Below the pieces are notes generated by a model. It saw only the letters and a program-made list of their open reading frames with translations, made no database searches and was not told the origin of the DNA. From positions 12,656 through 76,655 of the forward strand of contig DAVY01000007.1 in NCBI GenBank assembly GCA_002505775.1: a DNA stretch of 64,000 nucleotides. The letters are read 5' to 3'. The DNA comes from Euryarchaeota archaeon UBA130 (GTDB lineage: Archaea; Thermoplasmatota; Poseidoniia; Poseidoniales; Thalassarchaeaceae). Positions 1-64,000 of this stretch are shown here, one piece after another; the stretch's first letter is position 1; each line of letters opens with the position of its first letter. The position numbers and the translations under genes were made by a program.

Positions 1-729
1 ATCGATAAAGGCAGAGGGAGACGCCTTCGATATTACGGTCACCTCACGATGTCCGGGGTCTTCCCTATCCCTCTCGGTTTGCTCAAATTTCATTCCTGTG
101 GGCTTTCTGAACATCACCGGAAGCGCACATGAGTCATCATATTGGTCGATCTCGAATGTCCCACATCCATCATTTCCAAACTCTGTTGCCTCCTCTTCAA
201 GAGTCCCGATCCCCCAAACGTTTTCCCATGAGTACTGACTAACTCCATCATCAGTTTCAGTTACATAATACTGGTTTTCGTCTAATAGGGGGGAATCGAA
301 GTAAGTTACTCCAAATTTAGAGGCTAGCCTATTCGCATTAGTTCCATCAGCGGCTACAATGACCTTGCCACCTGACTCTGTAACGAAATCGTAAATTGAA
401 TCCGCCTCGGTCTCATCAATCGGTTTCTCAGGAGCGATGACGAGTAGCATTGTCCTGTGGGGATATTTCCAGTCGTTTACCAGCATTGGAGTCGACATGG
501 TGTTCGCGATAGAGTAACCATCGTCTTCCTCCAAGCTATCCCTCATGTCCTTCAACTGGGCCAGTCCGTCATAGTCCCCTTCACTGGAATAAGCAGAATA
601 ATGAGTGGCCTTTCCAACAACGAAAATCATTGGAAGGATTAGAAGTAATGCTGTCGTGATTCCCAAGGACCAAGTGACGTATGTGCCGAATTCTCGACCA
701 TCGTCGTTGTTATCCAAGGTAATCAACAT
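1..729 (-). CDS. Partial membrane-anchored protein, C-terminal part cut off by the window edge, with a DUF4350/GldG-like extracytoplasmic domain
   Basis: Absent from the ORF track because it runs off the window. ATG at 729 on the reverse strand. I checked every in-frame triplet down to base 1 and found no stop. Translation starts MLITLDNNDDGREFGTYVTWSLGITTALLLILPMIFVV (TM helix), followed by HRTMLLVIAPEKPIDETEADSIYDFVTESGGKVIVAADG, a pattern I associate with DUF4350/GldG-type domains. Confidence 0.55.
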   Translation of the reverse strand, partial: MLITLDNNDDGREFGTYVTWSLGITTALLLILPMIFVVGKATHYSAYSSEGDYDGLAQLKDMRDSLEEDDGYSIANTMSTPMLVNDWKYPHRTMLLVIAPEKPIDETEADSIYDFVTESGGKVIVAADGTNANRLASKFGVTYFDSPLLDENQYYVTETDDGVSQYSWENVWGIGTLEEEATEFGNDGCGTFEIDQYDDSCALPVMFRKPTGMKFEQTERDREDPGHREVTVISKASPSAFID

Positions 730-867
730 CCTAACATAGGTTCAATCTAGCACCTACGGTGCTGTCCGGAGTGCGATTGCCCAATTATATGCTTCGGCAA
801 TAAAATTCTCATTTCTCGCCGGATATTAACTCAGTATACCGATTTAGACACTTAATTGTGAGGTACA

Positions 868-1803
868 CTAGTCATCCCTATCCGTCTTGATTGATGCTGA
901 AATGAGAATCATAAATACCGTAAGAAAAACCCCTATATTTGGTAAGTTAGAACTTACCACCTCATCAATCATATCGCCCTCATTTACCCCTTGATCATTC
1001 GGGTCCTCTTCGTTTACTGGAGGGGGTTCAACAGTAACTCTGACACTATCACTGGCTATCGCAGAACCGCCAGAGTTCGTGGCACCATTCGATGAGATTA
1101 CAACTTCCACCTCACAGTTTCTTTGAGGGTGGCTTTGAGACGCAGTTATCACCAAGGGCGAGGAAATTCCATTCTGTATATCACGACTAGTGAGTTCATC
1201 TAGGGAGCTTGTTGTCAGCAATGGGCAATTGTCAGATATTTCCACAGATCCAACCCTGTCTACTGCGTTACCTAGGTTGCCAACTAACACCTGGAGTGTC
1301 ATTTCTGAGCCCGAATTCATCGGGCCCACTGGTTCGGATATGCTGATTTCCAAATCATATATGGTTGGAATCAACAGATCACCTGTGCTACTTCTGGAGT
1401 CTGGAATTGGCTGGGGGACCGAACCCCTCGATACTAAAAGACCGGTGATACTGAACTCCTCAGTAGTTTCAGCGGGATTGTCCCTGACATTAATGCCTGA
1501 TATTGCAAGCGTGAATGTTTTATTATTTCCAGCACCTATTGTCTCAGACTCCGGACCGTCATATTCGCCCTCAAAGGGTATTTCATATTCGAAATCCACG
1601 GTGATTGGTAACAGCTCATTATTCGAAACGAAGAATGACACACTCACCGTTCCGGTTGAACTCAATTTGAAGGGATTATCTTCGTCCTCTTGGGGATAAT
1701 CAATCCCTAGTTCCCAACCCGGTGGCTCAGGCTGCTGGGAGGCTACTATCGGTGAAAGCATGCAAAGTAAAGCAATCGAAGTGACAATAACTCCGGCCTT
1801 CAA
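868..1803 (-). CDS. Secreted, C-terminally membrane-anchored surface protein (possible CARDB-like beta-sandwich), function unknown
   Basis: 311-aa ORF with a TTG start 2 nt after the stop of the FAD-subunit gene. N-terminal signal-like helix (KAGVIVTSIALLCMLSPIVASQ) and C-terminal hydrophobic anchor (IGVFLTVFMILISASI). GSEMTLQVLVGNLGNAVDRVGSVEIS resembles CARDB-type domains. Confidence 0.6.
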   Translation of the reverse strand: MKAGVIVTSIALLCMLSPIVASQQPEPPGWELGIDYPQEDEDNPFKLSSTGTVSVSFFVSNNELLPITVDFEYEIPFEGEYDGPESETIGAGNNKTFTLAISGINVRDNPAETTEEFSITGLLVSRGSVPQPIPDSRSSTGDLLIPTIYDLEISISEPVGPMNSGSEMTLQVLVGNLGNAVDRVGSVEISDNCPLLTTSSLDELTSRDIQNGISSPLVITASQSHPQRNCEVEVVISSNGATNSGGSAIASDSVRVTVEPPPVNEEDPNDQGVNEGDMIDEVVSSNLPNIGVFLTVFMILISASIKTDRDD

Positions 1804-1805
1804 AC

Positions 1806-2786
1806 TCAGCCCTCCAGTAGGGCACTACATGCTCTTCTGGTTAGAACTTTGACCATTTTTTTCCTATATGAGGGCGGATACCAAGTGTTTAGAACAGGCT
1901 TCACGGACCTCCTAACCGACTCAGATAACTTAGTCACGCTATCTTTACCATCCCATCCTTCCAAAGCCTCCATAGCCTGCTCAGTATGTAGCACGGGAAC
2001 GGACTCTAGGCCAGTTGTGGCGACACGTAAATCCTCGATGACGCCCCCTTCTCTTTTCCATGTCACCGCAACTCCTGCCTCAGGGAAATCCCAGCTTTCT
2101 CTCTGTCTTAGTTTCTGATAATCTCCTTCCCATTCGAATAGGTCCTCAGGGAATGTGATATGTGTAACTATTTCACCTTTCTTTAGCACATTTCTGGTCA
2201 TTCCATCAAGTCTGAAGAATTCACTAATTGGCATCGATCTCGATTCATCGAGTGATGAAAGATGTATGGTTGCACCAAGGCACATAAGAACGGGAGCCAG
2301 ATCAGCTTGGTATGTTGCAACACATAGATCGTTCTGATTAGGAATTACCCGGCAGTCCGCCCCGGTCCCACAGTCACATTTGTGGCACCAATCAATGGAC
2401 TCTCGCCACTCCTCAGTTTGATTAAACCAGAAGCACCTGGTATCGAGACAGATATTTCCTCCTAATGTCGCGGACCTCCTAATCATCACACTGGCTATCT
2501 TGCTGGCTGCTTGGGAGATCAAAGGATGAACAGAATTCGACTCAACTATTTCTTGAAGGCTTACCATGGCTCCTATTCTGAGTGGCGTCATAACATATAA
2601 TTCATCGATTCCAGATAATGAGATTACATCCTTCTTGGTATTGATGTGCCATTTGTAATTTGGAATAAGGTCGGTACCTCCTGAAATCCAGTCATACTCC
2701 TTCCCCGCTGATGATAATTCTGAGGCTTTTGATAGTGCTTCATCCAATGTACTTGGGATGTGTAAGTTGAACGGTGGCATCCTCAC
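1806..2786 (-). CDS. Molybdenum hydroxylase (XDH/CODH family) FAD-binding medium subunit, CoxM/CutM-like, with a Cys-rich insertion
   Basis: 326 aa. GGTDLIP and ATLGGNIC motifs typical of FAD_binding_5, plus a CO_deh_flav_C-like tail. 4-nt overlap with the large-subunit gene. Confidence 0.85.
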   Translation of the reverse strand: MRMPPFNLHIPSTLDEALSKASELSSAGKEYDWISGGTDLIPNYKWHINTKKDVISLSGIDELYVMTPLRIGAMVSLQEIVESNSVHPLISQAASKIASVMIRRSATLGGNICLDTRCFWFNQTEEWRESIDWCHKCDCGTGADCRVIPNQNDLCVATYQADLAPVLMCLGATIHLSSLDESRSMPISEFFRLDGMTRNVLKKGEIVTHITFPEDLFEWEGDYQKLRQRESWDFPEAGVAVTWKREGGVIEDLRVATTGLESVPVLHTEQAMEALEGWDGKDSVTKLSESVRRSVKPVLNTWYPPSYRKKMVKVLTRRACSALLEG

Positions 2787-5596
2787 TCCACATCACCCCT
2801 ATGCCTTCTCTCTGTGTGCTTCCATGCACTTCCGGCTAGCCCCGGGTCTTCTAAATAACCATCCGGGGGTATTACTACCGCAGCCCATCTAGAGTCTTGT
2901 TCGTCTCCTGGAATTTCGGGGTCCAGTCCGAAAAGAGCCCCATTGTGATAGGGGGATGGGCTATCGGTAAGTCTTCTTTCCTTATCCCTTTTGGAGTGAT
3001 TAATTGACCTGATTTGCAGAGTTTCCTGTAGGGCCGTCAGCTCCAGCTTGGGGGGTTTCAGGTCTAGTGGTTCTTCGACCCCCTCAGATTTGCACCTTCT
3101 CTCGATCGCCTTGTACAGTCTGTCTGGCGTAATTGGGAGCTCACTAACCCTTACCCCGATTGCATCGTAAACGGCGTTAACAACGGCTGGAAGTATAGGA
3201 AGTAGAGGGCCCTCTCCAGCTTCTTTAGCGCCAAACGGACCTTCAGGATCATTGGACTCAACGATTATCGGAGTGACCTCTGGCATCTCATGAACCGTGG
3301 GTATCTTGTAATCCAAGAGATCAGGATTCAGAAGATGCCCCGTCCTACCATACTTCATTTCTTCACTGAGGACTTGCCCCATTCCCATGTGGCACGAACC
3401 AATAATCTGTCCCTCCACAGCCAACGGGTTTAGCGCCTTACCGCAGTCGTGGGCCGCCCAGACCTTCTCAACCTTAGTCTGCCCAGTCTCTATGTCCACA
3501 TCAACCTCTGCAACATAGGCAGAAAATGAGTATGCGGGAGCAAGTCCGGCGGCAGCCCCTTTGTGTGCCCTTCCCATCGGGGGTGTACGATACGAACCCG
3601 AAGAAACCAATGCCCCTCTGTCTTCTTGGGCCTTGTGCAAGGCTTCCAAGTAAGAAACGCCGACTGCAGGATCTCTTTTGTTGAAAATTCGACGATCACC
3701 TATTACTAGATCCCCGATCTTTGAACCTGTAATTTCACTTGTCGCCTCCAATAACTCGTTTCTTATCTCCATTGCAGCGGAAATAGCCGCATTGGCATTC
3801 ATGAAAGTGACTCTCGATGAGTAGGAGCCTAGGTCAACTGGAGAAGTGTCACTTTCCCTGCTCCTGACTCTGATCATGTCAAGGGGAAGGCCCAGAACTT
3901 CAGCAACCGATTGTGCTACTACAGTATCAGATCCTTGGCCTATATCGGCGGCACCAGTATGGACTGTGACTCCTCCGTCCATATCGATCTTCAAGTGTAC
4001 TGTGGCATGAGGGAACTTGTTTGGATCCCAATGGATTGGGAGCCCACTTCCAGAGATGAAAAACCCACAACCTATTCCTATGCCTTTCCCGAGAGGCATC
4101 TTCCTGAATTTTTCATCCCATCCGGACTCTTCTTTCACCCTTTCAAGACACTCCCTCATACCTATGCTTGTAACTCTAAATCCAGTAATTGTGGCACTGT
4201 GAGGAGGCAGTAGATTTGCAAGCCTGAAGTCAATCGGATCAACCCCAAGCTGCTCAGCCAAATCATCAATCCCAGTTTCAACAGCGCATCTGGAATTAAC
4301 GGCTCCATGGCCCCTCATTGCACCACTTGCTGGCTTATTGGTCCACACTCTGGCGCCAGTATAATGGAAAGCTCCAATCTCATAGGGTGCGGTATGGAGG
4401 ACTCCGTTGTAGTAAGTAGTCACGTGTCCGAACGATGCAAAGGCACCCCCATCAATCAGGGCATCGGTCTCTATACCGCAAAGTCGGCCCTCCGAGTCTG
4501 CGTGCAAAGACATTGAAATCTTCGAAGGGTGCCTTCCCCTGTTTACCCAGAAAACCTCCTCCCTGTCAAAATTAATTCTGACAGGCCTACCTGTCTTCCT
4601 AGCTAGAATAGCTGCGCACATTTCGTGAGGAAAAGGATCCGACTTCCCTCCAAATCCTCCTCCGACGAATGTCCTGTACACGTTTATCTGATGCATAGGG
4701 ATGTCCAAGACATCAGCAAGAGCTCTGTGCAAGTAGTGGGGTACCTGTTGAGGAGTGTATAGCGTCAATCTCCCAGAAGGATCCCAGTGAGCCACAACCG
4801 CGTGTGGCTCTGTAAACCCATGATTTACTCCAGTGAAAGTCCAATCAGAATCATGAGTGGCTACGGAACTATCTTTCATATCAGAAATATTTCCGAACTG
4901 CTGGAACACCCTTTTCTGTACGTTCGATTCTCCGATATGGTATTTTCCTCTGTCATGAATCGGATTTTCGGAATCTTTTAGTCCCTGTTCAATGTCATGG
5001 ATGGAATCTAAAACTTCGTACTCTACCTCAATTAATCTACAGGCCTCTCTAGCTGTAGGCTCATCAACAGCGGCGACACATGCCACTAGGTCGCCGACAT
5101 GTCTGACTTTCTCTACAGCCATGGCATGCTCGTCTTTGGTAACGGGAAGGACCCCGAACTTTCCCGGGGCGTCTTCCCCAGTGGCTACTCCCAAGACTCC
5201 TGGCAATTCCAGGGCTTTGCTGATATCGATAGAGAGTACTCTAGCATAATGGTGAGGACTTCTGAGGATTCTCCCGATTACCTCTCCCGGGAGCCTGATA
5301 TCATCTCCATATTTTGCCTGGCCAGTTACCTTCCAGTTACTATCTACTAGGGACGTGGGCTTCCCGATTACTTGGCCACTCACCAAGTCATCATGCCTGT
5401 GTGCTCCCCATGGCTGTTCCAAAGAACCCCCCTGTGATTCAGGAATCCTAGAATAATCAGTCGGTTTGGAGAAACGATTCTTGCCTCCTGAACCAGGCTT
5501 CGAGAACGGTAACTTGCCAGGTTGTTGTCTGTATCCCACCATCTCACCTGATTCCGAAGTATCCTTACTTTCGGTCGAATGGTCACTATCTGACAT
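2783..5596 (-). CDS. Molybdenum hydroxylase large (molybdopterin-binding) subunit, aldehyde oxidase/xanthine dehydrogenase family; not a form-I CO dehydrogenase
   Basis: 937 aa. FVGGGFGGKS motif, GAMRGHG active-site loop region, a/b-hammerhead-like N-terminal region (GKPTSLVDSNWKVTGQAKYGDD). About 75 aa of extra N-terminus and about 106 aa of extra C-terminus relative to the usual core. Confidence 0.9.
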   Translation of the reverse strand: MSDSDHSTESKDTSESGEMVGYRQQPGKLPFSKPGSGGKNRFSKPTDYSRIPESQGGSLEQPWGAHRHDDLVSGQVIGKPTSLVDSNWKVTGQAKYGDDIRLPGEVIGRILRSPHHYARVLSIDISKALELPGVLGVATGEDAPGKFGVLPVTKDEHAMAVEKVRHVGDLVACVAAVDEPTAREACRLIEVEYEVLDSIHDIEQGLKDSENPIHDRGKYHIGESNVQKRVFQQFGNISDMKDSSVATHDSDWTFTGVNHGFTEPHAVVAHWDPSGRLTLYTPQQVPHYLHRALADVLDIPMHQINVYRTFVGGGFGGKSDPFPHEMCAAILARKTGRPVRINFDREEVFWVNRGRHPSKISMSLHADSEGRLCGIETDALIDGGAFASFGHVTTYYNGVLHTAPYEIGAFHYTGARVWTNKPASGAMRGHGAVNSRCAVETGIDDLAEQLGVDPIDFRLANLLPPHSATITGFRVTSIGMRECLERVKEESGWDEKFRKMPLGKGIGIGCGFFISGSGLPIHWDPNKFPHATVHLKIDMDGGVTVHTGAADIGQGSDTVVAQSVAEVLGLPLDMIRVRSRESDTSPVDLGSYSSRVTFMNANAAISAAMEIRNELLEATSEITGSKIGDLVIGDRRIFNKRDPAVGVSYLEALHKAQEDRGALVSSGSYRTPPMGRAHKGAAAGLAPAYSFSAYVAEVDVDIETGQTKVEKVWAAHDCGKALNPLAVEGQIIGSCHMGMGQVLSEEMKYGRTGHLLNPDLLDYKIPTVHEMPEVTPIIVESNDPEGPFGAKEAGEGPLLPILPAVVNAVYDAIGVRVSELPITPDRLYKAIERRCKSEGVEEPLDLKPPKLELTALQETLQIRSINHSKRDKERRLTDSPSPYHNGALFGLDPEIPGDEQDSRWAAVVIPPDGYLEDPGLAGSAWKHTERRHRGDVE

Positions 5597-6214
5597 CTAC
5601 TCACTCCCTGAGAATCCGGGATGAGGATCGCTCTTCGATGAAGTAGAGTCGCCAACCCCCCTGCCAGAGACTAATATCTCAGAGGCTTTAGAAATAGACT
5701 CAACTATTTGCTGATAACCGGTACATCTGCATAGATTTCCTTCGATTGCAGCCTTTATCTCCGGTTCTGTAGGAGAAGGATTTCTCTCCAGCAAGGCCGC
5801 TGAAACAACCAGGAAGCCAGGTGTGCAAAAGCCACATTGACTCCCTCCACAGTCTGCAAATGTCTGCTGAATTGGATGTAGATGATGGCCAGAAGATAAT
5901 CCTTCCACAGTAGTAATTTCACAATCTCTCGCTTCTTGTGCCAATACTAGACAGGAAATTTTCGGGGTTCCATTTATCATCACACTACAGCAACCACATG
6001 TTCCCATGTCACATCCTCTTTTCGTACCCAAACTTCCAGCCTTATCTCTCAATACATCCAGAAGAATCGCATTGCTGTCGATGAAGAAATCTACGTTCAC
6101 ACCATTCACAGTCGCGTTCCATCTGACCTTATCGGGCCCCGGGACCATGGGTAGGCTATACTGCACCACATACTCACCAGAACAATCAACGACTTGAGTA
6201 TTTTGTTTCGTCAT
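5597..6214 (-). CDS. Molybdenum hydroxylase small subunit with two [2Fe-2S] clusters (CoxS/XdhC-small type)
   Basis: 205 aa. CDMGTCGCCSV plant-type ferredoxin motif, then QCGFCTPGF and CRCTGYQQI motifs. Stop abuts the large-subunit start. Confidence 0.9.
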   Translation of the reverse strand: MTKQNTQVVDCSGEYVVQYSLPMVPGPDKVRWNATVNGVNVDFFIDSNAILLDVLRDKAGSLGTKRGCDMGTCGCCSVMINGTPKISCLVLAQEARDCEITTVEGLSSGHHLHPIQQTFADCGGSQCGFCTPGFLVVSAALLERNPSPTEPEIKAAIEGNLCRCTGYQQIVESISKASEILVSGRGVGDSTSSKSDPHPGFSGSE

Positions 6215-6220
6215 CTACTG

Positions 6221-6868
6221 TCAGAGAAGGTCTTCTGATACCTTCTTCATAATTTCAAACTCCGCTCTTTTCATGTGCTCACCTAATGTACTTCTGGCCA
6301 TGCCAAGTCCCTCAGCAATATCCTTGAGTTTGACATCCGAATCAGGGTCAAAGTAACCCATATTTATGGCGTAAGTGAGTACTTCCTTCTGCTTGTCCGT
6401 CAACCCATCAGTCCAACCATTTCTTTCTTCCTTTCTGAAAGAATTCACACTAATTTTATCTGGAGGAAGTACCACTCTAAGAAGGGCCACAAACCTACTA
6501 ACAGAGCCAGAAAGTCCCGATAGCCTAAGCTCCATTCCTCTTGTCGAATCTATCCCGTATGGGGGATATACTTGTATGTTCGATAGCTCGATAGCGGATT
6601 TAGCAAAGGGATGGCTACAAAGAATACTTGCTACCAATAAATCTCCGTCCTCCTCCAGAACTTCGATAACCTCCAGCCAACTGATTTCTGATAATTCGGT
6701 AACCTTTCTTCCTTCCTTCAGTCGTATCTCGGCTAGTTGAACAACTCCCTTTTCGCTGACAGAAAGATGACTTAGAACCTCTATACTTTCTGCGATCCTC
6801 AAGATGTTTGATATGTCACTGGAGCCGTGCAGAGATGAGATATTCCATCGCAGGTTTACTCTTCTCAT
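6221..6868 (-). CDS. HTH_10 (bacterio-opsin activator-type) transcriptional regulator
   Basis: The C-terminus LTDKQKEVLTYAINMGYFDPDSDVKLKDIAEGLGMARSTLGEHMKRAEFEIMKK matches the archaeal HTH_10 signature (LT..Q...L..A...GYF..PR......A..LG.S.ST...HLR.AE.K). It lies immediately upstream of the coxSLM-like genes on the same strand. Confidence 0.65.
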   Translation of the reverse strand: MRRVNLRWNISSLHGSSDISNILRIAESIEVLSHLSVSEKGVVQLAEIRLKEGRKVTELSEISWLEVIEVLEEDGDLLVASILCSHPFAKSAIELSNIQVYPPYGIDSTRGMELRLSGLSGSVSRFVALLRVVLPPDKISVNSFRKEERNGWTDGLTDKQKEVLTYAINMGYFDPDSDVKLKDIAEGLGMARSTLGEHMKRAEFEIMKKVSEDLL

Positions 6869-6932
6869 ACAATTCTCAACGACTTTCTCTTATTGAAACC
6901 AACGGTCTGAGAATTTTTACTGAAAATACAAT

Positions 6933-8183
6933 TTACGTCCAGTAAGCCTCTCTAATCGCTTGATTTGCCTCCATACACATTACTACGTCAGATGGCCTCT
7001 CGTCCATCTGAGGGCCACCACTCAGGTGATCGATAATTGGTTGCACATTGCTCTCGTTAACGACTCCCCATCCAACTTGGGTGCATGGCGCTATGGGAGA
7101 GATAGGCATTGTCCCCGACAATGGGTCCCAAGTTGAAGAAGAAGGATACCAAGCAGACAAATTAAGAGCATCTCTCAGGTCATCATTAGTTACATTGAGT
7201 CCTTCCCCAGAAACTAGGAGTCCCATTCTCGTTATTGGATCGGCTCCAGAAGAATAATCTCCGAACTCAGATCTCAATGTCAGTATGACCTTCGATAGCA
7301 ATCCTGCAGTCCTGGGCGTAGCAAATGATGTTCCTGAAGTCTCGTGGTATCCGTCGATATCGTCATGATTAGGCAGTATCTGAGTCCAATCGGCGGCAAT
7401 ATCTGGGTAAGAACCACTCATCGTTTCCTTCTGATCATCCCCCTCCTCGGCATAACCAGAAATCCCAATGCTCCATGGGGGTCCAGCAGTTGAATCTTGA
7501 ACGGCAGGAGAAGGGGAGTTGTCAGCAGCGCCAGCATGAATCTTCTTATTTTCCACAACCGCCACCTTTGTTGCATCTTCTATTCCAGGAACCGGAACAG
7601 ATCCAATCGGTCCAAAACTGGTGGTAATTATGTCTACGAGGGGTTGATTTGCGGCGGCAAGAACAGCAGCGTCACTAAATCCCTCAACGAAAAATATCAC
7701 TGCATCTGGATTTGCGTCCAGAACCGCCCCGGTGACCGCCGTTCCGTGACCATCCTGGGGATCATCAAGTATTGGGATGTCAGTGTTATCGTCGGGGGAA
7801 GTTCCGATTATCCTTGTACCTCTGAACCAGACAACGTCAGAGGAGGTAATCTGGTCCCAACAACTTTCCTTGTCGGCGTCGTATCTTTCTTGCCACGTTC
7901 CTTCGGTACTGATGTCACAAATCATTGTGACATTCAATCCCTCAAGAAGTGAGACGGGAAACGATTCATTCATGATGAAGTGGTTATGATAAACGTTGAT
8001 TCCGGTATCGATAGGGGCAACCACGGTGTATGATTCCAAATCAGGTCTTTCATCTGGCAACAGGACTGCATTTCCCTCCTCCTCCCAAAGTATACAACCG
8101 CTCAATAAAGGGATTAAAAAAATCAGCACAGTGCCCATCGCAGTGTATCTCATGTGCCTCGGTGTTAGGGGGTATAATTTCAT
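6933..8183 (-). CDS. Subtilisin-like serine protease (peptidase S8), probable lipoprotein
   Basis: Catalytic motifs DTGINVYHNHF (Asp), DGHGTAVTG (His) and SGTSFATPRTAG (Ser). I prefer the ATG at 8183 (MKLYPLTP...LIPLLSGC, lipobox-like) over the track start at 8279, which would overlap the XdhC gene by 89 nt. Confidence 0.8.
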   Translation of the reverse strand: MKLYPLTPRHMRYTAMGTVLIFLIPLLSGCILWEEEGNAVLLPDERPDLESYTVVAPIDTGINVYHNHFIMNESFPVSLLEGLNVTMICDISTEGTWQERYDADKESCWDQITSSDVVWFRGTRIIGTSPDDNTDIPILDDPQDGHGTAVTGAVLDANPDAVIFFVEGFSDAAVLAAANQPLVDIITTSFGPIGSVPVPGIEDATKVAVVENKKIHAGAADNSPSPAVQDSTAGPPWSIGISGYAEEGDDQKETMSGSYPDIAADWTQILPNHDDIDGYHETSGTSFATPRTAGLLSKVILTLRSEFGDYSSGADPITRMGLLVSGEGLNVTNDDLRDALNLSAWYPSSSTWDPLSGTMPISPIAPCTQVGWGVVNESNVQPIIDHLSGGPQMDERPSDVVMCMEANQAIREAYWT

Positions 8184-8190
8184 ATTTCGG

Positions 8191-9018
8191 CTATCTTGTC
8201 TTTCTTTCAAATGACAGAATTTCAGCGCATATCGCCAATGCAATCTCTTCTGGGGTATCAGCTCCGATATCGAGGCCAATCGGGCATCTAGCTGGAGACA
8301 GCTTCTCCTCAGTCAATCCGGATTCAGTTGCCGCCTTCCTGAAACCATTCCACTTTGTAGTCGAACCAATAACGCCTATACGAGGAACACCATCTAAGAT
8401 TTTGAGTAGCCCTATCAGTAGTTCTTGGTCGATGGACCAATCGTGACCCATAACTAGTATATCCGAGAATCTTCTAATTGATGATACAGTCTCATTACCC
8501 AGAAATTCATCAACTGAACTGCATAAATTCTCAGATGCTTTGGGATACCTTTCTAGATTAGAGTATTCGCTTCTGACGTCAAAAACACTGTATTTCCAGC
8601 CAAGGGTCTCGCACACCATCGATACAGACATGCCTACATGGCCCCCTCCGGCAATCAATATGTGAGGGACAGGCTCAATCACTTCCAATGACACCTTCAG
8701 CTGACCCCCGCATAGACTGTCAAGGGCAACGGCCTCTTTTCCCTTCCCCTCCTTGTGCAGAATGTAAGTCTCAATTTTACCTCCTGTCTTCCTCATTTCG
8801 GATTTATCGTTTGCCAGCATTTCAATCAAGTTTCTCTCGATTTTCATTTCAAGACCAGCGCCACCAACGGTACCGAATTTTTCCCCGGTAGAGGATATAG
8901 CTAGCTTTGCCCCGGGCTTTCCTGGAACGCTCCCCCTAGCCTCGATAACTGAGGCCAAGGCAACCCTCTCTCCGTGATCCAATCTCTCGATTACCCAAGA
9001 TAGTACGGCACGTGACAT
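8191..9018 (-). CDS. xdhC: XdhC/CoxI-family molybdenum cofactor insertion chaperone
   Basis: N-terminal XdhC_CoxI motif (ASVIEARGSVPGKPGAKL) and a C-terminal Rossmann-like part (ILIAGGGHVGMS). ATG at 9018 preferred over GTG at 9042. Confidence 0.8.
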   Translation of the reverse strand: MSRAVLSWVIERLDHGERVALASVIEARGSVPGKPGAKLAISSTGEKFGTVGGAGLEMKIERNLIEMLANDKSEMRKTGGKIETYILHKEGKGKEAVALDSLCGGQLKVSLEVIEPVPHILIAGGGHVGMSVSMVCETLGWKYSVFDVRSEYSNLERYPKASENLCSSVDEFLGNETVSSIRRFSDILVMGHDWSIDQELLIGLLKILDGVPRIGVIGSTTKWNGFRKAATESGLTEEKLSPARCPIGLDIGADTPEEIALAICAEILSFERKTR

Positions 9019-9170
9019 GGTCAGGGGAAGGTGATGGCACACTTTGGATTTCCGCTAACTAGTCCTGTGAGAAAATTAGATTCAAACTACCTCATTCGCC
9101 CAATCTTCATGCTCGATAACGTTGATTTTATCATCTATAATTTGATATCCAAACATTCATCCGTTGACTT

Positions 9171-10412
9171 ATGTCGTCAAGCATCACCCTTGACGAGGCT
9201 TTCGAAATTATCGTAATTTCGATGAGAGATGCATTTCTGGCAGTAACCGTATTCGTCGCAGTGATGGTCCTTCTATTCAGCTGGCTACAATATATCTCAG
9301 CTGGGAAATTCGTACTTTGGATCAGGGAGAATAAGAGTATCCAGCCTCTTATTGGTGCGATAATGGGACTAACTCCGGGGTGTGGGGGCGCGATAATAGT
9401 CATGCCCATGTACACGAGAGGATATGTCACCTATGGGACTGTGATAGCTACACTTATCGCCACTCTGGGCGATGCGGCATTTGTTCTGATTGGGGCGGTA
9501 TTTCAGGATATTTCATTCCTAGCGCCTGTTATTGCTGTACACTTAATATCGTTCGTTGTGGCAGTAATTTGGGGTTTTGCAGTCGATAGATTAGCGGTAA
9601 CTCCTGCATCTCCATTGGGAATACTGTGGAAAAAAGCTGATTATGAAGCCCGCAAAGAGGACAATATCTTGGATATGTTCGAAGAGGGAGAGATAATTTC
9701 TGATATGCCTAGAGAGGTCCAAGAAGGGTTTGGTTACAGAATTCTCCATCAGGGATATCGAATATGGTGGATAGTTACAATCGTTGGTTTTTTGTTAGCG
9801 GTCCTTCTTCTAATTTGGTACGCACAAGATCCGGAATATTCCCCCAATCTGGCCTGGGACCCATTCACTCGTGACGGCCTGATAACTTGGGTCGGGTTCA
9901 CAGGGACCCTACTGTCCGTAATACTATACATCTCGTCAAAGAATTTCATACGTGACGATACAGAGGCCACAATAGGGGACAAGCTGAACTCAATAGATGA
10001 AACCCTGGTCCACGCTGCCTCCGAGACTGCATTCGTAACATTTTGGGTGGTTTTGGCATATCTAATTTTTGAGTTTGGCATGATATTCTCAGGAATTTCT
10101 GAAGTAGACCTAAGTGAAAGGGGAGCTGGAGCGGAGGCAGTTGCGATAGCCGCCCTGATAGGACTGATTCCGGGTTGCGGCCCACAGATAATTGCAATTT
10201 CTGCGTACGTAGAGGGAATAGTCTCCTTCCCAGCACTGGTGTCCAACGCAATATCACAGGATGGGGATGCGCTATTCCCGCTTCTAGTTAGGCACAAGAC
10301 AGCTTCAATCTGGGCAACGATTCATACCACTTTACCTGCTTTGATAGTGGGATTAGTATTCATGTTGATTCTTAATGAGTACCACTTTCTCACAGAAATT
10401 CTACAGCCCTGA
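9171..10412 (+). CDS. Polytopic membrane transporter with an internal duplication and paired PGCG motifs (possibly the ArsP_2 'putative 10TM heavy-metal exporter' family)
   Basis: 413 aa with about 10 hydrophobic segments. Two homologous halves carry GLTPGCGGAII..LGDAAFVL and GLIPGCGPQII..QDGDALFPL. The family assignment is from memory only. Confidence 0.6.
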   Translation: MSSSITLDEAFEIIVISMRDAFLAVTVFVAVMVLLFSWLQYISAGKFVLWIRENKSIQPLIGAIMGLTPGCGGAIIVMPMYTRGYVTYGTVIATLIATLGDAAFVLIGAVFQDISFLAPVIAVHLISFVVAVIWGFAVDRLAVTPASPLGILWKKADYEARKEDNILDMFEEGEIISDMPREVQEGFGYRILHQGYRIWWIVTIVGFLLAVLLLIWYAQDPEYSPNLAWDPFTRDGLITWVGFTGTLLSVILYISSKNFIRDDTEATIGDKLNSIDETLVHAASETAFVTFWVVLAYLIFEFGMIFSGISEVDLSERGAGAEAVAIAALIGLIPGCGPQIIAISAYVEGIVSFPALVSNAISQDGDALFPLLVRHKTASIWATIHTTLPALIVGLVFMLILNEYHFLTEILQP

Positions 10413-10992
10413 GAAACCTATCAACATCCTCTTTCGTGTCTATATTTAGGTGTAGATATCTATCGTCAACGGGGATTCTTTGAGGACTAATGACTTTGTT
10501 AAGTGGAACATCTGACGAAGCCTTCAGGATTGTGTCACAATCCTCTTTTGAAACCAGAAGCGGATGCCCCCCCCTTCCGTCAAAAACGGGGCATGTACTG
10601 GAAACTTTACTCATTAGAAACTCGAGAGTAGATTGTGAGAATCCAGGCCTATCAACCGGTACGATTAGGATTCTAGGGGGTCCTCTGGAATCCCTCCTGA
10701 GAAATTTCAGGCCTTCTTTGACTGTGCCCGTCCTCCCCGACTCAGGAGAGTAATTTATGATGACATCGACGTCACCAACTGAATCCTTGACTTTTTGATA
10801 AAGCTCATTTCTGGTCACAATGACCGGCGATAGTCCTAGCTCACTTAATCTTCTCGAGATCCATGAAACTAACGTCTCCCCTCCTACTTTTATGAGGGCC
10901 TTTGGATACCCGAGCCTACTGCTTTCTCCCGCAGCTAGGACTATACAACCAATTTCCGTATCACTTACTTTCACGAAGCATCTCTCTTCCAA
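10390..10992 (-). CDS. mocA: MobA-like NTP transferase, probably molybdenum cofactor cytidylyltransferase (MocA)
   Basis: 200 aa. N-terminal IVLAAGESSRLGYPKAL nucleotide-binding motif. Context includes XdhC and an XDH-family enzyme. The start is uncertain, as it overlaps the 3' end of the upstream acyl-CoA dehydrogenase gene. Confidence 0.7.
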   Translation of the reverse strand: MEERCFVKVSDTEIGCIVLAAGESSRLGYPKALIKVGGETLVSWISRRLSELGLSPVIVTRNELYQKVKDSVGDVDVIINYSPESGRTGTVKEGLKFLRRDSRGPPRILIVPVDRPGFSQSTLEFLMSKVSSTCPVFDGRGGHPLLVSKEDCDTILKASSDVPLNKVISPQRIPVDDRYLHLNIDTKEDVDRFLRAVEFL

Positions 10993-12115
10993 TAATCAGC
11001 CTCTGAATTTGGCTTGATCCTTCAAAAATCTGAACGACCTTTGCACCCCTCATCCTTCTGGCTACTGGGTACTCCTCTGAGTATCCATAACCCCCAAAAA
11101 TCTGAACAGCATCGGTTGTGACTTCCATTGCCATGTCTGCTGCAAATCTCTTGGCGTGTGCAGCTTCCAATGTATTCCTATGTCCCGAGTCACACTTCAG
11201 GGCCGCTCTCCAAGTCAGGAGTCTAGCCGCATCAATCTTTGTTGCCATATCAGCCAGCATGAATGATACAGCCTGATGTTTGAAGATAGGTTTGCCGAAA
11301 GCACTCCTATCCGCCGAGTACGCAACAGCTTCTTCAAGGGCACCTCTCGCATTCCCCACCGCATGGGCAGAAATAGTAGGTCTCGAGAAGTCAAAGGCTT
11401 TCATCGCGTTCATCCAACCTCCATTCTCCTCCTCTCCGATGAGATTTTCCACGGGCACCCTGACATCATTGAATGTCACAGAGCGTGTGTCTGAACATCT
11501 TTGACCCATATTTTCCTCCTTCTTTCCAAGTTCTATTCCAGCAGAATCAGCATCAACGATGAAACCGCTCATTCCTTTGTAGCCAGCACTCTTGTCAGTG
11601 TACGCTAGAACGAAGAACCAATCAGCATATCCCGCCCCAGTTATCCACATCTTGCTACCATTGATAATGTACTCATCACCATCCTTTACGGCCTCGGTTT
11701 TAATTGATTGAACATCGCTCCCCGCACCCGGCTCTGTGACGCAATATGATGCAATGCACCCTTCAGTAACTTTGGTCATGTAACGCTCCTTCTGATCTTC
11801 TGTACCTCCGGTCAGAATCGGGTAGGAAGCAAGCATTGTGCTTCCACATGCAGTGGCGAATCCTGGATCGCCAGCCCCGAACTCTTCGCAAACTAGAACC
11901 TCCTCAAAGGAGCCCATGCCCCCGCCACCGTATTTCTCGGGGATTTTCAGAGTTAGAAGTCCGAACTCATTGGCTTTCTTTATGGCCTGTCTAGGGAACT
12001 CACTCGTACTATCCCATTTACCAGCATTTGGCTTCACTTCCTCCTCAGCAAAATCTCTGGCAAGTTGCTGAAGCATGCGTTGTTCCTCGCTCAAAACAAA
12101 GTCGACCATGAGCAT
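10961..12115 (-). CDS. Acyl-CoA dehydrogenase
   Basis: 384 aa. YCVTEPGAGSD, GSKMWITGAG and QIFGGYGYSEEYPVARRMRGAKVVQIFEGSSQIQR are classic ACAD motifs. Confidence 0.9.
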   Translation of the reverse strand: MLMVDFVLSEEQRMLQQLARDFAEEEVKPNAGKWDSTSEFPRQAIKKANEFGLLTLKIPEKYGGGGMGSFEEVLVCEEFGAGDPGFATACGSTMLASYPILTGGTEDQKERYMTKVTEGCIASYCVTEPGAGSDVQSIKTEAVKDGDEYIINGSKMWITGAGYADWFFVLAYTDKSAGYKGMSGFIVDADSAGIELGKKEENMGQRCSDTRSVTFNDVRVPVENLIGEEENGGWMNAMKAFDFSRPTISAHAVGNARGALEEAVAYSADRSAFGKPIFKHQAVSFMLADMATKIDAARLLTWRAALKCDSGHRNTLEAAHAKRFAADMAMEVTTDAVQIFGGYGYSEEYPVARRMRGAKVVQIFEGSSQIQRLIIGREMLRESK

Positions 12116-12133
12116 TGGAACGGGTACTCAGTC

Positions 12134-13057
12134 TTAGAGGTAGAGGTATGCCATGTAGAAAAAATATCCAGCAACCATGGCAAAACCCGTCCTTCGCCCG
12201 ATTTCCCTGTCGTTCAAAAGCATCGCAGCAATTGCACCGGACGTGAGAAGCATGACCCATATATCCCTCTCAGTAAAATCAGGATTAATCGAGATGCCTC
12301 CTCCTATTACCGCGGTAGCTCCTAAAATCCCTAAGATATTCATCATGTTGGAACCGAGTATGTTACCTACTGCAACACCTCCTTGCCCCCTTATTCCTGC
12401 CACGATAGTTACCGCCAATTCAGGCAGGGAGGTCCCCAGTGCTACGACCGATAGTCCAATCACGGCTTCCGATATTCCCATATCCGAAGCAATTCCAGTC
12501 GCACCTTGAATCAGGAACTCCGCTCCTTTCCAGATAAATAATCCGCCAACTACGGTCACTATCGTCGCTAATGATATTTTATTCGGTACCCAACTTTCCT
12601 CCATCTTGATATCATCATCATCCGACTTGAGGTATGAATAGCCGTAGTATCCAACCAAACAAACTAACATAGAAGCGCCAAATAGTTGGTTAATAGAGCC
12701 CAAAACAACGGCGCCTAGAAGGGCAAAAGAGGCCATCATCATGGCCTTTGCATCTCTCTTTACGCCAATCCCTGGGTCACTAGCCGCTCCGAGCATCGAT
12801 GCCGTGCCTAGAACTAACATTACATTAGCGACGTTAGAACCCATAACTCCCCCAACAGCCAGATCAGGTTGACCTCCTGCCACAGCTTCGAGTGAGACCG
12901 CTAATTCCGGAAGAGATGTCCCGATAGCTACAATGGTGAATCCGATAAGCAAGGGGGGGACTCTCATCCTCCCGGCAATCACTACTGCACCCTGAACGAT
13001 GATCTCTCCTCCTGCCATTAGCAGAATGAATCCCGCTAAGACCAGTAGCCAGTCCAT
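12134..13057 (-). CDS. Ca2+/Na+ antiporter, CaCA family (YrbG-like)
   Basis: 307 aa, polytopic. Two alpha-repeat motifs GTSLPELAVS and GTSLPELAVT, each followed by G(S)N..N. Confidence 0.85.
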   Translation of the reverse strand: MDWLLVLAGFILLMAGGEIIVQGAVVIAGRMRVPPLLIGFTIVAIGTSLPELAVSLEAVAGGQPDLAVGGVMGSNVANVMLVLGTASMLGAASDPGIGVKRDAKAMMMASFALLGAVVLGSINQLFGASMLVCLVGYYGYSYLKSDDDDIKMEESWVPNKISLATIVTVVGGLFIWKGAEFLIQGATGIASDMGISEAVIGLSVVALGTSLPELAVTIVAGIRGQGGVAVGNILGSNMMNILGILGATAVIGGGISINPDFTERDIWVMLLTSGAIAAMLLNDREIGRRTGFAMVAGYFFYMAYLYL

Positions 13058-13106
13058 GTTCGTCGGGTAGTAATTCTCCTCATGACCGTTTCCGATTAAT
13101 TGTTAC

Positions 13107-15968
13107 CTAACTGCACGATCTTACTATGTGACGGTAGACTAAGTCTGCAGTGGGGATGGTATGGTCCTCCAATGTCGGAGAAAACGGAACAGGGGTATCT
13201 AGGGCGCCAAGGACAACTGGTGTAGACTCCAAACTCCAGAAGGATTGCTCAATTACCCTGCTGCTTACGGTATGCCCAAGTCCGCCTGTCCACTGAGCCT
13301 CTTGCAGGACTATCATCCTGCCTGTCCTTTTTACAGAATCAATGCAAGTTTTTTCGTCAAAAGGTTGTATAGTCCTCAAGTCTATCACTTCTACCTCAAA
13401 TCCGTTTTTCGAAGCCATTCTGGAGGCCTCCAATGCCACATGAACCATTGCTCCCCAGGAAATAATAGTCAGATCTTTACCTCCTCTGACTATTCGTGCC
13501 TTACCGATTGAAAGATTACCTGAGGATACTCTGTCTTTCACGGACTCAGTATCTACTATCTGATTAATCGAGGCCCCCCATCCTGTCTTACCTCCTCTGA
13601 GCCCATAAAGTCCTATGTGTTCCAAGAAAAGGACCGGATCGGGAACCGAATGCCCCTCTACCAGTAAGTCATAGGCGTCTTGGGGATTGCTTGGGAAGGC
13701 GATAACTAGTCCAGGGTCATTTGTGAACCATGATTCAATCATATTTGCATGAAATGGCCCACTCCGGGTCTTCGCTCCCAGTGGAATCCTAACAGTCAGG
13801 GGTACGTCAGCCCCCCACCTCCATCGTAGCTGAGCGGCATTGTTGATCAATGGATTCATGGCTAGAGCCGCGAAACCTCCAAACTGAATTTCAGCCATTG
13901 GCCTCATTCCTCCCAGCGCGGCCCCCGTAGCAGAATGAATGATTATTGCTTCCGAAAGTGGCATGTCCAGAAGTTTTGATTGATGCCCTCTAGCCTTTAG
14001 TGGAAGATTCATTCCGAATGCTCCTGCAATTTCCATATCCTCTCCCATGAATACTACCTCGTCCCCATAAATTTCAGCTATCTCAACCATCGCATTTTGG
14101 ATAGATCTACTGAATGTCCAAGAATTAGGAGCATCTGAAAAAACCAATGCCTCTTCACCAGGTTCCAAGAAAGGTTCTCTGTCACTCCTATCGCTGTTCA
14201 AATCAGAAATCTGTTGCGTGTGACTTCGAGCATTTATCAGACTAGTGACTCCTTCTACTACAGAATGCCCTTCTGGCCATGGCATAGACTCCATATCCTC
14301 CCTGCAAGACTTCACCATTTCTCTTTCCTCCTCCTCGATCAAAGAGATGACTTTCTCACTGCATCCCTTCCGTATTAACAACTCTCTATGATTCGGAAGA
14401 GGGTCCTTGTCCGCCCAATAACTTAGTAATTCCTTGTCTACATATCCGGGGGGATTTCCAGATACAGATCCAAGGTAGAGATCGTCATGATGGTGAGCAT
14501 GCCCACATCCTCTCATAGTCTCGACATGAATCAATGTCGAACCTCCTCCAGAGAGGGCAATCTCTCTGGCAACGGATGTGGATGCGTAGAATTGAGCTGG
14601 GTCAGATCCATCTATGGTCCATGAAGGAATTCCCATTGAGATGCCTTTATCTCCAAAAGTTTCGGCTCCCGATTGCCCCAAAACAAATGTATCCAGAGCT
14701 ATCTGATTATTCTGAATCATGTAGCAGATTGGAAGGCCACGGGTACCCGCCAAATTCATAGCCTCCCAAAACTCACCGCTACTGCTGCAACCCTCGCCAA
14801 CCGGTGCCAGATGAAATCTGGATTTGCCCAATCTTTGGGCGGCTAGAGCAATGCCGGTCGTTGTAGCACTCGCTGTAGGGAGAGGAGCAGTGGGGGGGAG
14901 GACCCTTTTTCCCCAATTCCCAATATGTAAATCACGTCCTCCAGACCCAGGGTTGCCACCATCCATGTATGACTCCGCCTTCCCCATCTGCGCTGCAAAT
15001 ACTTCTGTAGGAGTCTGTCCCATCGCCATTGCCAAACCTGTGTCTCTAATCATTGGCGCAATGACATCAGCACTATCAATTTCCGACTCCGGTAGATCTA
15101 TCGCTCTGGACATAGCCGAAGCACAAGCCACAACCCCCTCTTGCCATGTAGATCTGAACCCCTTGCCTGTGAATCTCCCTCCATCAGGAGTTTCCAACCC
15201 ATTCGTAAACAGCTCTTTCAAGTGTTCATCTACAATCCTAGTTCTGATCATCCACCTTTGCCAAATTATTCTTTGGTCAATAGTAACCGAGTGATAATGT
15301 GCAATTCTACGCAAGCAAATTCTCAGGTCGACCATAAGTCGGGTGATTCTCCTTGAAATGTGAGAAGATCCAGTCCTTCTAGGGATAATTTCTATTTCCT
15401 GAATCCCAATTAAATTTGGCTCCAACAATCTCTGAGATAGGATTTCCTCCATTTTTTCTTCGAATCTCAAACTAAATGAGTGGTATGAATCTCCGTCGAA
15501 AAGTTCGGGAGGAGACAAAGATTCCCAGCATAACGCAACCGTATCCAGGTACCCCTCATTTCTCTCAGAAACGAACCTTAGCAATTCAGCACGAACCTTC
15601 TTCGAAGCTATTTTGCTTGGGAAATTTAAGCTCTCTTCCGGCCTCCAAGAGTTTGCGAATATTGGCACAAGTCCAGATTGACCCTCGCTCTCAATCTCGC
15701 CAGTTTTGCTTATAATCGTGCTTGAATCAGACCCGTCTCTAACTAGGACCTCTTTCATCAGGGCATCATAATCAAGCTTGATCGACCTTTCCCAGATATC
15801 AACGGAGCCCCTCCTGCCCTTGCCGGAAGGGGACCTGTCTAGAGTCGCCCTAACCCTCTCCCCACAACTTGTGCACCTCCTATCAAGCTTGGAAGTAGAG
15901 GCACTTCTAACCTTCCAAATCTGGTGCTTCCCACAGTTTGGACATTTCCACAAACCCTGACGTCCCAT
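13107..15968 (-). CDS. Fused 2-oxoacid dehydrogenase E1 component (alpha + beta, BCKDH-like) with a ~225-aa N-terminal extension that starts with a 4-Cys zinc ribbon
   Basis: 953 aa. TPP motif GEGCSSSGEF...NLAG...MIQNNQIA (alpha part), then a transketolase-like pyrimidine-binding and C-terminal part (VVFMGEDMEIAGAFGMN..., IIHSATGAALGGMRP, ISWGAMVHVALEA). The N-terminus carries CPNC...CTSC. Confidence 0.85.
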   Translation of the reverse strand: MGRQGLWKCPNCGKHQIWKVRSASTSKLDRRCTSCGERVRATLDRSPSGKGRRGSVDIWERSIKLDYDALMKEVLVRDGSDSSTIISKTGEIESEGQSGLVPIFANSWRPEESLNFPSKIASKKVRAELLRFVSERNEGYLDTVALCWESLSPPELFDGDSYHSFSLRFEEKMEEILSQRLLEPNLIGIQEIEIIPRRTGSSHISRRITRLMVDLRICLRRIAHYHSVTIDQRIIWQRWMIRTRIVDEHLKELFTNGLETPDGGRFTGKGFRSTWQEGVVACASAMSRAIDLPESEIDSADVIAPMIRDTGLAMAMGQTPTEVFAAQMGKAESYMDGGNPGSGGRDLHIGNWGKRVLPPTAPLPTASATTTGIALAAQRLGKSRFHLAPVGEGCSSSGEFWEAMNLAGTRGLPICYMIQNNQIALDTFVLGQSGAETFGDKGISMGIPSWTIDGSDPAQFYASTSVAREIALSGGGSTLIHVETMRGCGHAHHHDDLYLGSVSGNPPGYVDKELLSYWADKDPLPNHRELLIRKGCSEKVISLIEEEEREMVKSCREDMESMPWPEGHSVVEGVTSLINARSHTQQISDLNSDRSDREPFLEPGEEALVFSDAPNSWTFSRSIQNAMVEIAEIYGDEVVFMGEDMEIAGAFGMNLPLKARGHQSKLLDMPLSEAIIIHSATGAALGGMRPMAEIQFGGFAALAMNPLINNAAQLRWRWGADVPLTVRIPLGAKTRSGPFHANMIESWFTNDPGLVIAFPSNPQDAYDLLVEGHSVPDPVLFLEHIGLYGLRGGKTGWGASINQIVDTESVKDRVSSGNLSIGKARIVRGGKDLTIISWGAMVHVALEASRMASKNGFEVEVIDLRTIQPFDEKTCIDSVKRTGRMIVLQEAQWTGGLGHTVSSRVIEQSFWSLESTPVVLGALDTPVPFSPTLEDHTIPTADLVYRHIVRSCS

Positions 15969-16124
15969 GGTATACTCCTAAATAGTCATAGTACAACAAT
16001 TATTCGCTTTACTATGCTAAATTATACCACATTTACTGTAAATTTTCAATATTTGTGATTATTACTTTGAAAAATAATATATAAAACCACAATAAAACGT
16101 TATACTGAATTTATATTTACCGTA
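15969..16124 (-). promoter_or_regulatory. AT-rich intergenic spacer carrying a putative oligo-T terminator for the upstream gene and a TATA-like/SD-like start region for the E1 gene
   Basis: On the reverse strand the upstream stop codon is followed by CGTTTTATTGTGGTTTTATATATTATTTTTC (archaeal oligo-T terminator-like). Further on come GGTATAATTTAGC (TATA-like, about 50-60 nt upstream of the ATG) and TTTAGGAGTATACCATG (GGAG 8 nt upstream of the ATG). Positions are suggestive only. Confidence 0.3.
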
Positions 16125-17243
16125 TCAATATTTTATTACAGACGAATCAACACTATCTGACCACAGGTGAACTCCTCCTTCCATATTATATACGCCATTG
16201 ACATTCCACCCATTTTGTGTCAGGTACCTAACAACCGCTCCCGACCTACCTCCAGTCCTGCAGTAAACTACTATGTCCATATCATGGGGGATTTCATCGA
16301 TTCTATCCGGAACAGAAGTATGAGTGATCCTTAGGTCCGTCCCTTCCAAGGAGACAATCGCCTCTTCTGACTCTGATCTAACATCCAACAGGAAAAATTC
16401 CCACCCTCCATTCTTACGCTCAATGAATTCACTTGGAGTAACTGTCTTCACCTGTATCCCTTCCTTCCCTATTTCCGAGACGCGCGCTCTCCCGGGAATA
16501 GAATCGAATGACAGGACCCTAGTAATCATTGTCAGTGAATCTATCGTCAATAGCTTACCTCTCAGAACTTCCCCCACTCCTAGAATCGCCTTTATTGCCT
16601 CTGTAGCTTGAATCGTTCCTACAATTCCAGGAAGGATTCCAAGAACACCAGCTTCTGAACAATTCGGTGCCAATTCAGGAGGAGGGGGAACAGGAAATAG
16701 ATCCCTGTAATTTGGGCCTGCTTCAAAGTTGAAAGTTGATACTTGACCCTCAAATCTGTGTATGCTACCAAAAACCCAAGGCTTACCCAATTTTTCACAT
16801 ACATCCCCAATTAGATATCGTGAGGAGAAATTATCGGTTCCATCAATCACTATGTCGTATTTTTCGATCACAGAATCAGCATTCTCTGTATCCAGTCTCG
16901 ATACATAGACATCAACTTCGACCTGAGGATTCAACTCATTCAATCTTTTTTTCGCGGATAGGGCCTTAGACTCGCCAACCGAGGATGTTGAGTGAATTAT
17001 CTGTCTTTGTAGATTCGAGGACTCGACGACATCATCGTCAATAATCCCAATCCTTCCGACACCAGCCGCAGCGAGATACATCATTGCGGGAGAACCAAGG
17101 CCACCAGCTCCTACCACCAGTACAGATGACTCAAGGAGCTTGATTTGACCCTCCTCGCCAACTTGTGGGAGAACTATGTGCCTGGCATATCTCAGGCGTT
17201 CGCTATCCGAGAGCCCCACTGACACAAACCCCTGCTGGAGCAC
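16125..17243 (-). CDS. MoeB/ThiF-type E1-like adenylyltransferase with a C-terminal rhodanese domain (MoeZ/UbaA-like)
   Basis: 372 aa. RYARHIVLPQVGEEGQ..VVGAGGLGSP nucleotide-binding motif. C-terminal rhodanese active-site loop VVYCRTGGRS. Confidence 0.85.
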   Translation of the reverse strand: MLQQGFVSVGLSDSERLRYARHIVLPQVGEEGQIKLLESSVLVVGAGGLGSPAMMYLAAAGVGRIGIIDDDVVESSNLQRQIIHSTSSVGESKALSAKKRLNELNPQVEVDVYVSRLDTENADSVIEKYDIVIDGTDNFSSRYLIGDVCEKLGKPWVFGSIHRFEGQVSTFNFEAGPNYRDLFPVPPPPELAPNCSEAGVLGILPGIVGTIQATEAIKAILGVGEVLRGKLLTIDSLTMITRVLSFDSIPGRARVSEIGKEGIQVKTVTPSEFIERKNGGWEFFLLDVRSESEEAIVSLEGTDLRITHTSVPDRIDEIPHDMDIVVYCRTGGRSGAVVRYLTQNGWNVNGVYNMEGGVHLWSDSVDSSVIKY

Positions 17244-17268
17244 TAGGGCATTGTACTTATCCCGTATA

Positions 17269-18198
17269 CTAATGCTGGTCTTCCAACCATTTTTCTGCGT
17301 CTATAGCAGCTTGGCATCCCATTCCGGCGGCAGTTATAGCCTGCCTGTATCTAGTGTCAACCACATCCCCTGCAGCAAATACTCCTTCAACGCTAGTCAT
17401 GGTATTTTTCTTGTGAAGGATGTACCCGTTATCATCAGTTTCGACTTGAGACTCAAGGAAATTGGTGATTGGCTTATGTCCTATGGCAATGAATGCTCCA
17501 GTGCAATCCACAGTTTCAGTAGTATTGTCCCTGGGGTCTTCCAGAACCGCACCCGTGAGTCCATTGTCATCTGATAGCCAAGATTTGACTGTTCGATGAG
17601 TCTTTATCTCGATTTTAGGATGATTAGCCGCTCTTTCATACATCACTTTTGATGCCCTGAAGACATCTCTCCTGTGAACTATAGTCACCTTTTTGGCGAA
17701 TCTCGTGAGGAAAGTTGCCTCCTCCATTGCAGAGTCGCCACCGCCAACCACAATGACCTCCTCTTCTCTGAAGAATGCTCCATCGCAGGTAGCACATGTA
17801 GAAATCCCCCTTCCTTTCTGAGCTTCCTCTCCTTCCACGCCCAGCCAAATTGATTCCGCACCTGTGCAAATTATGATCGACTCTGACCTGAACTCCTCGC
17901 CTTCCACCCAAACTCGGTAAGGCCTTTGGGAAAAATCTACCTTCTCGACATTTTTGTCTTGTACTTCAAGGCCAAATCTCTCAGCTTGTTCACGTAGCTC
18001 CAACATCATCTCTGGACCTCCTATTCCCTTTGGATAACCGGGGAAATTTTCAATGTCCGAAGTCAGCATTAATTGCCCTCCAGACATGTAACCAGCAAAC
18101 ATCAGTGGCTTGAGAAGAGCTCTAGCCGAATATAGTCCAGCAGTATATCCTGCAGGACCAGAACCGATTATTATCACGTTGCGCGTTTCTTCTTCCAC
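17269..18198 (-). CDS. trxB: Thioredoxin reductase
   Basis: 309 aa. GSGPAGYTA FAD motif, CATCDG redox-active dithiol, GGGDSAMEEA NADPH motif. Confidence 0.9.
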   Translation of the reverse strand: MEEETRNVIIIGSGPAGYTAGLYSARALLKPLMFAGYMSGGQLMLTSDIENFPGYPKGIGGPEMMLELREQAERFGLEVQDKNVEKVDFSQRPYRVWVEGEEFRSESIIICTGAESIWLGVEGEEAQKGRGISTCATCDGAFFREEEVIVVGGGDSAMEEATFLTRFAKKVTIVHRRDVFRASKVMYERAANHPKIEIKTHRTVKSWLSDDNGLTGAVLEDPRDNTTETVDCTGAFIAIGHKPITNFLESQVETDDNGYILHKKNTMTSVEGVFAAGDVVDTRYRQAITAAGMGCQAAIDAEKWLEDQH

Positions 18199-18243
18199 AT
18201 GGACGCCAACGCGGGGACGTCCTTCAACATACTCTATGACGGT

Positions 18244-18666
18244 TCACTCAAGCATTGACGCAACAGCCACTATAGAGGCGCGCGCATGAGGCTCGAGTCG
18301 AGGCTCGATATGCGCCGGTTCCGCCCCCGGCCCAATAATCCCAAGGCCCACCGGTTTTTCGTGAACTAGCTGGAGCTCTATGATGGACTTGATAACAGCC
18401 TGTCCCATTGCCAGACCGTGCTGAGTCTGTCCCTTCTCGATTATCCCGAGACATGCAGCACCCTCAATATCATCTCTGCTAAGCAATCTATCTAAGGCCA
18501 ATGGCACTTCCATTGCACCCGGGACCCATAAAACATCCTCAACGATTAGATTGAGTTTTACAGCTTCGTCCGATGACCACTCTAGCATTCTCTCAACTTC
18601 TGACTTATGGTACGATCCACAAACAATTCCAATCTTCCGGTCGGAGTCTTGATGATTCATCTTCAC
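18244..18666 (-). CDS. ribH: 6,7-dimethyl-8-ribityllumazine synthase
   Basis: 140 aa. IGIVCGSYHKSEVERM...WVPGAMEVPLA pattern typical of lumazine synthase. 4-nt overlap with ribE, within a rib operon. Confidence 0.8.
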   Translation of the reverse strand: MKMNHQDSDRKIGIVCGSYHKSEVERMLEWSSDEAVKLNLIVEDVLWVPGAMEVPLALDRLLSRDDIEGAACLGIIEKGQTQHGLAMGQAVIKSIIELQLVHEKPVGLGIIGPGAEPAHIEPRLEPHARASIVAVASMLE

Positions 18667-19253
18667 GCACCTCGACTTTCCATCAGTCTCTTAGTAGTCT
18701 CGACGACTGCCTGTGTCATCGCATCGATTTCAATGTTGACATGCTCACCAACGGATTTGGTACCTAATGTCGTCAACCTCAAGGTTTCAGGTATGATATG
18801 GATTGCAAAACAACCCTTGCCATCGGTATCGCCGATAGTCAGTGAGATTCCATCGACTGCAATGTACCCCTTCTCTTGTATGTAGTCCCCCATTCCAGAA
18901 GGGCACTGGATTACGTAGTCTTGATTTTCTATGGAGATGATTTCACCTTTGCCCATGATGTGGCCACTTAGTAGGTGTCCGCCTAGCTCATCACCAAACT
19001 TCAGGGCACGTTCGACATTGACATGGGAACCAGACTTTAGCGAACCCAGGGTGGTCCTCTCTAATGTTTCTGGAATTATGTCAAATGAGACTGTATTCCC
19101 CACTGAAGTTGCAGTCAGGCATACTCCATCAATCGATACGGAACCGCCTATTTTGAGGCCCTCAGTGGAGGGAATTTCGATTTCCATGGTCACGATTGAA
19201 TCGCCTGTAACTGACTTAACATAGCCAGTTCCTTGAACGATTCCGGTGAACAT
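18663..19253 (-). CDS. ribE: Riboflavin synthase, eubacterial/eukaryotic (two lumazine-binding repeats) type
   Basis: 196 aa beginning MFTGIVQGTG. Internal repeat with GGSVSIDGVCLT and GYIAVDGISLT. Confidence 0.85.
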   Translation of the reverse strand: MFTGIVQGTGYVKSVTGDSIVTMEIEIPSTEGLKIGGSVSIDGVCLTATSVGNTVSFDIIPETLERTTLGSLKSGSHVNVERALKFGDELGGHLLSGHIMGKGEIISIENQDYVIQCPSGMGDYIQEKGYIAVDGISLTIGDTDGKGCFAIHIIPETLRLTTLGTKSVGEHVNIEIDAMTQAVVETTKRLMESRGA

Positions 19254-19254
19254 G

Positions 19255-19731
19255 TCAATCCTCCTCGTAAGGCCCGCCTTCGGAGTTAGGCCAAAGGTCC
19301 AGTATCCTGGAAATTATCTTTCGAGTCCCGTCCAGATCATCCGATAGCCCCTCAACCCTTGTTATTCCTACTTCAGAGAACCCGTGTTTGTCGAGCCCAC
19401 TTCTAATTGAGTCAATAGAATGCTTCTGATCGTATCCTAAGGCAATAAGGTCAGGCTTTACAACACTGAGGATGTCGAAAATAGGGGTTCCTGGCGAGTT
19501 ACCAATTATTGCCATATCTACTGGTTTAAGCCCATTAACCATCCTACACCTTAGATCTTGACTGGTAACAGGCTCGTGCTTTTGTGTACGGACGGTATCA
19601 TCATGTGCAACAACCACTACCAGTTCATCACCCAGAGACTTTGCCTGTTCCAGATAATGTAGATGGCCTGCATGAAGCAAATCAAAAACCCCAACTGCCA
19701 TGACTCTAACCATCTTTCTGTCCTCCTTCAA
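19255..19731 (-). CDS. ribL: Archaeal FAD synthetase (FMN adenylyltransferase), RibL-type cytidylyltransferase fold
   Basis: 158 aa. VMAVGVFDLLHAGHLHYL (HxGH nucleotidyltransferase motif). Size and rib-operon context fit RibL. Confidence 0.75.
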   Translation of the reverse strand: MKEDRKMVRVMAVGVFDLLHAGHLHYLEQAKSLGDELVVVVAHDDTVRTQKHEPVTSQDLRCRMVNGLKPVDMAIIGNSPGTPIFDILSVVKPDLIALGYDQKHSIDSIRSGLDKHGFSEVGITRVEGLSDDLDGTRKIISRILDLWPNSEGGPYEED

Positions 19732-19738
19732 AGCTACA

Positions 19739-20461
19739 TTAATCTAGATTAATTGAATCAAGAATGTCCTTTCCCGTAATCATCGGTATTCCATGCTTCT
19801 CAGCGTATTTTCTCGACTCTTCCAGGGACAAGGCGCCATCTCCATTGGGATCCAGCATTTCTGCCCCAATAGTACATGGGACATTGCCTGAAAGCCTGGC
19901 TATCGAAACTGCCAACTCTGTATGTCCTTGCCTATTGCTCAGTCCTCCGGGTGACTCCCTGCATAATGGAATATGGCCAGGGGTTCTAAATTCGTCACCC
20001 AATGCCTTCATGGCTTCGGATTTGGAGGCATCTGCCATTTCACCGGCAAGCTCTCCGAATCTTCTTGTTGTGAGGGCTCTGTCTCTGTCAGTTATTCCGG
20101 TGTAGGTTTTCCTGTGGTTTAGAGACAGCGTGAAGGCAGATCTAGAGTCATATTGTAAATCATCAGTTATGAGGTGTCCTAGGACTGGATTTTTGGTCAC
20201 AAGGGATGAATCAGAATGAATATCTTGTAGCCATGGAAGGCCGAATTTCTCACCTATTTCGTTCCCTATTGCCAGGAAAAGTAAGCCCCCACAATCCTTC
20301 CTCAGCCTCCTCATTATCTGAGGTGTAGCGGAAGTAGCTGGCCAAAGAAGATCCGTTTCTTTCTCTCTAAAATCAGAATCGAAAATCATCACAGGTTGAC
20401 CCTTAGCAAAGGCCTCAATCGCCTCGGCGACGCTCTCACTCATGTATTCCGGAGGGGCCAT
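19739..20461 (-). CDS. ribB: 3,4-dihydroxy-2-butanone 4-phosphate synthase
   Basis: FDSDFREKETDLLWPA, GGLLFLA and HTELAV motifs. ATG at 20461 preferred over GTG at 20470. Confidence 0.85.
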   Translation of the reverse strand: MAPPEYMSESVAEAIEAFAKGQPVMIFDSDFREKETDLLWPATSATPQIMRRLRKDCGGLLFLAIGNEIGEKFGLPWLQDIHSDSSLVTKNPVLGHLITDDLQYDSRSAFTLSLNHRKTYTGITDRDRALTTRRFGELAGEMADASKSEAMKALGDEFRTPGHIPLCRESPGGLSNRQGHTELAVSIARLSGNVPCTIGAEMLDPNGDGALSLEESRKYAEKHGIPMITGKDILDSINLD

Positions 20462-20605
20462 ACCTACCACTTATTTTCGGTCAGACTGTCTACTATGTTA
20501 ATCTTTGATTAACACCATCTTTTATCGATAAATGAATAATTGTAGATGCAAAATCTTGGAGTGACTAGTCCGAAGCCCTAAACGTTACCAGCATCAGCCA
20601 GACCC

Positions 20606-23600
20606 ATGGCGGGACGCAGGGCGACAGTTGCCTCGTTGATCGTTCTACTAATGTTAGTCCCAATGGCGTCCTCGAATCTTCATCCTGCCCTTGACAGGAA
20701 AGGAGGCCCCGACGCGGACGGCGTTTGGACATCTAGCGTAGAGTCAGATCTCCATTCTGGGTGGTGGGAGCATTGGAGTAGGGACAAAGATAGAGACTCA
20801 CTAGATGATAGACTGGAGTGGATCCTCGAACTGCAAGAGGACTTCCAGAGAGATTGGTGGAAGAGAGCTGACTCCGGTTTCGCAAGAGTAATCGTCGACT
20901 ATGATCACCACCCATCTGATGCGGATGTCTCGGAGCTCGAAAAATTAGGTGTGGATGTCACATTCCGCCCCAAATATTTGGACTCATTAATAGTAACAGC
21001 TCCTTTCAAATCAATCACCTCCTCAGAAGGCATTCGTTCGCTTACTGGGGTTGTAATGATAGAGGATTTGGGATTAGCAGAACCCCACATGGCCGAAGCC
21101 ATCCCCAACATGGGCGTGGATCTAGTGTGGAACGATTTCGGTTTTGATGGAACAGGCTCCGTAGTAGCTGTCCTGGACACGGGAGTCAGGGGAGACCATG
21201 AGGGCTTGAATGATATGGATGACGAGCCATTTACAACCGGTTGCGAGCAGCCTAGTCCGGATCCTCTGGACCCGAACCCGATTTTCGTAGATTGCGATCC
21301 AAAGATTATCGCATTCTATGACGCAGTCTTGATGGACGCAGAACAAGACCCATCGTCATCTTATGATTCTGGCACTCATGGGACACACGTAGCCGGGATT
21401 GCCGCAGGAACTGGGGGAGGGCAAGCAGACCCTACAACCGGTCAGAGGCACATTGGGGCTGCCCCTGGGGCATTTTTGATTAATATCTTGGCGTGTTGTG
21501 ACGGGGATATTGAGGATGTAATTCAAGGCGCGCAATGGGCGATCGAAAACAAAGATAAGTACGGGATTGACATTTTGACCTCATCTCTCGGGGAACAACA
21601 ACTAGAAGTCCATTTTGACAATGATGGAAACTCAGCATGGAGTAGGCAAATGGATGCAGTAGTAGAGGCAGGGATAATCACAACTCTGTCTGCCGGGAAC
21701 GAGTTTGGGGGTGCCACTTTTGCTGGTTGCAATACAATAGACAGCCCTGGTGATGCACAACTTCCGGTTACTGTAGCTAGCCTGGACAAGGACTTAGGGC
21801 TTGCAATATACAGCAGTAGAGGATACACTTCTGATGGAAGGGTGAAGCCTGATGTGGCTACAATCGGATCGAATATCATGGCTCCTGATGCCGCAACAAG
21901 TGATGGCTACACGTCAAAGTCCGGAACTAGCATGGCAACCCCACTGATGGCAGGAATTGCTGCGCTGATGGTTGAAGCTAATCCTGATATCACTCCTGCT
22001 GAATTCAAAGATATCATCTCTGCACATTCAATAGAGAGAGACCTACAACTCTTGGATGATCCGGGTTTTAATGACTGCAGTCTCTTGGAGACCCGTCCAG
22101 ATAACGAGTTCGGATATGGTCAGGCAGACCCATTAGCTTTCGTAGAAGCCGCTGGTAGTATTGACAGAACACTGAATGTTTCGATGAATCTCGAGACCCT
22201 GCAAGAAATTGGAAACCAGTCATATGTCTCGGGCACAGCTTCTGGAGTTGCCCCAGGAATGGGCATTGTAGAAGTAAGAGTAGGAGGAGGAGATTGGAAA
22301 GGGGCCGCTGATATAAAGGGAGATTGGAGTGAATGGAGAATAAAGCTTGACCCTCATTTAGAATCTGGAAACTCTACGATCTATGCCAGACTTGTAGTTT
22401 CAGAGGACAGTATCTCGCCAGTAGACGCAAGGAGGGTCATCTTGGTAGATGGAGAAGCTTCTGATGCGATGTCGGGAGATTTTATGCAATTCGGACTCTC
22501 TGTATTCCTGTTCCCATTTTTGTGTGCCGTGGCACTAATTTCATTCGTTGCTTTTAGGGAAAGGTGGGACAAGAAGATCGACCTCTCGACAAAGAGCTCT
22601 GATTCATCGTCCAAGTTTGTTAAGACTCTGGAAGCCGTTAATCCCATTCACTATCCGGGTTATGTTGGATCAGCTGTTGAATCTTGGAAAGAGGGGGAGT
22701 CACTTACCGAGAACCAATTCAGAAGGTATGTCTCACTTTCTATCCTCTACACTGCCCAAGGACTTCCACAGGGATTCACCTATGTGGCATTTCCTGCATT
22801 CCTAGCTGTTAACAATGTCAGTCCGGTCGCTATAGCACAACTCTGGGCGGCAATAGCATTGCCATGGACATTCAAATTCGTATGGGGCCCGATGGTGGAC
22901 GGTATACAAGCTCCAAACTATGGTAGAAGGAGGCCGTGGATTTTATTCGCACAGACAGGCATGGTAGTAACATTAGGGGCATTGCTCTTTGTTTCTGATT
23001 TGGCTCAATCCATACAATTAGTAACTCTGATGCTTTTCATCCACAATCTCTTTTCATCTTTACAAGACGTGGGTGTCGACGCATTAGCTGTAGATGTATT
23101 ACAGCCAGACGAGGTTGCCAAGGCGAATGGATTCATGTTCGCAGCCAAGAGAGCTGGATACATACTTGGTGGAGCGATACTCGGAATAATGGCCACTAAA
23201 TTTGGCATCAAATCAGCCATAGTAATCCAACTCCCCTTGTTGGTGTTAATCATGGCACTTCCGTTGTTCCTTAGAGAGAGGCCAGGGGACAAGCTCTTCC
23301 CATGGAGTGCCGCGCGAAAATCCAGTCTTTGGGATGCTCAAGAACAGGATTCCGATGAGAGCGAAGATGAAAGCTCTGACGAGTCTGAGTTAGAGATTCC
23401 ATGGATGGAGAATGAGGAAGAAGATCCTTACAGAGCTGCAAATTGGACCGCAAGGAACTTAATTTCAAGAAAAATTACTCTCCCTGCGGCTACCCTTTGG
23501 GTATCTATTGCGCTTATCCTTCTGGGGATGGTAGTTTACATCGGAGGCGTGTTACTTGAGGAGAACTGGCGAGATCGCCCCATTTTATTCATGGACATAG

Positions 23601-24421
23601 TAGATTTCGCAGTTATATCTCTCTCTGCAGTGGTGATACTACAGCTATCCCAGAAACTAGGTCTAAGACTCCCTATGGTGCCCAATCCGTTTTCCAACGC
23701 AATGAAGGGGCCTGCCATAACGTCATACAATATCGTGAAAGGTTTCTCGTTGAGGTCTTCTTTCCTACTCATATTCCTTTGCCTTCTCTCGGAACTGTAT
23801 CTTTTTGTCGACCCCATCGTGCTTGATATTTTCATTAATGAGGCTGGCTGGGAGATGGACAAATACAGCGCTGTAATGGGTGGTATTGTGATTGCTTTCC
23901 TTATGGCGGGGCAATTAATAGGCGGATTCCTGGGTGATAGATTCGGCGTCAGGGAGGTTGCAATGATAGGATTCACTCTGTTGGCTCTGGCTAATGCGGG
24001 GCTTGCCCTGTTGCAGGGATATTGGGAGAATACAACTGTCATGGTTGCCTACCTCTGCCTTAGAGCAATTATCAATGGATTGGCTTGGATTTCAATTATA
24101 TCCGTATCTATGCGCCTTACCTATAGTAAAGCTGGGGGCACCCAATTTACAGCATACATGTCGTTGTTCAATCTTTCTGGGGTAATCGCACTTAGTTTAA
24201 CGGGGAAGGCGATTGAAATCATGGATTACATCTCAGCCTTGTATCTTGGAGCCGCCTTAACTCTAATGACCGTGATATTCCTTGTGTTCATTGACCCTGA
24301 CGAGTGCGATAGGGTATTAGAAGGAAGGTTAGAAGGCGGGGATGGAGAAGTTTACGAGGCTGACTTGGGAGAGGTTCCCGGTTGGTGGGAGGATGAAGAA
24401 CCGGATGCCGTCCCTTCATGA
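20606..24421 (+). CDS. Fusion protein: secreted subtilisin-like S8 protease, a single TM linker, then an AmpG/PAT-family MFS permease
   Basis: One uninterrupted 1271-codon ORF. Signal-like N-terminus, then S8 triad motifs VAVLDTGV, HGTHVAGIAAG and SGTSMATPLMAG. TM helix FGLSVFLFPFLCAVALISFVAF follows. The MFS part carries LPWTFKFVWGPMVD..YGRRRPWIL, SSLQDVGVDALAVDVL and TQFTAYMSL, matching E. coli AmpG motifs FKFLWSPLMD..GRRRGWLL, SASQDIVFDAWKTDVL and TQFALLSAL. Confidence 0.85.
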   Translation: MAGRRATVASLIVLLMLVPMASSNLHPALDRKGGPDADGVWTSSVESDLHSGWWEHWSRDKDRDSLDDRLEWILELQEDFQRDWWKRADSGFARVIVDYDHHPSDADVSELEKLGVDVTFRPKYLDSLIVTAPFKSITSSEGIRSLTGVVMIEDLGLAEPHMAEAIPNMGVDLVWNDFGFDGTGSVVAVLDTGVRGDHEGLNDMDDEPFTTGCEQPSPDPLDPNPIFVDCDPKIIAFYDAVLMDAEQDPSSSYDSGTHGTHVAGIAAGTGGGQADPTTGQRHIGAAPGAFLINILACCDGDIEDVIQGAQWAIENKDKYGIDILTSSLGEQQLEVHFDNDGNSAWSRQMDAVVEAGIITTLSAGNEFGGATFAGCNTIDSPGDAQLPVTVASLDKDLGLAIYSSRGYTSDGRVKPDVATIGSNIMAPDAATSDGYTSKSGTSMATPLMAGIAALMVEANPDITPAEFKDIISAHSIERDLQLLDDPGFNDCSLLETRPDNEFGYGQADPLAFVEAAGSIDRTLNVSMNLETLQEIGNQSYVSGTASGVAPGMGIVEVRVGGGDWKGAADIKGDWSEWRIKLDPHLESGNSTIYARLVVSEDSISPVDARRVILVDGEASDAMSGDFMQFGLSVFLFPFLCAVALISFVAFRERWDKKIDLSTKSSDSSSKFVKTLEAVNPIHYPGYVGSAVESWKEGESLTENQFRRYVSLSILYTAQGLPQGFTYVAFPAFLAVNNVSPVAIAQLWAAIALPWTFKFVWGPMVDGIQAPNYGRRRPWILFAQTGMVVTLGALLFVSDLAQSIQLVTLMLFIHNLFSSLQDVGVDALAVDVLQPDEVAKANGFMFAAKRAGYILGGAILGIMATKFGIKSAIVIQLPLLVLIMALPLFLRERPGDKLFPWSAARKSSLWDAQEQDSDESEDESSDESELEIPWMENEEEDPYRAANWTARNLISRKITLPAATLWVSIALILLGMVVYIGGVLLEENWRDRPILFMDIVDFAVISLSAVVILQLSQKLGLRLPMVPNPFSNAMKGPAITSYNIVKGFSLRSSFLLIFLCLLSELYLFVDPIVLDIFINEAGWEMDKYSAVMGGIVIAFLMAGQLIGGFLGDRFGVREVAMIGFTLLALANAGLALLQGYWENTTVMVAYLCLRAIINGLAWISIISVSMRLTYSKAGGTQFTAYMSLFNLSGVIALSLTGKAIEIMDYISALYLGAALTLMTVIFLVFIDPDECDRVLEGRLEGGDGEVYEADLGEVPGWWEDEEPDAVPS

Positions 24422-24671
24422 TCACCTAGAGTCCGCGAATACGGACTTCCTATTTTTCAGCCAGACTGTTTGCCCCTACTGCGTCAGAGCTGCCAGGACT
24501 CTAGAGGCGAAAAATCTCACATACACAGAGGTCAATCTCGATAGGTTCGAAGGCCTGAGAGGGGAAGTAGTATCGAAGACAGGACATAGGACTGTACCGG
24601 TGGTCTTTGACCTGCGTGGGACTGAACCAATTTTTGTAGGAGGTTCGGACCATCTCATTGACTATCTGTGA
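24405..24671 (+). CDS. Glutaredoxin-like protein
   Basis: CPYC active site, TVPVVF and GGSDHL motifs. The ATG at 24405 (or 24393) is preferred over the track start at 24342, which overlaps the preceding gene by 80 nt. Confidence 0.75.
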   Translation: MPSLHDHLESANTDFLFFSQTVCPYCVRAARTLEAKNLTYTEVNLDRFEGLRGEVVSKTGHRTVPVVFDLRGTEPIFVGGSDHLIDYL

Positions 24672-25272
24672 TATTTTCAGCTATCGAAGATATCATCTCC
24701 TTCATTTCTTCAAATTGGCCTAAATTTACCATGTGACCCTTTTTGTGCTGAAACCTAGTGACAGGCCATCCAGATTCTTCGAATATTTCGATATGCTCAA
24801 TTCCCACGTCTAGTGATACCAAATGATCGCTTTCTCCATGCATCCAAATTACCGGCCGTGGCTTTAGGAATGGAAGTGAGCCCCTCAATTCATCAGGCCT
24901 TACAGTCTTTGTAGCAATCAATATCAGTCCGACTATCGAATTACTTGCACTAGTCTCAAGTAAGGACGATGCCATCGCTCCTCCTTGAGAGAATCCTCCA
25001 ACAATTATCGGACCATCGGGCAGTATCTCTAAGATTGCAGAAATCGACTCCTCCATTTGGGATAATGACTCATCCTTGGAGACGCCGTCTTCGAAAAGCC
25101 ACCATGCAAAGCCCCCTCTCGTGGGGTGCCTGATTTTCGCCTGCGGGCACAAAGTCGACCATCCTTCCGGGGTTAGGCTTCTCGCAAGATTCTCCATCTT
25201 CTCAGACGTGCCGGTCATTCCGTGCATCATAACGAGCGTACCCTTGCTCATGCGATCACTCATAGATTCCAT
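24655..25272 (-). CDS. Alpha/beta hydrolase, phospholipase/carboxylesterase (Abhydrolase_2) family
   Basis: 205 aa. Nucleophile elbow GFSQGGAMA; later HGESDHLV and a His near the C-terminus (KKGHMV). Confidence 0.7.
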   Translation of the reverse strand: MESMSDRMSKGTLVMMHGMTGTSEKMENLARSLTPEGWSTLCPQAKIRHPTRGGFAWWLFEDGVSKDESLSQMEESISAILEILPDGPIIVGGFSQGGAMASSLLETSASNSIVGLILIATKTVRPDELRGSLPFLKPRPVIWMHGESDHLVSLDVGIEHIEIFEESGWPVTRFQHKKGHMVNLGQFEEMKEMISSIAENITDSQ

Positions 25273-26228
25273 TGGAAAACCAATGCCCCAGCAACCTTTA
25301 GGTGGATGTACGAAGATTGGCCACGAACCGTGACTGTGAGTGAGTAATCCCCTGAGTTGGAAGGAATAGTGCCTATTGCTCCCTTTTCAGTCGCTCCAGA
25401 ACCCCATGCACGGGTCAGTGGAGAAGCTCCAGCATGGTCCTTCATTGTCAGGGAGCCAGATGACGCACCAGTAGATTCTATCTCGACGTCAAGATACCAA
25501 ACCAGGGTGTCCCAATCTCCCTCTGTTGGATGTCCATCGTCAAAAAATGAGTCATATATTTCCTGGTCATTCTCCTCATAAAGCCGATCAATTAAGTCTC
25601 TAGCCCTGTAGAAGAATACATCCCCCTGATAGTCCGACCTGGCGACATTTAGATCCATTCGTAACTGGTTCCGCCCATCAGAGTCTTCCCATACCAGCCT
25701 TTCTAGGAATCCATCACTTCCGCTAAATGTATACTGCAATTCATGGCCCTCGGAGGATTCTGCACTAACTCTTGCATTCCCATTGTTTATTGAAACAGTA
25801 GTAGCACTCCATTCTTGGCCAAATAGAATGAATGACCATTGATCACCAACAGTCCATGGAAATGAGAATACTTGTTGCGGTATTCCATTTTCGTATACAG
25901 ATAATCCATCAATTGTCATCCGTCCGAGAAATGGATTATGGTTAATCACGGCATGCCTCTGTGCTTCTCTCTCTGAAGAAATTCCGACTTGATAATCCCC
26001 CGTTTCGTTGTCTATCTCTGCAACAACTAACCTCGCGCTGTCTTCTCCAAATTGTGGTGTTATAAACGTGTAGAGCCAATTGTTCCCAACTTTCCACTCA
26101 GGGAGAAGTATATCTTCATCCTTAGTTTCTCCCGATTGTCCTGAATCCCCAGTCTCAATGCAACCCGAGACAATGCATATCAACATCAAACAGGCCATCC
26201 CAATCGCAGACCTGCCTCTCATGGCCAT
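25260..26228 (-). CDS. Hypothetical secreted lipoprotein
   Basis: 322 aa. N-terminus MAMRGRSAIGMACLMLICIVSGC (lipobox-like). Acidic, beta-rich mature part with no recognised domain. Confidence 0.6.
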   Translation of the reverse strand: MAMRGRSAIGMACLMLICIVSGCIETGDSGQSGETKDEDILLPEWKVGNNWLYTFITPQFGEDSARLVVAEIDNETGDYQVGISSEREAQRHAVINHNPFLGRMTIDGLSVYENGIPQQVFSFPWTVGDQWSFILFGQEWSATTVSINNGNARVSAESSEGHELQYTFSGSDGFLERLVWEDSDGRNQLRMDLNVARSDYQGDVFFYRARDLIDRLYEENDQEIYDSFFDDGHPTEGDWDTLVWYLDVEIESTGASSGSLTMKDHAGASPLTRAWGSGATEKGAIGTIPSNSGDYSLTVTVRGQSSYIHLKVAGALVFQWNL

Positions 26229-26267
26229 GCGACAGGGGGCACAGTCAAGAGACTGACGCTTTTTCTT

Positions 26268-28331
26268 TCACAGTAATCCGGCGATAACAACTGAAACTAT
26301 TGACATTAGCTTAATCAAAATGTTCAGTGAGGGTCCGCTAGTATCCTTGAATGGATCACCTATTGTGTCTCCGACAACTGCAGCGGAGTGAGCTTCGTCA
26401 CCTTTCTGGGCACCTGGTATCTCACCTTGCTCGATCGCCTTCTTGGCATTATCCCATGCGCCTCCTGCATTGGCCATGAAGAGTGCCATGAGGACCCCTG
26501 TGGCTGTTGCTCCAGCCAGAGTTCCGCCAAGTGCTGCAGGACCGAGAATGATCCCGATTATCACAGGGCTCATTATAGCAACCAATCCTGGTAGAACCAT
26601 CTCACGAAGAGCTGCTTGTGTCGAGATATCGACGCAAGTTGCACTGTCCGGTTCAACTCCTTCACGACCTTCCAATAGTCCATCAATCTCCCTAAATTGT
26701 CTACGAATCTCTGTGATCATGTCTTCTGCAGCACGTCCAACAGACTTCATTGTCATGGCAGCCACTACGAATGGCAGGGCACCACCAATTAGTAGTCCTA
26801 TGACGACATCTGGCTCAGTCAAGGAAAGATCCGCGGCCTCAAGTCCCGCACTGGTTTTGTATGCAGCGAACAGTGCCAAGGCAGTTAAAGCGGCACTGCC
26901 AATAGCGAATCCCTTCCCAATCGCAGCAGTTGTGTTCCCGATGGAATCCAGTCCGTCCGTGATGTCACGAACTTCCTTTCCTAGGCCTGACATTTCTGCA
27001 ATTCCTCCAGCGTTGTCTGCGACAGGACCATACGCATCAACAGTCATTGTAACTCCAACTGTTCCAAGCATCCCCATTGCGGCCATTGCAATGCCGTACA
27101 AGCCTGCATCTCCGCCTCCCATCACATCATTAGCTCCATAGATACCAGCGGCCATAAGAAGTACTGGGATGAATACAGATTGCATACCCACTGCGAGGCC
27201 AGCGATTGCATTTGTCGCACTCCCTGTCTTCGAGGCCTCTCCAATGTATGGGATAGCTTCGACCTTTATTCCGAAAACTGGCTCAATTCCTGTGTAGTAT
27301 TCAGTTACCAAACCAATCAGGATACCCACGAGTGATCCAATCGCCACAGCGTAGATTACTTTAGTCTCCAAGTCCAGGTAGTCTAGAGCAAGATATCCTC
27401 CTCCAATAAACAATGCCGCGCCGATGAAAGTGGTGTTTCGTAGTGCGGCGCCGGGATCCATGTTCTTCATCGCGGTAATCGAAAAGACTCCAATTATGGA
27501 AGCGACGTAACCAACTACTGCTAGGACGATTGGAATCATCAGATACTCGTCACCTAGAGTTTCCGAGCTGGCGGCGGCGATTACCATTGCAGCGATTATG
27601 CTACCAACGAAGGACTCGAAAATGTCCGCACCCATGCCAGCCACGTCTCCTACATTGTCACCGACGTTATCAGCAATTACTCCGGGATTTCTGGGATCAT
27701 CCTCTGGGATTCCCGCTTCTACCTTCCCGACAAGGTCTGCCCCGACATCCGCGGCTTTCGTGTAAATTCCTCCGCCGACTCTGGCGAATAGAGCAATGGA
27801 AGAAGCTCCCATTCCAAATCCAGCAATATTGCCAACCGTAAGGAATCCGTCACCATCGGATGGGCCAGTCAAGAAATACATTAGAGATATTCCGAACAGC
27901 CCTAGCCCACCGACCGCCAAGCCCATGACCGCACCGCCGTTGTAAGAGGTAGTGAGGGCGGCGGCCTGGCCACCATTTGCAGCAGCTTGGGCAGTTCGTC
28001 CATTAGCGCTTGTGGCGGACTGCATGCCACTGAATCCCGCGGCAACGCTACAAAAAGCACCGATAATGAAGGCGACCATGGTTTCGAAACCAAGGCCGTT
28101 CTCTTCGCCTCCGAACAATAGTAGTGCAGATACCACTGCAATGAAAACAGCCAACATCCTATATTCAGCCATGAGGAAGGCCATTGCGCCATCCTGTATT
28201 CTCCCTGTGATTGTAGCTACCGTCTTGTTCTCAATCTCTATTGAATCGACCTTCTTGTAAAGCATGAATGCGATAAGTAGGCCAAATATTCCTACTCCCA
28301 TTCCAATTGTTCCTAGTGTATCTCCTTCCAT
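26268..28331 (-). CDS. hppA: Membrane-integral ion-translocating pyrophosphatase, K+-dependent signature
   Basis: 687 aa. [20 protein letters not shown] and [18 protein letters not shown] motifs. Ala (GNTTAA) rather than Lys at the K+-dependence position indicates the K+-stimulated type. Confidence 0.95.
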
Positions 28332-28409
28332 ATGGTATCAACCCGTATCGGTCCCGCGACAAAAGTCCCACTTATAATTCAAGCCGTAAAATAACACAAT
28401 TAGTGACAA

Positions 28410-29312
28410 CTAGGACATATGTCTCTGTACGACATCGGCAAAAGCCTCCAAAACTCCAGCCCCATCGTGATCTTTCTGGAAGGAGAGCATCTCCGCTTCA
28501 GTAATATGCCCCCACTCAAATGCTCTTTGAATTCTATGCCTAGCGGCCTCAGGATGGAACTGAACCCCCCATGCAGGCATCTTGCGTTGGTGTGAATCTA
28601 CCACTCTTACAGCAGTAACAGGATTATGTTCGGCGGACCCTAAGAGAATGCAATTTTCGGGGACTGTAATCACGTGATCTTGATGAGAGTACACTACCTC
28701 TGGGCCTCTACCACTCTGCCATCTCGACTCAAATAACTCATCTGACATGCCATCCTCGTTCAGTACCATCTCCCAGATACCACTTGAAATTTTTTCTGCT
28801 CGAGTGACCTCCGAACCCAATGATTTGCACAGTAGCTGATGCCCAAAACAAATGCCCAGAGTCGGTGATCCCGAGATTGCTGCCACCCTCATTAGAGAAG
28901 CCGCACTTTCCATCCATTCCTCCCACATAGTTACATTCCTTCTAGAGCCAGAACAAACTACTGCATCCATGCCCAAATTACTCAACCATTGTGACATTCC
29001 CGCGTCATCCAAACCAAACGGAAGGGCGATTCTAGAAAATGTGGCTATGTTACTTCCCATTGTTACTTTGCAACTTCTCCAAAATTCGTATTCATCGTCC
29101 CATTCTGGAACATCGCTACGATCAAGGAAGAATAGTCCTTCATCTGCTGCTTTACCTCCAGATTCAAGTGACTGCATCTGAGGAGTCAAGAGAAAAACAT
29201 CCACATTTCCAAACTCCGCGATTGGATGTATGACCTCTTGATTCCCTCCGTGTCCGAACTCCGATCTTTCGACCAGAAGGTCCAGAAGTAGGACTCTGAT
29301 GGTGCGACTCAT
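28410..29312 (-). CDS. Class I glutamine amidotransferase-like protein
   Basis: Catalytic Cys in GICFGHQLL and VQFHPE (His/Glu). ATG at 29312 (MSRTIRVLLLDLL) preferred over the GTG at 29363, which would leave only 8 nt to the divergent gene. Confidence 0.7.
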   Translation of the reverse strand: MSRTIRVLLLDLLVERSEFGHGGNQEVIHPIAEFGNVDVFLLTPQMQSLESGGKAADEGLFFLDRSDVPEWDDEYEFWRSCKVTMGSNIATFSRIALPFGLDDAGMSQWLSNLGMDAVVCSGSRRNVTMWEEWMESAASLMRVAAISGSPTLGICFGHQLLCKSLGSEVTRAEKISSGIWEMVLNEDGMSDELFESRWQSGRGPEVVYSHQDHVITVPENCILLGSAEHNPVTAVRVVDSHQRKMPAWGVQFHPEAARHRIQRAFEWGHITEAEMLSFQKDHDGAGVLEAFADVVQRHMS

Positions 29313-29371
29313 AGCACACGGAAGAAGCGATTGTTTGAAAGGCTCCCGCATGTACACAAACACGAGCGGAC

Positions 29372-29650
29372 ATGGTCGACAAGCAGGTGATCCTTGATTC
29401 AGTGGGACCTGTTCAGGCTGTTCTTGATGCTCATGATGGTGTTGTAAATGTCATTGATACTACAGGAGGGGTGATTTCGATATCTCTGGAGGGCGGGTGT
29501 ACTGGATGTAGTGCCACCCCTATGACTGCAATGCAAATTTACTATTCATTGATGAAGCTGGAACAAGTAAATGACGTGATTTTTGTAAACGGCGAGTTAC
29601 CAGCCTACATGAGGGCGTTCATAGATGACAAAATTGGCGGGGAGTCTTAG
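29372..29650 (+). CDS. NifU C-terminal-domain-like (Nfu-type) Fe-S cluster protein
   Basis: 92 aa. DGVVNVIDTTGGVISISLEGGCTGCSATPMT matches the Nfu/NifU_C CxxC motif. Confidence 0.7.
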   Translation: MVDKQVILDSVGPVQAVLDAHDGVVNVIDTTGGVISISLEGGCTGCSATPMTAMQIYYSLMKLEQVNDVIFVNGELPAYMRAFIDDKIGGES

Positions 29651-29985
29651 TCCCGGTCTTTCCTCATCTTCATTATTTCGTGAGGATTGGTTTCACCTTG
29701 AACATCCTTACCCTTCAGACTCATTGACGCAGATATCGCCACGACGACTGCCACTAGTGCCATGGGTAGTGCGACATTCCCTGATCCCCATAATTCACCT
29801 CCCATGAAATTAAACACGACTAATAGTAGGGCGGCAGTTATACACAGCAAGGCTATGCTTCTCTGTGCAAAAATCTCTCCTCTGATACTCCTCGAGAAAG
29901 TTCCTATTGACATCCAAAGGATAATGGATAATCCACACATGGTTAGTGAAATTGTCTCAACGATCCCAACAAACACCTCTGTCAT
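29647..29985 (-). CDS. Small hypothetical membrane protein (about 3 TM)
   Basis: 112-aa ORF with three hydrophobic segments and no recognised family. Confidence 0.45.
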   Translation of the reverse strand: MTEVFVGIVETISLTMCGLSIILWMSIGTFSRSIRGEIFAQRSIALLCITAALLLVVFNFMGGELWGSGNVALPMALVAVVVAISASMSLKGKDVQGETNPHEIMKMRKDRD

Positions 29986-30084
29986 GTGCGTCCTATAGTG
30001 TCTATGCTTGTGAGGGTTGGGGGAGTTTGTTTTCTACATGGGACATAACGAACCTTCAACAAAGGTGAGCTTTTACGTTCGCAC

Positions 30085-30297
30085 ATGGGTGTACTACGCG
30101 GACTAACTTTGGCCTTGATTGCTATTCTTCCTGCATTCATACTAGGCTTCATAGCGTATCTTCTGACTGGTGGAGGGACCTCTGATACGACAGAATGGGA
30201 AACCTGGATGTATCTCCCTTGTTACGGAGTCCCCCTGTTTTGTCTGGTTGTAGCATTCATATTTGGCATGAAGTCAGGCAAGGTGGAAGATCAGTGA
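30085..30297 (+). CDS. Small hypothetical membrane protein (2 TM)
   Basis: 70 aa with two hydrophobic helices. Its stop overlaps the GTG start of the downstream nth gene (GTGA). Confidence 0.45.
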   Translation: MGVLRGLTLALIAILPAFILGFIAYLLTGGGTSDTTEWETWMYLPCYGVPLFCLVVAFIFGMKSGKVEDQ

Positions 30298-30935
30298 GAA
30301 GATTGGATAAGGCCAACAAGATAGGCGAGCTGTTAGACTCCCTATACCCCGAAACCCCCGTCCCCCTAGACCACAAAGATCCCTACACCCTATTGGTTGC
30401 AGTAATGTTATCTGCTCAGACTACTGATAAAAAAGTGAACGAGGTCACACCATTCCTTTTTGATATCGCAGATAGTCCACAAGAAATGGCAATGATGGAG
30501 GTTGAAGAGATTCACTCGATTATCAGGGAAATAGGACTAGCCCCCACCAAGGCGAGGAATCTGAAGAAGATGGCACAACAAATCATCCAGTCCGGAGGGG
30601 AAATTCGTCCTGATTGGGAGTTCCTTGAGTCATTAGCAGGAGTTGGCCATAAAACAGCCAGTGTAGTGATGTCTCAGGCTTTCGGAATTCCCGCATTCCC
30701 TGTGGATACCCACATTCACAGACTAGCAGACAGATGGGGTCTTTCAAATGGAAAGAATGTCACCAAAACTGAACATGACCTAAAGAAGGTCTTTCCAGAG
30801 GATACTTGGAATCGGAGGCACCTTCAGATAATTTTCTTCGGAAGGGAGTATTGTCCTGCAAGAGGGCATGATCTATCCAATTGTCCGATCTGTTCCTGGG
30901 CTTCCACCAAGAAGCGGATAAAGGAAGGCAGGTAG
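30294..30935 (+). CDS. nth: Endonuclease III-family DNA glycosylase (HhH-GPD)
   Basis: DPYTLLVAVMLSAQTTD, HhH LAGVGHKTASVV, catalytic-region VDTHIHR, C-terminal Cys cluster region. The in-frame GTG at 30294 gives a typical 213-aa length. The track start at 30195 overlaps the previous ORF. Confidence 0.85.
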   Translation: MRRLDKANKIGELLDSLYPETPVPLDHKDPYTLLVAVMLSAQTTDKKVNEVTPFLFDIADSPQEMAMMEVEEIHSIIREIGLAPTKARNLKKMAQQIIQSGGEIRPDWEFLESLAGVGHKTASVVMSQAFGIPAFPVDTHIHRLADRWGLSNGKNVTKTEHDLKKVFPEDTWNRRHLQIIFFGREYCPARGHDLSNCPICSWASTKKRIKEGR

Positions 30936-30939
30936 TAAT

Positions 30940-31515
30940 ATGTTGATTTTCAGAGGTAAAATCACATCTGTGGGATTTGACTGTGGAAATTCAATTGTGA
31001 TAGGGGACTGGAAGGAATCCCCGCTTGGTGATTTTACAAACATCATGTGGTCAAAACCAGACGGTAAAAGGGTACTACTCTCGCCATCACAGGAACACGC
31101 CGATTTTGTATCATCACTCTATTCGTTCGATGAGGTTTCAATTACCGATTTTGATACAAGACGGGAAAAACGTGGGATTAAGGTTTGTACCGAGCAACTC
31201 ACGATTTCTGTATTCTGGGGATTTAGGTTCTTGATCCCAGTTCCAAGGCCATTGTGGTTTATCTCCACTGTAGAGAATTTCTTTGGAAAAATGATTTTTG
31301 GGTCCTCTACTTACGGAATAGCTCGTGATGGAAGCAAGGAATGGTATTCGATTAGGGGGATTTCAAGAGTTATTTCTGCTGAAGCAAGACTCTTAGGACA
31401 GGACTTGGGAATGATGACTCAAACAGATTTTCCTAAGAAATTTGGATTCAGTAGTCCTCCGAAGATCCCAAGCAGTATCGAGGTCCATTCACATATCGAT
31501 AGAGACAAGGTTTGA
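30940..31515 (+). CDS. Hypothetical protein
   Basis: 191-aa ORF starting 5 nt after the nth stop. No family recognised. Confidence 0.5.
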   Translation: MLIFRGKITSVGFDCGNSIVIGDWKESPLGDFTNIMWSKPDGKRVLLSPSQEHADFVSSLYSFDEVSITDFDTRREKRGIKVCTEQLTISVFWGFRFLIPVPRPLWFISTVENFFGKMIFGSSTYGIARDGSKEWYSIRGISRVISAEARLLGQDLGMMTQTDFPKKFGFSSPPKIPSSIEVHSHIDRDKV

Positions 31516-31540
31516 TGAACCTAATAGTGTAGTCAGGACC

Positions 31541-32023
31541 ATGACTGATGATATTACATTGGAAGTAGGGGAGATCGCACCCGAGTTTGAGGCAGAATTA
31601 AGTGATGGTTCAAAATTCGTACTTTCAGAGGCGCTATCATCAGGAAAGGGAGTGATTCTGTACTTCTATCCTCGTGACAATACTCCCGGTTGCACCTCAC
31701 AGGCTTGTGATTTCAGGGATAACTTTGGGAGGATTTCTGATAAATCATGGATAGTTGTCGGAGTCTCGACAGATTCAGCAAAATCACATCAAAATTTCAT
31801 CTCAAAGCATCAACTACCTTTCGATCTGATAGTGGATGAAGAAGCCGAGTTACATTCTCTATATGGGACTTGGAGGGAGAAGAGTATGTATGGAAAAACC
31901 TACATGGGTACTCTTAGGTCAACATTTGCCATATCCCCAGATGGGACTCTGGCGTGGGTGGGCTACAAAGTCAAAACAAAGGGGCATGTGGACCAAGTTT
32001 TGAAAGATTTAGGGATAGAGTGA
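31541..32023 (+). CDS. bcp: Thiol peroxidase / peroxiredoxin, Bcp type
   Basis: FYPRDNTPGCTSQAC active-site motif. The ATG at 31541 (MTDDITLEVGEIAPEF) gives a typical 160-aa protein. Confidence 0.85.
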   Translation: MTDDITLEVGEIAPEFEAELSDGSKFVLSEALSSGKGVILYFYPRDNTPGCTSQACDFRDNFGRISDKSWIVVGVSTDSAKSHQNFISKHQLPFDLIVDEEAELHSLYGTWREKSMYGKTYMGTLRSTFAISPDGTLAWVGYKVKTKGHVDQVLKDLGIE

Positions 32024-32027
32024 TATC

Positions 32028-32270
32028 TTGGAAGAGAATGATAGAAGGGACCTAGTCGAGCGATTCCTAAGGAGGTGTGTAACGTATGCCAATGAGTCCA
32101 TAAGGAGGAAGTCGGATAGGGGCGTTAGTGAAGAAGAAATCGCAAAATGGGTGGTTTACAGGGACTTTACATTACATGCAGCAGATGAAGTAGCCTCAGG
32201 TGATTTGGACTCATGGCTTGAGGACGGCCCTGTAGATTTCAAGCCGGGGAATCAAGACTCCGAAAGCTGA
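32028..32270 (+). CDS. Small hypothetical acidic protein
   Basis: 80-aa ORF with a TTG start. No family recognised. Its 3' end overlaps the convergent SepF-like gene by 19 nt. Confidence 0.4.
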   Translation: MEENDRRDLVERFLRRCVTYANESIRRKSDRGVSEEEIAKWVVYRDFTLHAADEVASGDLDSWLEDGPVDFKPGNQDSES

Positions 32271-32722
32271 TCGTAGTCCCCAATTCCCAATTCGTATTTT
32301 TTAGTATCAACTCTCATCATAGCTCCAGGTACCATCAAAAGCGAGTCATCTTCGTTAATTGCGAATGCGTGTAGCCCCAATCTCTCGGCCATTTCTTGAA
32401 CCCTCCTCCTACATCTATCTCTTTGTGTGGGCATGTGTACCAGTGGCCCGAGATCTACTATGACCAAGCTACCTCTTGAGAGGGGAACGGATATCCCTTC
32501 CAGGGGGAGTCTATGCATCAAATCTGGTTTGACATATATCACACTTCTTTCAGCCCCAGGAGTCAGCCTCCTTGTCATTTCTGACCATTTTTGGTCTCCT
32601 AAATCTAAGTGTAAATCGCCATCTTGTGGCCCAGGGTCTGCGGTCGCCCTTTTCCTCCTAGTTTCAGAACTTCTGACCTTGGTAGGATCGGGAAGCCCAA
32701 GCAGTCTGAACAGGTTCGCCAC
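32252..32722 (-). CDS. sepF: SepF-like (DUF552) cell-division protein
   Basis: 156 aa. Amphipathic N-terminus MANLFRLLGL (like a membrane-targeting helix), a linker, then VIYVKPDLMH..GSLVIVDLGPL..RRRVQEMAERLGLHAFAINEDDSLLMVPGAMMRVD. This follows the SepF core pattern (V..L..l....a.R..DF..G...a..G....i.e..fL..P..v.v). Confidence 0.5.
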   Translation of the reverse strand: MANLFRLLGLPDPTKVRSSETRRKRATADPGPQDGDLHLDLGDQKWSEMTRRLTPGAERSVIYVKPDLMHRLPLEGISVPLSRGSLVIVDLGPLVHMPTQRDRCRRRVQEMAERLGLHAFAINEDDSLLMVPGAMMRVDTKKYELGIGDYDQLSES

Positions 32723-32736
32723 GGGTGGCCCCGGAC

Positions 32737-35700
32737 CTACTCCTCAAAGAGTGCTTCGATATCTTCTTCGCTTAGAGCATCATCTACAGACAATGCCACA
32801 TCTTCCGAGGACTCACCTTTCTCCTCAGATAATTTCGAAGCATCTCCATCATTCATGGTATCCGAGACCTCAATAATTGATTCAGACTCTTGCTTCTCCG
32901 AGTCCAACTGGATATCTGCATTAGATGTATCTTGCGAGTCATCTATTTCCGAATCTCGGTCGACCTTTTCTGGAACGGGATCGAGGGTTTTTGATTTAGG
33001 CCCATCCATCCTACTTTGTGAGTCAAATGGGTCATAATCAGGATCGTCAAAGGCATCATCCACTGAAACTTTCTTCAGACTCTTAGTCTGATCCATTCCC
33101 GATACTAATCCACTGTCCACAGGCGTTCTTCTGTTCTTGATCAACATGAAACCTCCAGAAAGTGCAATTAATACTGCAATAATCAATATTATACCGTACG
33201 ATGAGAAGAACGCACTTAGGCTAAAGGGCGCAGCTGACACGGTCAAAGTTAGTGTTGCTGAGGAACCTTGCCCCTCGTCCAATGCTGTCATACTAATCCC
33301 TCTGTTTCCAGAGCCAACAAACGACCATTCAATCCACTTTCCTTGAATATCAATATCGTTGGTTGCATCACCATCACCATCACTATCAACAGAGGTGTCC
33401 ATGTCCCAATTATAGACCATATTCTCCATATCTAAGATTGAGTCACTAGTCCCATTAGCACTGAAGAAAACAATTTCCCCCTCTACTGGATTAAATGTGC
33501 TCGCTGAAACTTTGGGAAAGGGGTTGACATTTCTCACATCGATTGGAATCTCTATCATCGCGGAGCTTCCATCATCATCAGTCACGTGAAAGACAATCAT
33601 ACTGGGCGAGGTTGTAGCGTCTGGCCACGCCATCTGAAGTGTTCTGGACTCAATGTCGCAGTCATCAGCTGCATTTCCAGAGCCATCTGAGTCAATCATC
33701 GGTTGTATGTCATAGCAATTCCGGAGTGTCAGCTGATCACCTGCTGTATCGATGGTATCAATCGTGATGGAAATCTCTGAATCTTCCGCCACGGGCAAAG
33801 GGTCAGCAACTGGGCTAATCTGAGGCTCAAGGTTCACAATTTCGATAGGAATAATCAGTGATTCTGTACTTGCCCCGTCATTATCTACTACCTGCAAGGT
33901 TGCGAGATGTAATCCGGAGGTATGATACGTATGTTGCACTGTACTTTTTCTACCCTCAAATGTAATGATCTGGTCCGGATTATCTTCTGCGTCAGGACTC
34001 CAGAGGTGTAATAGTGAGGACAAGTCATTTTCAGAGTCATCAGCCATGCCTTCAAACATCAGTAAATCGCCTTCATTGGCAACATAAACCCCCCTGCTAT
34101 CAGGGACCATCCTATTTCCCTCCTTCCACACTTCCGCTCTAGGGTTTGTTGGTGCTATATTTCGAACTTCAACCGTTTTGTTTGAGTACCCAATATCCCC
34201 ATCATCATCAACAGCTTCGACACTGATTGTGTATTCTCCTTCTTCCTCAGGTGTCACAGTGCAATATACTCCGACTTGCCCTTCCTGGCATGGGTAATCT
34301 GAAATCCATAGAATATCCATTGGCGCTTGTGGGTTTTGAGTGTCGACATCGCTTCTTTCCTCGACGTTAAACTGCAATGGCGAGAGAACGTTAGTCCACT
34401 CGTATTCGGACTCGATAGTAATCTCAGGAGGTCGGTTCACAATCTCAATTACGTCACCAATGACTGCCAAGTCATTTTCATTATCTGTGAATTCCATGAC
34501 GATGTCGAATATTCCGTCGTCGTCCCACTCAAACTCGACAATGCACTCCTCTCCACCAGATATTTCGACTATCCCATCCTCATTCTCGACAAAGAAATTA
34601 CATCCAATAAACTCTCCACCGTCTGGGTCATACGAAGAACTAGCATCAAGAATCACAGCAGATTTTGTGAGAGACTGAGCTGGCATATCTAAAGTCGCCA
34701 CAGGAAGCCTCCCTATCCACAATGAAAATACACCGTTATTGTTGGATCTGTCACCATCGTCAGTTATTGACTCATTAGGATCCACTTGGAAAGAAAGCGA
34801 AATTTGCCCTATGGGGTAGGCATTAGGTACGGTCCAATTAACCTCCACGATAGCTTGCCCTAAGCTCGGAAGTGAGGGAACTTGGGCAGTCTGTACAGAT
34901 CCATCAGGAGACTCCACGTTCATTGTAGTCGCGGGAGAAGGCAGAAGCCCTCTATTCTGTATCGGCATGTAGAATCTTAACGTATCCTGGGGGACAGCAT
35001 TGAAGCCAGTGGAGGAAGCAAGGGTTGTAGTTGATCCCCCCCTTGTCCTCTCAACAGTAACCCCCGAGGAAATAGCCACCAGGTCAACAGCACTCACATT
35101 AGGGTCGATGGTGATTGTCGATACTCCGACAATCTTCTGGGAGGGAATCCATGCGATTACACCATGACTTCCTGCCTCGCTACCTCCCTGCGAGTCGTCT
35201 ATGGAATTTCCGGAATTAAACTCCACATACGCAGTTCCGTTAGATGAGGTAGTCACTGTTCTGATATCCCCGTCAATTCCATATCGGAACTCCACTTCTT
35301 GGCTTCCGGCAGATAGTGCCGAACCATCCTGAGTTACAGTGAGTATTGCTGTCGTGTTTAGATCGAGTGGGGAAAGAGGAAATTCAAGATCAACTGTTAT
35401 TTCCTTACTTCTCGCAACATCTTCCGGAATATAATTTTGAAGCTCATGAAATGCATTAATCCCATCTATGATGTCAGTACTGGATGACACGTCTCCTCTG
35501 ACAGCAGGGCAGAACCACCTATATCCGTCAGCTGAACCATTAGCATCGAATGTTGTTACGTTGTAGGATTGCTGACATTGTGCGTATGGCGTCCCTGGGG
35601 CCCCTCTTGACATCACTTGCCAGCTCCTCAACTCGCTGGAATCTGAGTCTGCTGGGATGTCTACGAAATCACTTGAGCCCTCATATTCTGTCTCTTGGTA

Positions 35701-36300
35701 ATAGTTGGACGTCCAATAGTCTCCGACAGTGAGCGGGAAGTCATAACCTTCAGTAGGAGGGGAATAAGTTTGAGTAATTGTCAACTCCGCGACGTCTATA
35801 TTTATTGTCCACCAAAAAATCCTATATCCGAAGTCAATCTCTATTGTTGCTTCTTGTTCGATTACTGCTAAGTCAGAGGCACGAATCAGCTCAGTAGTAT
35901 CCATTTCTATTTCCAGATCTCCATTATTACCGTCAAGATTGACATTCTGTGCTTCATAAGTTCCTTGGGACTGGGCCTCGTATACCAGTGTAGATCGGTT
36001 ATCAACAGTAGTGGTGTAGATATCAGTGACTGTCCTATCCAATGTACCAGTCAGATATTGGACATTCGTCGAAACTCCAGATGAACTGACAAAGTCTCCG
36101 ACATCCAGGTATCCGTCGTAAATCCATCTATCCCCTACTCGCCAGCTGGGTAAGTCAGCTATTGCCGTATTCCTATCCGATGAACTTGATACATTTTCAT
36201 CAATTCCTACCTCGGCCAGATCTTCTGGTGATATCAGGAACACACATTGTGATATCAGTATCATTGCCATCAGTACGGCCGACGCGGTGGCTTTACCCAT
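32737..36300 (-). CDS. Giant surface protein with tandem PKD-like domains, a C-terminal TM anchor and a long acidic cytoplasmic tail
   Basis: Signal-like N-terminus (MGKATASAVLMAMILISQCVFLISP). At least 5 repeated domain endings of the type V.D.DG......I.I.V.N..P (VEAVDDDGD..VEVRNIAP, LQVVDNDGAS..IEIVNLEP, FHVTDDDGSS..IDVRNVNP). TM helix YGIILIIAVLIALSGGFMLI, then about 170 aa of D/E/S-rich tail. ATG at 36300 preferred over 36354. Confidence 0.85.
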   Translation of the reverse strand: MGKATASAVLMAMILISQCVFLISPEDLAEVGIDENVSSSSDRNTAIADLPSWRVGDRWIYDGYLDVGDFVSSSGVSTNVQYLTGTLDRTVTDIYTTTVDNRSTLVYEAQSQGTYEAQNVNLDGNNGDLEIEMDTTELIRASDLAVIEQEATIEIDFGYRIFWWTINIDVAELTITQTYSPPTEGYDFPLTVGDYWTSNYYQETEYEGSSDFVDIPADSDSSELRSWQVMSRGAPGTPYAQCQQSYNVTTFDANGSADGYRWFCPAVRGDVSSSTDIIDGINAFHELQNYIPEDVARSKEITVDLEFPLSPLDLNTTAILTVTQDGSALSAGSQEVEFRYGIDGDIRTVTTSSNGTAYVEFNSGNSIDDSQGGSEAGSHGVIAWIPSQKIVGVSTITIDPNVSAVDLVAISSGVTVERTRGGSTTTLASSTGFNAVPQDTLRFYMPIQNRGLLPSPATTMNVESPDGSVQTAQVPSLPSLGQAIVEVNWTVPNAYPIGQISLSFQVDPNESITDDGDRSNNNGVFSLWIGRLPVATLDMPAQSLTKSAVILDASSSYDPDGGEFIGCNFFVENEDGIVEISGGEECIVEFEWDDDGIFDIVMEFTDNENDLAVIGDVIEIVNRPPEITIESEYEWTNVLSPLQFNVEERSDVDTQNPQAPMDILWISDYPCQEGQVGVYCTVTPEEEGEYTISVEAVDDDGDIGYSNKTVEVRNIAPTNPRAEVWKEGNRMVPDSRGVYVANEGDLLMFEGMADDSENDLSSLLHLWSPDAEDNPDQIITFEGRKSTVQHTYHTSGLHLATLQVVDNDGASTESLIIPIEIVNLEPQISPVADPLPVAEDSEISITIDTIDTAGDQLTLRNCYDIQPMIDSDGSGNAADDCDIESRTLQMAWPDATTSPSMIVFHVTDDDGSSAMIEIPIDVRNVNPFPKVSASTFNPVEGEIVFFSANGTSDSILDMENMVYNWDMDTSVDSDGDGDATNDIDIQGKWIEWSFVGSGNRGISMTALDEGQGSSATLTLTVSAAPFSLSAFFSSYGIILIIAVLIALSGGFMLIKNRRTPVDSGLVSGMDQTKSLKKVSVDDAFDDPDYDPFDSQSRMDGPKSKTLDPVPEKVDRDSEIDDSQDTSNADIQLDSEKQESESIIEVSDTMNDGDASKLSEEKGESSEDVALSVDDALSEEDIEALFEE

Positions 36301-36350
36301 ACATCCCCTGTGGAGAAGGGGCAAATCAATGTGACTATCGACTGAGCTAA

Positions 36351-37079
36351 TCACATCGCTCGATAGTCGGGGAGGTCTGCAAGCTCATCTTGGATGAATT
36401 GGACAGCCTCTAGGATCTGATCCTTGGCCCTTGCTCCAGTGATAACCATCTTGCCACTTCCGAATATCAGACAAACTACTTTCGGGTAGTCCAGTCTGTA
36501 AATTAGTCCCGGGAACTGTTCTGGCTCGTACTCGACTTTGTCAAAAGGCAGATGGAATGTGAGGTTATTGAGATTGAGTCTTCTGGGAAGAGCTGCTAAT
36601 GGCTCTCCTTGTTTAATGCCCCTAATCCTTGGGTCCTCATTTTCAACCTCCTCATCAGTTGCGGCCCTAATCCCATTAGCCTCATCAATGACTTTGGTGT
36701 TAATATCATCCATCTTAGCTACTCCAGTGTAGTCTTCGGGGAAGAAGAGTGAGTAGGTAGCAACCATGTTCTGCACTTCAATATCGACATCAGCAACATC
36801 CCATGTAGAAATTCCCGCAGCTCTTAGATCCCCTATCATCCTCTCGATCCCCGTTTCGATATTCTGTTGGTTCTTACCACCAGTGCAGACAGCTCTGCCG
36901 GATCTGAACATAAGTATCGCCAATTTTGGATCCACTACCCTGTAAACCACTCCAGGGAATTGTTCAGGCTCGTATTCACAATTTAGTTGAATTGCAATAT
37001 CTGGGAGGTCTAGCTCCTCTGCAACTCTGGTCGACGCTACAACATTCACTACAGTTAGGCGTTCTTCATCGCTTAGCAT
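36351..37079 (-). CDS. tbp: TATA-box binding protein with a ~55-aa insertion in the second repeat
   Basis: Two TBP repeats: VNVVASTRV..LDLPDIAIQL..EYEPEQFPGVVYRV..PKLAILMFRSGRAVCTG and VQNMVATYSL..LNLNNLTFHL..EYEPEQFPGLIYRL..PKVVCLIFGSGKMVITG. 242 aa against roughly 180-200 for typical archaeal TBPs. Confidence 0.9.
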   Translation of the reverse strand: MLSDEERLTVVNVVASTRVAEELDLPDIAIQLNCEYEPEQFPGVVYRVVDPKLAILMFRSGRAVCTGGKNQQNIETGIERMIGDLRAAGISTWDVADVDIEVQNMVATYSLFFPEDYTGVAKMDDINTKVIDEANGIRAATDEEVENEDPRIRGIKQGEPLAALPRRLNLNNLTFHLPFDKVEYEPEQFPGLIYRLDYPKVVCLIFGSGKMVITGARAKDQILEAVQFIQDELADLPDYRAM

Positions 37080-37099
37080 GAGCCGTCGCAGTTATATTC

Positions 37100-37112
37100 T
37101 TCTTATAAAGGA
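37100..37112 (-). promoter_or_regulatory. Archaeal TATA box for tbp, implying a leaderless or very short-leader mRNA
   Basis: The reverse strand reads ATCCTTTATAAGAA. The TTTATAA core (37103..37109) is centred about 27 nt upstream of the tbp ATG (37079), the canonical TATA-to-TSS spacing. Confidence 0.45.
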
Positions 37113-37149
37113 TATCAGTATGGAAAATCTGGCGAACTCCTCTTTATGC

Positions 37150-38118
37150 TCATAAAATCCGCGCACCCCCCGACCCGAGCTTCGAGACTAGTGGCATCCC
37201 ACCTGCGATTTCTATGCATTCAGCGACTCTCTTCGGATGACGAGTAAGGGAAACCATGCAACCGCCCCCTCCAGCTCCAGTCAGCTTGGCCCCGAGTGAA
37301 TGACTCTCTACAGCAGAAATCAGATTCTCAAGCTCAGGGCAACTGACTCTGAGGTTACGAAGCCTTTCATGACAGGAGTTCATTGCCGACCCTACTCCTT
37401 CCATATCTCCTGCAGACAGCGAATCAAGTCCGGAGGATGTTATGTTCCCAATTGCCCTGATCTCATCCATTTTCTTTGGCTCTTTCCCAATGAGTTCTGA
37501 CACTCCTTCCACCATTTTCCCGGTAGGCGATCCAATTCCTGTAAATCCTAGGACTATCCAGGTATCTTCAATTTCCGGTAATGTCGCCTCACAGACTGAC
37601 CATGATCTACTTCCTTCAGGAGTCTCCAGAGTTGCGTCGAATACGTGCCGAGTCCCTCTGACCTTCTGGCCAGAAACAACGATACATCCCCCAAGTGCGC
37701 TTGTTGCGGTATCTGTGGGGCTGGCCCTTCCTTGCTGGGCATTCGCCTCAGCTGAGTGCCCTATCTTGGCGAGAGAAATTAGATCTAGTGGCTCATTTGG
37801 TTTAGTGAACTGATGCAATGCCGCCCCCATTGAATTGGAGAGTGCGGCGGACGAACCAAGTCCAGCCGCCGAGAAAAGACTGCTCCTGATATCAATTTTC
37901 AGAGGATTTCCCCTGTATTGAAAAATATCATTGATTATGTGAGAAATATGAGGATGTCTAGACGGCTCGAAAGGCATCCCCTCCAAGATCCATTTATTTG
38001 ACTCAGTAATTGTAACTTCTACACCTGCGTCAATTGATACGGCAACTGCTGGCTCTCCGTAAACTACCGCATGCTCCCCAAATAGAATACATTTGCCCGG
38101 CGCGAATGCAGTGACCAT
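37150..38118 (-). CDS. mvk: Mevalonate kinase (GHMP kinase family)
   Basis: N-terminal APGKCILFGEHAVVYG, GHMP motif AAGLGSSAALS and C-terminal KLTGAGGGGCMV. Confidence 0.85.
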   Translation of the reverse strand: MVTAFAPGKCILFGEHAVVYGEPAVAVSIDAGVEVTITESNKWILEGMPFEPSRHPHISHIINDIFQYRGNPLKIDIRSSLFSAAGLGSSAALSNSMGAALHQFTKPNEPLDLISLAKIGHSAEANAQQGRASPTDTATSALGGCIVVSGQKVRGTRHVFDATLETPEGSRSWSVCEATLPEIEDTWIVLGFTGIGSPTGKMVEGVSELIGKEPKKMDEIRAIGNITSSGLDSLSAGDMEGVGSAMNSCHERLRNLRVSCPELENLISAVESHSLGAKLTGAGGGGCMVSLTRHPKRVAECIEIAGGMPLVSKLGSGGARIL

Positions 38119-38230
38119 ACATCCCGCCCATAGTCAAGGGAAATGAGCATTGGGATGTGGGGGTTGCATCGGTTCCTTCAAGTCCAACTACCGTTTGGCC
38201 TAACCAAGGCAGTTGCCGAGATGTGAAATT

Positions 38231-40273
38231 ATGGAACATCCACTGTTGCAGTCGTATGGCCCATTGGAGGGTTGGCACATATTGCTGGCAATCGGGGTCA
38301 TCTCTATCGGTTTCTTCACTTATCAGGTTCAGAAGGCAACTAGGCTGGTCATGTTGGGTTCACCTGATAGCAGGTTTGACTCCTGGAGTGTAAGAATTAG
38401 AGAGTTCATCTCAGGATGGCTGTTCCAGAAGAAAGTCCTCAGAGATAAGGTTGCAGGGATAATGCATGTTCTGATGTTCTGGGGGTTCCTCATGCTATCG
38501 ACGGACATGTTCGATCTAGCAACTGCAAATGCATTTTCCGAGAAGGTACTTCCAAAAATCTTAGTCGGGCCTTGGAATGGGATGGTTGAGCTGGGATACT
38601 TCATGGCTCTGATTGGGTGCGTTAGTGCACTAACCCGTAGAGTGGTCTTCACACCAGAGAAACTCAAAGGAAAGTCCCAGCTTGAGGGAAATGCCATATT
38701 GTTGCTAATATTCACGATTACCACGACCTCATTCATGGTTGAGTCCGCCGAGTCACCAAGTGCTTTTTGGGAACCAATAGGATATTGGTTTTCGGAACGA
38801 GGCCTTTCAGAACAGACAGTAATATTGTCATATTGGGCTCATATGCTGGCAATCTCAGTTTTTCTTTTCTTAATCCCACTGTCAAAACACATGCACCTAG
38901 TTATGGCTGTTCCGAACGTCTTCTTTCATGACGCTGGACCAATGGCGAGAATGAGGCCACTAGCACTTGGAGATGATGGCAAGGCTGTTCCTTTGGAAGA
39001 TCTAGATATAGACTCCTTCGGGGTTAGTACGTACAATCAGTATTCATGGAGGCAACTAATCGACGGATGGTCATGTACGTCATGTGCTAGGTGTCAGGAT
39101 GTTTGTCCCGCATATGCATCAGGTAAGGGACTCAATCCTATGCAGGTTATTCACGATGTCAGGAACTACGCGAATGAGCATGCCCCGATCCTCCTTTCAG
39201 GAAACCAGCCCGATGAAACAATCCTTGAGAGGATTACAGAAGAGGCTGTGTGGGCATGCACAACCTGCAACGCATGCGTAGATGTCTGTCCACTGTACAT
39301 TGAACACGTTCCAAAGCTCACAGATCTCAGGAGAAATGCCATGATGGAAACTATGGAATATCCAGAAGTCCTTAACACTGCCATGGGCAATATAGAGTCT
39401 GCCTCCAACCCATATGGCTTTGGGGCGCATGAGAGGGCAGATTGGGCCTCTGATTTGGGAGTGAAAATTGGCGAGCCAGCAGAATATATCTACTTCGTTG
39501 GTTGTGCGGCAAGCTTCGATGAGAGGAATCAGAAAGTAGCAAGATCGACTATATCCCTCCTAAAAGAAGCAGGACTCGATGTGGGGATTCTTGGTATGCA
39601 AGAAGGATGCTCTGGGGATCCCGCTAGAAGAGCGGGCAATGAGTACCTTTTCCAGATGCTGGCGGAGACAAACATGTCGACGTTTCAAGAATTAGGCGTC
39701 AAGAGAATTGTGGCTTCATGCCCCCATTGTTTCCACACGCTAGGGAAGGAGTATGGAGACTTTGGCGGAGATGATTTGGAGGTATTTCATCACTCTGAAA
39801 TTATAGCGAAGTTGCAAAAGGAGGGAAAGCTCCCAGAGGCCGAGAAGAATGGAAGGTCCATCACTTTCCATGATCCATGCTACTTGGGAAGGATTGGAGA
39901 TATCCTAGATGCCCCAAGATCGGTGATCGGTGGGGTCGACAAAGAAACTGAGAGGCATGGCAAGGACTCATTCTGCTGTGGTGCAGGGGGGGCCCAAATG
40001 TGGATGGAGGAAGATGCTGATAAGAGAGTAAATGAGATTCGAGCAGCAGAGATTGCAGAGACTGGTTGCGACACTGTAGCTGTAGGCTGTCCTTTCTGCT
40101 CTGTTATGGTAAAGGATGGCTTAGACGCCGTTGGAGCCGATATGGAGGTCCTTGATGTGGCCGAACTACTCTGGGAACAGATCGTGGCTAGGGATTTGGA
40201 GATTCATGACAAGACCAAAAACAGAACAGGAAAAGCCAGAATCTGGAAATCATCACTATCAGATCTAGTTTGA
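38231..40273 (+). CDS. Membrane-bound Fe-S oxidoreductase: cytochrome-b-like (NarI/HdrE-type) N-terminal domain fused to an HdrD/GlpC-like domain (2x[4Fe-4S] plus two CCG domains)
   Basis: About 5-6 N-terminal TM helices with conserved His (IMHVLMFWGF, YWAHML...SKHMHLV). CTSCARCQDVCP and CTTCNACVDVCP ferredoxin motifs. CCG-type Cys motifs (VGCAASFD, GCSGDP, SCPHCFH, HDPCYLGR, FCCGAGG, GCPFCSVM). ATG at 38231 preferred over TTG at 38213. Confidence 0.8.
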   Translation: MEHPLLQSYGPLEGWHILLAIGVISIGFFTYQVQKATRLVMLGSPDSRFDSWSVRIREFISGWLFQKKVLRDKVAGIMHVLMFWGFLMLSTDMFDLATANAFSEKVLPKILVGPWNGMVELGYFMALIGCVSALTRRVVFTPEKLKGKSQLEGNAILLLIFTITTTSFMVESAESPSAFWEPIGYWFSERGLSEQTVILSYWAHMLAISVFLFLIPLSKHMHLVMAVPNVFFHDAGPMARMRPLALGDDGKAVPLEDLDIDSFGVSTYNQYSWRQLIDGWSCTSCARCQDVCPAYASGKGLNPMQVIHDVRNYANEHAPILLSGNQPDETILERITEEAVWACTTCNACVDVCPLYIEHVPKLTDLRRNAMMETMEYPEVLNTAMGNIESASNPYGFGAHERADWASDLGVKIGEPAEYIYFVGCAASFDERNQKVARSTISLLKEAGLDVGILGMQEGCSGDPARRAGNEYLFQMLAETNMSTFQELGVKRIVASCPHCFHTLGKEYGDFGGDDLEVFHHSEIIAKLQKEGKLPEAEKNGRSITFHDPCYLGRIGDILDAPRSVIGGVDKETERHGKDSFCCGAGGAQMWMEEDADKRVNEIRAAEIAETGCDTVAVGCPFCSVMVKDGLDAVGADMEVLDVAELLWEQIVARDLEIHDKTKNRTGKARIWKSSLSDLV

Positions 40274-40737
40274 TGAGACTTCATTTCCCCAGAACTGAAT
40301 ACAGAGAACGTCATAAGCAATACCACCCAGGGCTAGTTATGGAAGATGTGTTCTCGTTCTTTGGAAGGTCTGTACCCGATTTGGCTAAAATTCTCGGCTC
40401 CATTCTCGCAATCTTCGGTATCGCAGTTTACATCATATCAGGTCAATCCTCAATTACTGCAATGATTCCAACATTCATGGGAGTTCCCCTTTTGTTTCTG
40501 GGAATACTATCAGAAAGGATGCCAGACAAGCGTCATCACCTCATGCACGCATCAATGGTTCTGGCACTACTTATGGTAGTCATGCCAATCGCAATGGTCG
40601 TAGCAATGGGAGCTCCCGACTCCAACCTAACTATCGCTTCATTATTCACTCTACTGACAATAGGGTCTATTTTCTTGGTTGCTGGTATCAAATCATTTAG
40701 GCATGCCCGGATGCTCAGGGAATCTTCGGGTGTTTAA
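40270..40737 (+). CDS. Hypothetical membrane protein (about 4 TM), apparently co-transcribed with the HdrDE-like gene
   Basis: 155-aa ORF overlapping the upstream stop by 4 nt, with four hydrophobic helices. The true start could be the internal MEDVFSFF (40339). Confidence 0.55.
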   Translation: MMRLHFPRTEYRERHKQYHPGLVMEDVFSFFGRSVPDLAKILGSILAIFGIAVYIISGQSSITAMIPTFMGVPLLFLGILSERMPDKRHHLMHASMVLALLMVVMPIAMVVAMGAPDSNLTIASLFTLLTIGSIFLVAGIKSFRHARMLRESSGV

Positions 40738-41427
40738 TTGAAGCCAATAATTGGCGTAACTTGCTTCATGCGTGAGACAGTCTACGGCAATTGGCATAGA
40801 CATGCGGCAATTCTCCCATCAGCATACGTATCCATGATAGAAATGGCAGGGGGCATTCCCATGATTATCCCTCCAGCGATCGATACTACGAAGCTATTGG
40901 ATATGATTGATGGATTGATTGTTTCCGGCGGTCCCGATATATCTCCAGCTCTTTACAATCAGGAGGCTGGTCCAATGACAGTGGAATTTTATCCCAAACA
41001 AGACGAAACAGAAATCGCGCTAATTTCAGAGGCAGTAGAAAGAGACATGCCATTGTTGGGGGTTTGCCGAGGGATGCAAATTCTCAGCGTCGTGCATGGA
41101 GGAAGTCTCCATCAGCACCTGGATGACACCCCGGGGCATGAGGGGCACGGGGGATATGACGGAACCTCTACTGATCACTCTGTTATTGCAAAGGAGGGAT
41201 CGTTGCTCGGGAAGATAATGGGAGAATCATTTATCGTAAACTCAACTCATCATCAAGGTGTCGCAGAACCTGGAAAATTGTCAATATCAGCCGTCGCACA
41301 ACATGACGGTTTAATCGAGGCAGTAGAAAGAATCGATAAGAAATTCTGTATCGGAGTTCAATGGCATCCCGAGAGGAAGGGGCATGAACAATTGTTCTCG
41401 GCACTCGTTGAGGCTGCGAGAGGTTGA
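40738..41427 (+). CDS. Gamma-glutamyl-gamma-aminobutyrate hydrolase family protein (peptidase C26 / class I GATase, PuuD-like)
   Basis: The TTG start gives KPIIGVTC, the typical family N-terminus. GVCRGMQIL nucleophile motif, HHQGV and GVQWHPE. Confidence 0.8.
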   Translation: MKPIIGVTCFMRETVYGNWHRHAAILPSAYVSMIEMAGGIPMIIPPAIDTTKLLDMIDGLIVSGGPDISPALYNQEAGPMTVEFYPKQDETEIALISEAVERDMPLLGVCRGMQILSVVHGGSLHQHLDDTPGHEGHGGYDGTSTDHSVIAKEGSLLGKIMGESFIVNSTHHQGVAEPGKLSISAVAQHDGLIEAVERIDKKFCIGVQWHPERKGHEQLFSALVEAARG

Positions 41428-41453
41428 TGACGGTCGGCCCGCTAGAAGGGGTA

Positions 41454-42896
41454 ATGACGCTCAGGGTGTATGATACCAGGTCTCGTTCGAAGAGGGTTTT
41501 CACCCCCTTAGAAGAAGGCAAAATTGGAATCTACGCATGCGGGATTACTCCTTATTCCCCGAGTCATATTGGACACGCTAGGCAGGCAATAGCATTCGAC
41601 ATAATCGTCAGGTGGCTAAGGAAGAGTGGCTATGATGTAAATTACATCTCGAATTTTACCGATATCGATGACAAGATAATCTCCGTATCACAGAAAGAAG
41701 GAGTGGATTTCTTGGTGGTGGCCAACAGAAACATAGAAGATTATTTCACTGTGATGGATAAATTGAATGTGATTAGGGCCAACAGCTATCCCAGAGTCAC
41801 AGAGACCATACCAGAGATAATAGAGATGATCGAGGAACTGATAAGAAAGAATCATGCCTATGTTTCTGCTGATGGGGTCTATTTTGAGATAGACACCGCC
41901 CCAGAAAAATATGGCCAATTAACGGGGCAGACTCTTGAAATGGTCAGAAAAGGAGCCGGAGGAAGAGTCGGCAAATCAGGGACAGGAAAGAGGGACCATC
42001 GGGATTTCGCATTATGGAAGGCGGCCAAAGAGGGGGAGCCTAGCTGGGATAGTCCATGGGGCGCTGGAAGGCCTGGTTGGCATATAGAGTGCTCTGCGAT
42101 GTCTTTGAAACACCTCGGGGAGAGATTCGACATACATGGAGGGGGGTCCGATCTGCTATTCCCTCATCATGAAGCGGAGATATTCCAATCCGAATGTTGC
42201 CTCGGACATGATCCAGTAGTCCAATATTGGTTGCACAATGGAATGATAAATGTCGATGGAGAAAAGATGAGTAAATCAGATGGTAATTTCTGGACTGTTA
42301 GGGATGCGCTTGTGTCAATCGATCCGTTAGCCCTTAGGTATGCATTAATTAATGCCCCGTATAGGCAACCAGTAGACTTCAATGCGGTTATGATCGAAGA
42401 CTCTACAACACACTACCGCCGTCTAATTTCCTCCTACTCAGAGGCTCTCCACATCTCACATGGAGAGCATAGTGGCTACCATGATATTGAGTCCTTAGCT
42501 CATTCTTCTGAGAGGGTAACTAATGGGATGAATGATGATTTCAATACTAGAACGGCCCTTGTTGAAATCCAGACTGTCGTCAAGGAGCTTTCCTCACTTC
42601 TTCAGTCTAAGGCTAGAGAGTCGAAGGTTATCGGTGGCTATGTTTCCTGGTTGGAGGAATTCGCAGGAGAGGTATTGGGGATTTTGCCCCCGAGGAAGGA
42701 GGCATTAGAGTTCTATGGACGAAAGCTTTCCAGAAGATCCGAAATCGAACCAGAGGTTAGTAAGCTTCTGGAGATGAGGGAGAATGCGAGGGCATCAAAG
42801 GATTGGTCCGAGTCAGATAGAATCAGAGACGAGCTTAATGAGATGGGGGTAACAGTTGAAGACAGCCCCGAGGGAACAAAATGGCGAATTATCTGA
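41454..42896 (+). CDS. cysS: Cysteinyl-tRNA synthetase
   Basis: MTLRVYDTRSR..IYACGITPYSPSHIGHAR (HIGH motif) and KMSKSDGN (KMSKS motif). The ATG at 41454 aligns with the usual CysRS N-terminus (the track start at 41424 is a TTG). Confidence 0.92.
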   Translation: MTLRVYDTRSRSKRVFTPLEEGKIGIYACGITPYSPSHIGHARQAIAFDIIVRWLRKSGYDVNYISNFTDIDDKIISVSQKEGVDFLVVANRNIEDYFTVMDKLNVIRANSYPRVTETIPEIIEMIEELIRKNHAYVSADGVYFEIDTAPEKYGQLTGQTLEMVRKGAGGRVGKSGTGKRDHRDFALWKAAKEGEPSWDSPWGAGRPGWHIECSAMSLKHLGERFDIHGGGSDLLFPHHEAEIFQSECCLGHDPVVQYWLHNGMINVDGEKMSKSDGNFWTVRDALVSIDPLALRYALINAPYRQPVDFNAVMIEDSTTHYRRLISSYSEALHISHGEHSGYHDIESLAHSSERVTNGMNDDFNTRTALVEIQTVVKELSSLLQSKARESKVIGGYVSWLEEFAGEVLGILPPRKEALEFYGRKLSRRSEIEPEVSKLLEMRENARASKDWSESDRIRDELNEMGVTVEDSPEGTKWRII

Positions 42897-42911
42897 GACA
42901 GGATGCCCAAA

Positions 42912-45461
42912 TCACTCTTTTTCTCTGCTCAATAGATTGAAATTTCCTCGATTCAGGACCGCTAAGAAACCTATGATTAGAATAATTCCAATGGTTGCCT
43001 GTATTACAAAACCGTCCTCGCTTGAATCGCCTTCTCCCGCATCTCCATCCTGCCCGGAATCTCCGAATGAGTTATCCTGAATGTACTCGACATTGTGCCT
43101 ACATTCGACTTCTGCAGGATAATCCCCAACATCTGTACAAATTCTTCCGGGTACAGTAAAGGATTTAGATACTTCAAGCTGACAGAATGTTGTCAATCCT
43201 GAAACAATACAATCTTCCGTTTCCTCCATAACTACTAGTATGGAGCCACAAAGGAGCTTCTGCCCTTCTCTTTCCACTAGGGACGGATGCTCTGAAAGAC
43301 ATTCTTCGAGATGCACACCTTCCTCCAGAGTTGTGATGTGGGGGACGTATCCACCTCTAGGTCCATAACTGTCGAAAAAGTCAGGGAGAGATGGACGACT
43401 GACAACCTCGGGTCCGTCACCATTAGAGATATTTGTCACTATGGGGTCGGCCCCTCCTACCGTACCGCCAATTCTGTGCCCCTCTTCATCAAGCTCTATA
43501 TCATAGAATTCAGACCATAAATCGATATTTCTTCCATTCTGAAAAGAAGGAGTCCTATTCAGAACATCGAAGTACCTCTCGTCCCCCATTGTGAAGAGAT
43601 ATTCGATAGGGACGTCCTTGCCATCGTTACAACCACTAAGGTAGTCTATCATTTCTGAGTAAGATTGCTGAGCCTCAGGAACGCCTTCGTAAGTTATGTC
43701 AATCGCTTTCGAAAAACCTTCTCCATGGATTATCTCCGTCTCATCATCCAAAGCCTGCATTATGTCTACGTCTCCAAAAACGGGGAGTCCGCCAACAACA
43801 ACCAATCTGACATCAGGGTCCACCGCCTCAATCACATTTCTGTATGGATCCGCCTCAAATGTGTCCAATACGACTAGGTCGGCGGCAAGTCCCTCTCTGA
43901 TCCTGCCAGTATATTCCGACCAACCAATTGCATCAACTATGTTGGTAGTAATTGTCTGAACCAACTCAAAATCTGTGAATATATCACCCAGTACGTTCCT
44001 GTCCCACCAATCAGCTGTCTTCAGCTCATGCATGGAGCTCTTTGAGCCAGAAGGAGACCAATCCGGACCAATCATGATGTTAACTCCCTCCGTCTTTGCA
44101 GTGGCTATATCTGTGGTTTCCCCATAAAGGAGAAGGTTGGATGTGGGAGACCATGCAAGGCTTCCCCCAACAGATCCCAATGCTGAGAATTCAGTCTGGG
44201 TTAATCCCGTACCATGAATTATCACTATCTCCCCTACGAGAAGGTTATTTTCAACCAGAATATCAAACTCTGCTCTGCTGGACTCATCGATTCCCTCGGC
44301 GAGATGTATGAACCATGCATTTAGACTTCCAGATGAATTTCTGTCCTTTATGTGGTTGCCTTCATACTCTGATTCCAACTCTGTTACCTTTGTCCATATC
44401 CCATCGCCACCGAAATTGTAGAGCTCTATGTTTCTCGCAAGCATTGTCTCAAATGTGTCCGTATTTCGATTTGCACTTCCTTGCAAGGCGGTATTGCCAC
44501 CTGCTATCGCTCTTAATTCAGCAAACCTCATCGCAGATGAATCTTCAATAGAGCAACCAATATCTTTGGCATCACTATATCCGGAATAAGATTGCCACTG
44601 ATATCTATTATCCCATCCATCGGTTCCATGGTCCCAGAGTGGGATCAAATTGTATTTTGCATGATTGTGCGGATCTATAAAACCTGGGTAAATGGTACCA
44701 CTAGTGGGAATTGACACCACTCCTTCCGCTGATTCTGGATCCGGTTCAGAGGAGCTCCAAATTTCCTCAATCATTCCATCAACAATCAGTATCCTTCCAT
44801 CGTCTATGACGTCATTTTGTGACTCCATGGTCACAATCCTTCCCTCTAAGATGTATTCCCCTCTGTGAATATTATCCTCTTCCGGCTGTTGAGGGTAACA
44901 GCTCCCCATTAAGTGATTGACACCTACCCATTCTTGATCATTGGGGCCTCCTGGAGTTGGACTTTGGTCAGAGAGCTTTGACCAGCTACCACTAGCATCA
45001 TATCCGTAGGGTATGCCGTAGTCCGAGTCTTCAGCATCATAGCTTACAGAATCTATTTCAGCACCGGCTTGATTAGTGATTCTGACTGTATCTCCTTCCC
45101 AGTAATTGAATTCGATCTGTGTCTGCGCCCTGTAGAATACCACATATGATCCTGGGTCCATGACAGTTCCCCAGGCAATGCTACACATTGGCGAACCGCC
45201 ATTCTCCAAGTCATCTATCCACCATCCCCCTATATCTATTGCAGAATCAGTGGGGTTGTGCAATTCCAGGAACTGATTGGAGAACCTTCCAATTTCTCCA
45301 TCTCCATTCCAATCTACCCCCCCGTACTCCTCACTATTTGGAGATACGTATATTTCGTTGATAATGACTGAATCACCAGCTCCTTGCGCTGAAGTAGTGA
45401 TAATCGGCGATGATACCACTAGGATCATCAAGGCAGTCACGACAACTGACCCGGCGCGCAT
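42912..45461 (-). CDS. Surface-anchored protein: lamin-tail-like (LTD) domain plus metal-dependent amidohydrolase-like domain plus C-terminal TM anchor
   Basis: Signal-like MRAGSVVVTALMILVVSSPIITTSAQG. VIINEIYVSPN...NQFLELHNPTDSAIDIGGWWIDD is LTD-like. PGFIDPHNHAKYN is an amidohydrolase HxH motif. C-terminal helix IQATIGIILIIGFLAVL. ATG at 45461 preferred, because the 83 upstream codons of the track ORF look non-coding. Confidence 0.75.
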   Translation of the reverse strand: MRAGSVVVTALMILVVSSPIITTSAQGAGDSVIINEIYVSPNSEEYGGVDWNGDGEIGRFSNQFLELHNPTDSAIDIGGWWIDDLENGGSPMCSIAWGTVMDPGSYVVFYRAQTQIEFNYWEGDTVRITNQAGAEIDSVSYDAEDSDYGIPYGYDASGSWSKLSDQSPTPGGPNDQEWVGVNHLMGSCYPQQPEEDNIHRGEYILEGRIVTMESQNDVIDDGRILIVDGMIEEIWSSSEPDPESAEGVVSIPTSGTIYPGFIDPHNHAKYNLIPLWDHGTDGWDNRYQWQSYSGYSDAKDIGCSIEDSSAMRFAELRAIAGGNTALQGSANRNTDTFETMLARNIELYNFGGDGIWTKVTELESEYEGNHIKDRNSSGSLNAWFIHLAEGIDESSRAEFDILVENNLLVGEIVIIHGTGLTQTEFSALGSVGGSLAWSPTSNLLLYGETTDIATAKTEGVNIMIGPDWSPSGSKSSMHELKTADWWDRNVLGDIFTDFELVQTITTNIVDAIGWSEYTGRIREGLAADLVVLDTFEADPYRNVIEAVDPDVRLVVVGGLPVFGDVDIMQALDDETEIIHGEGFSKAIDITYEGVPEAQQSYSEMIDYLSGCNDGKDVPIEYLFTMGDERYFDVLNRTPSFQNGRNIDLWSEFYDIELDEEGHRIGGTVGGADPIVTNISNGDGPEVVSRPSLPDFFDSYGPRGGYVPHITTLEEGVHLEECLSEHPSLVEREGQKLLCGSILVVMEETEDCIVSGLTTFCQLEVSKSFTVPGRICTDVGDYPAEVECRHNVEYIQDNSFGDSGQDGDAGEGDSSEDGFVIQATIGIILIIGFLAVLNRGNFNLLSREKE

Positions 45462-45551
45462 GATATCCCGACGGAATGATATGACTTCAACCCAACTATG
45501 CAGGAGCATCGAGTGCGAAGTGCGAAATAGCACTATTTCTGCCCAGCCACC

Positions 45552-47027
45552 ATGTCTGGCATTAGGTCTACCTGTGTCGCTCTCGTTACAATCATGCTCT
45601 CTTCTGTTTCCCTGTCTGGATGTATACATGATGCAATTATTGAGAATCTGAGTGTCCCATATCCAAAATGGTACGGAGAAATGGAATTTATCGATGATCC
45701 GATGAGTCACACAGATTCCTGTTTCAGTACTCCTTGTGTGAGAAATTTCACAATAGGGGAGCCATTCTCAGATGAAATCTGGGACGAGACTGGCAACAAA
45801 TGGGCGGTTTTTGGGAATGTCGAGGGAGGCAATTGCTGTGAACACTACCTCGCCGCCACCAAGGAGGGTTGGATAATGAATTTTGGAGGGGAATACCCCA
45901 CTTGGTCCGAAGATAGGGGGCATACCTGGCAGGAGTATCGGCCCTCGATATTCTCTCAGCTGGGGTGCATGGAACCCAAGCCAACAGTACCTGGACAGGA
46001 GGGACTTGGAGAGGGAAGTATAGTTCAGGCGACCAATGGGGACATTATTTCCATGGGGTGGTTCCCATATCCAAGTGCGAGTGGAGCCGATCAATTCTAT
46101 GCGTTCTTCTATGACGCCGAAGATGAAGAGTGGAGTTGGTGTTTCAATAGAACTCCAGAGCCTTTCTATGATCGTTCTTGGCAAGTCGAGGTAATAGGCC
46201 CGATTAACGGCGGACTCTATGGCAATGGCCCATGGGCCAGTCTTGTAATTTCCAACTTCTGGCATCAAGTACAGAATGTAGGAGGCCAGATTTCTACTGA
46301 TGGATTGAATTACGAATACTTTGGCTTCCCAGATAGAGATGCTGATTTGGATATAATGGAGGTAGACCTTGATCCTTCTGAACTGGGCACTGAGTGGGAT
46401 TTCACTAAGCCCCATAAAGAGATGAGGGCTTTCCCGGTTCCCTCAGGAGGCCTGTACTTCCCAGACTACTTCATTGATGGCAGGGATGCATTTCTTGATA
46501 CTTCGCTCAATTGGTGGACAGGTGTTACTTTAGGTGGGAATTCCCTACCATCTCAGTATTGTGCATTTGACTCATCAACAGCTCTACATTGCGTCACTAC
46601 GAGTAATTCCAACCTCACCCATCTGCTCTCTTGGGATGGCGGGGAGACATGGCAGAACCAATCCTATGACCTTTCAATGGAGGCCACAGGATTGGAAGAG
46701 TGGGAATTTCACTCCAACGGGATACACGACTTATTCGTTCTTAATGTGAGGTATCAGAGCTCCTCCGGGCCCGATGTCGATATAGCCTGGCATGTCAGGG
46801 ACTTCTCCGAGAGTATGGTTCCAGACTCAAGGACATATATCGGGCAGGGCGATCTTGACTCCACATCAGGAGCAGGAAATGACATCAGATTTGACTTCGC
46901 TAGTATGGGGATCCTTCCAGATGGTGGCTCATTCATAGCGTATCAGGATTCTACCGACCCTGATCCATTGTTCTCTCTGGAGTTATTACTGCCACCAGGA
47001 TACATAGCAAAATCTCAAACATTCTAG
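45552..47027 (+). CDS. Secreted lipoprotein with BNR/Asp-box repeats (sialidase-superfamily beta-propeller-like)
   Basis: Lipobox-like MSGIRSTCVALVTIMLSSVSLSGC. Asp-box motifs SEDRGHTW and SWDGGETW (S-x-D-x-G-x-T-W). Confidence 0.7.
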   Translation: MSGIRSTCVALVTIMLSSVSLSGCIHDAIIENLSVPYPKWYGEMEFIDDPMSHTDSCFSTPCVRNFTIGEPFSDEIWDETGNKWAVFGNVEGGNCCEHYLAATKEGWIMNFGGEYPTWSEDRGHTWQEYRPSIFSQLGCMEPKPTVPGQEGLGEGSIVQATNGDIISMGWFPYPSASGADQFYAFFYDAEDEEWSWCFNRTPEPFYDRSWQVEVIGPINGGLYGNGPWASLVISNFWHQVQNVGGQISTDGLNYEYFGFPDRDADLDIMEVDLDPSELGTEWDFTKPHKEMRAFPVPSGGLYFPDYFIDGRDAFLDTSLNWWTGVTLGGNSLPSQYCAFDSSTALHCVTTSNSNLTHLLSWDGGETWQNQSYDLSMEATGLEEWEFHSNGIHDLFVLNVRYQSSSGPDVDIAWHVRDFSESMVPDSRTYIGQGDLDSTSGAGNDIRFDFASMGILPDGGSFIAYQDSTDPDPLFSLELLLPPGYIAKSQTF

Positions 47028-47074
47028 AGGGAGAAGCACGATTCCAACCAACTAATAATAGAGATAGATTTCTC

Positions 47075-50000
47075 TCAAGTCTTCTCGATATGGACCGATA
47101 TCTTCACTCCATCTACCTCGAATTCTATGGCGCCATCATTAGCCACTCCCTCGTTGAGATATGCTTTCTCTGAGCGAGTCTCAGAAACTACTCGCTCCCA
47201 GTCTCGATTGGATAATTTACCGTCTTCAATCCAAACACTAAGATTTATTGTCGCCTCAATTTCTAGGTCCAGGTCCTTTCTTTTTGCCTGAATTCTCCTA
47301 ATTATATCTCTGGAGAGGCCTTTGGAAAGGAGATCTTCATCAATTTCCATATCCAGTACCAGTGAGACATCCCCATAATCTCCGGAGAGCGTTTCAGCAG
47401 CAAAACCTTCCCTTTCAACTCTCTTTATGTCAATATCACTGTCATTTATTTCATACCCTCCAACAGCAGCAATTCCAGCCTCAATCTCAAGTAGTAATGA
47501 CTCTGGATCAATCATTTGCAACTCAGAGAGAACTTTCGGGAGGTCAGCTCTGCACTTGGCTCCAAGAGCCTTCCTATTAGGCACAATTTCTATCTTCTGG
47601 AAAGTATCCAAGTCGTCTATGACGCTGATTTCCTCAACATTAAGCTCCTCCGAAAGAATTTCATGGAAGCTCGAGAGGTCAGGACCGCCTACTATCCATC
47701 CAGACCTACAGGGGAGCCTCTGCCTCCTCCCAGCATCTACTCTTACTCTCCTGCCTGCCTCAGCAATTGACCTAACTAACTCCATTTCCATTTCTACCAA
47801 GGGATCAACTGGAGGAAGGGCACTCTCAATAATATCAGAACCAACAGGCCAATCCGCCAAGTGAACAGACGACCCAGTCAGCCCCCTATGTATCGCGTCA
47901 GATACGAAAGGTGAGACTGGAGCCATAAGCCTACAAACTATCAGGAGAACTTCATGAAGTGTGTTCTGACAAGAATGCTTGTCCATACTATCCACTTCAT
48001 TCCACAGCCTCCTACGTGACCTTCTAACATACCAGTTTGAAAGATCATTCACTACGAAAGTCTCGAGATCTCTCCCGGCTTTATGAAAGTCCCATCGAAC
48101 GAATTTATCATGATATTCCTGGGCCATCGATGAAGCCTTCGATAAAATCCATCTGTCAAGATGGCTTCTCTCTTCTAGTGGGACAAATGTGTCCTCATTA
48201 CAGGCATCAAATCCATCTAGTGAGGCGTAATCGGCATGGAACTTGTATACATTCCACAATGTCAAAAACATTTTCGCATAAGACTCTCTTACTCCATTTG
48301 GATCAAAGTTCGTGGGCGACCATGGGGCACTCTGAGTTGTCATATACCATCTGATCGAATCAGCGCCTTCCTTGTTGAAGTGGTCCCAGGGATTAACGAC
48401 ATTTCCCTTCGACTTACTCATCTTCTTCCCGTCCTTATCGAGAATGTGGCCAAGAGATAGGCATCTACGATAGGATATGCTATCGAAAACTGTAGTGGAA
48501 ACCGCCATCAAGGAATAGAACCAACCTCTGGTTTGATCTACTGCTTCACAGATATAATCGACTGGAAACGAGGCATCAAACTTGTCCCCATTTTCGAAGG
48601 GGTAGTGCCATTGAGCGAATGACGCACAACCAGAGTCGAACCAGCAATCCATTACATATGGCTCCCTAATCATCTCGCCATCGCATTCCACTTGCGGGCA
48701 AGAGAGGGTGATCTCGTCAACATACGGTCTGTGTAATTCCGGTGGCATTTCTGAGGATTCAGTCTTCATTTCCGAGAGCTCTTCTATACTTCCAACACAA
48801 TGTTCGCTCCCACATTCCTTGCAAATCCATACTGGCAAAGGGGTGCCCCAGTACCTTTCCCTGCTGATTGCCCAGTCCTTGATATTGGATAGCCATTCTC
48901 CCATTCTTTTGGATCCAGTCCACTCAGGTGCCCATTCAACCTCTGAGTTGTACTGTAGTATCTTTTCTTTAACTGCAGTCATTCTGACGAACCAGCTGTC
49001 CATTGCATAGTACAGCAACGGATGGTCGGTCCTCCAACAGTGTGGATAATCGTGCGTATACGAATGCTCTCTGTAAAGGAGCCCTTCCTTCTCCAGTAAA
49101 TCAATGATAATATCATCGCACTGTTTGACATACTTGCCATCAATATCCTTGTGGGTTCCTTGGATAAATTTGCCATCCATCCCCACGGTATGTTGCGCTG
49201 GAAATCCGACTTCCATTCCAAGACTGTAGTCGTCCTCACCATACATTACCGCGGTGTGGACGACCCCGGTTCCATCAGTGGTTGTGACAAAGTCCGCCCC
49301 AACTATGGTCCATGCAGATGGGTGCCCCTCTCCATCAATGGCCCCCGGGAAAAGTGGCTTGTATGATCTCCCAATTATTTCTGAACCAGGAAACTCATCT
49401 AAAACCTCCATATGGTTTCTCAATACATTCCCAATCAGGTCCTTGGCTAAAATCAACTCTTCGCCAACCTCTGCCCCTCCTCTGCCTTCCCACGTATCAG
49501 ACGGACCAGAGGTTATCTTCACTCTGCAATAGGTCAGATCTGGACCAACCGCAAGACCTACATTGCCCGGAAGTGTCCAAGGAGTAGTAGTCCAGGCCAA
49601 TACAGAAGCTTCATCGTCCAGAAGCTTGAATTTCACGAAGACTGCAGGCTCAGTAACCTCTTTGTATCCCAGGGAAACCTCGTGGCTAGAGTAGCTAGTT
49701 CCCGTTTGAGGGCAATATGGCAGAACCTTATGGCCTCTGAATAGAAGGCCCTTATCGAACATCTGCTTCAATGACCACCATGCCGACTCTATGTATTGGT
49801 CATGGAGTGTTACATAGGGGTCATCAAGGTCAACCCAGAAACCCATCCTCTCTGTCATTTCCCTCCAGGTCTCTTCGTAAGTCCACACGCTCTCCTTACA
49901 TTTCTCGTTGAATTCTTTCATGCCATAAGCTTCAATCTCTTCGTTGGACATTAGGTTTAATTGCTTCTGGACCTCAATCTCTACAGGTAGGCCGTGAGTA

Positions 50001-50263
50001 TCCCAACCTGCCTTTCTTTCAACCACATGCCCTTGCATCGTCTTCCATCTGCACACCATGTCCTTGAACAGTCTCGAGATTACATGATGGATTCCCGGTT
50101 TCCCATTGGCAGTGGGGGGCCCTTCCAGAAAGGTGAAAGGAGTTCCATTGGCCCTTCTAGATTCTATTGACTTGGTGAAAGTCCCCTCGGACCTCCATAC
50201 TTCCATCAATGAATTCTCCAGCACGACAGGATCGAACTCACCGGCCGGCCTAGGCACTACCAT
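47075..50263 (-). CDS. ileS: Isoleucyl-tRNA synthetase
   Basis: 1062 aa. PPTANGKPGIHHVISR (HIGH region), KKMSKSKGN (KMSKS), editing-domain-sized insertion and Zn-like CKECGSEHC. Confidence 0.95.
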   Translation of the reverse strand: MVVPRPAGEFDPVVLENSLMEVWRSEGTFTKSIESRRANGTPFTFLEGPPTANGKPGIHHVISRLFKDMVCRWKTMQGHVVERKAGWDTHGLPVEIEVQKQLNLMSNEEIEAYGMKEFNEKCKESVWTYEETWREMTERMGFWVDLDDPYVTLHDQYIESAWWSLKQMFDKGLLFRGHKVLPYCPQTGTSYSSHEVSLGYKEVTEPAVFVKFKLLDDEASVLAWTTTPWTLPGNVGLAVGPDLTYCRVKITSGPSDTWEGRGGAEVGEELILAKDLIGNVLRNHMEVLDEFPGSEIIGRSYKPLFPGAIDGEGHPSAWTIVGADFVTTTDGTGVVHTAVMYGEDDYSLGMEVGFPAQHTVGMDGKFIQGTHKDIDGKYVKQCDDIIIDLLEKEGLLYREHSYTHDYPHCWRTDHPLLYYAMDSWFVRMTAVKEKILQYNSEVEWAPEWTGSKRMGEWLSNIKDWAISRERYWGTPLPVWICKECGSEHCVGSIEELSEMKTESSEMPPELHRPYVDEITLSCPQVECDGEMIREPYVMDCWFDSGCASFAQWHYPFENGDKFDASFPVDYICEAVDQTRGWFYSLMAVSTTVFDSISYRRCLSLGHILDKDGKKMSKSKGNVVNPWDHFNKEGADSIRWYMTTQSAPWSPTNFDPNGVRESYAKMFLTLWNVYKFHADYASLDGFDACNEDTFVPLEERSHLDRWILSKASSMAQEYHDKFVRWDFHKAGRDLETFVVNDLSNWYVRRSRRRLWNEVDSMDKHSCQNTLHEVLLIVCRLMAPVSPFVSDAIHRGLTGSSVHLADWPVGSDIIESALPPVDPLVEMEMELVRSIAEAGRRVRVDAGRRQRLPCRSGWIVGGPDLSSFHEILSEELNVEEISVIDDLDTFQKIEIVPNRKALGAKCRADLPKVLSELQMIDPESLLLEIEAGIAAVGGYEINDSDIDIKRVEREGFAAETLSGDYGDVSLVLDMEIDEDLLSKGLSRDIIRRIQAKRKDLDLEIEATINLSVWIEDGKLSNRDWERVVSETRSEKAYLNEGVANDGAIEFEVDGVKISVHIEKT

Positions 50264-50363
50264 GGCCGGGGCGAGTCCAGACTTCGTATTGAATATGCCT
50301 CGTTCTTCCAGAGAGAAGGTCTTCTCTAGCAGGGTTCAAAAACGTCCTCTGTAACGATGTTGT

Positions 50364-51014
50364 ATGAGCAGAACCATCACACTCGATGTTGGGGGTATGA
50401 CTTGTGATGGCTGCGCCTCGAATGTAACCAAAGCAATCAACTCCATAGTGGAAGTTTCCGAGGTAGATGTGTCTCACGATTCAGGTAAGGCAATAGTCAC
50501 TCATAATTTACCAGATGATGAAAATATCAGACTCGCGATCATGAATGCCGGATATTCTGTAGACGGAGAGTCCGAACAATTCAACTGGAAAGACGGTTCT
50601 GTGTGGAGGCAGTCCGCACACAATACCAAGTGGTGCTTGATTGGCTGTAGTATTGGCGATTTCGGAACAATTGCCGCTTTCCAATTTATTCCATATCTTG
50701 ATGCTCTTGGCTGGTCTGCAATGTCGATTATGATGCTTGCAATGTTCAATGGGATCATGACTTCAATCGCACTTGAGACCTTCATCTTAATCAAACAGAT
50801 GGGAGGAATTAGAGAAGCATTCAGAGTAGCTATTGGGATGTCTCTTATTTCGATGATAGCAATGGAAGCTTCCATGAATGCCACTGATCTTTTAATCATG
50901 GGAGAGCCTTCATTGACATGGTGGGTAATTCCGATTATGTTGTTCGTAGGATTCATCACTCCATGGCCATATAACTACTGGAGACTCAAGAAGTACGGAT
51001 TAGCTTGTCATTAG
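50364..51014 (+). CDS. Heavy-metal-associated (HMA) domain fused to a DUF4396-like membrane domain
   Basis: N-terminal LDVGGMTCDGCASNV (GMTCxxC HMA motif), then a 4-5 TM domain with WCLIGCSIGDFG. I recall this as DUF4396-like from memory only. Confidence 0.7.
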   Translation: MSRTITLDVGGMTCDGCASNVTKAINSIVEVSEVDVSHDSGKAIVTHNLPDDENIRLAIMNAGYSVDGESEQFNWKDGSVWRQSAHNTKWCLIGCSIGDFGTIAAFQFIPYLDALGWSAMSIMMLAMFNGIMTSIALETFILIKQMGGIREAFRVAIGMSLISMIAMEASMNATDLLIMGEPSLTWWVIPIMLFVGFITPWPYNYWRLKKYGLACH

Positions 51015-51021
51015 GTGATTT

Positions 51022-51798
51022 ATGATGCAGGACTGGAAAAGGCTAGGTGAACAGATTACTGAATGGATATCGGACTATGCTACAAGTAACGGGATAACAA
51101 CTCTAGTAGTGGGAGTTTCAGGAGGAATAGACTCGGCTGTAACATCCACTCTGTGTGCCAAAACCGGGTTAAGGACCATCGCCCTCAGTATGCCTATTTA
51201 CCAAATTGAATCCCAGAACAATCTCTCAATGAAACATTGTGAATGGCTATCTTCAAATTGGAACAATGTAGAAAATCATATCGTAGATTTATCCGAAACA
51301 TTTGACTCAATTAGCACGGTTCTAACCGAAAAAGGGGCCGATGATCTTTCTTTGGCTAACACCAGAGCTAGATTGAGGATGGCTACTCTGTACTCCATGG
51401 CCAGTTCCAACAATGGGATAGTTGTGGGTACAGGGAATAAGGTAGAAGATTTTGGAGTAGGATTCTACACCAAATATGGAGATGGGGGAGTGGACATATC
51501 TCCTATAGCAGATTTATACAAGTCCGAGGTTTTCTCACTAGCCGACTCTCTTGGGGTCATCCAAGAAATTCAGGAAGTTGCGCCAACAGATGGACTCTGG
51601 GATGACGGTAGGACCGATGAAGACCAGATAGGGGCCACATATCAGGAACTAGAGTGGGCCATGAGGGAGGTCGAGAGGCCCTCGGGAGAAGAGCTGGATG
51701 AGAGGCAAAAGCAGGTCATGGAAAGATACATGCAACTCAACAAGGCCAATTCACATAAGATGAACCCAATTCCAGTATTCAAGAAAAGCGACCGCTGA
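51022..51798 (+). CDS. nadE: NH3-dependent NAD+ synthetase
   Basis: PP-loop VGVSGGIDSAV, TGNKVEDFGVGFYTKYGDGG and PTDGLW motifs. Confidence 0.9.
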   Translation: MMQDWKRLGEQITEWISDYATSNGITTLVVGVSGGIDSAVTSTLCAKTGLRTIALSMPIYQIESQNNLSMKHCEWLSSNWNNVENHIVDLSETFDSISTVLTEKGADDLSLANTRARLRMATLYSMASSNNGIVVGTGNKVEDFGVGFYTKYGDGGVDISPIADLYKSEVFSLADSLGVIQEIQEVAPTDGLWDDGRTDEDQIGATYQELEWAMREVERPSGEELDERQKQVMERYMQLNKANSHKMNPIPVFKKSDR

Positions 51799-51829
51799 GT
51801 TAAATTACAAATCTGCTCCCGCTTCCATC

Positions 51830-52369
51830 ATGAGCGATGGGTCACAGATACAAACCAGCTATGCTGATAGTAACCAATTAATGTCCGTAGAATTCGATAG
51901 TAAGATTATAATTTACTGGTGGATGGCAGCAAATTTTGGACTTCTTATGTCAGTGGTTGGAATCATCCTCATGCCGATCTGGATTCCCTTCGGATGGCTT
52001 GTTCATAAGAAACAGTACGAGCATATGAGTGGAGCTCTTACTGACCGCTCCATCAACATGCGTATGGGATGGTTGTTCAAGAAACAGCAGAATATAGCCC
52101 TCGATAAGCTGACCGATGTTTCCATCCATGAGGGTCCAATCCTAAGCGCCTTCGGGGTAGTCAGGATGCAGTTCGAGACCGCAGGTGCAGCACCATTCAT
52201 ACTTACAGGCGTCAGGAATGCGAACCAGTTCCGTGACCTTGTGCTAAGACAAAGAGACTCTCTCGCCTTAACTCCCCCGGCTACTTCCTCCCAAGCCAAC
52301 TCTAACGATGTCTTAGTTGAGATCAGGGACATACTATCTAAGATCGAGTCAAAGCTCTCCGATGAATAA
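51830..52369 (+). CDS. Membrane protein with a bacterial PH-like domain (bPH_2/YdbS-like)
   Basis: Two adjacent TM helices followed by ALTDRSINMRMGWLFKKQQNIALDKLTDVSIHEGPILSAFGVVRMQFETAG, typical of PF03703-type domains. Confidence 0.6.
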   Translation: MSDGSQIQTSYADSNQLMSVEFDSKIIIYWWMAANFGLLMSVVGIILMPIWIPFGWLVHKKQYEHMSGALTDRSINMRMGWLFKKQQNIALDKLTDVSIHEGPILSAFGVVRMQFETAGAAPFILTGVRNANQFRDLVLRQRDSLALTPPATSSQANSNDVLVEIRDILSKIESKLSDE

Positions 52370-52370
52370 C

Positions 52371-53144
52371 TCATATGCCAGAAGAGACTTTCATCCTCAG
52401 ATACCACGGCCAAACCGAAGCATGGCTCTCCACGATATCAAATCCGTAAAGACCCTCCATCGACCTTAGAATGCCAAAGTTAGCAAAGTCCGCACCATTG
52501 GGAGTGTCTCCTCCAAAAAAGTCACCCTTTATGCCACCCGACATATGGTCAAGTTGGAATTTGAGGTTCTCCCGAGGGGGCAGGTCGAACATTTTCGCTC
52601 TGGACTTGCCAACCATCCTCATTATTACCCCCCCTGCCCACTTATTCACTAAACGGGTGCCGAAAGAGAAATTATCGACTCTAGTGACATAATCCAGTGC
52701 TTGGAGGGAGGTTCTGTATGATTTGTAAATCACGGCGACAATCGATTTTCCAAGAATCAAATTGGAAAAATCCATCCACTCGTCCTGCTCGGAATCCTCT
52801 CCCATCCTTGGAAACTCGTTAGTTCCGTTTTCATCGATATAATGTAAGATATAATTCGAGTCGTTCACTTGGGTCCCGTCCCTGTCGACGAAAACTGGCA
52901 CAGCAGTCCAATCAGACCACTTCAGTTGTGTCTTGAATGTTGGGTCAACCTCAACTTTGGAGTATTCAACCCCCCTGCTCCCCAATAGGGCTTTGACTTT
53001 GAAGCAGAATGGGCAGGTTTCAAAACAATACATTGTGGGAAGACCATCAACAACTCTCTCAGGGACAAGCTTTTCTTGGACTCCAGAGGTTGGTTCCAAA
53101 TCAATTTCAGAATGTTGTATATCGTTATCATCCACATCAATCAC
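52371..53144 (-). CDS. Glutaredoxin/GST-fold protein (prostaglandin-E-synthase-2-like architecture)
   Basis: A thioredoxin-fold N-terminal part with CPFC (MYCFETCPFCFKVKALL..VPVFV), followed by a GST-C-like helical part. Confidence 0.65.
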   Translation of the reverse strand: MIDVDDNDIQHSEIDLEPTSGVQEKLVPERVVDGLPTMYCFETCPFCFKVKALLGSRGVEYSKVEVDPTFKTQLKWSDWTAVPVFVDRDGTQVNDSNYILHYIDENGTNEFPRMGEDSEQDEWMDFSNLILGKSIVAVIYKSYRTSLQALDYVTRVDNFSFGTRLVNKWAGGVIMRMVGKSRAKMFDLPPRENLKFQLDHMSGGIKGDFFGGDTPNGADFANFGILRSMEGLYGFDIVESHASVWPWYLRMKVSSGI

Positions 53145-53152
53145 CTCTATAC

Positions 53153-53515
53153 CTATGAATCCAATGCGGATTCCAATGTCTTTCTAAATGAGTCGACTGA
53201 TTTTCCGCATCCTTCCAGCTGAATGGCATCCAAGATGATCTCTATTACACCATCTCGCTCTATGGCAATACATGGAGTCTTACCAATAGTAATCTCCTCT
53301 AGCTCAGGAAACTGCTCATTTAGGTGCAGAAGCTCGATTTCGAAATCCAAGCCGGATATCATTTCCCTCCATTCTTTCTTAGTAGATACTCCCCTGTGAG
53401 TGATGTCACACAGGGCGCAATGGGCAGTGCCCCTTATTTTGCCCCAAACATAGGCAAGCTCCCCTATTATCCCTCCATCTGCATGATATACGCCATAGGC
53501 TTTCTTGACCGCCAT
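53153..53515 (-). CDS. Small conserved-looking hypothetical protein with an HCALCDITH motif
   Basis: 120-aa ORF. GELAYVWGKIRGTAHCALCDITHRG resembles an uncharacterised CxxC family I have seen in bacteria. No function known to me. Confidence 0.5.
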   Translation of the reverse strand: MAVKKAYGVYHADGGIIGELAYVWGKIRGTAHCALCDITHRGVSTKKEWREMISGLDFEIELLHLNEQFPELEEITIGKTPCIAIERDGVIEIILDAIQLEGCGKSVDSFRKTLESALDS

Positions 53516-53655
53516 TACACCACAGCTCCTGCAAACCAGGCGGACAACTATCAGTTGATAATATGGAGTTCCCCGCCATACATCACATCACTTTACCACA
53601 AACAGGACCACATTCGAACACCAATCTTGAAGTGGCTCCTAGCTAGTCCGAATGC

Positions 53656-55401
53656 ATGGAGGTGCCTGAAGAATTGGCTTCGATGCTTGACGGCGATCAC
53701 GGCCCCACTAAGCAGAAAGCAGCTAGCCTGGTCGTTGATCTAGCATCGACTGCTGGCGCAAAGGAATTCATCAGAGCATCCCATGCTCATGTTTCAGGGG
53801 TTAGTGTGATTACTGGGGGGCACGGTCTAAGACGATTCTTAGCTGACTTATCAGGTGATAAAAACGGCAAGGTTGCTATACCAACTACCCTTAATTCTGC
53901 TGGATGCGACCATGAAAAAATGGAGGAAATGGATATAGAATATCCTGATTTTCTAGAACAGCAGTTCGAAATCGTTCATTCATATTCTGAGCTGGGTATT
54001 GATGCCACTCTCTCTTGCACCCCTTATGACAGGGGCATTGAAGAGAAAAAAGGAATAGGATCATGGGCAGAGTCAAATGCGGTTTGCTTCTCAAATTCAT
54101 ACACATCTTTAGTGACGAACAGGGAGTCAGGACTTTCAGCATTGGCGACTGCATTGACTGGTTGGGCTCCAAGATGGGGGCTTCATTTAGAGGAAAATAG
54201 GGCTCCAAACATATTGGTTCATGTCGATTGTGGAATGGAGGACATGACAGATTGGAGTATTCTGGGAGACTGGATAGGAAAGCAGATTCAGCCAGAATGG
54301 AAACTTCCGTGGGGTCCAATGCCAAGAATAATTGGACTCCCAAATCCGACATTCGAGATGAAGAAGGCATTGACAGCAGCGGCAGCAAATTACGGCTGTC
54401 CAATGCTTTGGGCGGATGGAATCACCGATGATGCCCCAGATGTAGAAAATTTTCAGGGGATTCTTCATTTCAATCAGTCAGATTTGTCCGAGAGGTATCG
54501 CGAGTTGTCACCCAAGGGAATAGTCGACCTTGTTGTGATTGGATGCCCCCAGGCCAGTGTAGGTGAGGCTCGGTCGACAGCGGCATTTATGCGCTCAAGG
54601 ATGGAACTCGGAGAGAAGATTCAGAATCATAGGCTCTGGGTTTTCATGAGCTCCCATAATTACGATCTAATAGAAGCGGATGGGACACTCGATATCTTAG
54701 AGGAGGGGGGTGCATTAGTCTTGAAGGACACATGCCCAGAAGTAACTCCCTACAACAGGGCGAACTACAACCATCTGCTCACTAATTCTCTCAAAGCTGA
54801 GCATTATCTCACTAGCGGTTTGAATAAAATGCCAACAAGCGTTGCAACCATAGAAGATTGCGTCGCTCACGCATTTGATCCAAGTCTATTGTCCTCCCCC
54901 AGACCAACACTGAAGTCGGGCATTGCCAAGACGATTCCAAGTTCAAAGGTCAATGTATCTGGAAATTTTCATGCTAATGGCCATGGAATACCTAGTCAGA
55001 AAAACTGGTCAATTAGAGGGAGGGCGCTTGTAACGGACGTACCGATAACTTACCTCGGTTACGTAAACAGGGATACGGGAGTGATCGAAGAGCCAGGTCA
55101 TCCATTAGATGGTACGCCAATAAAAGATACAGTTCTAATCTATCCGAAGGGATCCGGATCAACTGTTGCTCCCTTTGTCCTCATGGGGCTAATCTACACT
55201 GGGAGGGGGCCAATGGGCATAATCAATAGTGATGTGTGTCCGTTGACACTTCCAGCGGCTTCTTTATTGGGTACTCCCTATGCCCATAGCTTCGATGCAG
55301 ATCCGATTATGAATATCAATTCTGGAGACTTAGTTCAAATGCAACTAAGCGAGAAAAAAACCACTATCAAAGTAATCTCAAGAAATGGCGAGGAACAATG
55401 A
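53656..55401 (+). CDS. Aconitase X (AcnX) family protein, with large (DUF521) and small/swivel (DUF126) domains fused in one chain
   Basis: The N-terminus MLDGDHGPTKQKAASLVVDLA...ASHAHVSG is typical of DUF521. The C-terminal ~130 aa (GRALVTDVPITYLGYVNRDTGVIEE..GKDTVLIYPKGSGSTVAPFVL..GRGPMGIIN) is typical of DUF126. Confidence 0.75.
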   Translation: MEVPEELASMLDGDHGPTKQKAASLVVDLASTAGAKEFIRASHAHVSGVSVITGGHGLRRFLADLSGDKNGKVAIPTTLNSAGCDHEKMEEMDIEYPDFLEQQFEIVHSYSELGIDATLSCTPYDRGIEEKKGIGSWAESNAVCFSNSYTSLVTNRESGLSALATALTGWAPRWGLHLEENRAPNILVHVDCGMEDMTDWSILGDWIGKQIQPEWKLPWGPMPRIIGLPNPTFEMKKALTAAAANYGCPMLWADGITDDAPDVENFQGILHFNQSDLSERYRELSPKGIVDLVVIGCPQASVGEARSTAAFMRSRMELGEKIQNHRLWVFMSSHNYDLIEADGTLDILEEGGALVLKDTCPEVTPYNRANYNHLLTNSLKAEHYLTSGLNKMPTSVATIEDCVAHAFDPSLLSSPRPTLKSGIAKTIPSSKVNVSGNFHANGHGIPSQKNWSIRGRALVTDVPITYLGYVNRDTGVIEEPGHPLDGTPIKDTVLIYPKGSGSTVAPFVLMGLIYTGRGPMGIINSDVCPLTLPAASLLGTPYAHSFDADPIMNINSGDLVQMQLSEKKTTIKVISRNGEEQ

Positions 55402-55426
55402 AGTCTACTTGATTCGATGTGATTTT

Positions 55427-57553
55427 ATGAAGTCAGAACCAGAGTCATGCAGGCCACAAGATTGGGGTAAATTCGAGATAATAAGTCGAGATGGAGCAGC
55501 TAGGATTGGAAAGTTTCACACATTACATGGGGCAATAACTACTCCTATGCTTCTCCCAGTTGTAAATCCAAATTTACGCACCATAGAGCCTAGAGAAATG
55601 TGGGAAAAGTACGGGGTGGAGGCACTGATAACTAATTCATATGTAATTTGGAAACATGAAAAACTTAGAGTCCCAGCTAAACAAGACGGCATCCACAAAC
55701 TCATAGATTTCCCTGGGGCCATAGTCACAGATTCAGGAACATTCCAGTCCTACGTTTATGGAGATGTGGAGGTATCTCCAAAGGAAATTGTGGAATTTCA
55801 AAGAGAAATCGGCGTTGATGTTGGGACAATGCTCGATGTCTTTGGTAGGCCTGATATGAGTAGGGAAGAGGCTGAGAATTCGGTCAATGAGACCTACAAT
55901 AGAGTTTCTCTATCACTATCCGAGGCCGGGGACTCAATATTACTCAATGGGCCTATCCAAGGAGGGGTGTATGAGGATCTAAGGGCAAAATCAGCTAAGC
56001 TGATGAGTCGAGTGGATGAATCAGGAGCTACATTTGCCATACATCCGATTGGAGGAATAGTTCCCCTAATGGAGAAGCAAAGGTACCAAGAATTATTTTC
56101 CATCATTCTGGCAGTGAAATCCCAGATTCCACCAAACAAACCAATTCACATGTTCGGTTGCGGACATCCAATGCTATTCCCCCTCTCAGTGGCCCTTGGA
56201 GTTGACTTTTTCGATAGTGCTGCCTATGTGTTGTTTGCTCGTGATGATAGGATACTAACTCCAGAAGGAACCGTGAAGGTCCAAGGTCTCAAAGAGTGGC
56301 CAATATCTTCGGAGGCACTGTTTGGCAGGACTCCAAGTGAAGTTCTCTCGCTACCAAAAGAAGAGAGATCCGAGATTTTAGCTAAGCACAATCTAGAGGT
56401 TACCCAGTCAGAGCTTTCCAAATGCAGAGAAGCAATCAGGAATGGTTCTATTTGGAGATTAGCGGAGGTTAGGAGTCATGCGTCCCCAAGACTTAGAGAG
56501 GCATTTGAGTGGGTCATTAATCAGCTCGAAAAACTGGAAGAGACCGAGGTAGGGAGCTCGCTATTGGATATAATGGCCTCAACCAATCCAATCAGAAAGG
56601 GCGGAGAGCCATTATCAGATGATATCGAATACAGGCCACATATTCTACATTTGATGGCCCTTATTTCTCTCCGATGGAGGCCCCCGGGATCTTGGTGGGA
56701 TGGTAGCTCAGGCCCCGTAGAAAAAGTCCTGATATTGGATAATTCTCCTCCTCCTTGGAGGGAGGGATCTATGGGCACAATCGTAAATCATCTACTCGAC
56801 TGCCCTAGGACCGTAGTCCTAATCTCCACGCCACTCGGTCCTGTCCCTTATTCGTTCGAAGACGTGTCCCCCTTCTGCCATGTAGATGGTTCAGATAATA
56901 TTTGGAATAATCAGACCGATTTGAATGACACTTCGGAAGAAATCTTGTACCTAGGTTTGGAAAACTCAGATGTAGTCATTTCAAAGTCATCTGAACCACT
57001 TCAATCATCATCTTCAGAAATTGACAAAGTGAGGGCTTGGCTAGACAGATGCTCGATTGTAGACAAGCTCTCAGTCTTTTGTGCGACACATCCGTTCAAA
57101 CTGTGTGAGATTACTAACTCAATGAACTCGAGAAGATCAAATACTGATAGAATGGTAAACGTCAGTTTTGGGGGCGTTCATGCCTTGTCTCCTAGGTTGA
57201 AGGATGGAGGGGTTTCGCTGACTGCAGAGGGAGCTAGGATTCTTTATTCTCTCAATGATGGCCCACCAGATCTTTTCGGTGAAACAAATCCCGATGAAGA
57301 GAAAGACTTCCCAGGAATCCCTAGAGTAATGATAAGAGATGATGCCATTCCTTTTGTTGGGAAGGGCAGGAACGTAATGCACGGCTATGTCATAGGCGCT
57401 GACTCACATGTCACACCCGGACAACCCTGTGTGGTAGTTTCTGAAAAAGGAGAGCTAGTAGCCCATGGAGTCCCAACTTCGACTTCTTCTGAGATGGCCT
57501 GTTTTACCAAGGGAATCGCCGTAAAGGTCAGACAAGGCGTCCTGAAAGAGTAG
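55427..57553 (+). CDS. tgtA: Archaeosine tRNA-guanine transglycosylase (ArcTGT) with a C-terminal PUA domain; zinc-site cysteines substituted
   Basis: GAARIGKFHTLHGAITTPMLLPVVNP, VTDSGTFQ (catalytic Asp), GVDFFDSAAY (catalytic Asp) and C-terminal PUA-like GRNVMHGYVIGADSHVTPGQPCVVV..GIAVKVRQG. ATG at 55427 preferred over 55385, which overlaps the AcnX gene. Confidence 0.88.
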   Translation: MKSEPESCRPQDWGKFEIISRDGAARIGKFHTLHGAITTPMLLPVVNPNLRTIEPREMWEKYGVEALITNSYVIWKHEKLRVPAKQDGIHKLIDFPGAIVTDSGTFQSYVYGDVEVSPKEIVEFQREIGVDVGTMLDVFGRPDMSREEAENSVNETYNRVSLSLSEAGDSILLNGPIQGGVYEDLRAKSAKLMSRVDESGATFAIHPIGGIVPLMEKQRYQELFSIILAVKSQIPPNKPIHMFGCGHPMLFPLSVALGVDFFDSAAYVLFARDDRILTPEGTVKVQGLKEWPISSEALFGRTPSEVLSLPKEERSEILAKHNLEVTQSELSKCREAIRNGSIWRLAEVRSHASPRLREAFEWVINQLEKLEETEVGSSLLDIMASTNPIRKGGEPLSDDIEYRPHILHLMALISLRWRPPGSWWDGSSGPVEKVLILDNSPPPWREGSMGTIVNHLLDCPRTVVLISTPLGPVPYSFEDVSPFCHVDGSDNIWNNQTDLNDTSEEILYLGLENSDVVISKSSEPLQSSSSEIDKVRAWLDRCSIVDKLSVFCATHPFKLCEITNSMNSRRSNTDRMVNVSFGGVHALSPRLKDGGVSLTAEGARILYSLNDGPPDLFGETNPDEEKDFPGIPRVMIRDDAIPFVGKGRNVMHGYVIGADSHVTPGQPCVVVSEKGELVAHGVPTSTSSEMACFTKGIAVKVRQGVLKE

Positions 57554-57651
57554 TGCAAAATTGATTAATTTATCATATTATATTCGGGGATTAATTCAAG
57601 TGATGTCCTCTAGAGGGTCCATTGACTCCCTACGGGAGTCGGGTGACTAAC

Positions 57652-58644
57652 ATGGCCTCAGAAACCTCCGAAGGGTTGCTAATTACTGCAAAATCCCTGA
57701 AGAAGATGTATGGCCCACATCTCGCCTTGGATGATATTAATCTCGAAATCCCTCCGGGTGCAATAGGGATTCTAGGGCCTAACGGTGCGGGCAAGTCAAC
57801 ATTTTTCAAGTGCCTTCTGGGCCTGATAAAGACCACCTCTGGAGAGGGTTCGGTCCTTGGACATGATATCAGGACAGAAGGCGATTTGATTAGATCCAAG
57901 ATAGGATATATGCCCGAGTATGACTCATTAGATCCAGGTCTAACCGCGATCGATCAGGTAAGGTATTCAGGCGAGTTACTTGGAATGAACCCAGACTCAG
58001 CTACTCAAAGAGCGCATGAGGTACTACAGTATGTTGGGTTGAAAGATCAGAGGTATAGAAAGATTGAGACATTCAGCACCGGAATGAAACAAGCGGCTAA
58101 ACTGGCTTGCGCCCTGATACATGATCCAGACATTCTAATTTGCGACGAGCCAACAAATGGCCTTGATCAAAGGGCTAGGGAGTTTATGCTGCAGACCCTG
58201 AAAAAGACAGTTTCTGAAGGAGGGAGATCTGTCTTAATGAGCAGTCATGTCATGGATGATGTGGAGAGAGTCTGTGATAGGATTGTGATGATTCACAAAG
58301 GGAAGATAGTCGTCCACAGAAGTATTGACGAAATGGTCAACCAAGTCGAGAAAGAAATCGAGATATCCGTTTGGGGCGGAGCGTCAAGAATGGAACAAGA
58401 ATTGTCTTCCATTGGTCTTTCGGTAAGGAGAATGGGCAGGAATATGAGAGTCACCAAGGTCGATGAGGAGACATATACGAATATCCTTTCTTCAGCCGCC
58501 AAAGCGAAAGTACAAGTCAGAAAAATGACTGATTACGAGCCCGATTTAGAAGATATCTTTCTTTTAATTATGGATAAGCTAGGTGAGGATGTAAAGGAGA
58601 CTGATGATCTCATTACTCCTCGTTACACGGGGGAAGGGCCATGA
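57652..58644 (+). CDS. ABC transporter ATP-binding protein 1 (ABC-2 subfamily type) with a ~100-aa C-terminal extension
   Basis: Walker A GPNGAGKST, signature FSTGMKQAA, Walker B ILICDEPTNGLD, H-loop SSHVM. ATG at 57652 preferred over TTG at 57622. Confidence 0.88.
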   Translation: MASETSEGLLITAKSLKKMYGPHLALDDINLEIPPGAIGILGPNGAGKSTFFKCLLGLIKTTSGEGSVLGHDIRTEGDLIRSKIGYMPEYDSLDPGLTAIDQVRYSGELLGMNPDSATQRAHEVLQYVGLKDQRYRKIETFSTGMKQAAKLACALIHDPDILICDEPTNGLDQRAREFMLQTLKKTVSEGGRSVLMSSHVMDDVERVCDRIVMIHKGKIVVHRSIDEMVNQVEKEIEISVWGGASRMEQELSSIGLSVRRMGRNMRVTKVDEETYTNILSSAAKAKVQVRKMTDYEPDLEDIFLLIMDKLGEDVKETDDLITPRYTGEGP

Positions 58645-59654
58645 AAAATGAGCTTGACATTTCAGGTGGAACGACTAGGATGGAGTCGGCATTCGGCTCT
58701 GGGGATGGTGATGATGAGGCAACTGCATCTGTCGCGCAAAAAGCTGAAGTTAAAGCCTCAATTTACGAACAGACCTATCGTCCATGGAGAGGCTCTCTAG
58801 GGCCCAGGTGGGTTAGGAATTACGCGATTTTTAGGCACCACGTATACGGAATATTCTCCAGTAAGGGCCATAGACACTATCATCCATTGGTAAGACTAAC
58901 AATTTTGATAGTATTTCTCTTCTCGATTTCTCCTGTTGCAATGCTATTCCTGGCCTCTCTAGGAGGGCAAGGGGGATTTGGTGAAATCCTCTCAAGAATG
59001 TGGGGCATAAATAGGTACAATTTATGGGGCCAAGTATTAGGATTCTTTCCTCGCAATCTCTGTATGTGGCCACTACTAACAGCGTTGGTTGTTGGAGGCA
59101 TGATTTCTGATGATAGGAGGAATGGGACCAGCGCGATTTATTTTTCTAGACCGGTGAATAGGACAGATTACACCGCAATGAAGTATCTCAGTAGTGCAGT
59201 GGTTCTAGGTTTCGTAATTGTTTTCTCGTACATTGTATACTACACGAGTGCCATTGTTCTGAATGGCGAGGGATGGGCCTTCCTTATCGATACGTTCCCA
59301 ATCTTCATGGGCGGACTAATTGCTGGAATCCTCCTAGTAATAACATACACTTCAATAGGATTAGCTTTATCGAGTATTAGTCAAAGTAGATTCTTCGCTG
59401 CCGTAGCCTTCCTCGCGGTAATTTATGGTACGAAAATGGTCGCCTTCCTGATTGAATCAACATTCGATTCTTCGATCCTCTATTTACTAAGCCCGTACGA
59501 TGGACTCGCTCACATAGGGCAATGGCTAGTCGGCATAGAGTCGAACTATGACCATCCCTTATCATTATCAATTGTATCAATACTATTGATTAACTTCCTA
59601 TCTCTGTTGTTATTGACAAGTAGAGTAAGCTCTTTGGAGGTGACAAGGGAATGA
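58641..59654 (+). CDS. ABC-2-type permease-like membrane protein 1
   Basis: 337 aa. About 70 aa of cytoplasmic N-terminus, then about 6 TM helices. 4-nt overlaps with both flanking ATPase genes. Confidence 0.65.
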   Translation: MKNELDISGGTTRMESAFGSGDGDDEATASVAQKAEVKASIYEQTYRPWRGSLGPRWVRNYAIFRHHVYGIFSSKGHRHYHPLVRLTILIVFLFSISPVAMLFLASLGGQGGFGEILSRMWGINRYNLWGQVLGFFPRNLCMWPLLTALVVGGMISDDRRNGTSAIYFSRPVNRTDYTAMKYLSSAVVLGFVIVFSYIVYYTSAIVLNGEGWAFLIDTFPIFMGGLIAGILLVITYTSIGLALSSISQSRFFAAVAFLAVIYGTKMVAFLIESTFDSSILYLLSPYDGLAHIGQWLVGIESNYDHPLSLSIVSILLINFLSLLLLTSRVSSLEVTRE

Positions 59655-60583
59655 CATCAGAACTCCCAGCAGTAATGCTAGAGTCCGTATCTAAGTGGTA
59701 CGGAGAAGTAATTGGGATCAATGATGTGTCGCTAGCCATAGATGGCGGTGTTACGGGAGTCTTGGGCCCAAATGGGGCTGGCAAGTCCACATTGTTCAAG
59801 CTATTACTCGGAAGACTCAGGCCAAGCCAGGGGTCGGTAAGACTCTTCGGAACAGATCCGTGGGAGAGTACATCCCCTTTCAGGAGAGTGGGCTATGTCA
59901 GTGAAACCGAACCACTCTATGAGTGGATGACGGCTCTCGATTTTCTTACTACTATGGCAAGATTGCATGGCATGACCAGAGATGAGGCCAAGGAAAGAGC
60001 AGAGCATGTTTTAGACTTCGTCGGCCTCACCGACGTCAGACACAAGGAAGTCGGCAAGTACAGCAAAGGCATGCGTCAAAGGGTCAAAATCGCTCACGCA
60101 TTAGTCCATGACCCCGACTTAATTATCCTTGATGAGCCACTTCATGGATGCGACCCATTGGCTAGAACTAGCATTATGAGTGTGATTAGGGAATTGGGTA
60201 ATCGAGGGAAGACTGTCATTGTTTCAAGCCACATTCTTGAAGAAATAGAGAGAATAACGGAACAGATTGTCATACTTCACAACGGCAGACTATTGGCACT
60301 GGGTAATTTGCATGCGATAAGGGGCCTTCTTGACAAGCACCCCCATAGGATAATGTTGGAGACAGAATCCCCAAGGGAACTAGCGAAGGAACTCATATCA
60401 GAGGACCCAATATATGGAGTGAGATTCCCAGAAGAAGGATGTTTGGAGATTCAAACCGGTGACCTATCAGAAGCACATGCAATTCTGCCCAATGCAATTG
60501 TCAAGTCAGGAATCAGGGTCACTTCGGTTGAAAATCCAGATGATAACTTAGATTCACTTCTCGGATATCTGGTGGGTGGTTAA
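59651..60583 (+). CDS. ABC transporter ATP-binding protein 2
   Basis: Walker A GPNGAGKSTL, signature YSKGMRQRV, Walker B LIILDEPLHGCD, H-loop SSHIL. Confidence 0.88.
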   Translation: MTSELPAVMLESVSKWYGEVIGINDVSLAIDGGVTGVLGPNGAGKSTLFKLLLGRLRPSQGSVRLFGTDPWESTSPFRRVGYVSETEPLYEWMTALDFLTTMARLHGMTRDEAKERAEHVLDFVGLTDVRHKEVGKYSKGMRQRVKIAHALVHDPDLIILDEPLHGCDPLARTSIMSVIRELGNRGKTVIVSSHILEEIERITEQIVILHNGRLLALGNLHAIRGLLDKHPHRIMLETESPRELAKELISEDPIYGVRFPEEGCLEIQTGDLSEAHAILPNAIVKSGIRVTSVENPDDNLDSLLGYLVGG

Positions 60584-60585
60584 AC

Positions 60586-62250
60586 ATGGACGTTCAAGGA
60601 AGAGAGCTATCCGAGACCGTTTGGACGAGGATGGATAGGAAGGCTGGAGCGGTGGTAGAACTGACCATAAGGCAACTAAGGCACAAAATTTCAACTTGGG
60701 TCGTTTTGTCTCTTGGAACGGTACTGATGATCATGCTACTAGCATTTTATGTTGATGCGGTCAGAGAGGGATTTGAACCCGTGGATAATGATGGTGATAG
60801 CGTTGATGCCGATCGAGATGGGTACCCTCTCGGACAAGAGAGAAAATACGGGACCAGTGACTGGGATGGAGAGCAATTCCCAGGATCAGGCACATACATA
60901 TACGAGGGAGAAATCGATTGGAATGACCAGAATAGAGAAATTTCTGGAAATAAAACATGGGAGGGAATGTCATTCCTAGACTCAACTTGGATTGATTTTG
61001 ATTACAAAGGAGGGCAATGGGACTACATCATAGATTGGGATGATGTAACTGATTGCCAAGATACTCGAGGGGAAGTATTCGTTGATTGGATTCCTGATTA
61101 TTCCACGGCTTGTCAATTAGAAAATGGAACATACGCCACAAATGGGAAGTTTACTGCCGAGGGCAATCTAACTGTCCCAATAGATTACTTTCTGTCATGG
61201 GGGTATATTACGGGAATATTTGATGTCCCGAAGGATCCGAAAGAAATGTACATCGACGAAGACGACATCGATTGGGACGGCTCAGGAGGGAGCCAAGGTT
61301 TCGATGATGATGGCGATTGTCTCAGAATTGACTGGTACACGCAGGTCGATGGAAATGGAGATATGATGTGGTGGCAAGAGCCACACTATCCAGACTCCAA
61401 TTTGAACGGTATCCCCTGTGATGTAGTTTGGGTAATTGATCCAGAAACCGGAGAAGTAATTTCGATAAATGCCGACTCTTCAGTCGACGAAGACCCTGTA
61501 GATGAGAACTATGTCGGAGAGGCCGGACATAGGACCTTTGTCATAGCTACAGGAAAGATAGCGTTTGTACTTCTTCTCGGCCTATTCTTGCCTCTATTTC
61601 TCTCACTAGGACTGGTCCGGGATGAGACTGAGAGAGGAACTCTGCACTATCTACTTTCAAAACCAATCCACAGAGGGGAATTCATCTTTTATCGCGTTTT
61701 GGGATATTTGGCAGTGGTCTCCGTCTTTGTTCTTATCCTATCGCTGGTTATGGCCTTAATCACCTCTGTAATAGGGCCCGGGGATAGTTTTGTTAGACTT
61801 GGTGACTTCCCTGTTTGGCTAGGAATTGCATTTACAACAATTCTAGTCCTCGCAGCCTATGGTTCTTTATTCAACACAATAGGCCTACTTCTCCCCAAGT
61901 ACGGTGTATACCTGTGTATAATCATCGGAGTTTGGGAGTTCGCAATGGGGTTCACGACACTAATTTCTCCCAGTTCGTCAGTCGCATCCCTGTCCGTCTC
62001 GCACTGGGGCCTGCAACTGATTGACTCTGTTGTCTTGGCATCTTGGCCTGATACCATTCAATTCTCCCAGATGTCCTATGCGTTTGGCTTGGAAACTGGC
62101 CTGGAATGGATCTGGTCACCTCCGGTTCATACTTTGGACACAAATAGCCCGTATCTCGGAATAATAACATCGACAATTGTCTTGTTAGGAACGTCTGCTG
62201 CCATGATTGGAATTGGAAGCGCAGTCTTCAGTAAGAGGGAGATAATGTGA
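60586..62250 (+). CDS. ABC-2-type permease-like membrane protein 2 with a ~260-aa acidic, Trp-rich, Ca-binding-like ectodomain
   Basis: TM1 (WVVLSLGTVLMIMLLAFYV), then an acidic domain with DNDGDSVDADRDGYP and DDDGDC (thrombospondin type-3-like DxDxDG repeats), then about 5 TM helices. Confidence 0.65.
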   Translation: MDVQGRELSETVWTRMDRKAGAVVELTIRQLRHKISTWVVLSLGTVLMIMLLAFYVDAVREGFEPVDNDGDSVDADRDGYPLGQERKYGTSDWDGEQFPGSGTYIYEGEIDWNDQNREISGNKTWEGMSFLDSTWIDFDYKGGQWDYIIDWDDVTDCQDTRGEVFVDWIPDYSTACQLENGTYATNGKFTAEGNLTVPIDYFLSWGYITGIFDVPKDPKEMYIDEDDIDWDGSGGSQGFDDDGDCLRIDWYTQVDGNGDMMWWQEPHYPDSNLNGIPCDVVWVIDPETGEVISINADSSVDEDPVDENYVGEAGHRTFVIATGKIAFVLLLGLFLPLFLSLGLVRDETERGTLHYLLSKPIHRGEFIFYRVLGYLAVVSVFVLILSLVMALITSVIGPGDSFVRLGDFPVWLGIAFTTILVLAAYGSLFNTIGLLLPKYGVYLCIIIGVWEFAMGFTTLISPSSSVASLSVSHWGLQLIDSVVLASWPDTIQFSQMSYAFGLETGLEWIWSPPVHTLDTNSPYLGIITSTIVLLGTSAAMIGIGSAVFSKREIM

Positions 62251-62254
62251 TTGC

Positions 62255-63451
62255 ATGAGCGAAGAAGATTTACACTTCAAAGGAGACTTCTCCTCCCTGT
62301 GGAGGTTGGATGTCATGCCCCCGATTCGCAGACTTTCATGGTGGTGGTGGTGGGCACTGATTCTCATTCCCGATGCAGAAAATCCAGGAAGATCAAAGCA
62401 ACTGATGGTTCTATGGTCTACAAAAGAAACTCCTGCAATAAGGGTGAGTGGACATTGGTGGAAGCCCGGTGGAAGGATGTTCGTGGATGAGGATGGAGGA
62501 CATGTAATACCCGGTATGGTCTGTGCGTGGTGGTTTGACGGAGAGAAGATGTTTGAACCCTTAGTCAAGAGGGAATGTAGGATGGCTAGTATCTCGGACA
62601 CTCACCCACTTTGGCCAGGCGAAGGAAAGGGAGAGGGTGCTGGCGCGGTGGTTCCACTAACTGACGAGGACATGTCCATAGGAATGGCACCAGGAAACAA
62701 ATCATTCTGGATCAACCTCTCTAGTGATGAGGAGGCCATATCCAAAGGGGCCCCTGCCAAATTCAAAGCAGAGCTAACTCCTTGGTGGGGCCCCCCAAGC
62801 GAATTAACTTACAGGAACAATGTATATTTTCTGGGAATGGGGTACGACATACTCAGACTTCAAGCCACAAAATGCAGGCTTTTAGTGGACGGAGAGGTTA
62901 TGGAGGGAACAGGATATTTCCAGAAGGTATCAGTGCAGGCCCCATCATTCCCTTGGTTTTGGGGGATGCTACATTTCGATGATGGCTCATATCTGGACTG
63001 GTTCATGCCTCATGTAACGCCGATGTGGTCAGCTCGGGATGATGAGCCATGGAGGTTGAGAGATTTCTTCAGAACCCCAAACATAGGAACAGGAGTTTTC
63101 CATGACCGTAAGACAGGAAAGACCCAGAATTTCAATAACTGCACTGTTGAACTCTCCAAGCAAAATTCCCCTGATGCATTGAAGGACGAGAAAGGAAAAC
63201 CTTTGCCGGAATTCTTGGTAAGGGTATGGAACGAAGATTCGAGTGCTAAGATAAGGGTGAGGGCAGTCAGCAGGGCCAGATGGGTTTTTGATCAGCCAAC
63301 TAGGGCATCATGGGTCAGCCACCTTACTTACAATGAATACCCATTAGAGGTCATCTCGATTAATTACGAGGACTCAGAGGGGTCGAGGAATGAGAGCGAT
63401 TATCAGTGGATCCACGGTAATGCCGAGCATGCATGGGGAGTTCTTCATTAG
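62255..63451 (+). CDS. Hypothetical soluble Trp-rich protein (weak motif resemblance to the tocopherol cyclase / CrtC / AttH-like superfamily)
   Basis: 398-aa ORF 4 nt after the permease stop. RRLSWWWWWALILIPD and SFPWFWGMLHFDDG loosely recall FEGWYVRLLLP and FPSRWFWLQ of tocopherol cyclase. The assignment is very tentative. Confidence 0.55.
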   Translation: MSEEDLHFKGDFSSLWRLDVMPPIRRLSWWWWWALILIPDAENPGRSKQLMVLWSTKETPAIRVSGHWWKPGGRMFVDEDGGHVIPGMVCAWWFDGEKMFEPLVKRECRMASISDTHPLWPGEGKGEGAGAVVPLTDEDMSIGMAPGNKSFWINLSSDEEAISKGAPAKFKAELTPWWGPPSELTYRNNVYFLGMGYDILRLQATKCRLLVDGEVMEGTGYFQKVSVQAPSFPWFWGMLHFDDGSYLDWFMPHVTPMWSARDDEPWRLRDFFRTPNIGTGVFHDRKTGKTQNFNNCTVELSKQNSPDALKDEKGKPLPEFLVRVWNEDSSAKIRVRAVSRARWVFDQPTRASWVSHLTYNEYPLEVISINYEDSEGSRNESDYQWIHGNAEHAWGVLH

Positions 63452-63459
63452 GTGATAGA

Positions 63460-64000
63460 ATGGAAGATATAATCAATAATTATAGATCGCAAATAGATAT
63501 CCAAGAGGTCAAAAAAAGGTTTCCTGAGATGACGGAATCAGAGACCCCGGTGTGGTATGGAGGTCCAGCACTGATGTCCATGTCTGGAAAATATGCCCTC
63601 TCAATATTGGTGCTACTAGTGCATATGGTTTTCTTTTGGGCGGCTAAATTCGAAGACGTAGAAGGGGAAGGTAATCTAAATTTGGTGGTCGGACTAGCTA
63701 AGGTACTTCTCGATGTGTCAGGTGTTTTCGGATTTGTCATTGTTATGATGTTGATAGCCAAAATCAACCACTTTTTGAACACCTCAACATCAGGGGGATG
63801 GACCACATCTTGGCTGGTCATCAATGGATTAATTCCCTTTACAATTGTTATAATGGACTGGGGAGGGAAGCTAGTTGGTAACTTTACCGATGGCGTTCCG
63901 GATACGCCAATGTGGCTAGATTGGTATTACCCGCTTCTAGGAGTACTTTCCACATCCTTCTCCCTGGCAATCACCACCCACTACAGAAACTCATTCCAGT
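63460..64000 (+). CDS. Partial hypothetical membrane protein (runs off the window), last visible gene of the ABC operon
   Basis: Absent from the ORF track. ATG at 63460, 8 nt after the previous stop, then open to base 64000 (checked codon by codon). The translation MEDIINNYRSQIDIQEVKKRFPEMTESETPVWYGGPALMSMSGKYALSILVLLVHMVFFWAA shows at least 4 hydrophobic helices. The 63480..63824 minus-strand ORF is its shadow. Confidence 0.55.
   Translation, partial: MEDIINNYRSQIDIQEVKKRFPEMTESETPVWYGGPALMSMSGKYALSILVLLVHMVFFWAAKFEDVEGEGNLNLVVGLAKVLLDVSGVFGFVIVMMLIAKINHFLNTSTSGGWTTSWLVINGLIPFTIVIMDWGGKLVGNFTDGVPDTPMWLDWYYPLLGVLSTSFSLAITTHYRNSFQ

What the first reader, a model, noticed from the sequence alone, without database searches (positions are those of the whole stretch)
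20606..24421. Extracellular subtilase and AmpG-type MFS permease fused in a single 1271-aa polypeptide
**Domain order.** A signal-like helix and a full S8 catalytic triad are followed by a beta-rich domain. One TM helix (about 22485..22556) and a short linker come next. The chain ends in a polytopic domain with strong AmpG/PAT-family signatures: FKFVWGPMVD..YGRRRPWIL, SSLQDVGVDALAVDVL and TQFTAYMSL.

**Why I think the fusion is real.** The predicted topology is self-consistent. The protease is outside, one TM helix brings the chain inside, and the MFS N-terminus is cytoplasmic as usual. This argues for a genuine fusion rather than an assembly artefact.

**Other features.** The MFS central loop carries a highly acidic Ser/Asp/Glu stretch (EQDSDESEDESSDESELE) and apparently two extra helices.

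**Interpretation.** Tethering an endopeptidase to an importer would channel cleavage products straight into uptake, a one-protein 'digest and import' device. This would fit the protein-degrading lifestyle inferred for marine planktonic archaea. I know of no characterised example of this architecture.
Basis: partly seen in the sequence, partly recalled or inferred. Interest (0 to 1): 0.75.

Follow-up and report, generated by a model that had tools for sequence, protein, structure and literature searches.

The report
Surface protease fused to AmpG-like permease
Marine Group II archaea encode one conserved 1271-residue protein that joins an outward-facing subtilisin-type protease to an AmpG-like membrane permease, probably so that cleaved protein fragments are taken up where they are made, and related lineages carry other outer domains on the same permease at the same genomic spot.

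Summary
Window 20606..24421 (+) is one 1271-aa ORF. It has a signal peptide, a pro-region and an S8 subtilase with an invariant D191/H258/N365/S442 catalytic set. A beta-rich domain and one TM helix (TM0, aa 632-651) follow. The chain ends in an AmpG/PAT-like MFS with two extra helices in the central loop, giving 15 TM in all.

The fusion is not an artefact. All 29 complete loci from different Poseidoniales species genomes hold an uninterrupted 1251-1285-aa ORF in the same syntenic slot. A 47%-identical version occurs in Marine Group III.

The wider finding is that the permease is the constant part. At the same locus, other lineages carry an M28 peptidase or an unknown Cys-rich domain on TM0-MFS. 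A cupredoxin version also exists, but I did not see its locus.

Motif A and the TM4 acidic residues that the AmpG structure paper ties to proton coupling are conserved. Several AmpG sugar-pocket residues are not, so this is an AmpG-like permease and not an AmpG orthologue.

"Digest and import" is the best-supported reading, at about 0.5 confidence, but it is inferred and not shown. I found no paper describing the architecture. I rate it a new variant of known kinds, of moderately high interest.

The parts
20606..20677 (+). Signal peptide (aa 1-24; MAGRR, hydrophobic core, ..PMASS)
   Evidence: Hydropathy peak at aa 7-25. The n-h-c pattern is conserved in homologues. The cleavage site is inferred.
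20678..21115 (+). N-terminal pro-region (aa 25-170), probably a subtilisin-type propeptide
   Evidence: AF2 model 1 predicts beta-alpha-beta-beta-alpha-beta elements at aa ~92-154 (pLDDT 58-83). Identity across homologues is 0.64-0.71. No Pfam hit, so the assignment is inferred.
21116..22135 (+). S8 subtilase catalytic domain (aa 171-510) with D191, H258, N365 and S442
   Evidence: Pfam PF00082, E 1.5e-43. Best PDB relative is Tk-SP 3afg, E 2.9e-36. The catalytic residues are invariant in 72 sequences. Mean identity is 0.86.
22136..22441 (+). Beta-rich domain (aa 511-612) between protease and membrane
   Evidence: Predicted strands in AF2 model 1 (pLDDT 55-68). Identity is 0.81. No family or PDB match by sequence.
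22499..22558 (+). TM0 (aa 632-651), N-out/C-in helix carrying the FxxPF motif
   Evidence: Hydropathy 2.54. AF2 helix with pLDDT ~92. An FxxP[FW]F-like motif is shared in most fusion types (S8, M28, cupredoxin and the unknown domain).
22559..22714 (+). Cytoplasmic linker (aa 652-703) with three short helices; begins with the conserved ERWxxK
   Evidence: AF2 model 2. 7 K/R residues. Identity is 0.33 apart from the ERW..K invariants.
22715..23266 (+). MFS N-bundle, TM1-6 (aa 704-887), with AmpG-type extended motif A and the TM4 D821/D825/D830
   Evidence: Identity is 0.74.
23267..23479 (+). Cytoplasmic central loop (aa 888-958) with the acidic Ser/Asp/Glu run (aa 913-930)
   Evidence: Disordered in AF2, pLDDT <50. 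19 D/E residues. The acidic composition is conserved although the sequence is not.
23480..23656 (+). Two inserted TM helices (aa 959-984 and 998-1017) between the MFS bundles
   Evidence: AF2 model 2 and hydropathy. Identity is 0.31. The M28, cupredoxin and Phycisphaerae MFS modules have cores too short to hold it.
23657..24289 (+). MFS C-bundle, amphipathic helix plus TM7-12 (aa 1018-1228)
   Evidence: AF2 model 2, pLDDT 85-95. Foldseek top hits are AmpG. Identity is 0.76.
24290..24421 (+). Acidic cytoplasmic tail (aa 1229-1271, starting in the conserved FIDPDE.DRVLEG) and stop codon
   Evidence: 16 D/E against 2 K/R. Disordered in AF2.
24405..24671 (+). Glutaredoxin gene directly downstream, probably co-transcribed; likely start M22 of the listed ORF, overlapping the fusion's end by 17 nt
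   Evidence: Pfam Glutaredoxin. It lies on the same strand next to the S8 fusion in every locus that extends past the gene. A 17-nt overlap is also called in L072. The start codon choice is inferred from homologue lengths of 86-89 aa.

Best explanation
This is a genuine, vertically inherited single polypeptide of a Marine Group II (Poseidoniales) archaeon, most likely of the family Thalassarchaeaceae.

**Proposed assembly.** A Sec-type signal peptide exports the N-terminal half. A propeptide-like region then folds, and is probably cleaved from, an active S8 endopeptidase. The protease and a beta-rich domain stay on the outer face because helix TM0 ties them to a 14-helix AmpG/PAT-like MFS permease that is probably proton-coupled.

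**Proposed function.** The tethered protease cuts dissolved or particulate protein at the cell surface. The attached permease takes up the resulting oligopeptides, possibly modified ones, before they diffuse away.

**Shown**
- the fusion itself
- its conservation and synteny
- intact catalytic residues and intact motif A/TM4 residues
- the predicted fold and topology
- interchangeable ectodomains on the same permease

**Inferred**
- import direction
- peptide substrate
- functional coupling between protease and permease
- removal of the propeptide
For: **Fusion is real and conserved**
- The 120 listed homologue clusters range from 63% to 99% identity. Nearly all are full-length proteins of 1255-1317 aa, apart from two shorter entries, and all carry both Pfam domains. 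They come from ENA, JGI, NCBI, Tara and Logan assemblies.
- 29 of 29 complete loci from different species genomes have an uninterrupted ORF.
- Synteny is strict: TrxR-RibH-RibE-RibL-RibB | fusion | Grx-esterase-hyp-H+PPase.

**Both halves are constrained**
- Mean identity is 0.86 for the S8 domain, 0.81 for the beta domain and 0.74/0.76 for the two MFS bundles. TM0, the linker and the loops are at 0.31-0.39.
- D191, H258, N365 and S442 are invariant.

**Permease fold and residues**
- AF2 model of aa 601-1271: pLDDT 78, pTM 0.76.
- The top four Foldseek PDB hits are AmpG structures (E 2.4e-11 to 6e-8). Entry 8zke gives a target-normalised TM-score of 0.85.
- AmpG residues K62, W65, P67, D70, R79-81, W83, D125, D129 and D134 are all conserved (read against PMC11568325).
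- K/R count is 22 inside and 2 outside.

**Link to peptidases**
- A second, unrelated peptidase clan (M28) is fused to the same MFS clade in the same way. This version has at least 57 clusters. It shares the right-hand genomic flank.
- MGII genome papers report extracellular S8 and M28 peptidases and a proteolytic lifestyle (PMC6864105, PMC6461757).

**Precedent**
- A. baumannii AmpG1 binds the hydrolase Slt through a periplasmic domain and couples cleavage to import (PMC13507758).
Against: - There is no experimental or expression evidence here.
- The same MFS clade also carries non-hydrolase ectodomains. These are a cupredoxin and an unknown Cys-rich domain in Poseidoniia, and FG-GAP or 3-keto-disaccharide-hydrolase domains at the C-terminus in proteins of unknown origin. 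A peptide-specific role is therefore not implied by the permease.
- Characterised relatives carry muropeptides, acetyl-CoA, siderophores or folates, not plain peptides.
- 20 bacterial stand-alone homologues have no S8 or M28 gene within about 6 kb.
- Paralogous proteases in MGII manage with a plain C-terminal TM anchor.
- The full-length AF2 model was too poor to show whether the active site faces the permease.
Confidence: 0.5

Rival explanations
1. Platform or anchor model. The TM0-MFS module transports some unrelated small molecule and also serves as a membrane platform that displays whichever surface domain a lineage needs. Protease products are not its substrate.
For: - Ectodomains on the same MFS clade include a cupredoxin, an unknown Cys-rich domain, FG-GAP repeats and a 3-keto-disaccharide hydrolase.
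- At one orthologous slot the ectodomain differs between lineages while the MFS stays.
- Intragenic recombination separates the two halves.
- Stand-alone bacterial homologues have no peptidase neighbours.
Against: - A single TM helix suffices as an anchor in the paralogous stand-alone proteases. A 14-helix anchor therefore needs another reason.
- Two different peptidase clans were recruited independently.
- A similar TM0 motif across most fusion types suggests that the ectodomain and the permease work as one unit.
Confidence: 0.22
2. Export-and-process model. The MFS exports a precursor, either a peptide or a donor molecule such as an acyl-CoA. The tethered S8 protease processes it, or processes surface proteins, outside the cell. 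This would resemble a lantibiotic exporter working with a LanP-type subtilisin leader peptidase, or AT-1 supplying acetyl-CoA to a lumen.
For: - SLC33A1/AT-1, which moves its substrate away from the cytosol, is among the closest solved relatives by sequence (E 2.9e-12).
- Subtilisin-type leader peptidases and peptidase-containing exporters exist (my own knowledge, not tested here).
Against: - The neighbours are housekeeping genes (riboflavin synthesis, TrxR, Grx, H+-PPase). I saw no precursor or modification genes in the ~10 flanking genes.
- An M28 exopeptidase at the same slot does not fit leader removal.
- The closest structural matches are AmpG importers.
Confidence: 0.1
3. True AmpG function. 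The permease imports anhydromuropeptides or other peptidoglycan fragments scavenged from bacterial debris, and the protease trims attached proteins or peptides.
For: - The best NCBIfam model and the best structural matches are AmpG.
- The AmpG-specific extended motif A and D125/D129 are conserved.
- There is an internal two-helix insertion, as in P. aeruginosa and A. baumannii AmpG (PMC11568325).
Against: - The TIGR00901 score of 118.6 is far below the cut-off of 350.
- AmpG cavity positions Y59, K132, Y152 and K235 are W754, A828, K848 and E1063 here. Y59 and Y152 help define the sugar site, and mutating Y152 abolished AmpG function. K848 is invariant in this family and E1063 nearly so (PMC11568325).
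- S8 endopeptidases are not known to act on the D-amino-acid stem peptides of murein (my own knowledge).
Confidence: 0.06
4. Assembly or gene-calling artefact. Two adjacent genes were joined by a sequencing or assembly error.
For: None found. The only oddity is a recombination breakpoint near nt 22,100-22,400 when the window is compared with one related genome.
Against: - 29 of 29 species genomes and more than 100 protein clusters from independent projects have the same continuous ORF. One is on a 533-kb contig whose isolate name suggests long reads.
- Close relatives of the window (L001 with about 90-95% nucleotide identity; P0001 and P0002 with 99% and 96% protein identity) are collinear across the junction.
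Confidence: 0.01

Closest known systems
AmpG anhydromuropeptide permease (E. coli, P. aeruginosa; PAT family MFS)
   Same: - It is the best structural match and the best NCBIfam model.
- The extended motif A (K62, W65, P67, D70, RRR, W83) and the TM4 D125/D129/D134 are conserved.
- It has 14 helices. An internal two-helix insertion between the bundles is described for P. aeruginosa and A. baumannii AmpG (PMC11568325).
   Different: - The score is below the family cut-off (118.6 against 350).
- Y59, K132, Y152 and K235 are replaced.
- It has an extra N-terminal TM0 and a 600-residue ectodomain.
- The host is an archaeon, which by general knowledge lacks murein.
A. baumannii AmpG1 with the lytic transglycosylase Slt (PMC13507758)
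   Same: An AmpG-type permease carries an extracytoplasmic domain that brings a hydrolase next to the importer, so that cleavage is coupled to uptake.
   Different: - The hydrolase is a separate protein bound non-covalently to a periplasmic domain.
- It cuts glycan, not protein.
- The system is bacterial and serves cell-wall recycling.
Tk-SP, subtilisin-like protease of Thermococcus kodakarensis (PDB 3afg)
   Same: - It is the closest solved relative of the protease half (E 2.9e-36).
- The layout of propeptide, S8 domain and C-terminal beta domain is the same. The Tk-SP layout is from my own knowledge.
   Different: - Tk-SP is a soluble secreted enzyme.
- The beta domain here has no detectable sequence similarity to it.
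- The protease here is tethered to a transporter.
SLC33A1 / AT-1 acetyl-CoA transporter (PDB 9m0s, 9mun)
   Same: - It is the best PDB match by sequence for TM1-5 (E 2.9e-12).
- The Pfam Acatn hit is above its cut-off.
   Different: - The match covers the N-terminal bundle only.
- It is eukaryotic, lies in the ER membrane and has no ectodomain.
Peptidase-containing ABC exporters (C39 domain) and ABC importers with fused substrate-binding domains (my own knowledge, not tested here)
   Same: They are single chains that join a processing or capturing domain to a transporter.
   Different: - They belong to a different transporter superfamily.
- The C39 peptidase is cytoplasmic and serves export.
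- The fused binding domains are not enzymes.

Membership tests
Peptidase S8 (subtilase) | Profile match above the curated threshold | tested here: met
   PF00082 scores 149.6 bits against a cut-off of 21.8, over aa 182-505 and covering the full model.
Peptidase S8 (subtilase) | Asp-His-Ser triad in that order, plus the oxyanion Asn | tested here: met
   D191 (VLDTG), H258 (HGTHVAG), N365 (SAGNE) and S442 (GTSMATP) are invariant in 72 sequences.
Peptidase S8 (subtilase) | N-terminal propeptide (I9-type intramolecular chaperone) | tested here: inconclusive
   No Pfam hit for aa 25-170. The predicted secondary-structure pattern fits, at pLDDT 58-83.
Peptidase S8 (subtilase) | Proteolytic activity | not testable with these tools
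   Needs an enzyme assay.
Major facilitator superfamily | Profile match, and a fold of two six-helix bundles | tested here: met
   PF07690 scores 95.1 bits against a cut-off of 33.4. AF2 pTM is 0.76 with TM1-6 and TM7-12. There are 325 Foldseek PDB matches at E <= 0.001, and all 50 listed are MFS transporters.
Major facilitator superfamily | Motif A (D-x-x-G-R-R) between TM2 and TM3 | tested here: met
   GPMVD765...YGRRR776 is invariant in 72 sequences.
AmpG family (TIGR00901) | Score at or above the curated family cut-off | tested here: not met
   118.6 bits against 350. The equivalog models score 59-70 bits against cut-offs of 656-756.
AmpG family (TIGR00901) | AmpG-specific extension of motif A (K62, W65, P67, third Arg, W83) | tested here: met
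   K757, W760, P762, R774-776 and W778 align to these positions (residue roles from PMC11568325).
AmpG family (TIGR00901) | Disaccharide-binding and cavity residues Y59, K62, D125, D129, K132, Y152, K235 | tested here: not met
   K62, D125 and D129 are kept. Y59 is W754, K132 is A828, Y152 is K848 and K235 is E1063.
AmpG family (TIGR00901) | Two extra TM helices forming a vestibule | tested here: inconclusive
   Two inserted helices are predicted at aa 959-1017, between the bundles. P. aeruginosa and A. baumannii AmpG have an insertion at this point (PMC11568325). I could not inspect how they pack, because no coordinates were available.
AmpG family (TIGR00901) | Transport of GlcNAc-anhMurNAc-peptides | not testable with these tools
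   Needs a transport or binding assay.

The most novel reading that the evidence does not exclude
Poseidoniia (Marine Groups II and III) have evolved a modular family of single-chain 'outer domain plus permease' devices. A constant TM0-AmpG-like permease sits at a conserved genomic slot. Lineages exchange its outer domain (S8 endopeptidase, M28 exopeptidase, an unknown Cys-rich domain, a cupredoxin) by recombination at the domain border. In this reading the family is the archaeal, single-membrane answer to 'selfish' substrate capture in dilute seawater, and ectodomain choice contributes to niche differences between MGII lineages.
Probability: 0.35. Interest if true: 0.82.

Novelty: new variant of a known kind. 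Interest (0 to 1): 0.68.

Why it matters
**Ecological question.** MGII archaea are among the most abundant planktonic archaea, are uncultured, and are thought to live on protein. How they keep the products of extracellular proteolysis from diffusing away is unexplained.

**What this gene offers.** It is conserved and syntenic in the Poseidoniales genomes recovered here, and it physically ties a protease to a permease. That gives a concrete hypothesis which can be tested by heterologous expression.

**Wider point.** The same permease carries different outer domains at the same locus. This suggests a general design principle for single-membrane cells, and a marker locus for niche differentiation.

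**Annotation.** Pipelines currently label these proteins simply 'MFS transporter', 'hypothetical protein' or 'AmpG'. The last of these is misleading.

Tried and rejected
- **Full-length AF2 model (aa 36-1235, 72 sequences).** Mean pLDDT was 54 and the S8 domain was below 50. It cannot be used to judge the geometry between protease and permease. No structure jobs remained to model the unknown ectodomain.
- **Beta-rich domain (aa ~479-625).** No Pfam match and no meaningful PDB sequence match. No similarity to the unknown ectodomain of P0125.
- **Pro-region.** No Pfam I9 hit.
- **Unknown Cys-rich ectodomain.** A profile of six sequences found nothing in the PDB or Pfam.
- **Split orthologues.** The two protease-only genes (L035, L037) lie in other genomic contexts. 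They are paralogues with a plain TM anchor, not split versions.
- **Peptidase genes next to bacterial stand-alone homologues.** I looked at 20 loci and found none. The neighbours in the Phycisphaerales locus L038 were uninformative.
- **Paralogues in the window.** None.
- **Literature.** Five full-text searches and three MGII genome papers gave no mention of a peptidase-MFS fusion.
- **MGIIa versus MGIIb.** I tried to assign the carrier MAGs through the supplements of PMC6461757, but none of the six MAG names I searched for appear there.
- **Assembly artefact.** Considered and rejected.

Full report
**1.

The window has a single ORF at 20606..24421 (+), 1271 aa long.

Pfam finds Peptidase_S8 over aa 182-505 (E 1.5e-43). 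It also finds MFS_1 (E 5.2e-27 for the whole protein, best stretch aa 712-1022), with partial BT1 and Acatn hits.

NCBIfam's best transporter model is the AmpG family TIGR00901, over aa 706-1227 (E 2.6e-34). Its 118.6 bits are far below the curated cut-off of 350. RhtX/FptX is next.

The catalytic residues are D191, H258, N365 and S442. All four are invariant in a 72-sequence alignment.

It also matches an AF2 helix at aa 632-651.

**2. The fusion is real and old**

A search of 5.8 billion proteins returned 961 hits.
- The 120 best range from 63% to 99% identity.
- Nearly all are full-length proteins of 1255-1317 aa, apart from two shorter entries, and all carry both Pfam domains.
- They come from ENA, JGI, NCBI, Tara and Logan assemblies. 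Source names include 'Candidatus Thalassarchaeaceae archaeon' and 'subtilisin family serine protease/MFS family permease'.

A scan of one genome per GTDB species found the gene in about 35 Poseidoniales (MGII) genomes.

In all 29 loci that contain the whole gene, the ORF runs uninterrupted for 1251-1285 aa. One is a 533-kb contig whose isolate name suggests PacBio sequencing.

The gene sits in a fixed neighbourhood: TrxR, RibH, riboflavin synthase, a cytidylyltransferase-like gene and DHBP synthase on one side. A glutaredoxin, an alpha/beta hydrolase, a 322-aa protein of unknown function and the H+-pyrophosphatase lie on the other.

A cluster 47% identical to the window protein, with the same architecture, is named Marine Group III.

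There is no stop or frameshift in independent assemblies, the orthologues are not split, and the MFS fold is supported.

**3. Both halves are under constraint**

| Region | Mean identity to the window protein |
|---|---|
| S8 domain | 0.86 |
| Beta-rich domain | 0.81 |
| MFS N-bundle | 0.74 |
| MFS C-bundle | 0.76 |
| TM0 | 0.39 |
| Cytoplasmic linker | 0.33 |
| Acidic central loop | 0.34 |
| Two inserted helices | 0.31 |

**4. Anatomy of the permease half**

A full-length AF2 model was poor (pLDDT 54).

A model of aa 601-1271, built from a more diverse alignment, was good (pLDDT 78, pTM 0.76). It shows:
- TM0
- three short cytoplasmic helices
- TM1-6
- a disordered acidic loop
- two inserted TM helices (aa 959-984 and 998-1017)
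- TM7-12

That makes 15 TM in all. Loop K+R counts are 22 inside and 2 outside. This fits an N-out ectodomain and a cytoplasmic MFS N-terminus.

The four best Foldseek PDB matches are AmpG structures (E 2.4e-11 to 6e-8). Entry 8zke, further down the list, gives a target-normalised TM-score of 0.85. EfpA, SLC33A1 and POT peptide transporters come next.

By sequence, the closest solved chains are SLC33A1 (E 2.9e-12) and AmpG (E 5e-12). Both match mainly in the N-terminal bundle.

**5. Is it an AmpG?**

I read the phmmer alignment to E. coli AmpG against the residue roles given in PMC11568325.
- **Conserved:** the AmpG-type extended motif A (K62, W65, P67, D70, R79-81, W83) and the TM4 acidic residues (D125, D129, D134).
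- **Replaced:**
  - Y59 is W754.
  - K132 is A828.
  - Y152 is K848, which is invariant in this family.
  - K235 is E1063, which is nearly invariant.

Y59 and Y152 help define the sugar-binding site in that paper. Y152 was one of the two residues whose mutation abolished AmpG function.

Together with the sub-threshold family score, this means the protein works like an AmpG-type proton symporter. It is not a member of the AmpG orthologue group, and muropeptide is an unlikely substrate.

The internal two-helix insertion is described for P. aeruginosa and A. baumannii AmpG in the same paper, so it is a family trait and not an oddity.

**6. The protease half**

The best solved relative is Tk-SP of Thermococcus kodakarensis (3afg, E 2.9e-36).

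The region before the catalytic domain has the predicted strand-helix pattern of a propeptide but no Pfam match.

The beta-rich domain has no detectable relatives.

**7. The permease is the constant part and the outer domain is exchangeable**

An exhaustive profile-free search of 1.84 billion representatives, followed by domain scans, showed the same plan with other outer domains. The plan is signal peptide, ectodomain, TM0, linker, MFS.

| Ectodomain | Example | Notes |
|---|---|---|
| Peptidase_M28 | P0130 | At least 57 clusters, named 'Euryarchaeota archaeon' or 'Thermoplasmatota archaeon' by their sources |
| Cupredoxin | P0133 | Locus not seen |
| Unknown ~200-aa Cys-rich domain | P0125, P0126, P0131, P0419-P0428 | No homologue found |
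| Another unknown domain | P0134 | |

Most of these carry an FxxP[FW]F-like motif in TM0.

Proteins of unknown origin carry C-terminal additions instead: 3-keto-disaccharide hydrolase or FG-GAP repeats.

Different versions occupy the same genomic slot:
- **Unknown-domain version (P0420).** It lies on a 1.5-Mb contig, between RibB (plus a GHMP-kinase gene) and Grx-esterase-hyp-H+PPase.
- **1230-aa S8 variant (P0418).** It has the same left flank.
- **M28 version (P0130).** It shares the right flank. H+PPase is 86% identical to the window's, the unknown protein 51%, the esterase 45% and Grx 56%.

A rough neighbour-joining tree of MFS cores, without support values, puts all the Poseidoniia fusions in one clade apart from the stand-alone MFS homologues. 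Ectodomain type does not follow the MFS tree.

**8. Recombination at the domain border**

The window and genome UBA28 (L015) are mostly 92-96% identical in nucleotide sequence over 16 kb. The exception is window ~22,100-24,900, where identity falls to 47-71%.

That block runs from the S8/beta border through TM0, the MFS and the glutaredoxin gene into the esterase gene.

At protein level the two halves disagree:

| Protein | Protease half | MFS core |
|---|---|---|
| P0030 | 98% | 77% |
| P0003 | 89% | 98% |

Both arrangements occur in several independent assemblies. The two halves therefore have separable histories.

**9. What it most likely does**

The best-supported reading is a surface-tethered protease whose products are taken up by the attached proton-coupled permease.

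Support:
- the topology
- intact catalytic and motif A/TM4 residues
- constraint on both halves
- independent recruitment of two peptidase clans to the same permease clade and slot
- the reported proteolytic lifestyle of MGII, with extracellular S8 and M28 peptidases (PMC6864105, PMC6461757)
- a 2026 precedent in which A. baumannii AmpG1 uses a periplasmic domain to bind a hydrolase and couple cleavage to import (PMC13507758)

Against:
- the non-hydrolase ectodomains
- no peptidase genes next to the bacterial stand-alone homologues
- paralogous MGII proteases that have only a plain TM anchor
- no direct evidence on direction or substrate

I put this reading at about 0.5. The rivals are:
- a platform/anchor model, 0.22
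- an export-and-process model, 0.10
- true muropeptide import, 0.06
- an artefact, 0.01

**10. Novelty**

The sequences are in public databases with automatic names only.

Full-text searches and three MGII genome papers do not mention a peptidase-MFS fusion.

Both parts belong to known families, and coupling a hydrolase to an AmpG-type permease now has a non-covalent precedent. I therefore rate this a new variant of known kinds.

The modular, slot-conserved family with exchangeable outer domains is the more novel reading. It is consistent with what I saw but needs proper phylogenies and experiments.

Noticed in passing
window ~22,100-24,900, compared with L015 (UBA28): There is a sharp drop from mostly 92-96% to 47-71% nucleotide identity, confined to the block from the S8/beta border through the MFS, Grx and part of the esterase gene. 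At protein level, P0030 matches the window best in the protease half and P0003 matches best in the MFS half. This is intragenic recombination at the domain border.
   Followed up: partly
L069-L071 (M28-MFS), L072 (unknown domain-MFS), L073 (S8-MFS variant): The genomic slot next to Grx-esterase-hyp-H+PPase, and in L072 and L073 also next to the riboflavin cluster, holds a TM0-MFS gene with a different ectodomain in different lineages.
   Followed up: partly
window 24342..24671 (+), likely true start 24405: A glutaredoxin gene abuts or overlaps the 3' end of the fusion gene on the same strand in every S8 locus that extends past the gene. A 17-nt overlap is also called in L072. The gene is inverted at the M28 locus. 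It moves with the MFS half in the recombination block. A PDB entry title shows SLC33A1 bound to oxidized glutathione. Any functional link is speculation.
   Followed up: partly
L035:5974-8025 and L037:1-1473: Some MGII genomes carry protease-only paralogues, 68-73% identical over aa 1-658. They end about 10-30 residues after a plain TM anchor and lie in unrelated genomic contexts. Next to one is a fascin/beta-trefoil-like gene.
   Followed up: yes
P0399-P0414: About 880-aa M28 proteins, 54-65% identical to the M28 ectodomain of P0130, show no precomputed MFS Pfam hit. One gives a weak Acatn hit at aa 454-497 and a weak blast match to the MFS core. They probably carry a very divergent permease half.
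   Followed up: partly
L022/L023 (TMED192) and L005/L009 (UBA181): Two MAGs each hold two copies of the fusion gene in the same syntenic context on different contigs. This looks like mixed strains within a bin, not true paralogues.
   Followed up: no
L038-L040 (Phycisphaerae MAGs): Among the species genomes scanned, the closest stand-alone relatives of the MFS half are 452-aa Phycisphaerae proteins. Their best tblastn segment is 46-49% identical, and identity over the MFS core is 35-38%. Their core is too short to hold the central insertion, and the L038 ORF starts directly at the MFS core with no ectodomain or TM0. In L038 a beta-helix/PMP-repeat protein is encoded just upstream.
   Followed up: partly
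window 25260..26228 (-): A conserved 322-aa protein with an N-terminal signal-like helix and no Pfam match is always found between the esterase and the H+-PPase. This holds at the S8, M28 and unknown-domain loci.
   Followed up: no

Follow-up and report, generated by a model that had tools for sequence, protein, structure and literature searches.

A two-layered acidic insert in the second repeat of the TATA-box binding protein of a Poseidoniales archaeon

The only TATA-box binding protein (TBP) found in the genome of an archaeon of the order Poseidoniales carries an acidic insert of 54 amino acids in its second repeat, between the end of strand S1' and the start of helix H1'. The insert consists of two layers, a base of about 20 residues and, nested within it, a tip of about 33 residues. 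Few transcription proteins of archaea and eukaryotes are as conserved and as compact as TBP, and the archaeal versions are commonly regarded as minimal saddles. Poseidoniales rank with the most abundant archaea in surface seawater; to our knowledge the order has no cultured member and no transcription biochemistry. The gene lies on the minus strand of the window, which is the whole stretch of 64,000 nucleotides that was analysed. Its features, in window coordinates, are the following.

36351..37079, minus strand: the TBP gene, 242 codons and a stop; the sole bona fide TBP of the genome
36822..37058, minus strand: repeat 1 (residues 8-86), canonical, including Phe41 and Phe58; from Pfam, invariant columns and the secondary structure of the model
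36750..36779, minus strand: strand S1' of repeat 2 (residues 101-110); from DSSP on the AF2 model and alignment to canonical TBPs
36708..36746, minus strand: outgoing arm of the base layer (residues 112-124), with a conserved P-E-D-Y motif; common to all Poseidoniales sampled
36612..36707, minus strand: nested tip (residues 125-156), predicted as a beta-hairpin (125-133/136-139), an acidic helix (142-146, T-D-E-E-V) and a strand (153-155); from the model and the comparison of long forms
36585..36611, minus strand: returning arm of the base layer (residues 157-165, G-E-P-L-A-x-x-P); common to all Poseidoniales sampled
36372..36584, minus strand: remainder of repeat 2 (residues 166-236), with H1' at 170-176, S2' with E183-Y-E-P-E187 and Phe189, Phe206, and H2' at 219-234; from Pfam, PDB matches, alignment and model

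The 242-residue protein translated from the minus-strand open reading frame 36351..37079 contains two tandem TBP repeats (PF00352; E 5.9e-51, 170.7 bits against a Pfam cut-off of 22.9). It matched 35 TBPs in the PDB (phmmer), the best solved relative being the M. jannaschii TBP 2z8u, whose alignment covers residues 5-121 and 177-236 but not the roughly 55 residues in between. In an alignment of 50 sequences from Poseidoniales, MGIII and diverse archaeal representatives, F41, F58, F189 and F206 are invariant columns; following established TBP structures, we take these to be the two Phe pairs that kink the TATA box. E183, E185 and E187 are nearly invariant in the same alignment. The E185-P186-E187 at the start of S2' presumably corresponds to the residues that contact TFB/TFIIB, equivalent to human E284/E286. 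The saddle fold, S1-H1-S2-S5-H2 twice over, is found in the predicted model (AF2; mean pLDDT 92, pTM 0.81), which matches 2z8u with an E value of 9e-19, a target-normalised TM-score of 0.92 and an rmsd of 1.7 (Foldseek). A TBP of this kind would bind TATA DNA and recruit TFB, whose genes are present in the genome. Near-identical proteins are annotated publicly as TATA-box-binding protein only, and the names on them are those of Candidatus Thalassarchaeum or Thalassarchaeaceae, the Marine Group IIb (MGIIb) of the order Poseidoniales.

Two features of the 3' end of the gene were also observed. TBPs of the source genus have a C-terminal extension of about five residues (P-D-Y-R-A-M; window 36351-36372), and nearly all other Poseidoniales TBPs end at D-L-L. 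Directly next to the stop codon, or overlapping it, begins the gene for a 1205-residue PKD-type surface protein (32737..36354).

The insert occupies residues 112-165 (window 36585..36746), and H1' starts after it with L-N-L-N-x-L. An earlier note, made from the sequence alone, had picked out the right peptide and assigned it to the S1'-H1' loop of repeat 2, a location that the 50-sequence alignment bears out; the range given there, 36582-36746, was one codon too long. The acidic character that it ascribed to the segment also stands, with 13 acidic and 6 basic residues, as does its view that the protein is of unusual size for an archaeal TBP. The two EYEPEQFPG motifs, 148 residues apart here, could both be located in 87 representative TBPs; in 79 of these they are 89-98 residues apart, mostly 91-95. 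No domain other than TBP was detected within the insert by Pfam, residues 108-170 matched only TBP fragments in the protein atlas, at lead-level scores, and a second copy of the insert was not found in the organism's own genome. Tryptic peptides unique to the insert include VIDEANGIR, AATDEEVENEDPR and QGEPLAALPR.

The insert is predicted to be a folded module. Its ten-residue blocks have mean pLDDT values of 88-95 in an AF2 run on the 50-row alignment, in which only about a dozen rows bear the insert. DSSP on this model assigns the strands and the helix of the tip as listed above, followed by a normal H1', and isolated beta-bridges at residues 112, 120, 160 and 165. In this prediction a short stalk is made by pairing of the base segments, and the tip is built of a hairpin, a short acidic helix and a strand, a reading that fits the nested pattern obtained by sequence comparison. 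The same secondary-structure elements occur in an independent, lower-confidence AF2 model of a 452-residue relative. Foldseek matched the TBP core only, and no solved chain covered the insert (query-normalised TM-score 0.63-0.68).

The TBP domain is a helix-grip with strand order 1-5-4-3-2, in which S1 and S1' are the central antiparallel strands of the saddle and H1' runs across the top of TBP towards the stirrup. From this textbook topology, the module would be expected to leave the C-terminal lobe at a lateral face, next to where H1' begins and adjoining the N-terminus. It would then sit neither on the DNA-binding underside nor at the stirrup itself.

TBP was matched in 148 of 151 Poseidoniales species genomes, and the insert was read out in 60-odd TBP genes from the genomes with a match. 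Every one of these has a motif spacing of at least 115 and the base layer of about 20 residues; none has the canonical spacing. The shortest forms, with a spacing of 115-116 and about 20 extra residues at the S1'-H1' site, show the base pattern H-Y-P-E-D-Y-D-G ... G-E-P-x-A-G-x-P-R-K. They are found in most MGIIa and, within MGIIb, in genera g2 and g3, most of g10 and part of g9. The insert is absent from the sister order MGIII, where the spacing is 93, and the TBPs sampled from other Thermoplasmatota lack the base, with about 20 residues fewer than the short MGII form.

Most MGIIb genera, and two species of MGIIa, have the nested tip of about 33 further residues. Spacing is 148 or 149 (occasionally 153-161) in the tip-bearing genera g1, g4, g5, g6, g8, g12 and g13, and 154-158 in g7, g9, g10 and g11. 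The two MGIIa species, both of genus g17, have 44-50 extra residues and a spacing of 165. All long forms (spacing 148-165) contain a strand, a turn and a strand, after which comes an acidic segment with the pattern h-R-x-[AP]-T-[DE]-E-E. The long-form tips are therefore homologous elaborations and not unrelated fillers. The idea that the insert might define a lineage, raised in the earlier note, holds for the base, which marks all Poseidoniales sampled; the pattern is richer than was supposed, with a variable tip nested on that base, and the layered insert provides a clean lineage marker for MGII clades.

Insert length differs even within one genus, from about 20 to 70 residues. For example, the spacings of congeners are 121 and 165 in g17, 115 and 154 in g10, and 115 and 158 in g9. 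The cores of such long and short congeners are nearly identical, with 3-6 differences outside the insert region, and 40-50 residues differ at the site. No core position that changes consistently with insert length was found in the within-genus pairs. A tree built from the TBP core only is a polytomy inside the Poseidoniales, because the core is too conserved, and does not separate an ancestral long form with repeated deletions from repeated gain. In a third Poseidoniales family (f2, genome G004) the TBP (L037:1564-2259) has an insert of about 26 residues at the S1'-H1' site and also a basic insert of about 20 residues in the inter-repeat linker.

Insertions recur in archaeal TBPs at a second place as well, the inter-repeat linker, as judged by sequence comparison. 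Some MGIIb TBPs have, in addition to the S1'-H1' insert, a much larger one there. TBPs of genus g3, 560-565 residues long, have a linker insertion of about 360 residues (L034:710-2389, minus strand; L035:1381-3075). Members of the 452-residue cluster P0122, on 14 contigs of up to 127 kb, have one of about 210 residues together with the S1'-H1' module; it is modelled with pLDDT below 50 throughout (AF2). A stretch of about 50 residues within the linker insertions matches PHROGs for head decoration, virion structural and tail fibre proteins, and also proteins with tail-collar (Collar), Mtd_N and endosialidase-chaperone (Peptidase_S74) domains. Outside the Poseidoniales, a linker insertion of 136 residues was seen in a Theionarchaea TBP (P0173, KYK30211.1) and one of about 74 residues in another uncultured archaeon (P0206).

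A diverged TBP of 201 residues (P0129 type) is 52-54% identical to Poseidoniales TBPs and retains the base insert; its C-terminal half is 60-68% identical to them and its N-terminal half 43-46%. Its gene (L125:1959-2564), on a contig of 3.2 kb, is flanked by that of an ATP-dependent DNA ligase (L125:337-1854) and by a small ORF. A 42-kb IMG/VR contig has a small ORF, ligase, small ORF and RFC-like gene (L205:5965-8140), the same string without the TBP. The ligase of the 3.2-kb contig had no match among 61 Poseidoniales genomes, and a pattern scan of IMG/VR with P0129 gave no match. Annotated TBPs are also found in haloarchaeal tailed viruses. The diverged TBP was probably captured from an MGII host by a virus.

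The insert of the source organism is widespread among its close relatives. The form with a spacing of 148 is present in all 10 genomes of the source genus, and the same form recurs, at 87-98% identity, in over 100 protein clusters, of which one alone was seen on 575 contigs. Selection was examined in 30 genes from MGIIb genera with the 148/149-spacing form. The insert had a pN of 0.126 and the core one of 0.053, while synonymous sites were saturated in both (pS 0.83 and 0.81), and many insert columns were invariant, charged ones included. These values indicate purifying selection on the insert peptide, about 2.4 times looser than on the core. Each of four studies yielded a metatranscriptome contig that runs through 36585..36746 uninterrupted (99-100% identity, 0 gaps, no joints), although contigs from RNA libraries may include DNA.

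The earlier note judged the gene to be functional, and the sole-TBP status, intact core residues, purifying selection and presence in RNA libraries all agree with that. It had also proposed a search for a second, canonical TBP. None was found by a Pfam TBP search of the organism's own genome (a MAG of 1.35 Mb, 83% complete), and a second TBP was likewise absent from two single-contig relatives, G027 of the same family and G003 of MGIIa. With a single TBP found, and that one insert-bearing, every transcription start in the organism must therefore use the insert-bearing protein.

The genome also contains a weak TBP-like ORF of 174 residues (L003:1216-1740; contig C3:133173-133391 region). It has one Pfam TBP-domain match (29 bits, residues 96-168) but no EYEPEQFPG motifs, and of the five other Poseidoniales genomes checked, four encode a weak counterpart. 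This is a TBP-fold protein and no second TBP. Two TFB paralogues are encoded in the genome, both of them present throughout the order. The second (L081:757-1782, contig C11 of the same genome) is 341 residues long, about 40% identical to TFB1, and has a basic N-terminal extension of about 45 residues ahead of the zinc ribbon.

What the module does can be stated with about even confidence only. It is read here as an accessory surface element on the C-terminal lobe of TBP. It would not disturb TATA binding or the TFB contact that canonically lies at the C-terminal stirrup, and it would add a conserved acidic surface for docking or steric effect. Such a surface may tune assembly of the pre-initiation complex or recruit a lineage-specific partner. 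The tip would be an optional addition, as close relatives do without it; given that congeners lacking it have nearly identical cores, it cannot be essential for basal transcription. The earlier note had suggested that the insert could alter TFB binding or the assembly of the pre-initiation complex, and the tests run gave no support for this. TFB1 is 86-100% identical, without indels, across 40 genomes with short and long inserts. Unchanged whatever the insert length, it shows no hint of a surface co-adapted to the insert.

The constancy of TFB1 across insert forms is also what would be expected under the main rival explanation, a possible but less favoured one, in which the loop is merely permissive and holds a self-folding segment that is kept only against destabilisation and does nothing specific for transcription. 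The lability of insert length between congeners of g17, g10 and g9, whose cores are so alike, fits this well. So do the faster evolution of the insert relative to the core and the existence of a second permissive site, the inter-repeat linker, that takes inserts of 200-360 residues in relatives. Three observations, all drawn from sequence comparison, nevertheless suggest that the insert is not purely neutral. Conservation extends to charged residues of the surface type, not to hydrophobic ones alone: the acidic helix and a neighbouring basic stretch are conserved across seven genera, the helix and R-I-R-G-I being invariant or nearly so while synonymous sites are saturated. The same tip architecture, the hairpin plus acidic helix, recurs in distant lineages, in all long forms and in the MGIIa lineage as well. 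The base layer is kept in the diverged, fast-evolving and probably virus-borne copy.

The accessory acidic surface might, as a more specific and rather unlikely variant, be a dedicated docking platform, with the base as a stalk and a swappable tip that binds a lineage-specific regulator, co-factor or viral factor. If so, TBP itself would be a regulatory hub in an archaeon, a role otherwise tied to eukaryotic TBP with its TAF, NTD and Mot1 partners. The virus-borne TBP, with the base layer and the TFB-side half kept, would then be a means of redirecting host transcription.

A weaker rival is autoinhibition by DNA mimicry, where the acidic module would compete for the basic concave surface of its own or another TBP and so lower non-specific binding. 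Such a mimic would resemble TAND1 of TAF1 or the acidic C-terminal tails of some archaeal TBPs. Every insert variant is net acidic (-1 to -7), and Poseidoniales TBPs stop right past H2' with no acidic tail, as this explanation would have it. It is nonetheless doubtful. The module is predicted to be rigid and confidently placed relative to the core (at the pLDDT and pTM values given above), with no flexible tether, and its likely exit at the lateral edge, judged from topology, makes it improbable that it reaches its own concave face. The entire protein is acidic in any case, with 42 acidic and 24 basic residues.

Inteins have an N-terminal Cys, Ser or Thr and a C-terminal His-Asn followed by Cys, Ser or Thr, and are at least about 130 residues long; an archaeal bulge-helix-bulge intron is cut from the RNA and its sequence is unconstrained as codons. 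That the insert is missing from the mature protein, as an assembly artefact, an intein or an in-frame RNA intron, has nothing further in its favour than that the insert is in frame and absent from studied TBPs, and is highly improbable: an artefact is rejected by its presence throughout the source genus and on hundreds of independent contigs, an intein by its 54 residues, far under the required size, and by its lack of splice-junction residues (it starts Phe-Phe and ends Leu-Pro, with Arg next), and an intron by the retention of the segment in RNA-library contigs from four studies and by the low pN relative to pS, which marks constraint at the level of codons, while no direct or inverted repeats flank the segment in the TBP gene.

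No published description of the insert was found in a search that left out most subscription journals, and it is without mention in the TBP evolution papers PMC7221094 and PMC3597702. The accessory surface, if it is as predicted a folded and selected add-on to the only TBP, would mean that every promoter in MGII cells is read by a decorated saddle. Should the module have a partner, it would be a rare case of elaboration of a basal factor in archaea.

The solved archaeal TBPs, from M. jannaschii (2Z8U), S. acidocaldarius (1MP9) and P. woesei (1PCZ, 1AIS and 1D3U), have the same two-repeat saddle, with target-normalised TM-scores of 0.83-0.92 and about 30-36% identity, and the four intercalating Phe residues and the E-P-E of S2' are common to all. 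In those proteins only a few residues link S1' to H1', whereas 54 residues, predicted to be folded, do so here. Another comparison is with the short-form TBPs of MGIIa (Poseidoniaceae) and some MGIIb, 204-210 residues long. These have a core that is 84-88% identical and the same base layer at the same site, but lack the hairpin-plus-acidic-helix tip of about 33 residues, with a spacing of 115-121 as opposed to 148.

The linker-insertion TBPs, such as the 317-residue Theionarchaea protein KYK30211.1 and the 452- and 560-residue proteins of MGIIb, also come from uncultured archaea and have large internal additions with both repeats kept. Their insertions are unrelated in sequence and occupy a different site, between H2 and S1', which by pseudo-symmetry would be on the opposite lateral face.

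In eukaryotes, the N-terminal domain of TBP is likewise a lineage-specific add-on of variable length to an invariant core. It should even leave the saddle at the same corner, given that in the known fold the start of S1 is beside the end of S1'. The eukaryotic domain is unrelated in sequence, and it is terminal and largely disordered, in contrast to the MGII module, which is internal and predicted to be folded. The likeness between the two would thus be one of logic, not of descent.
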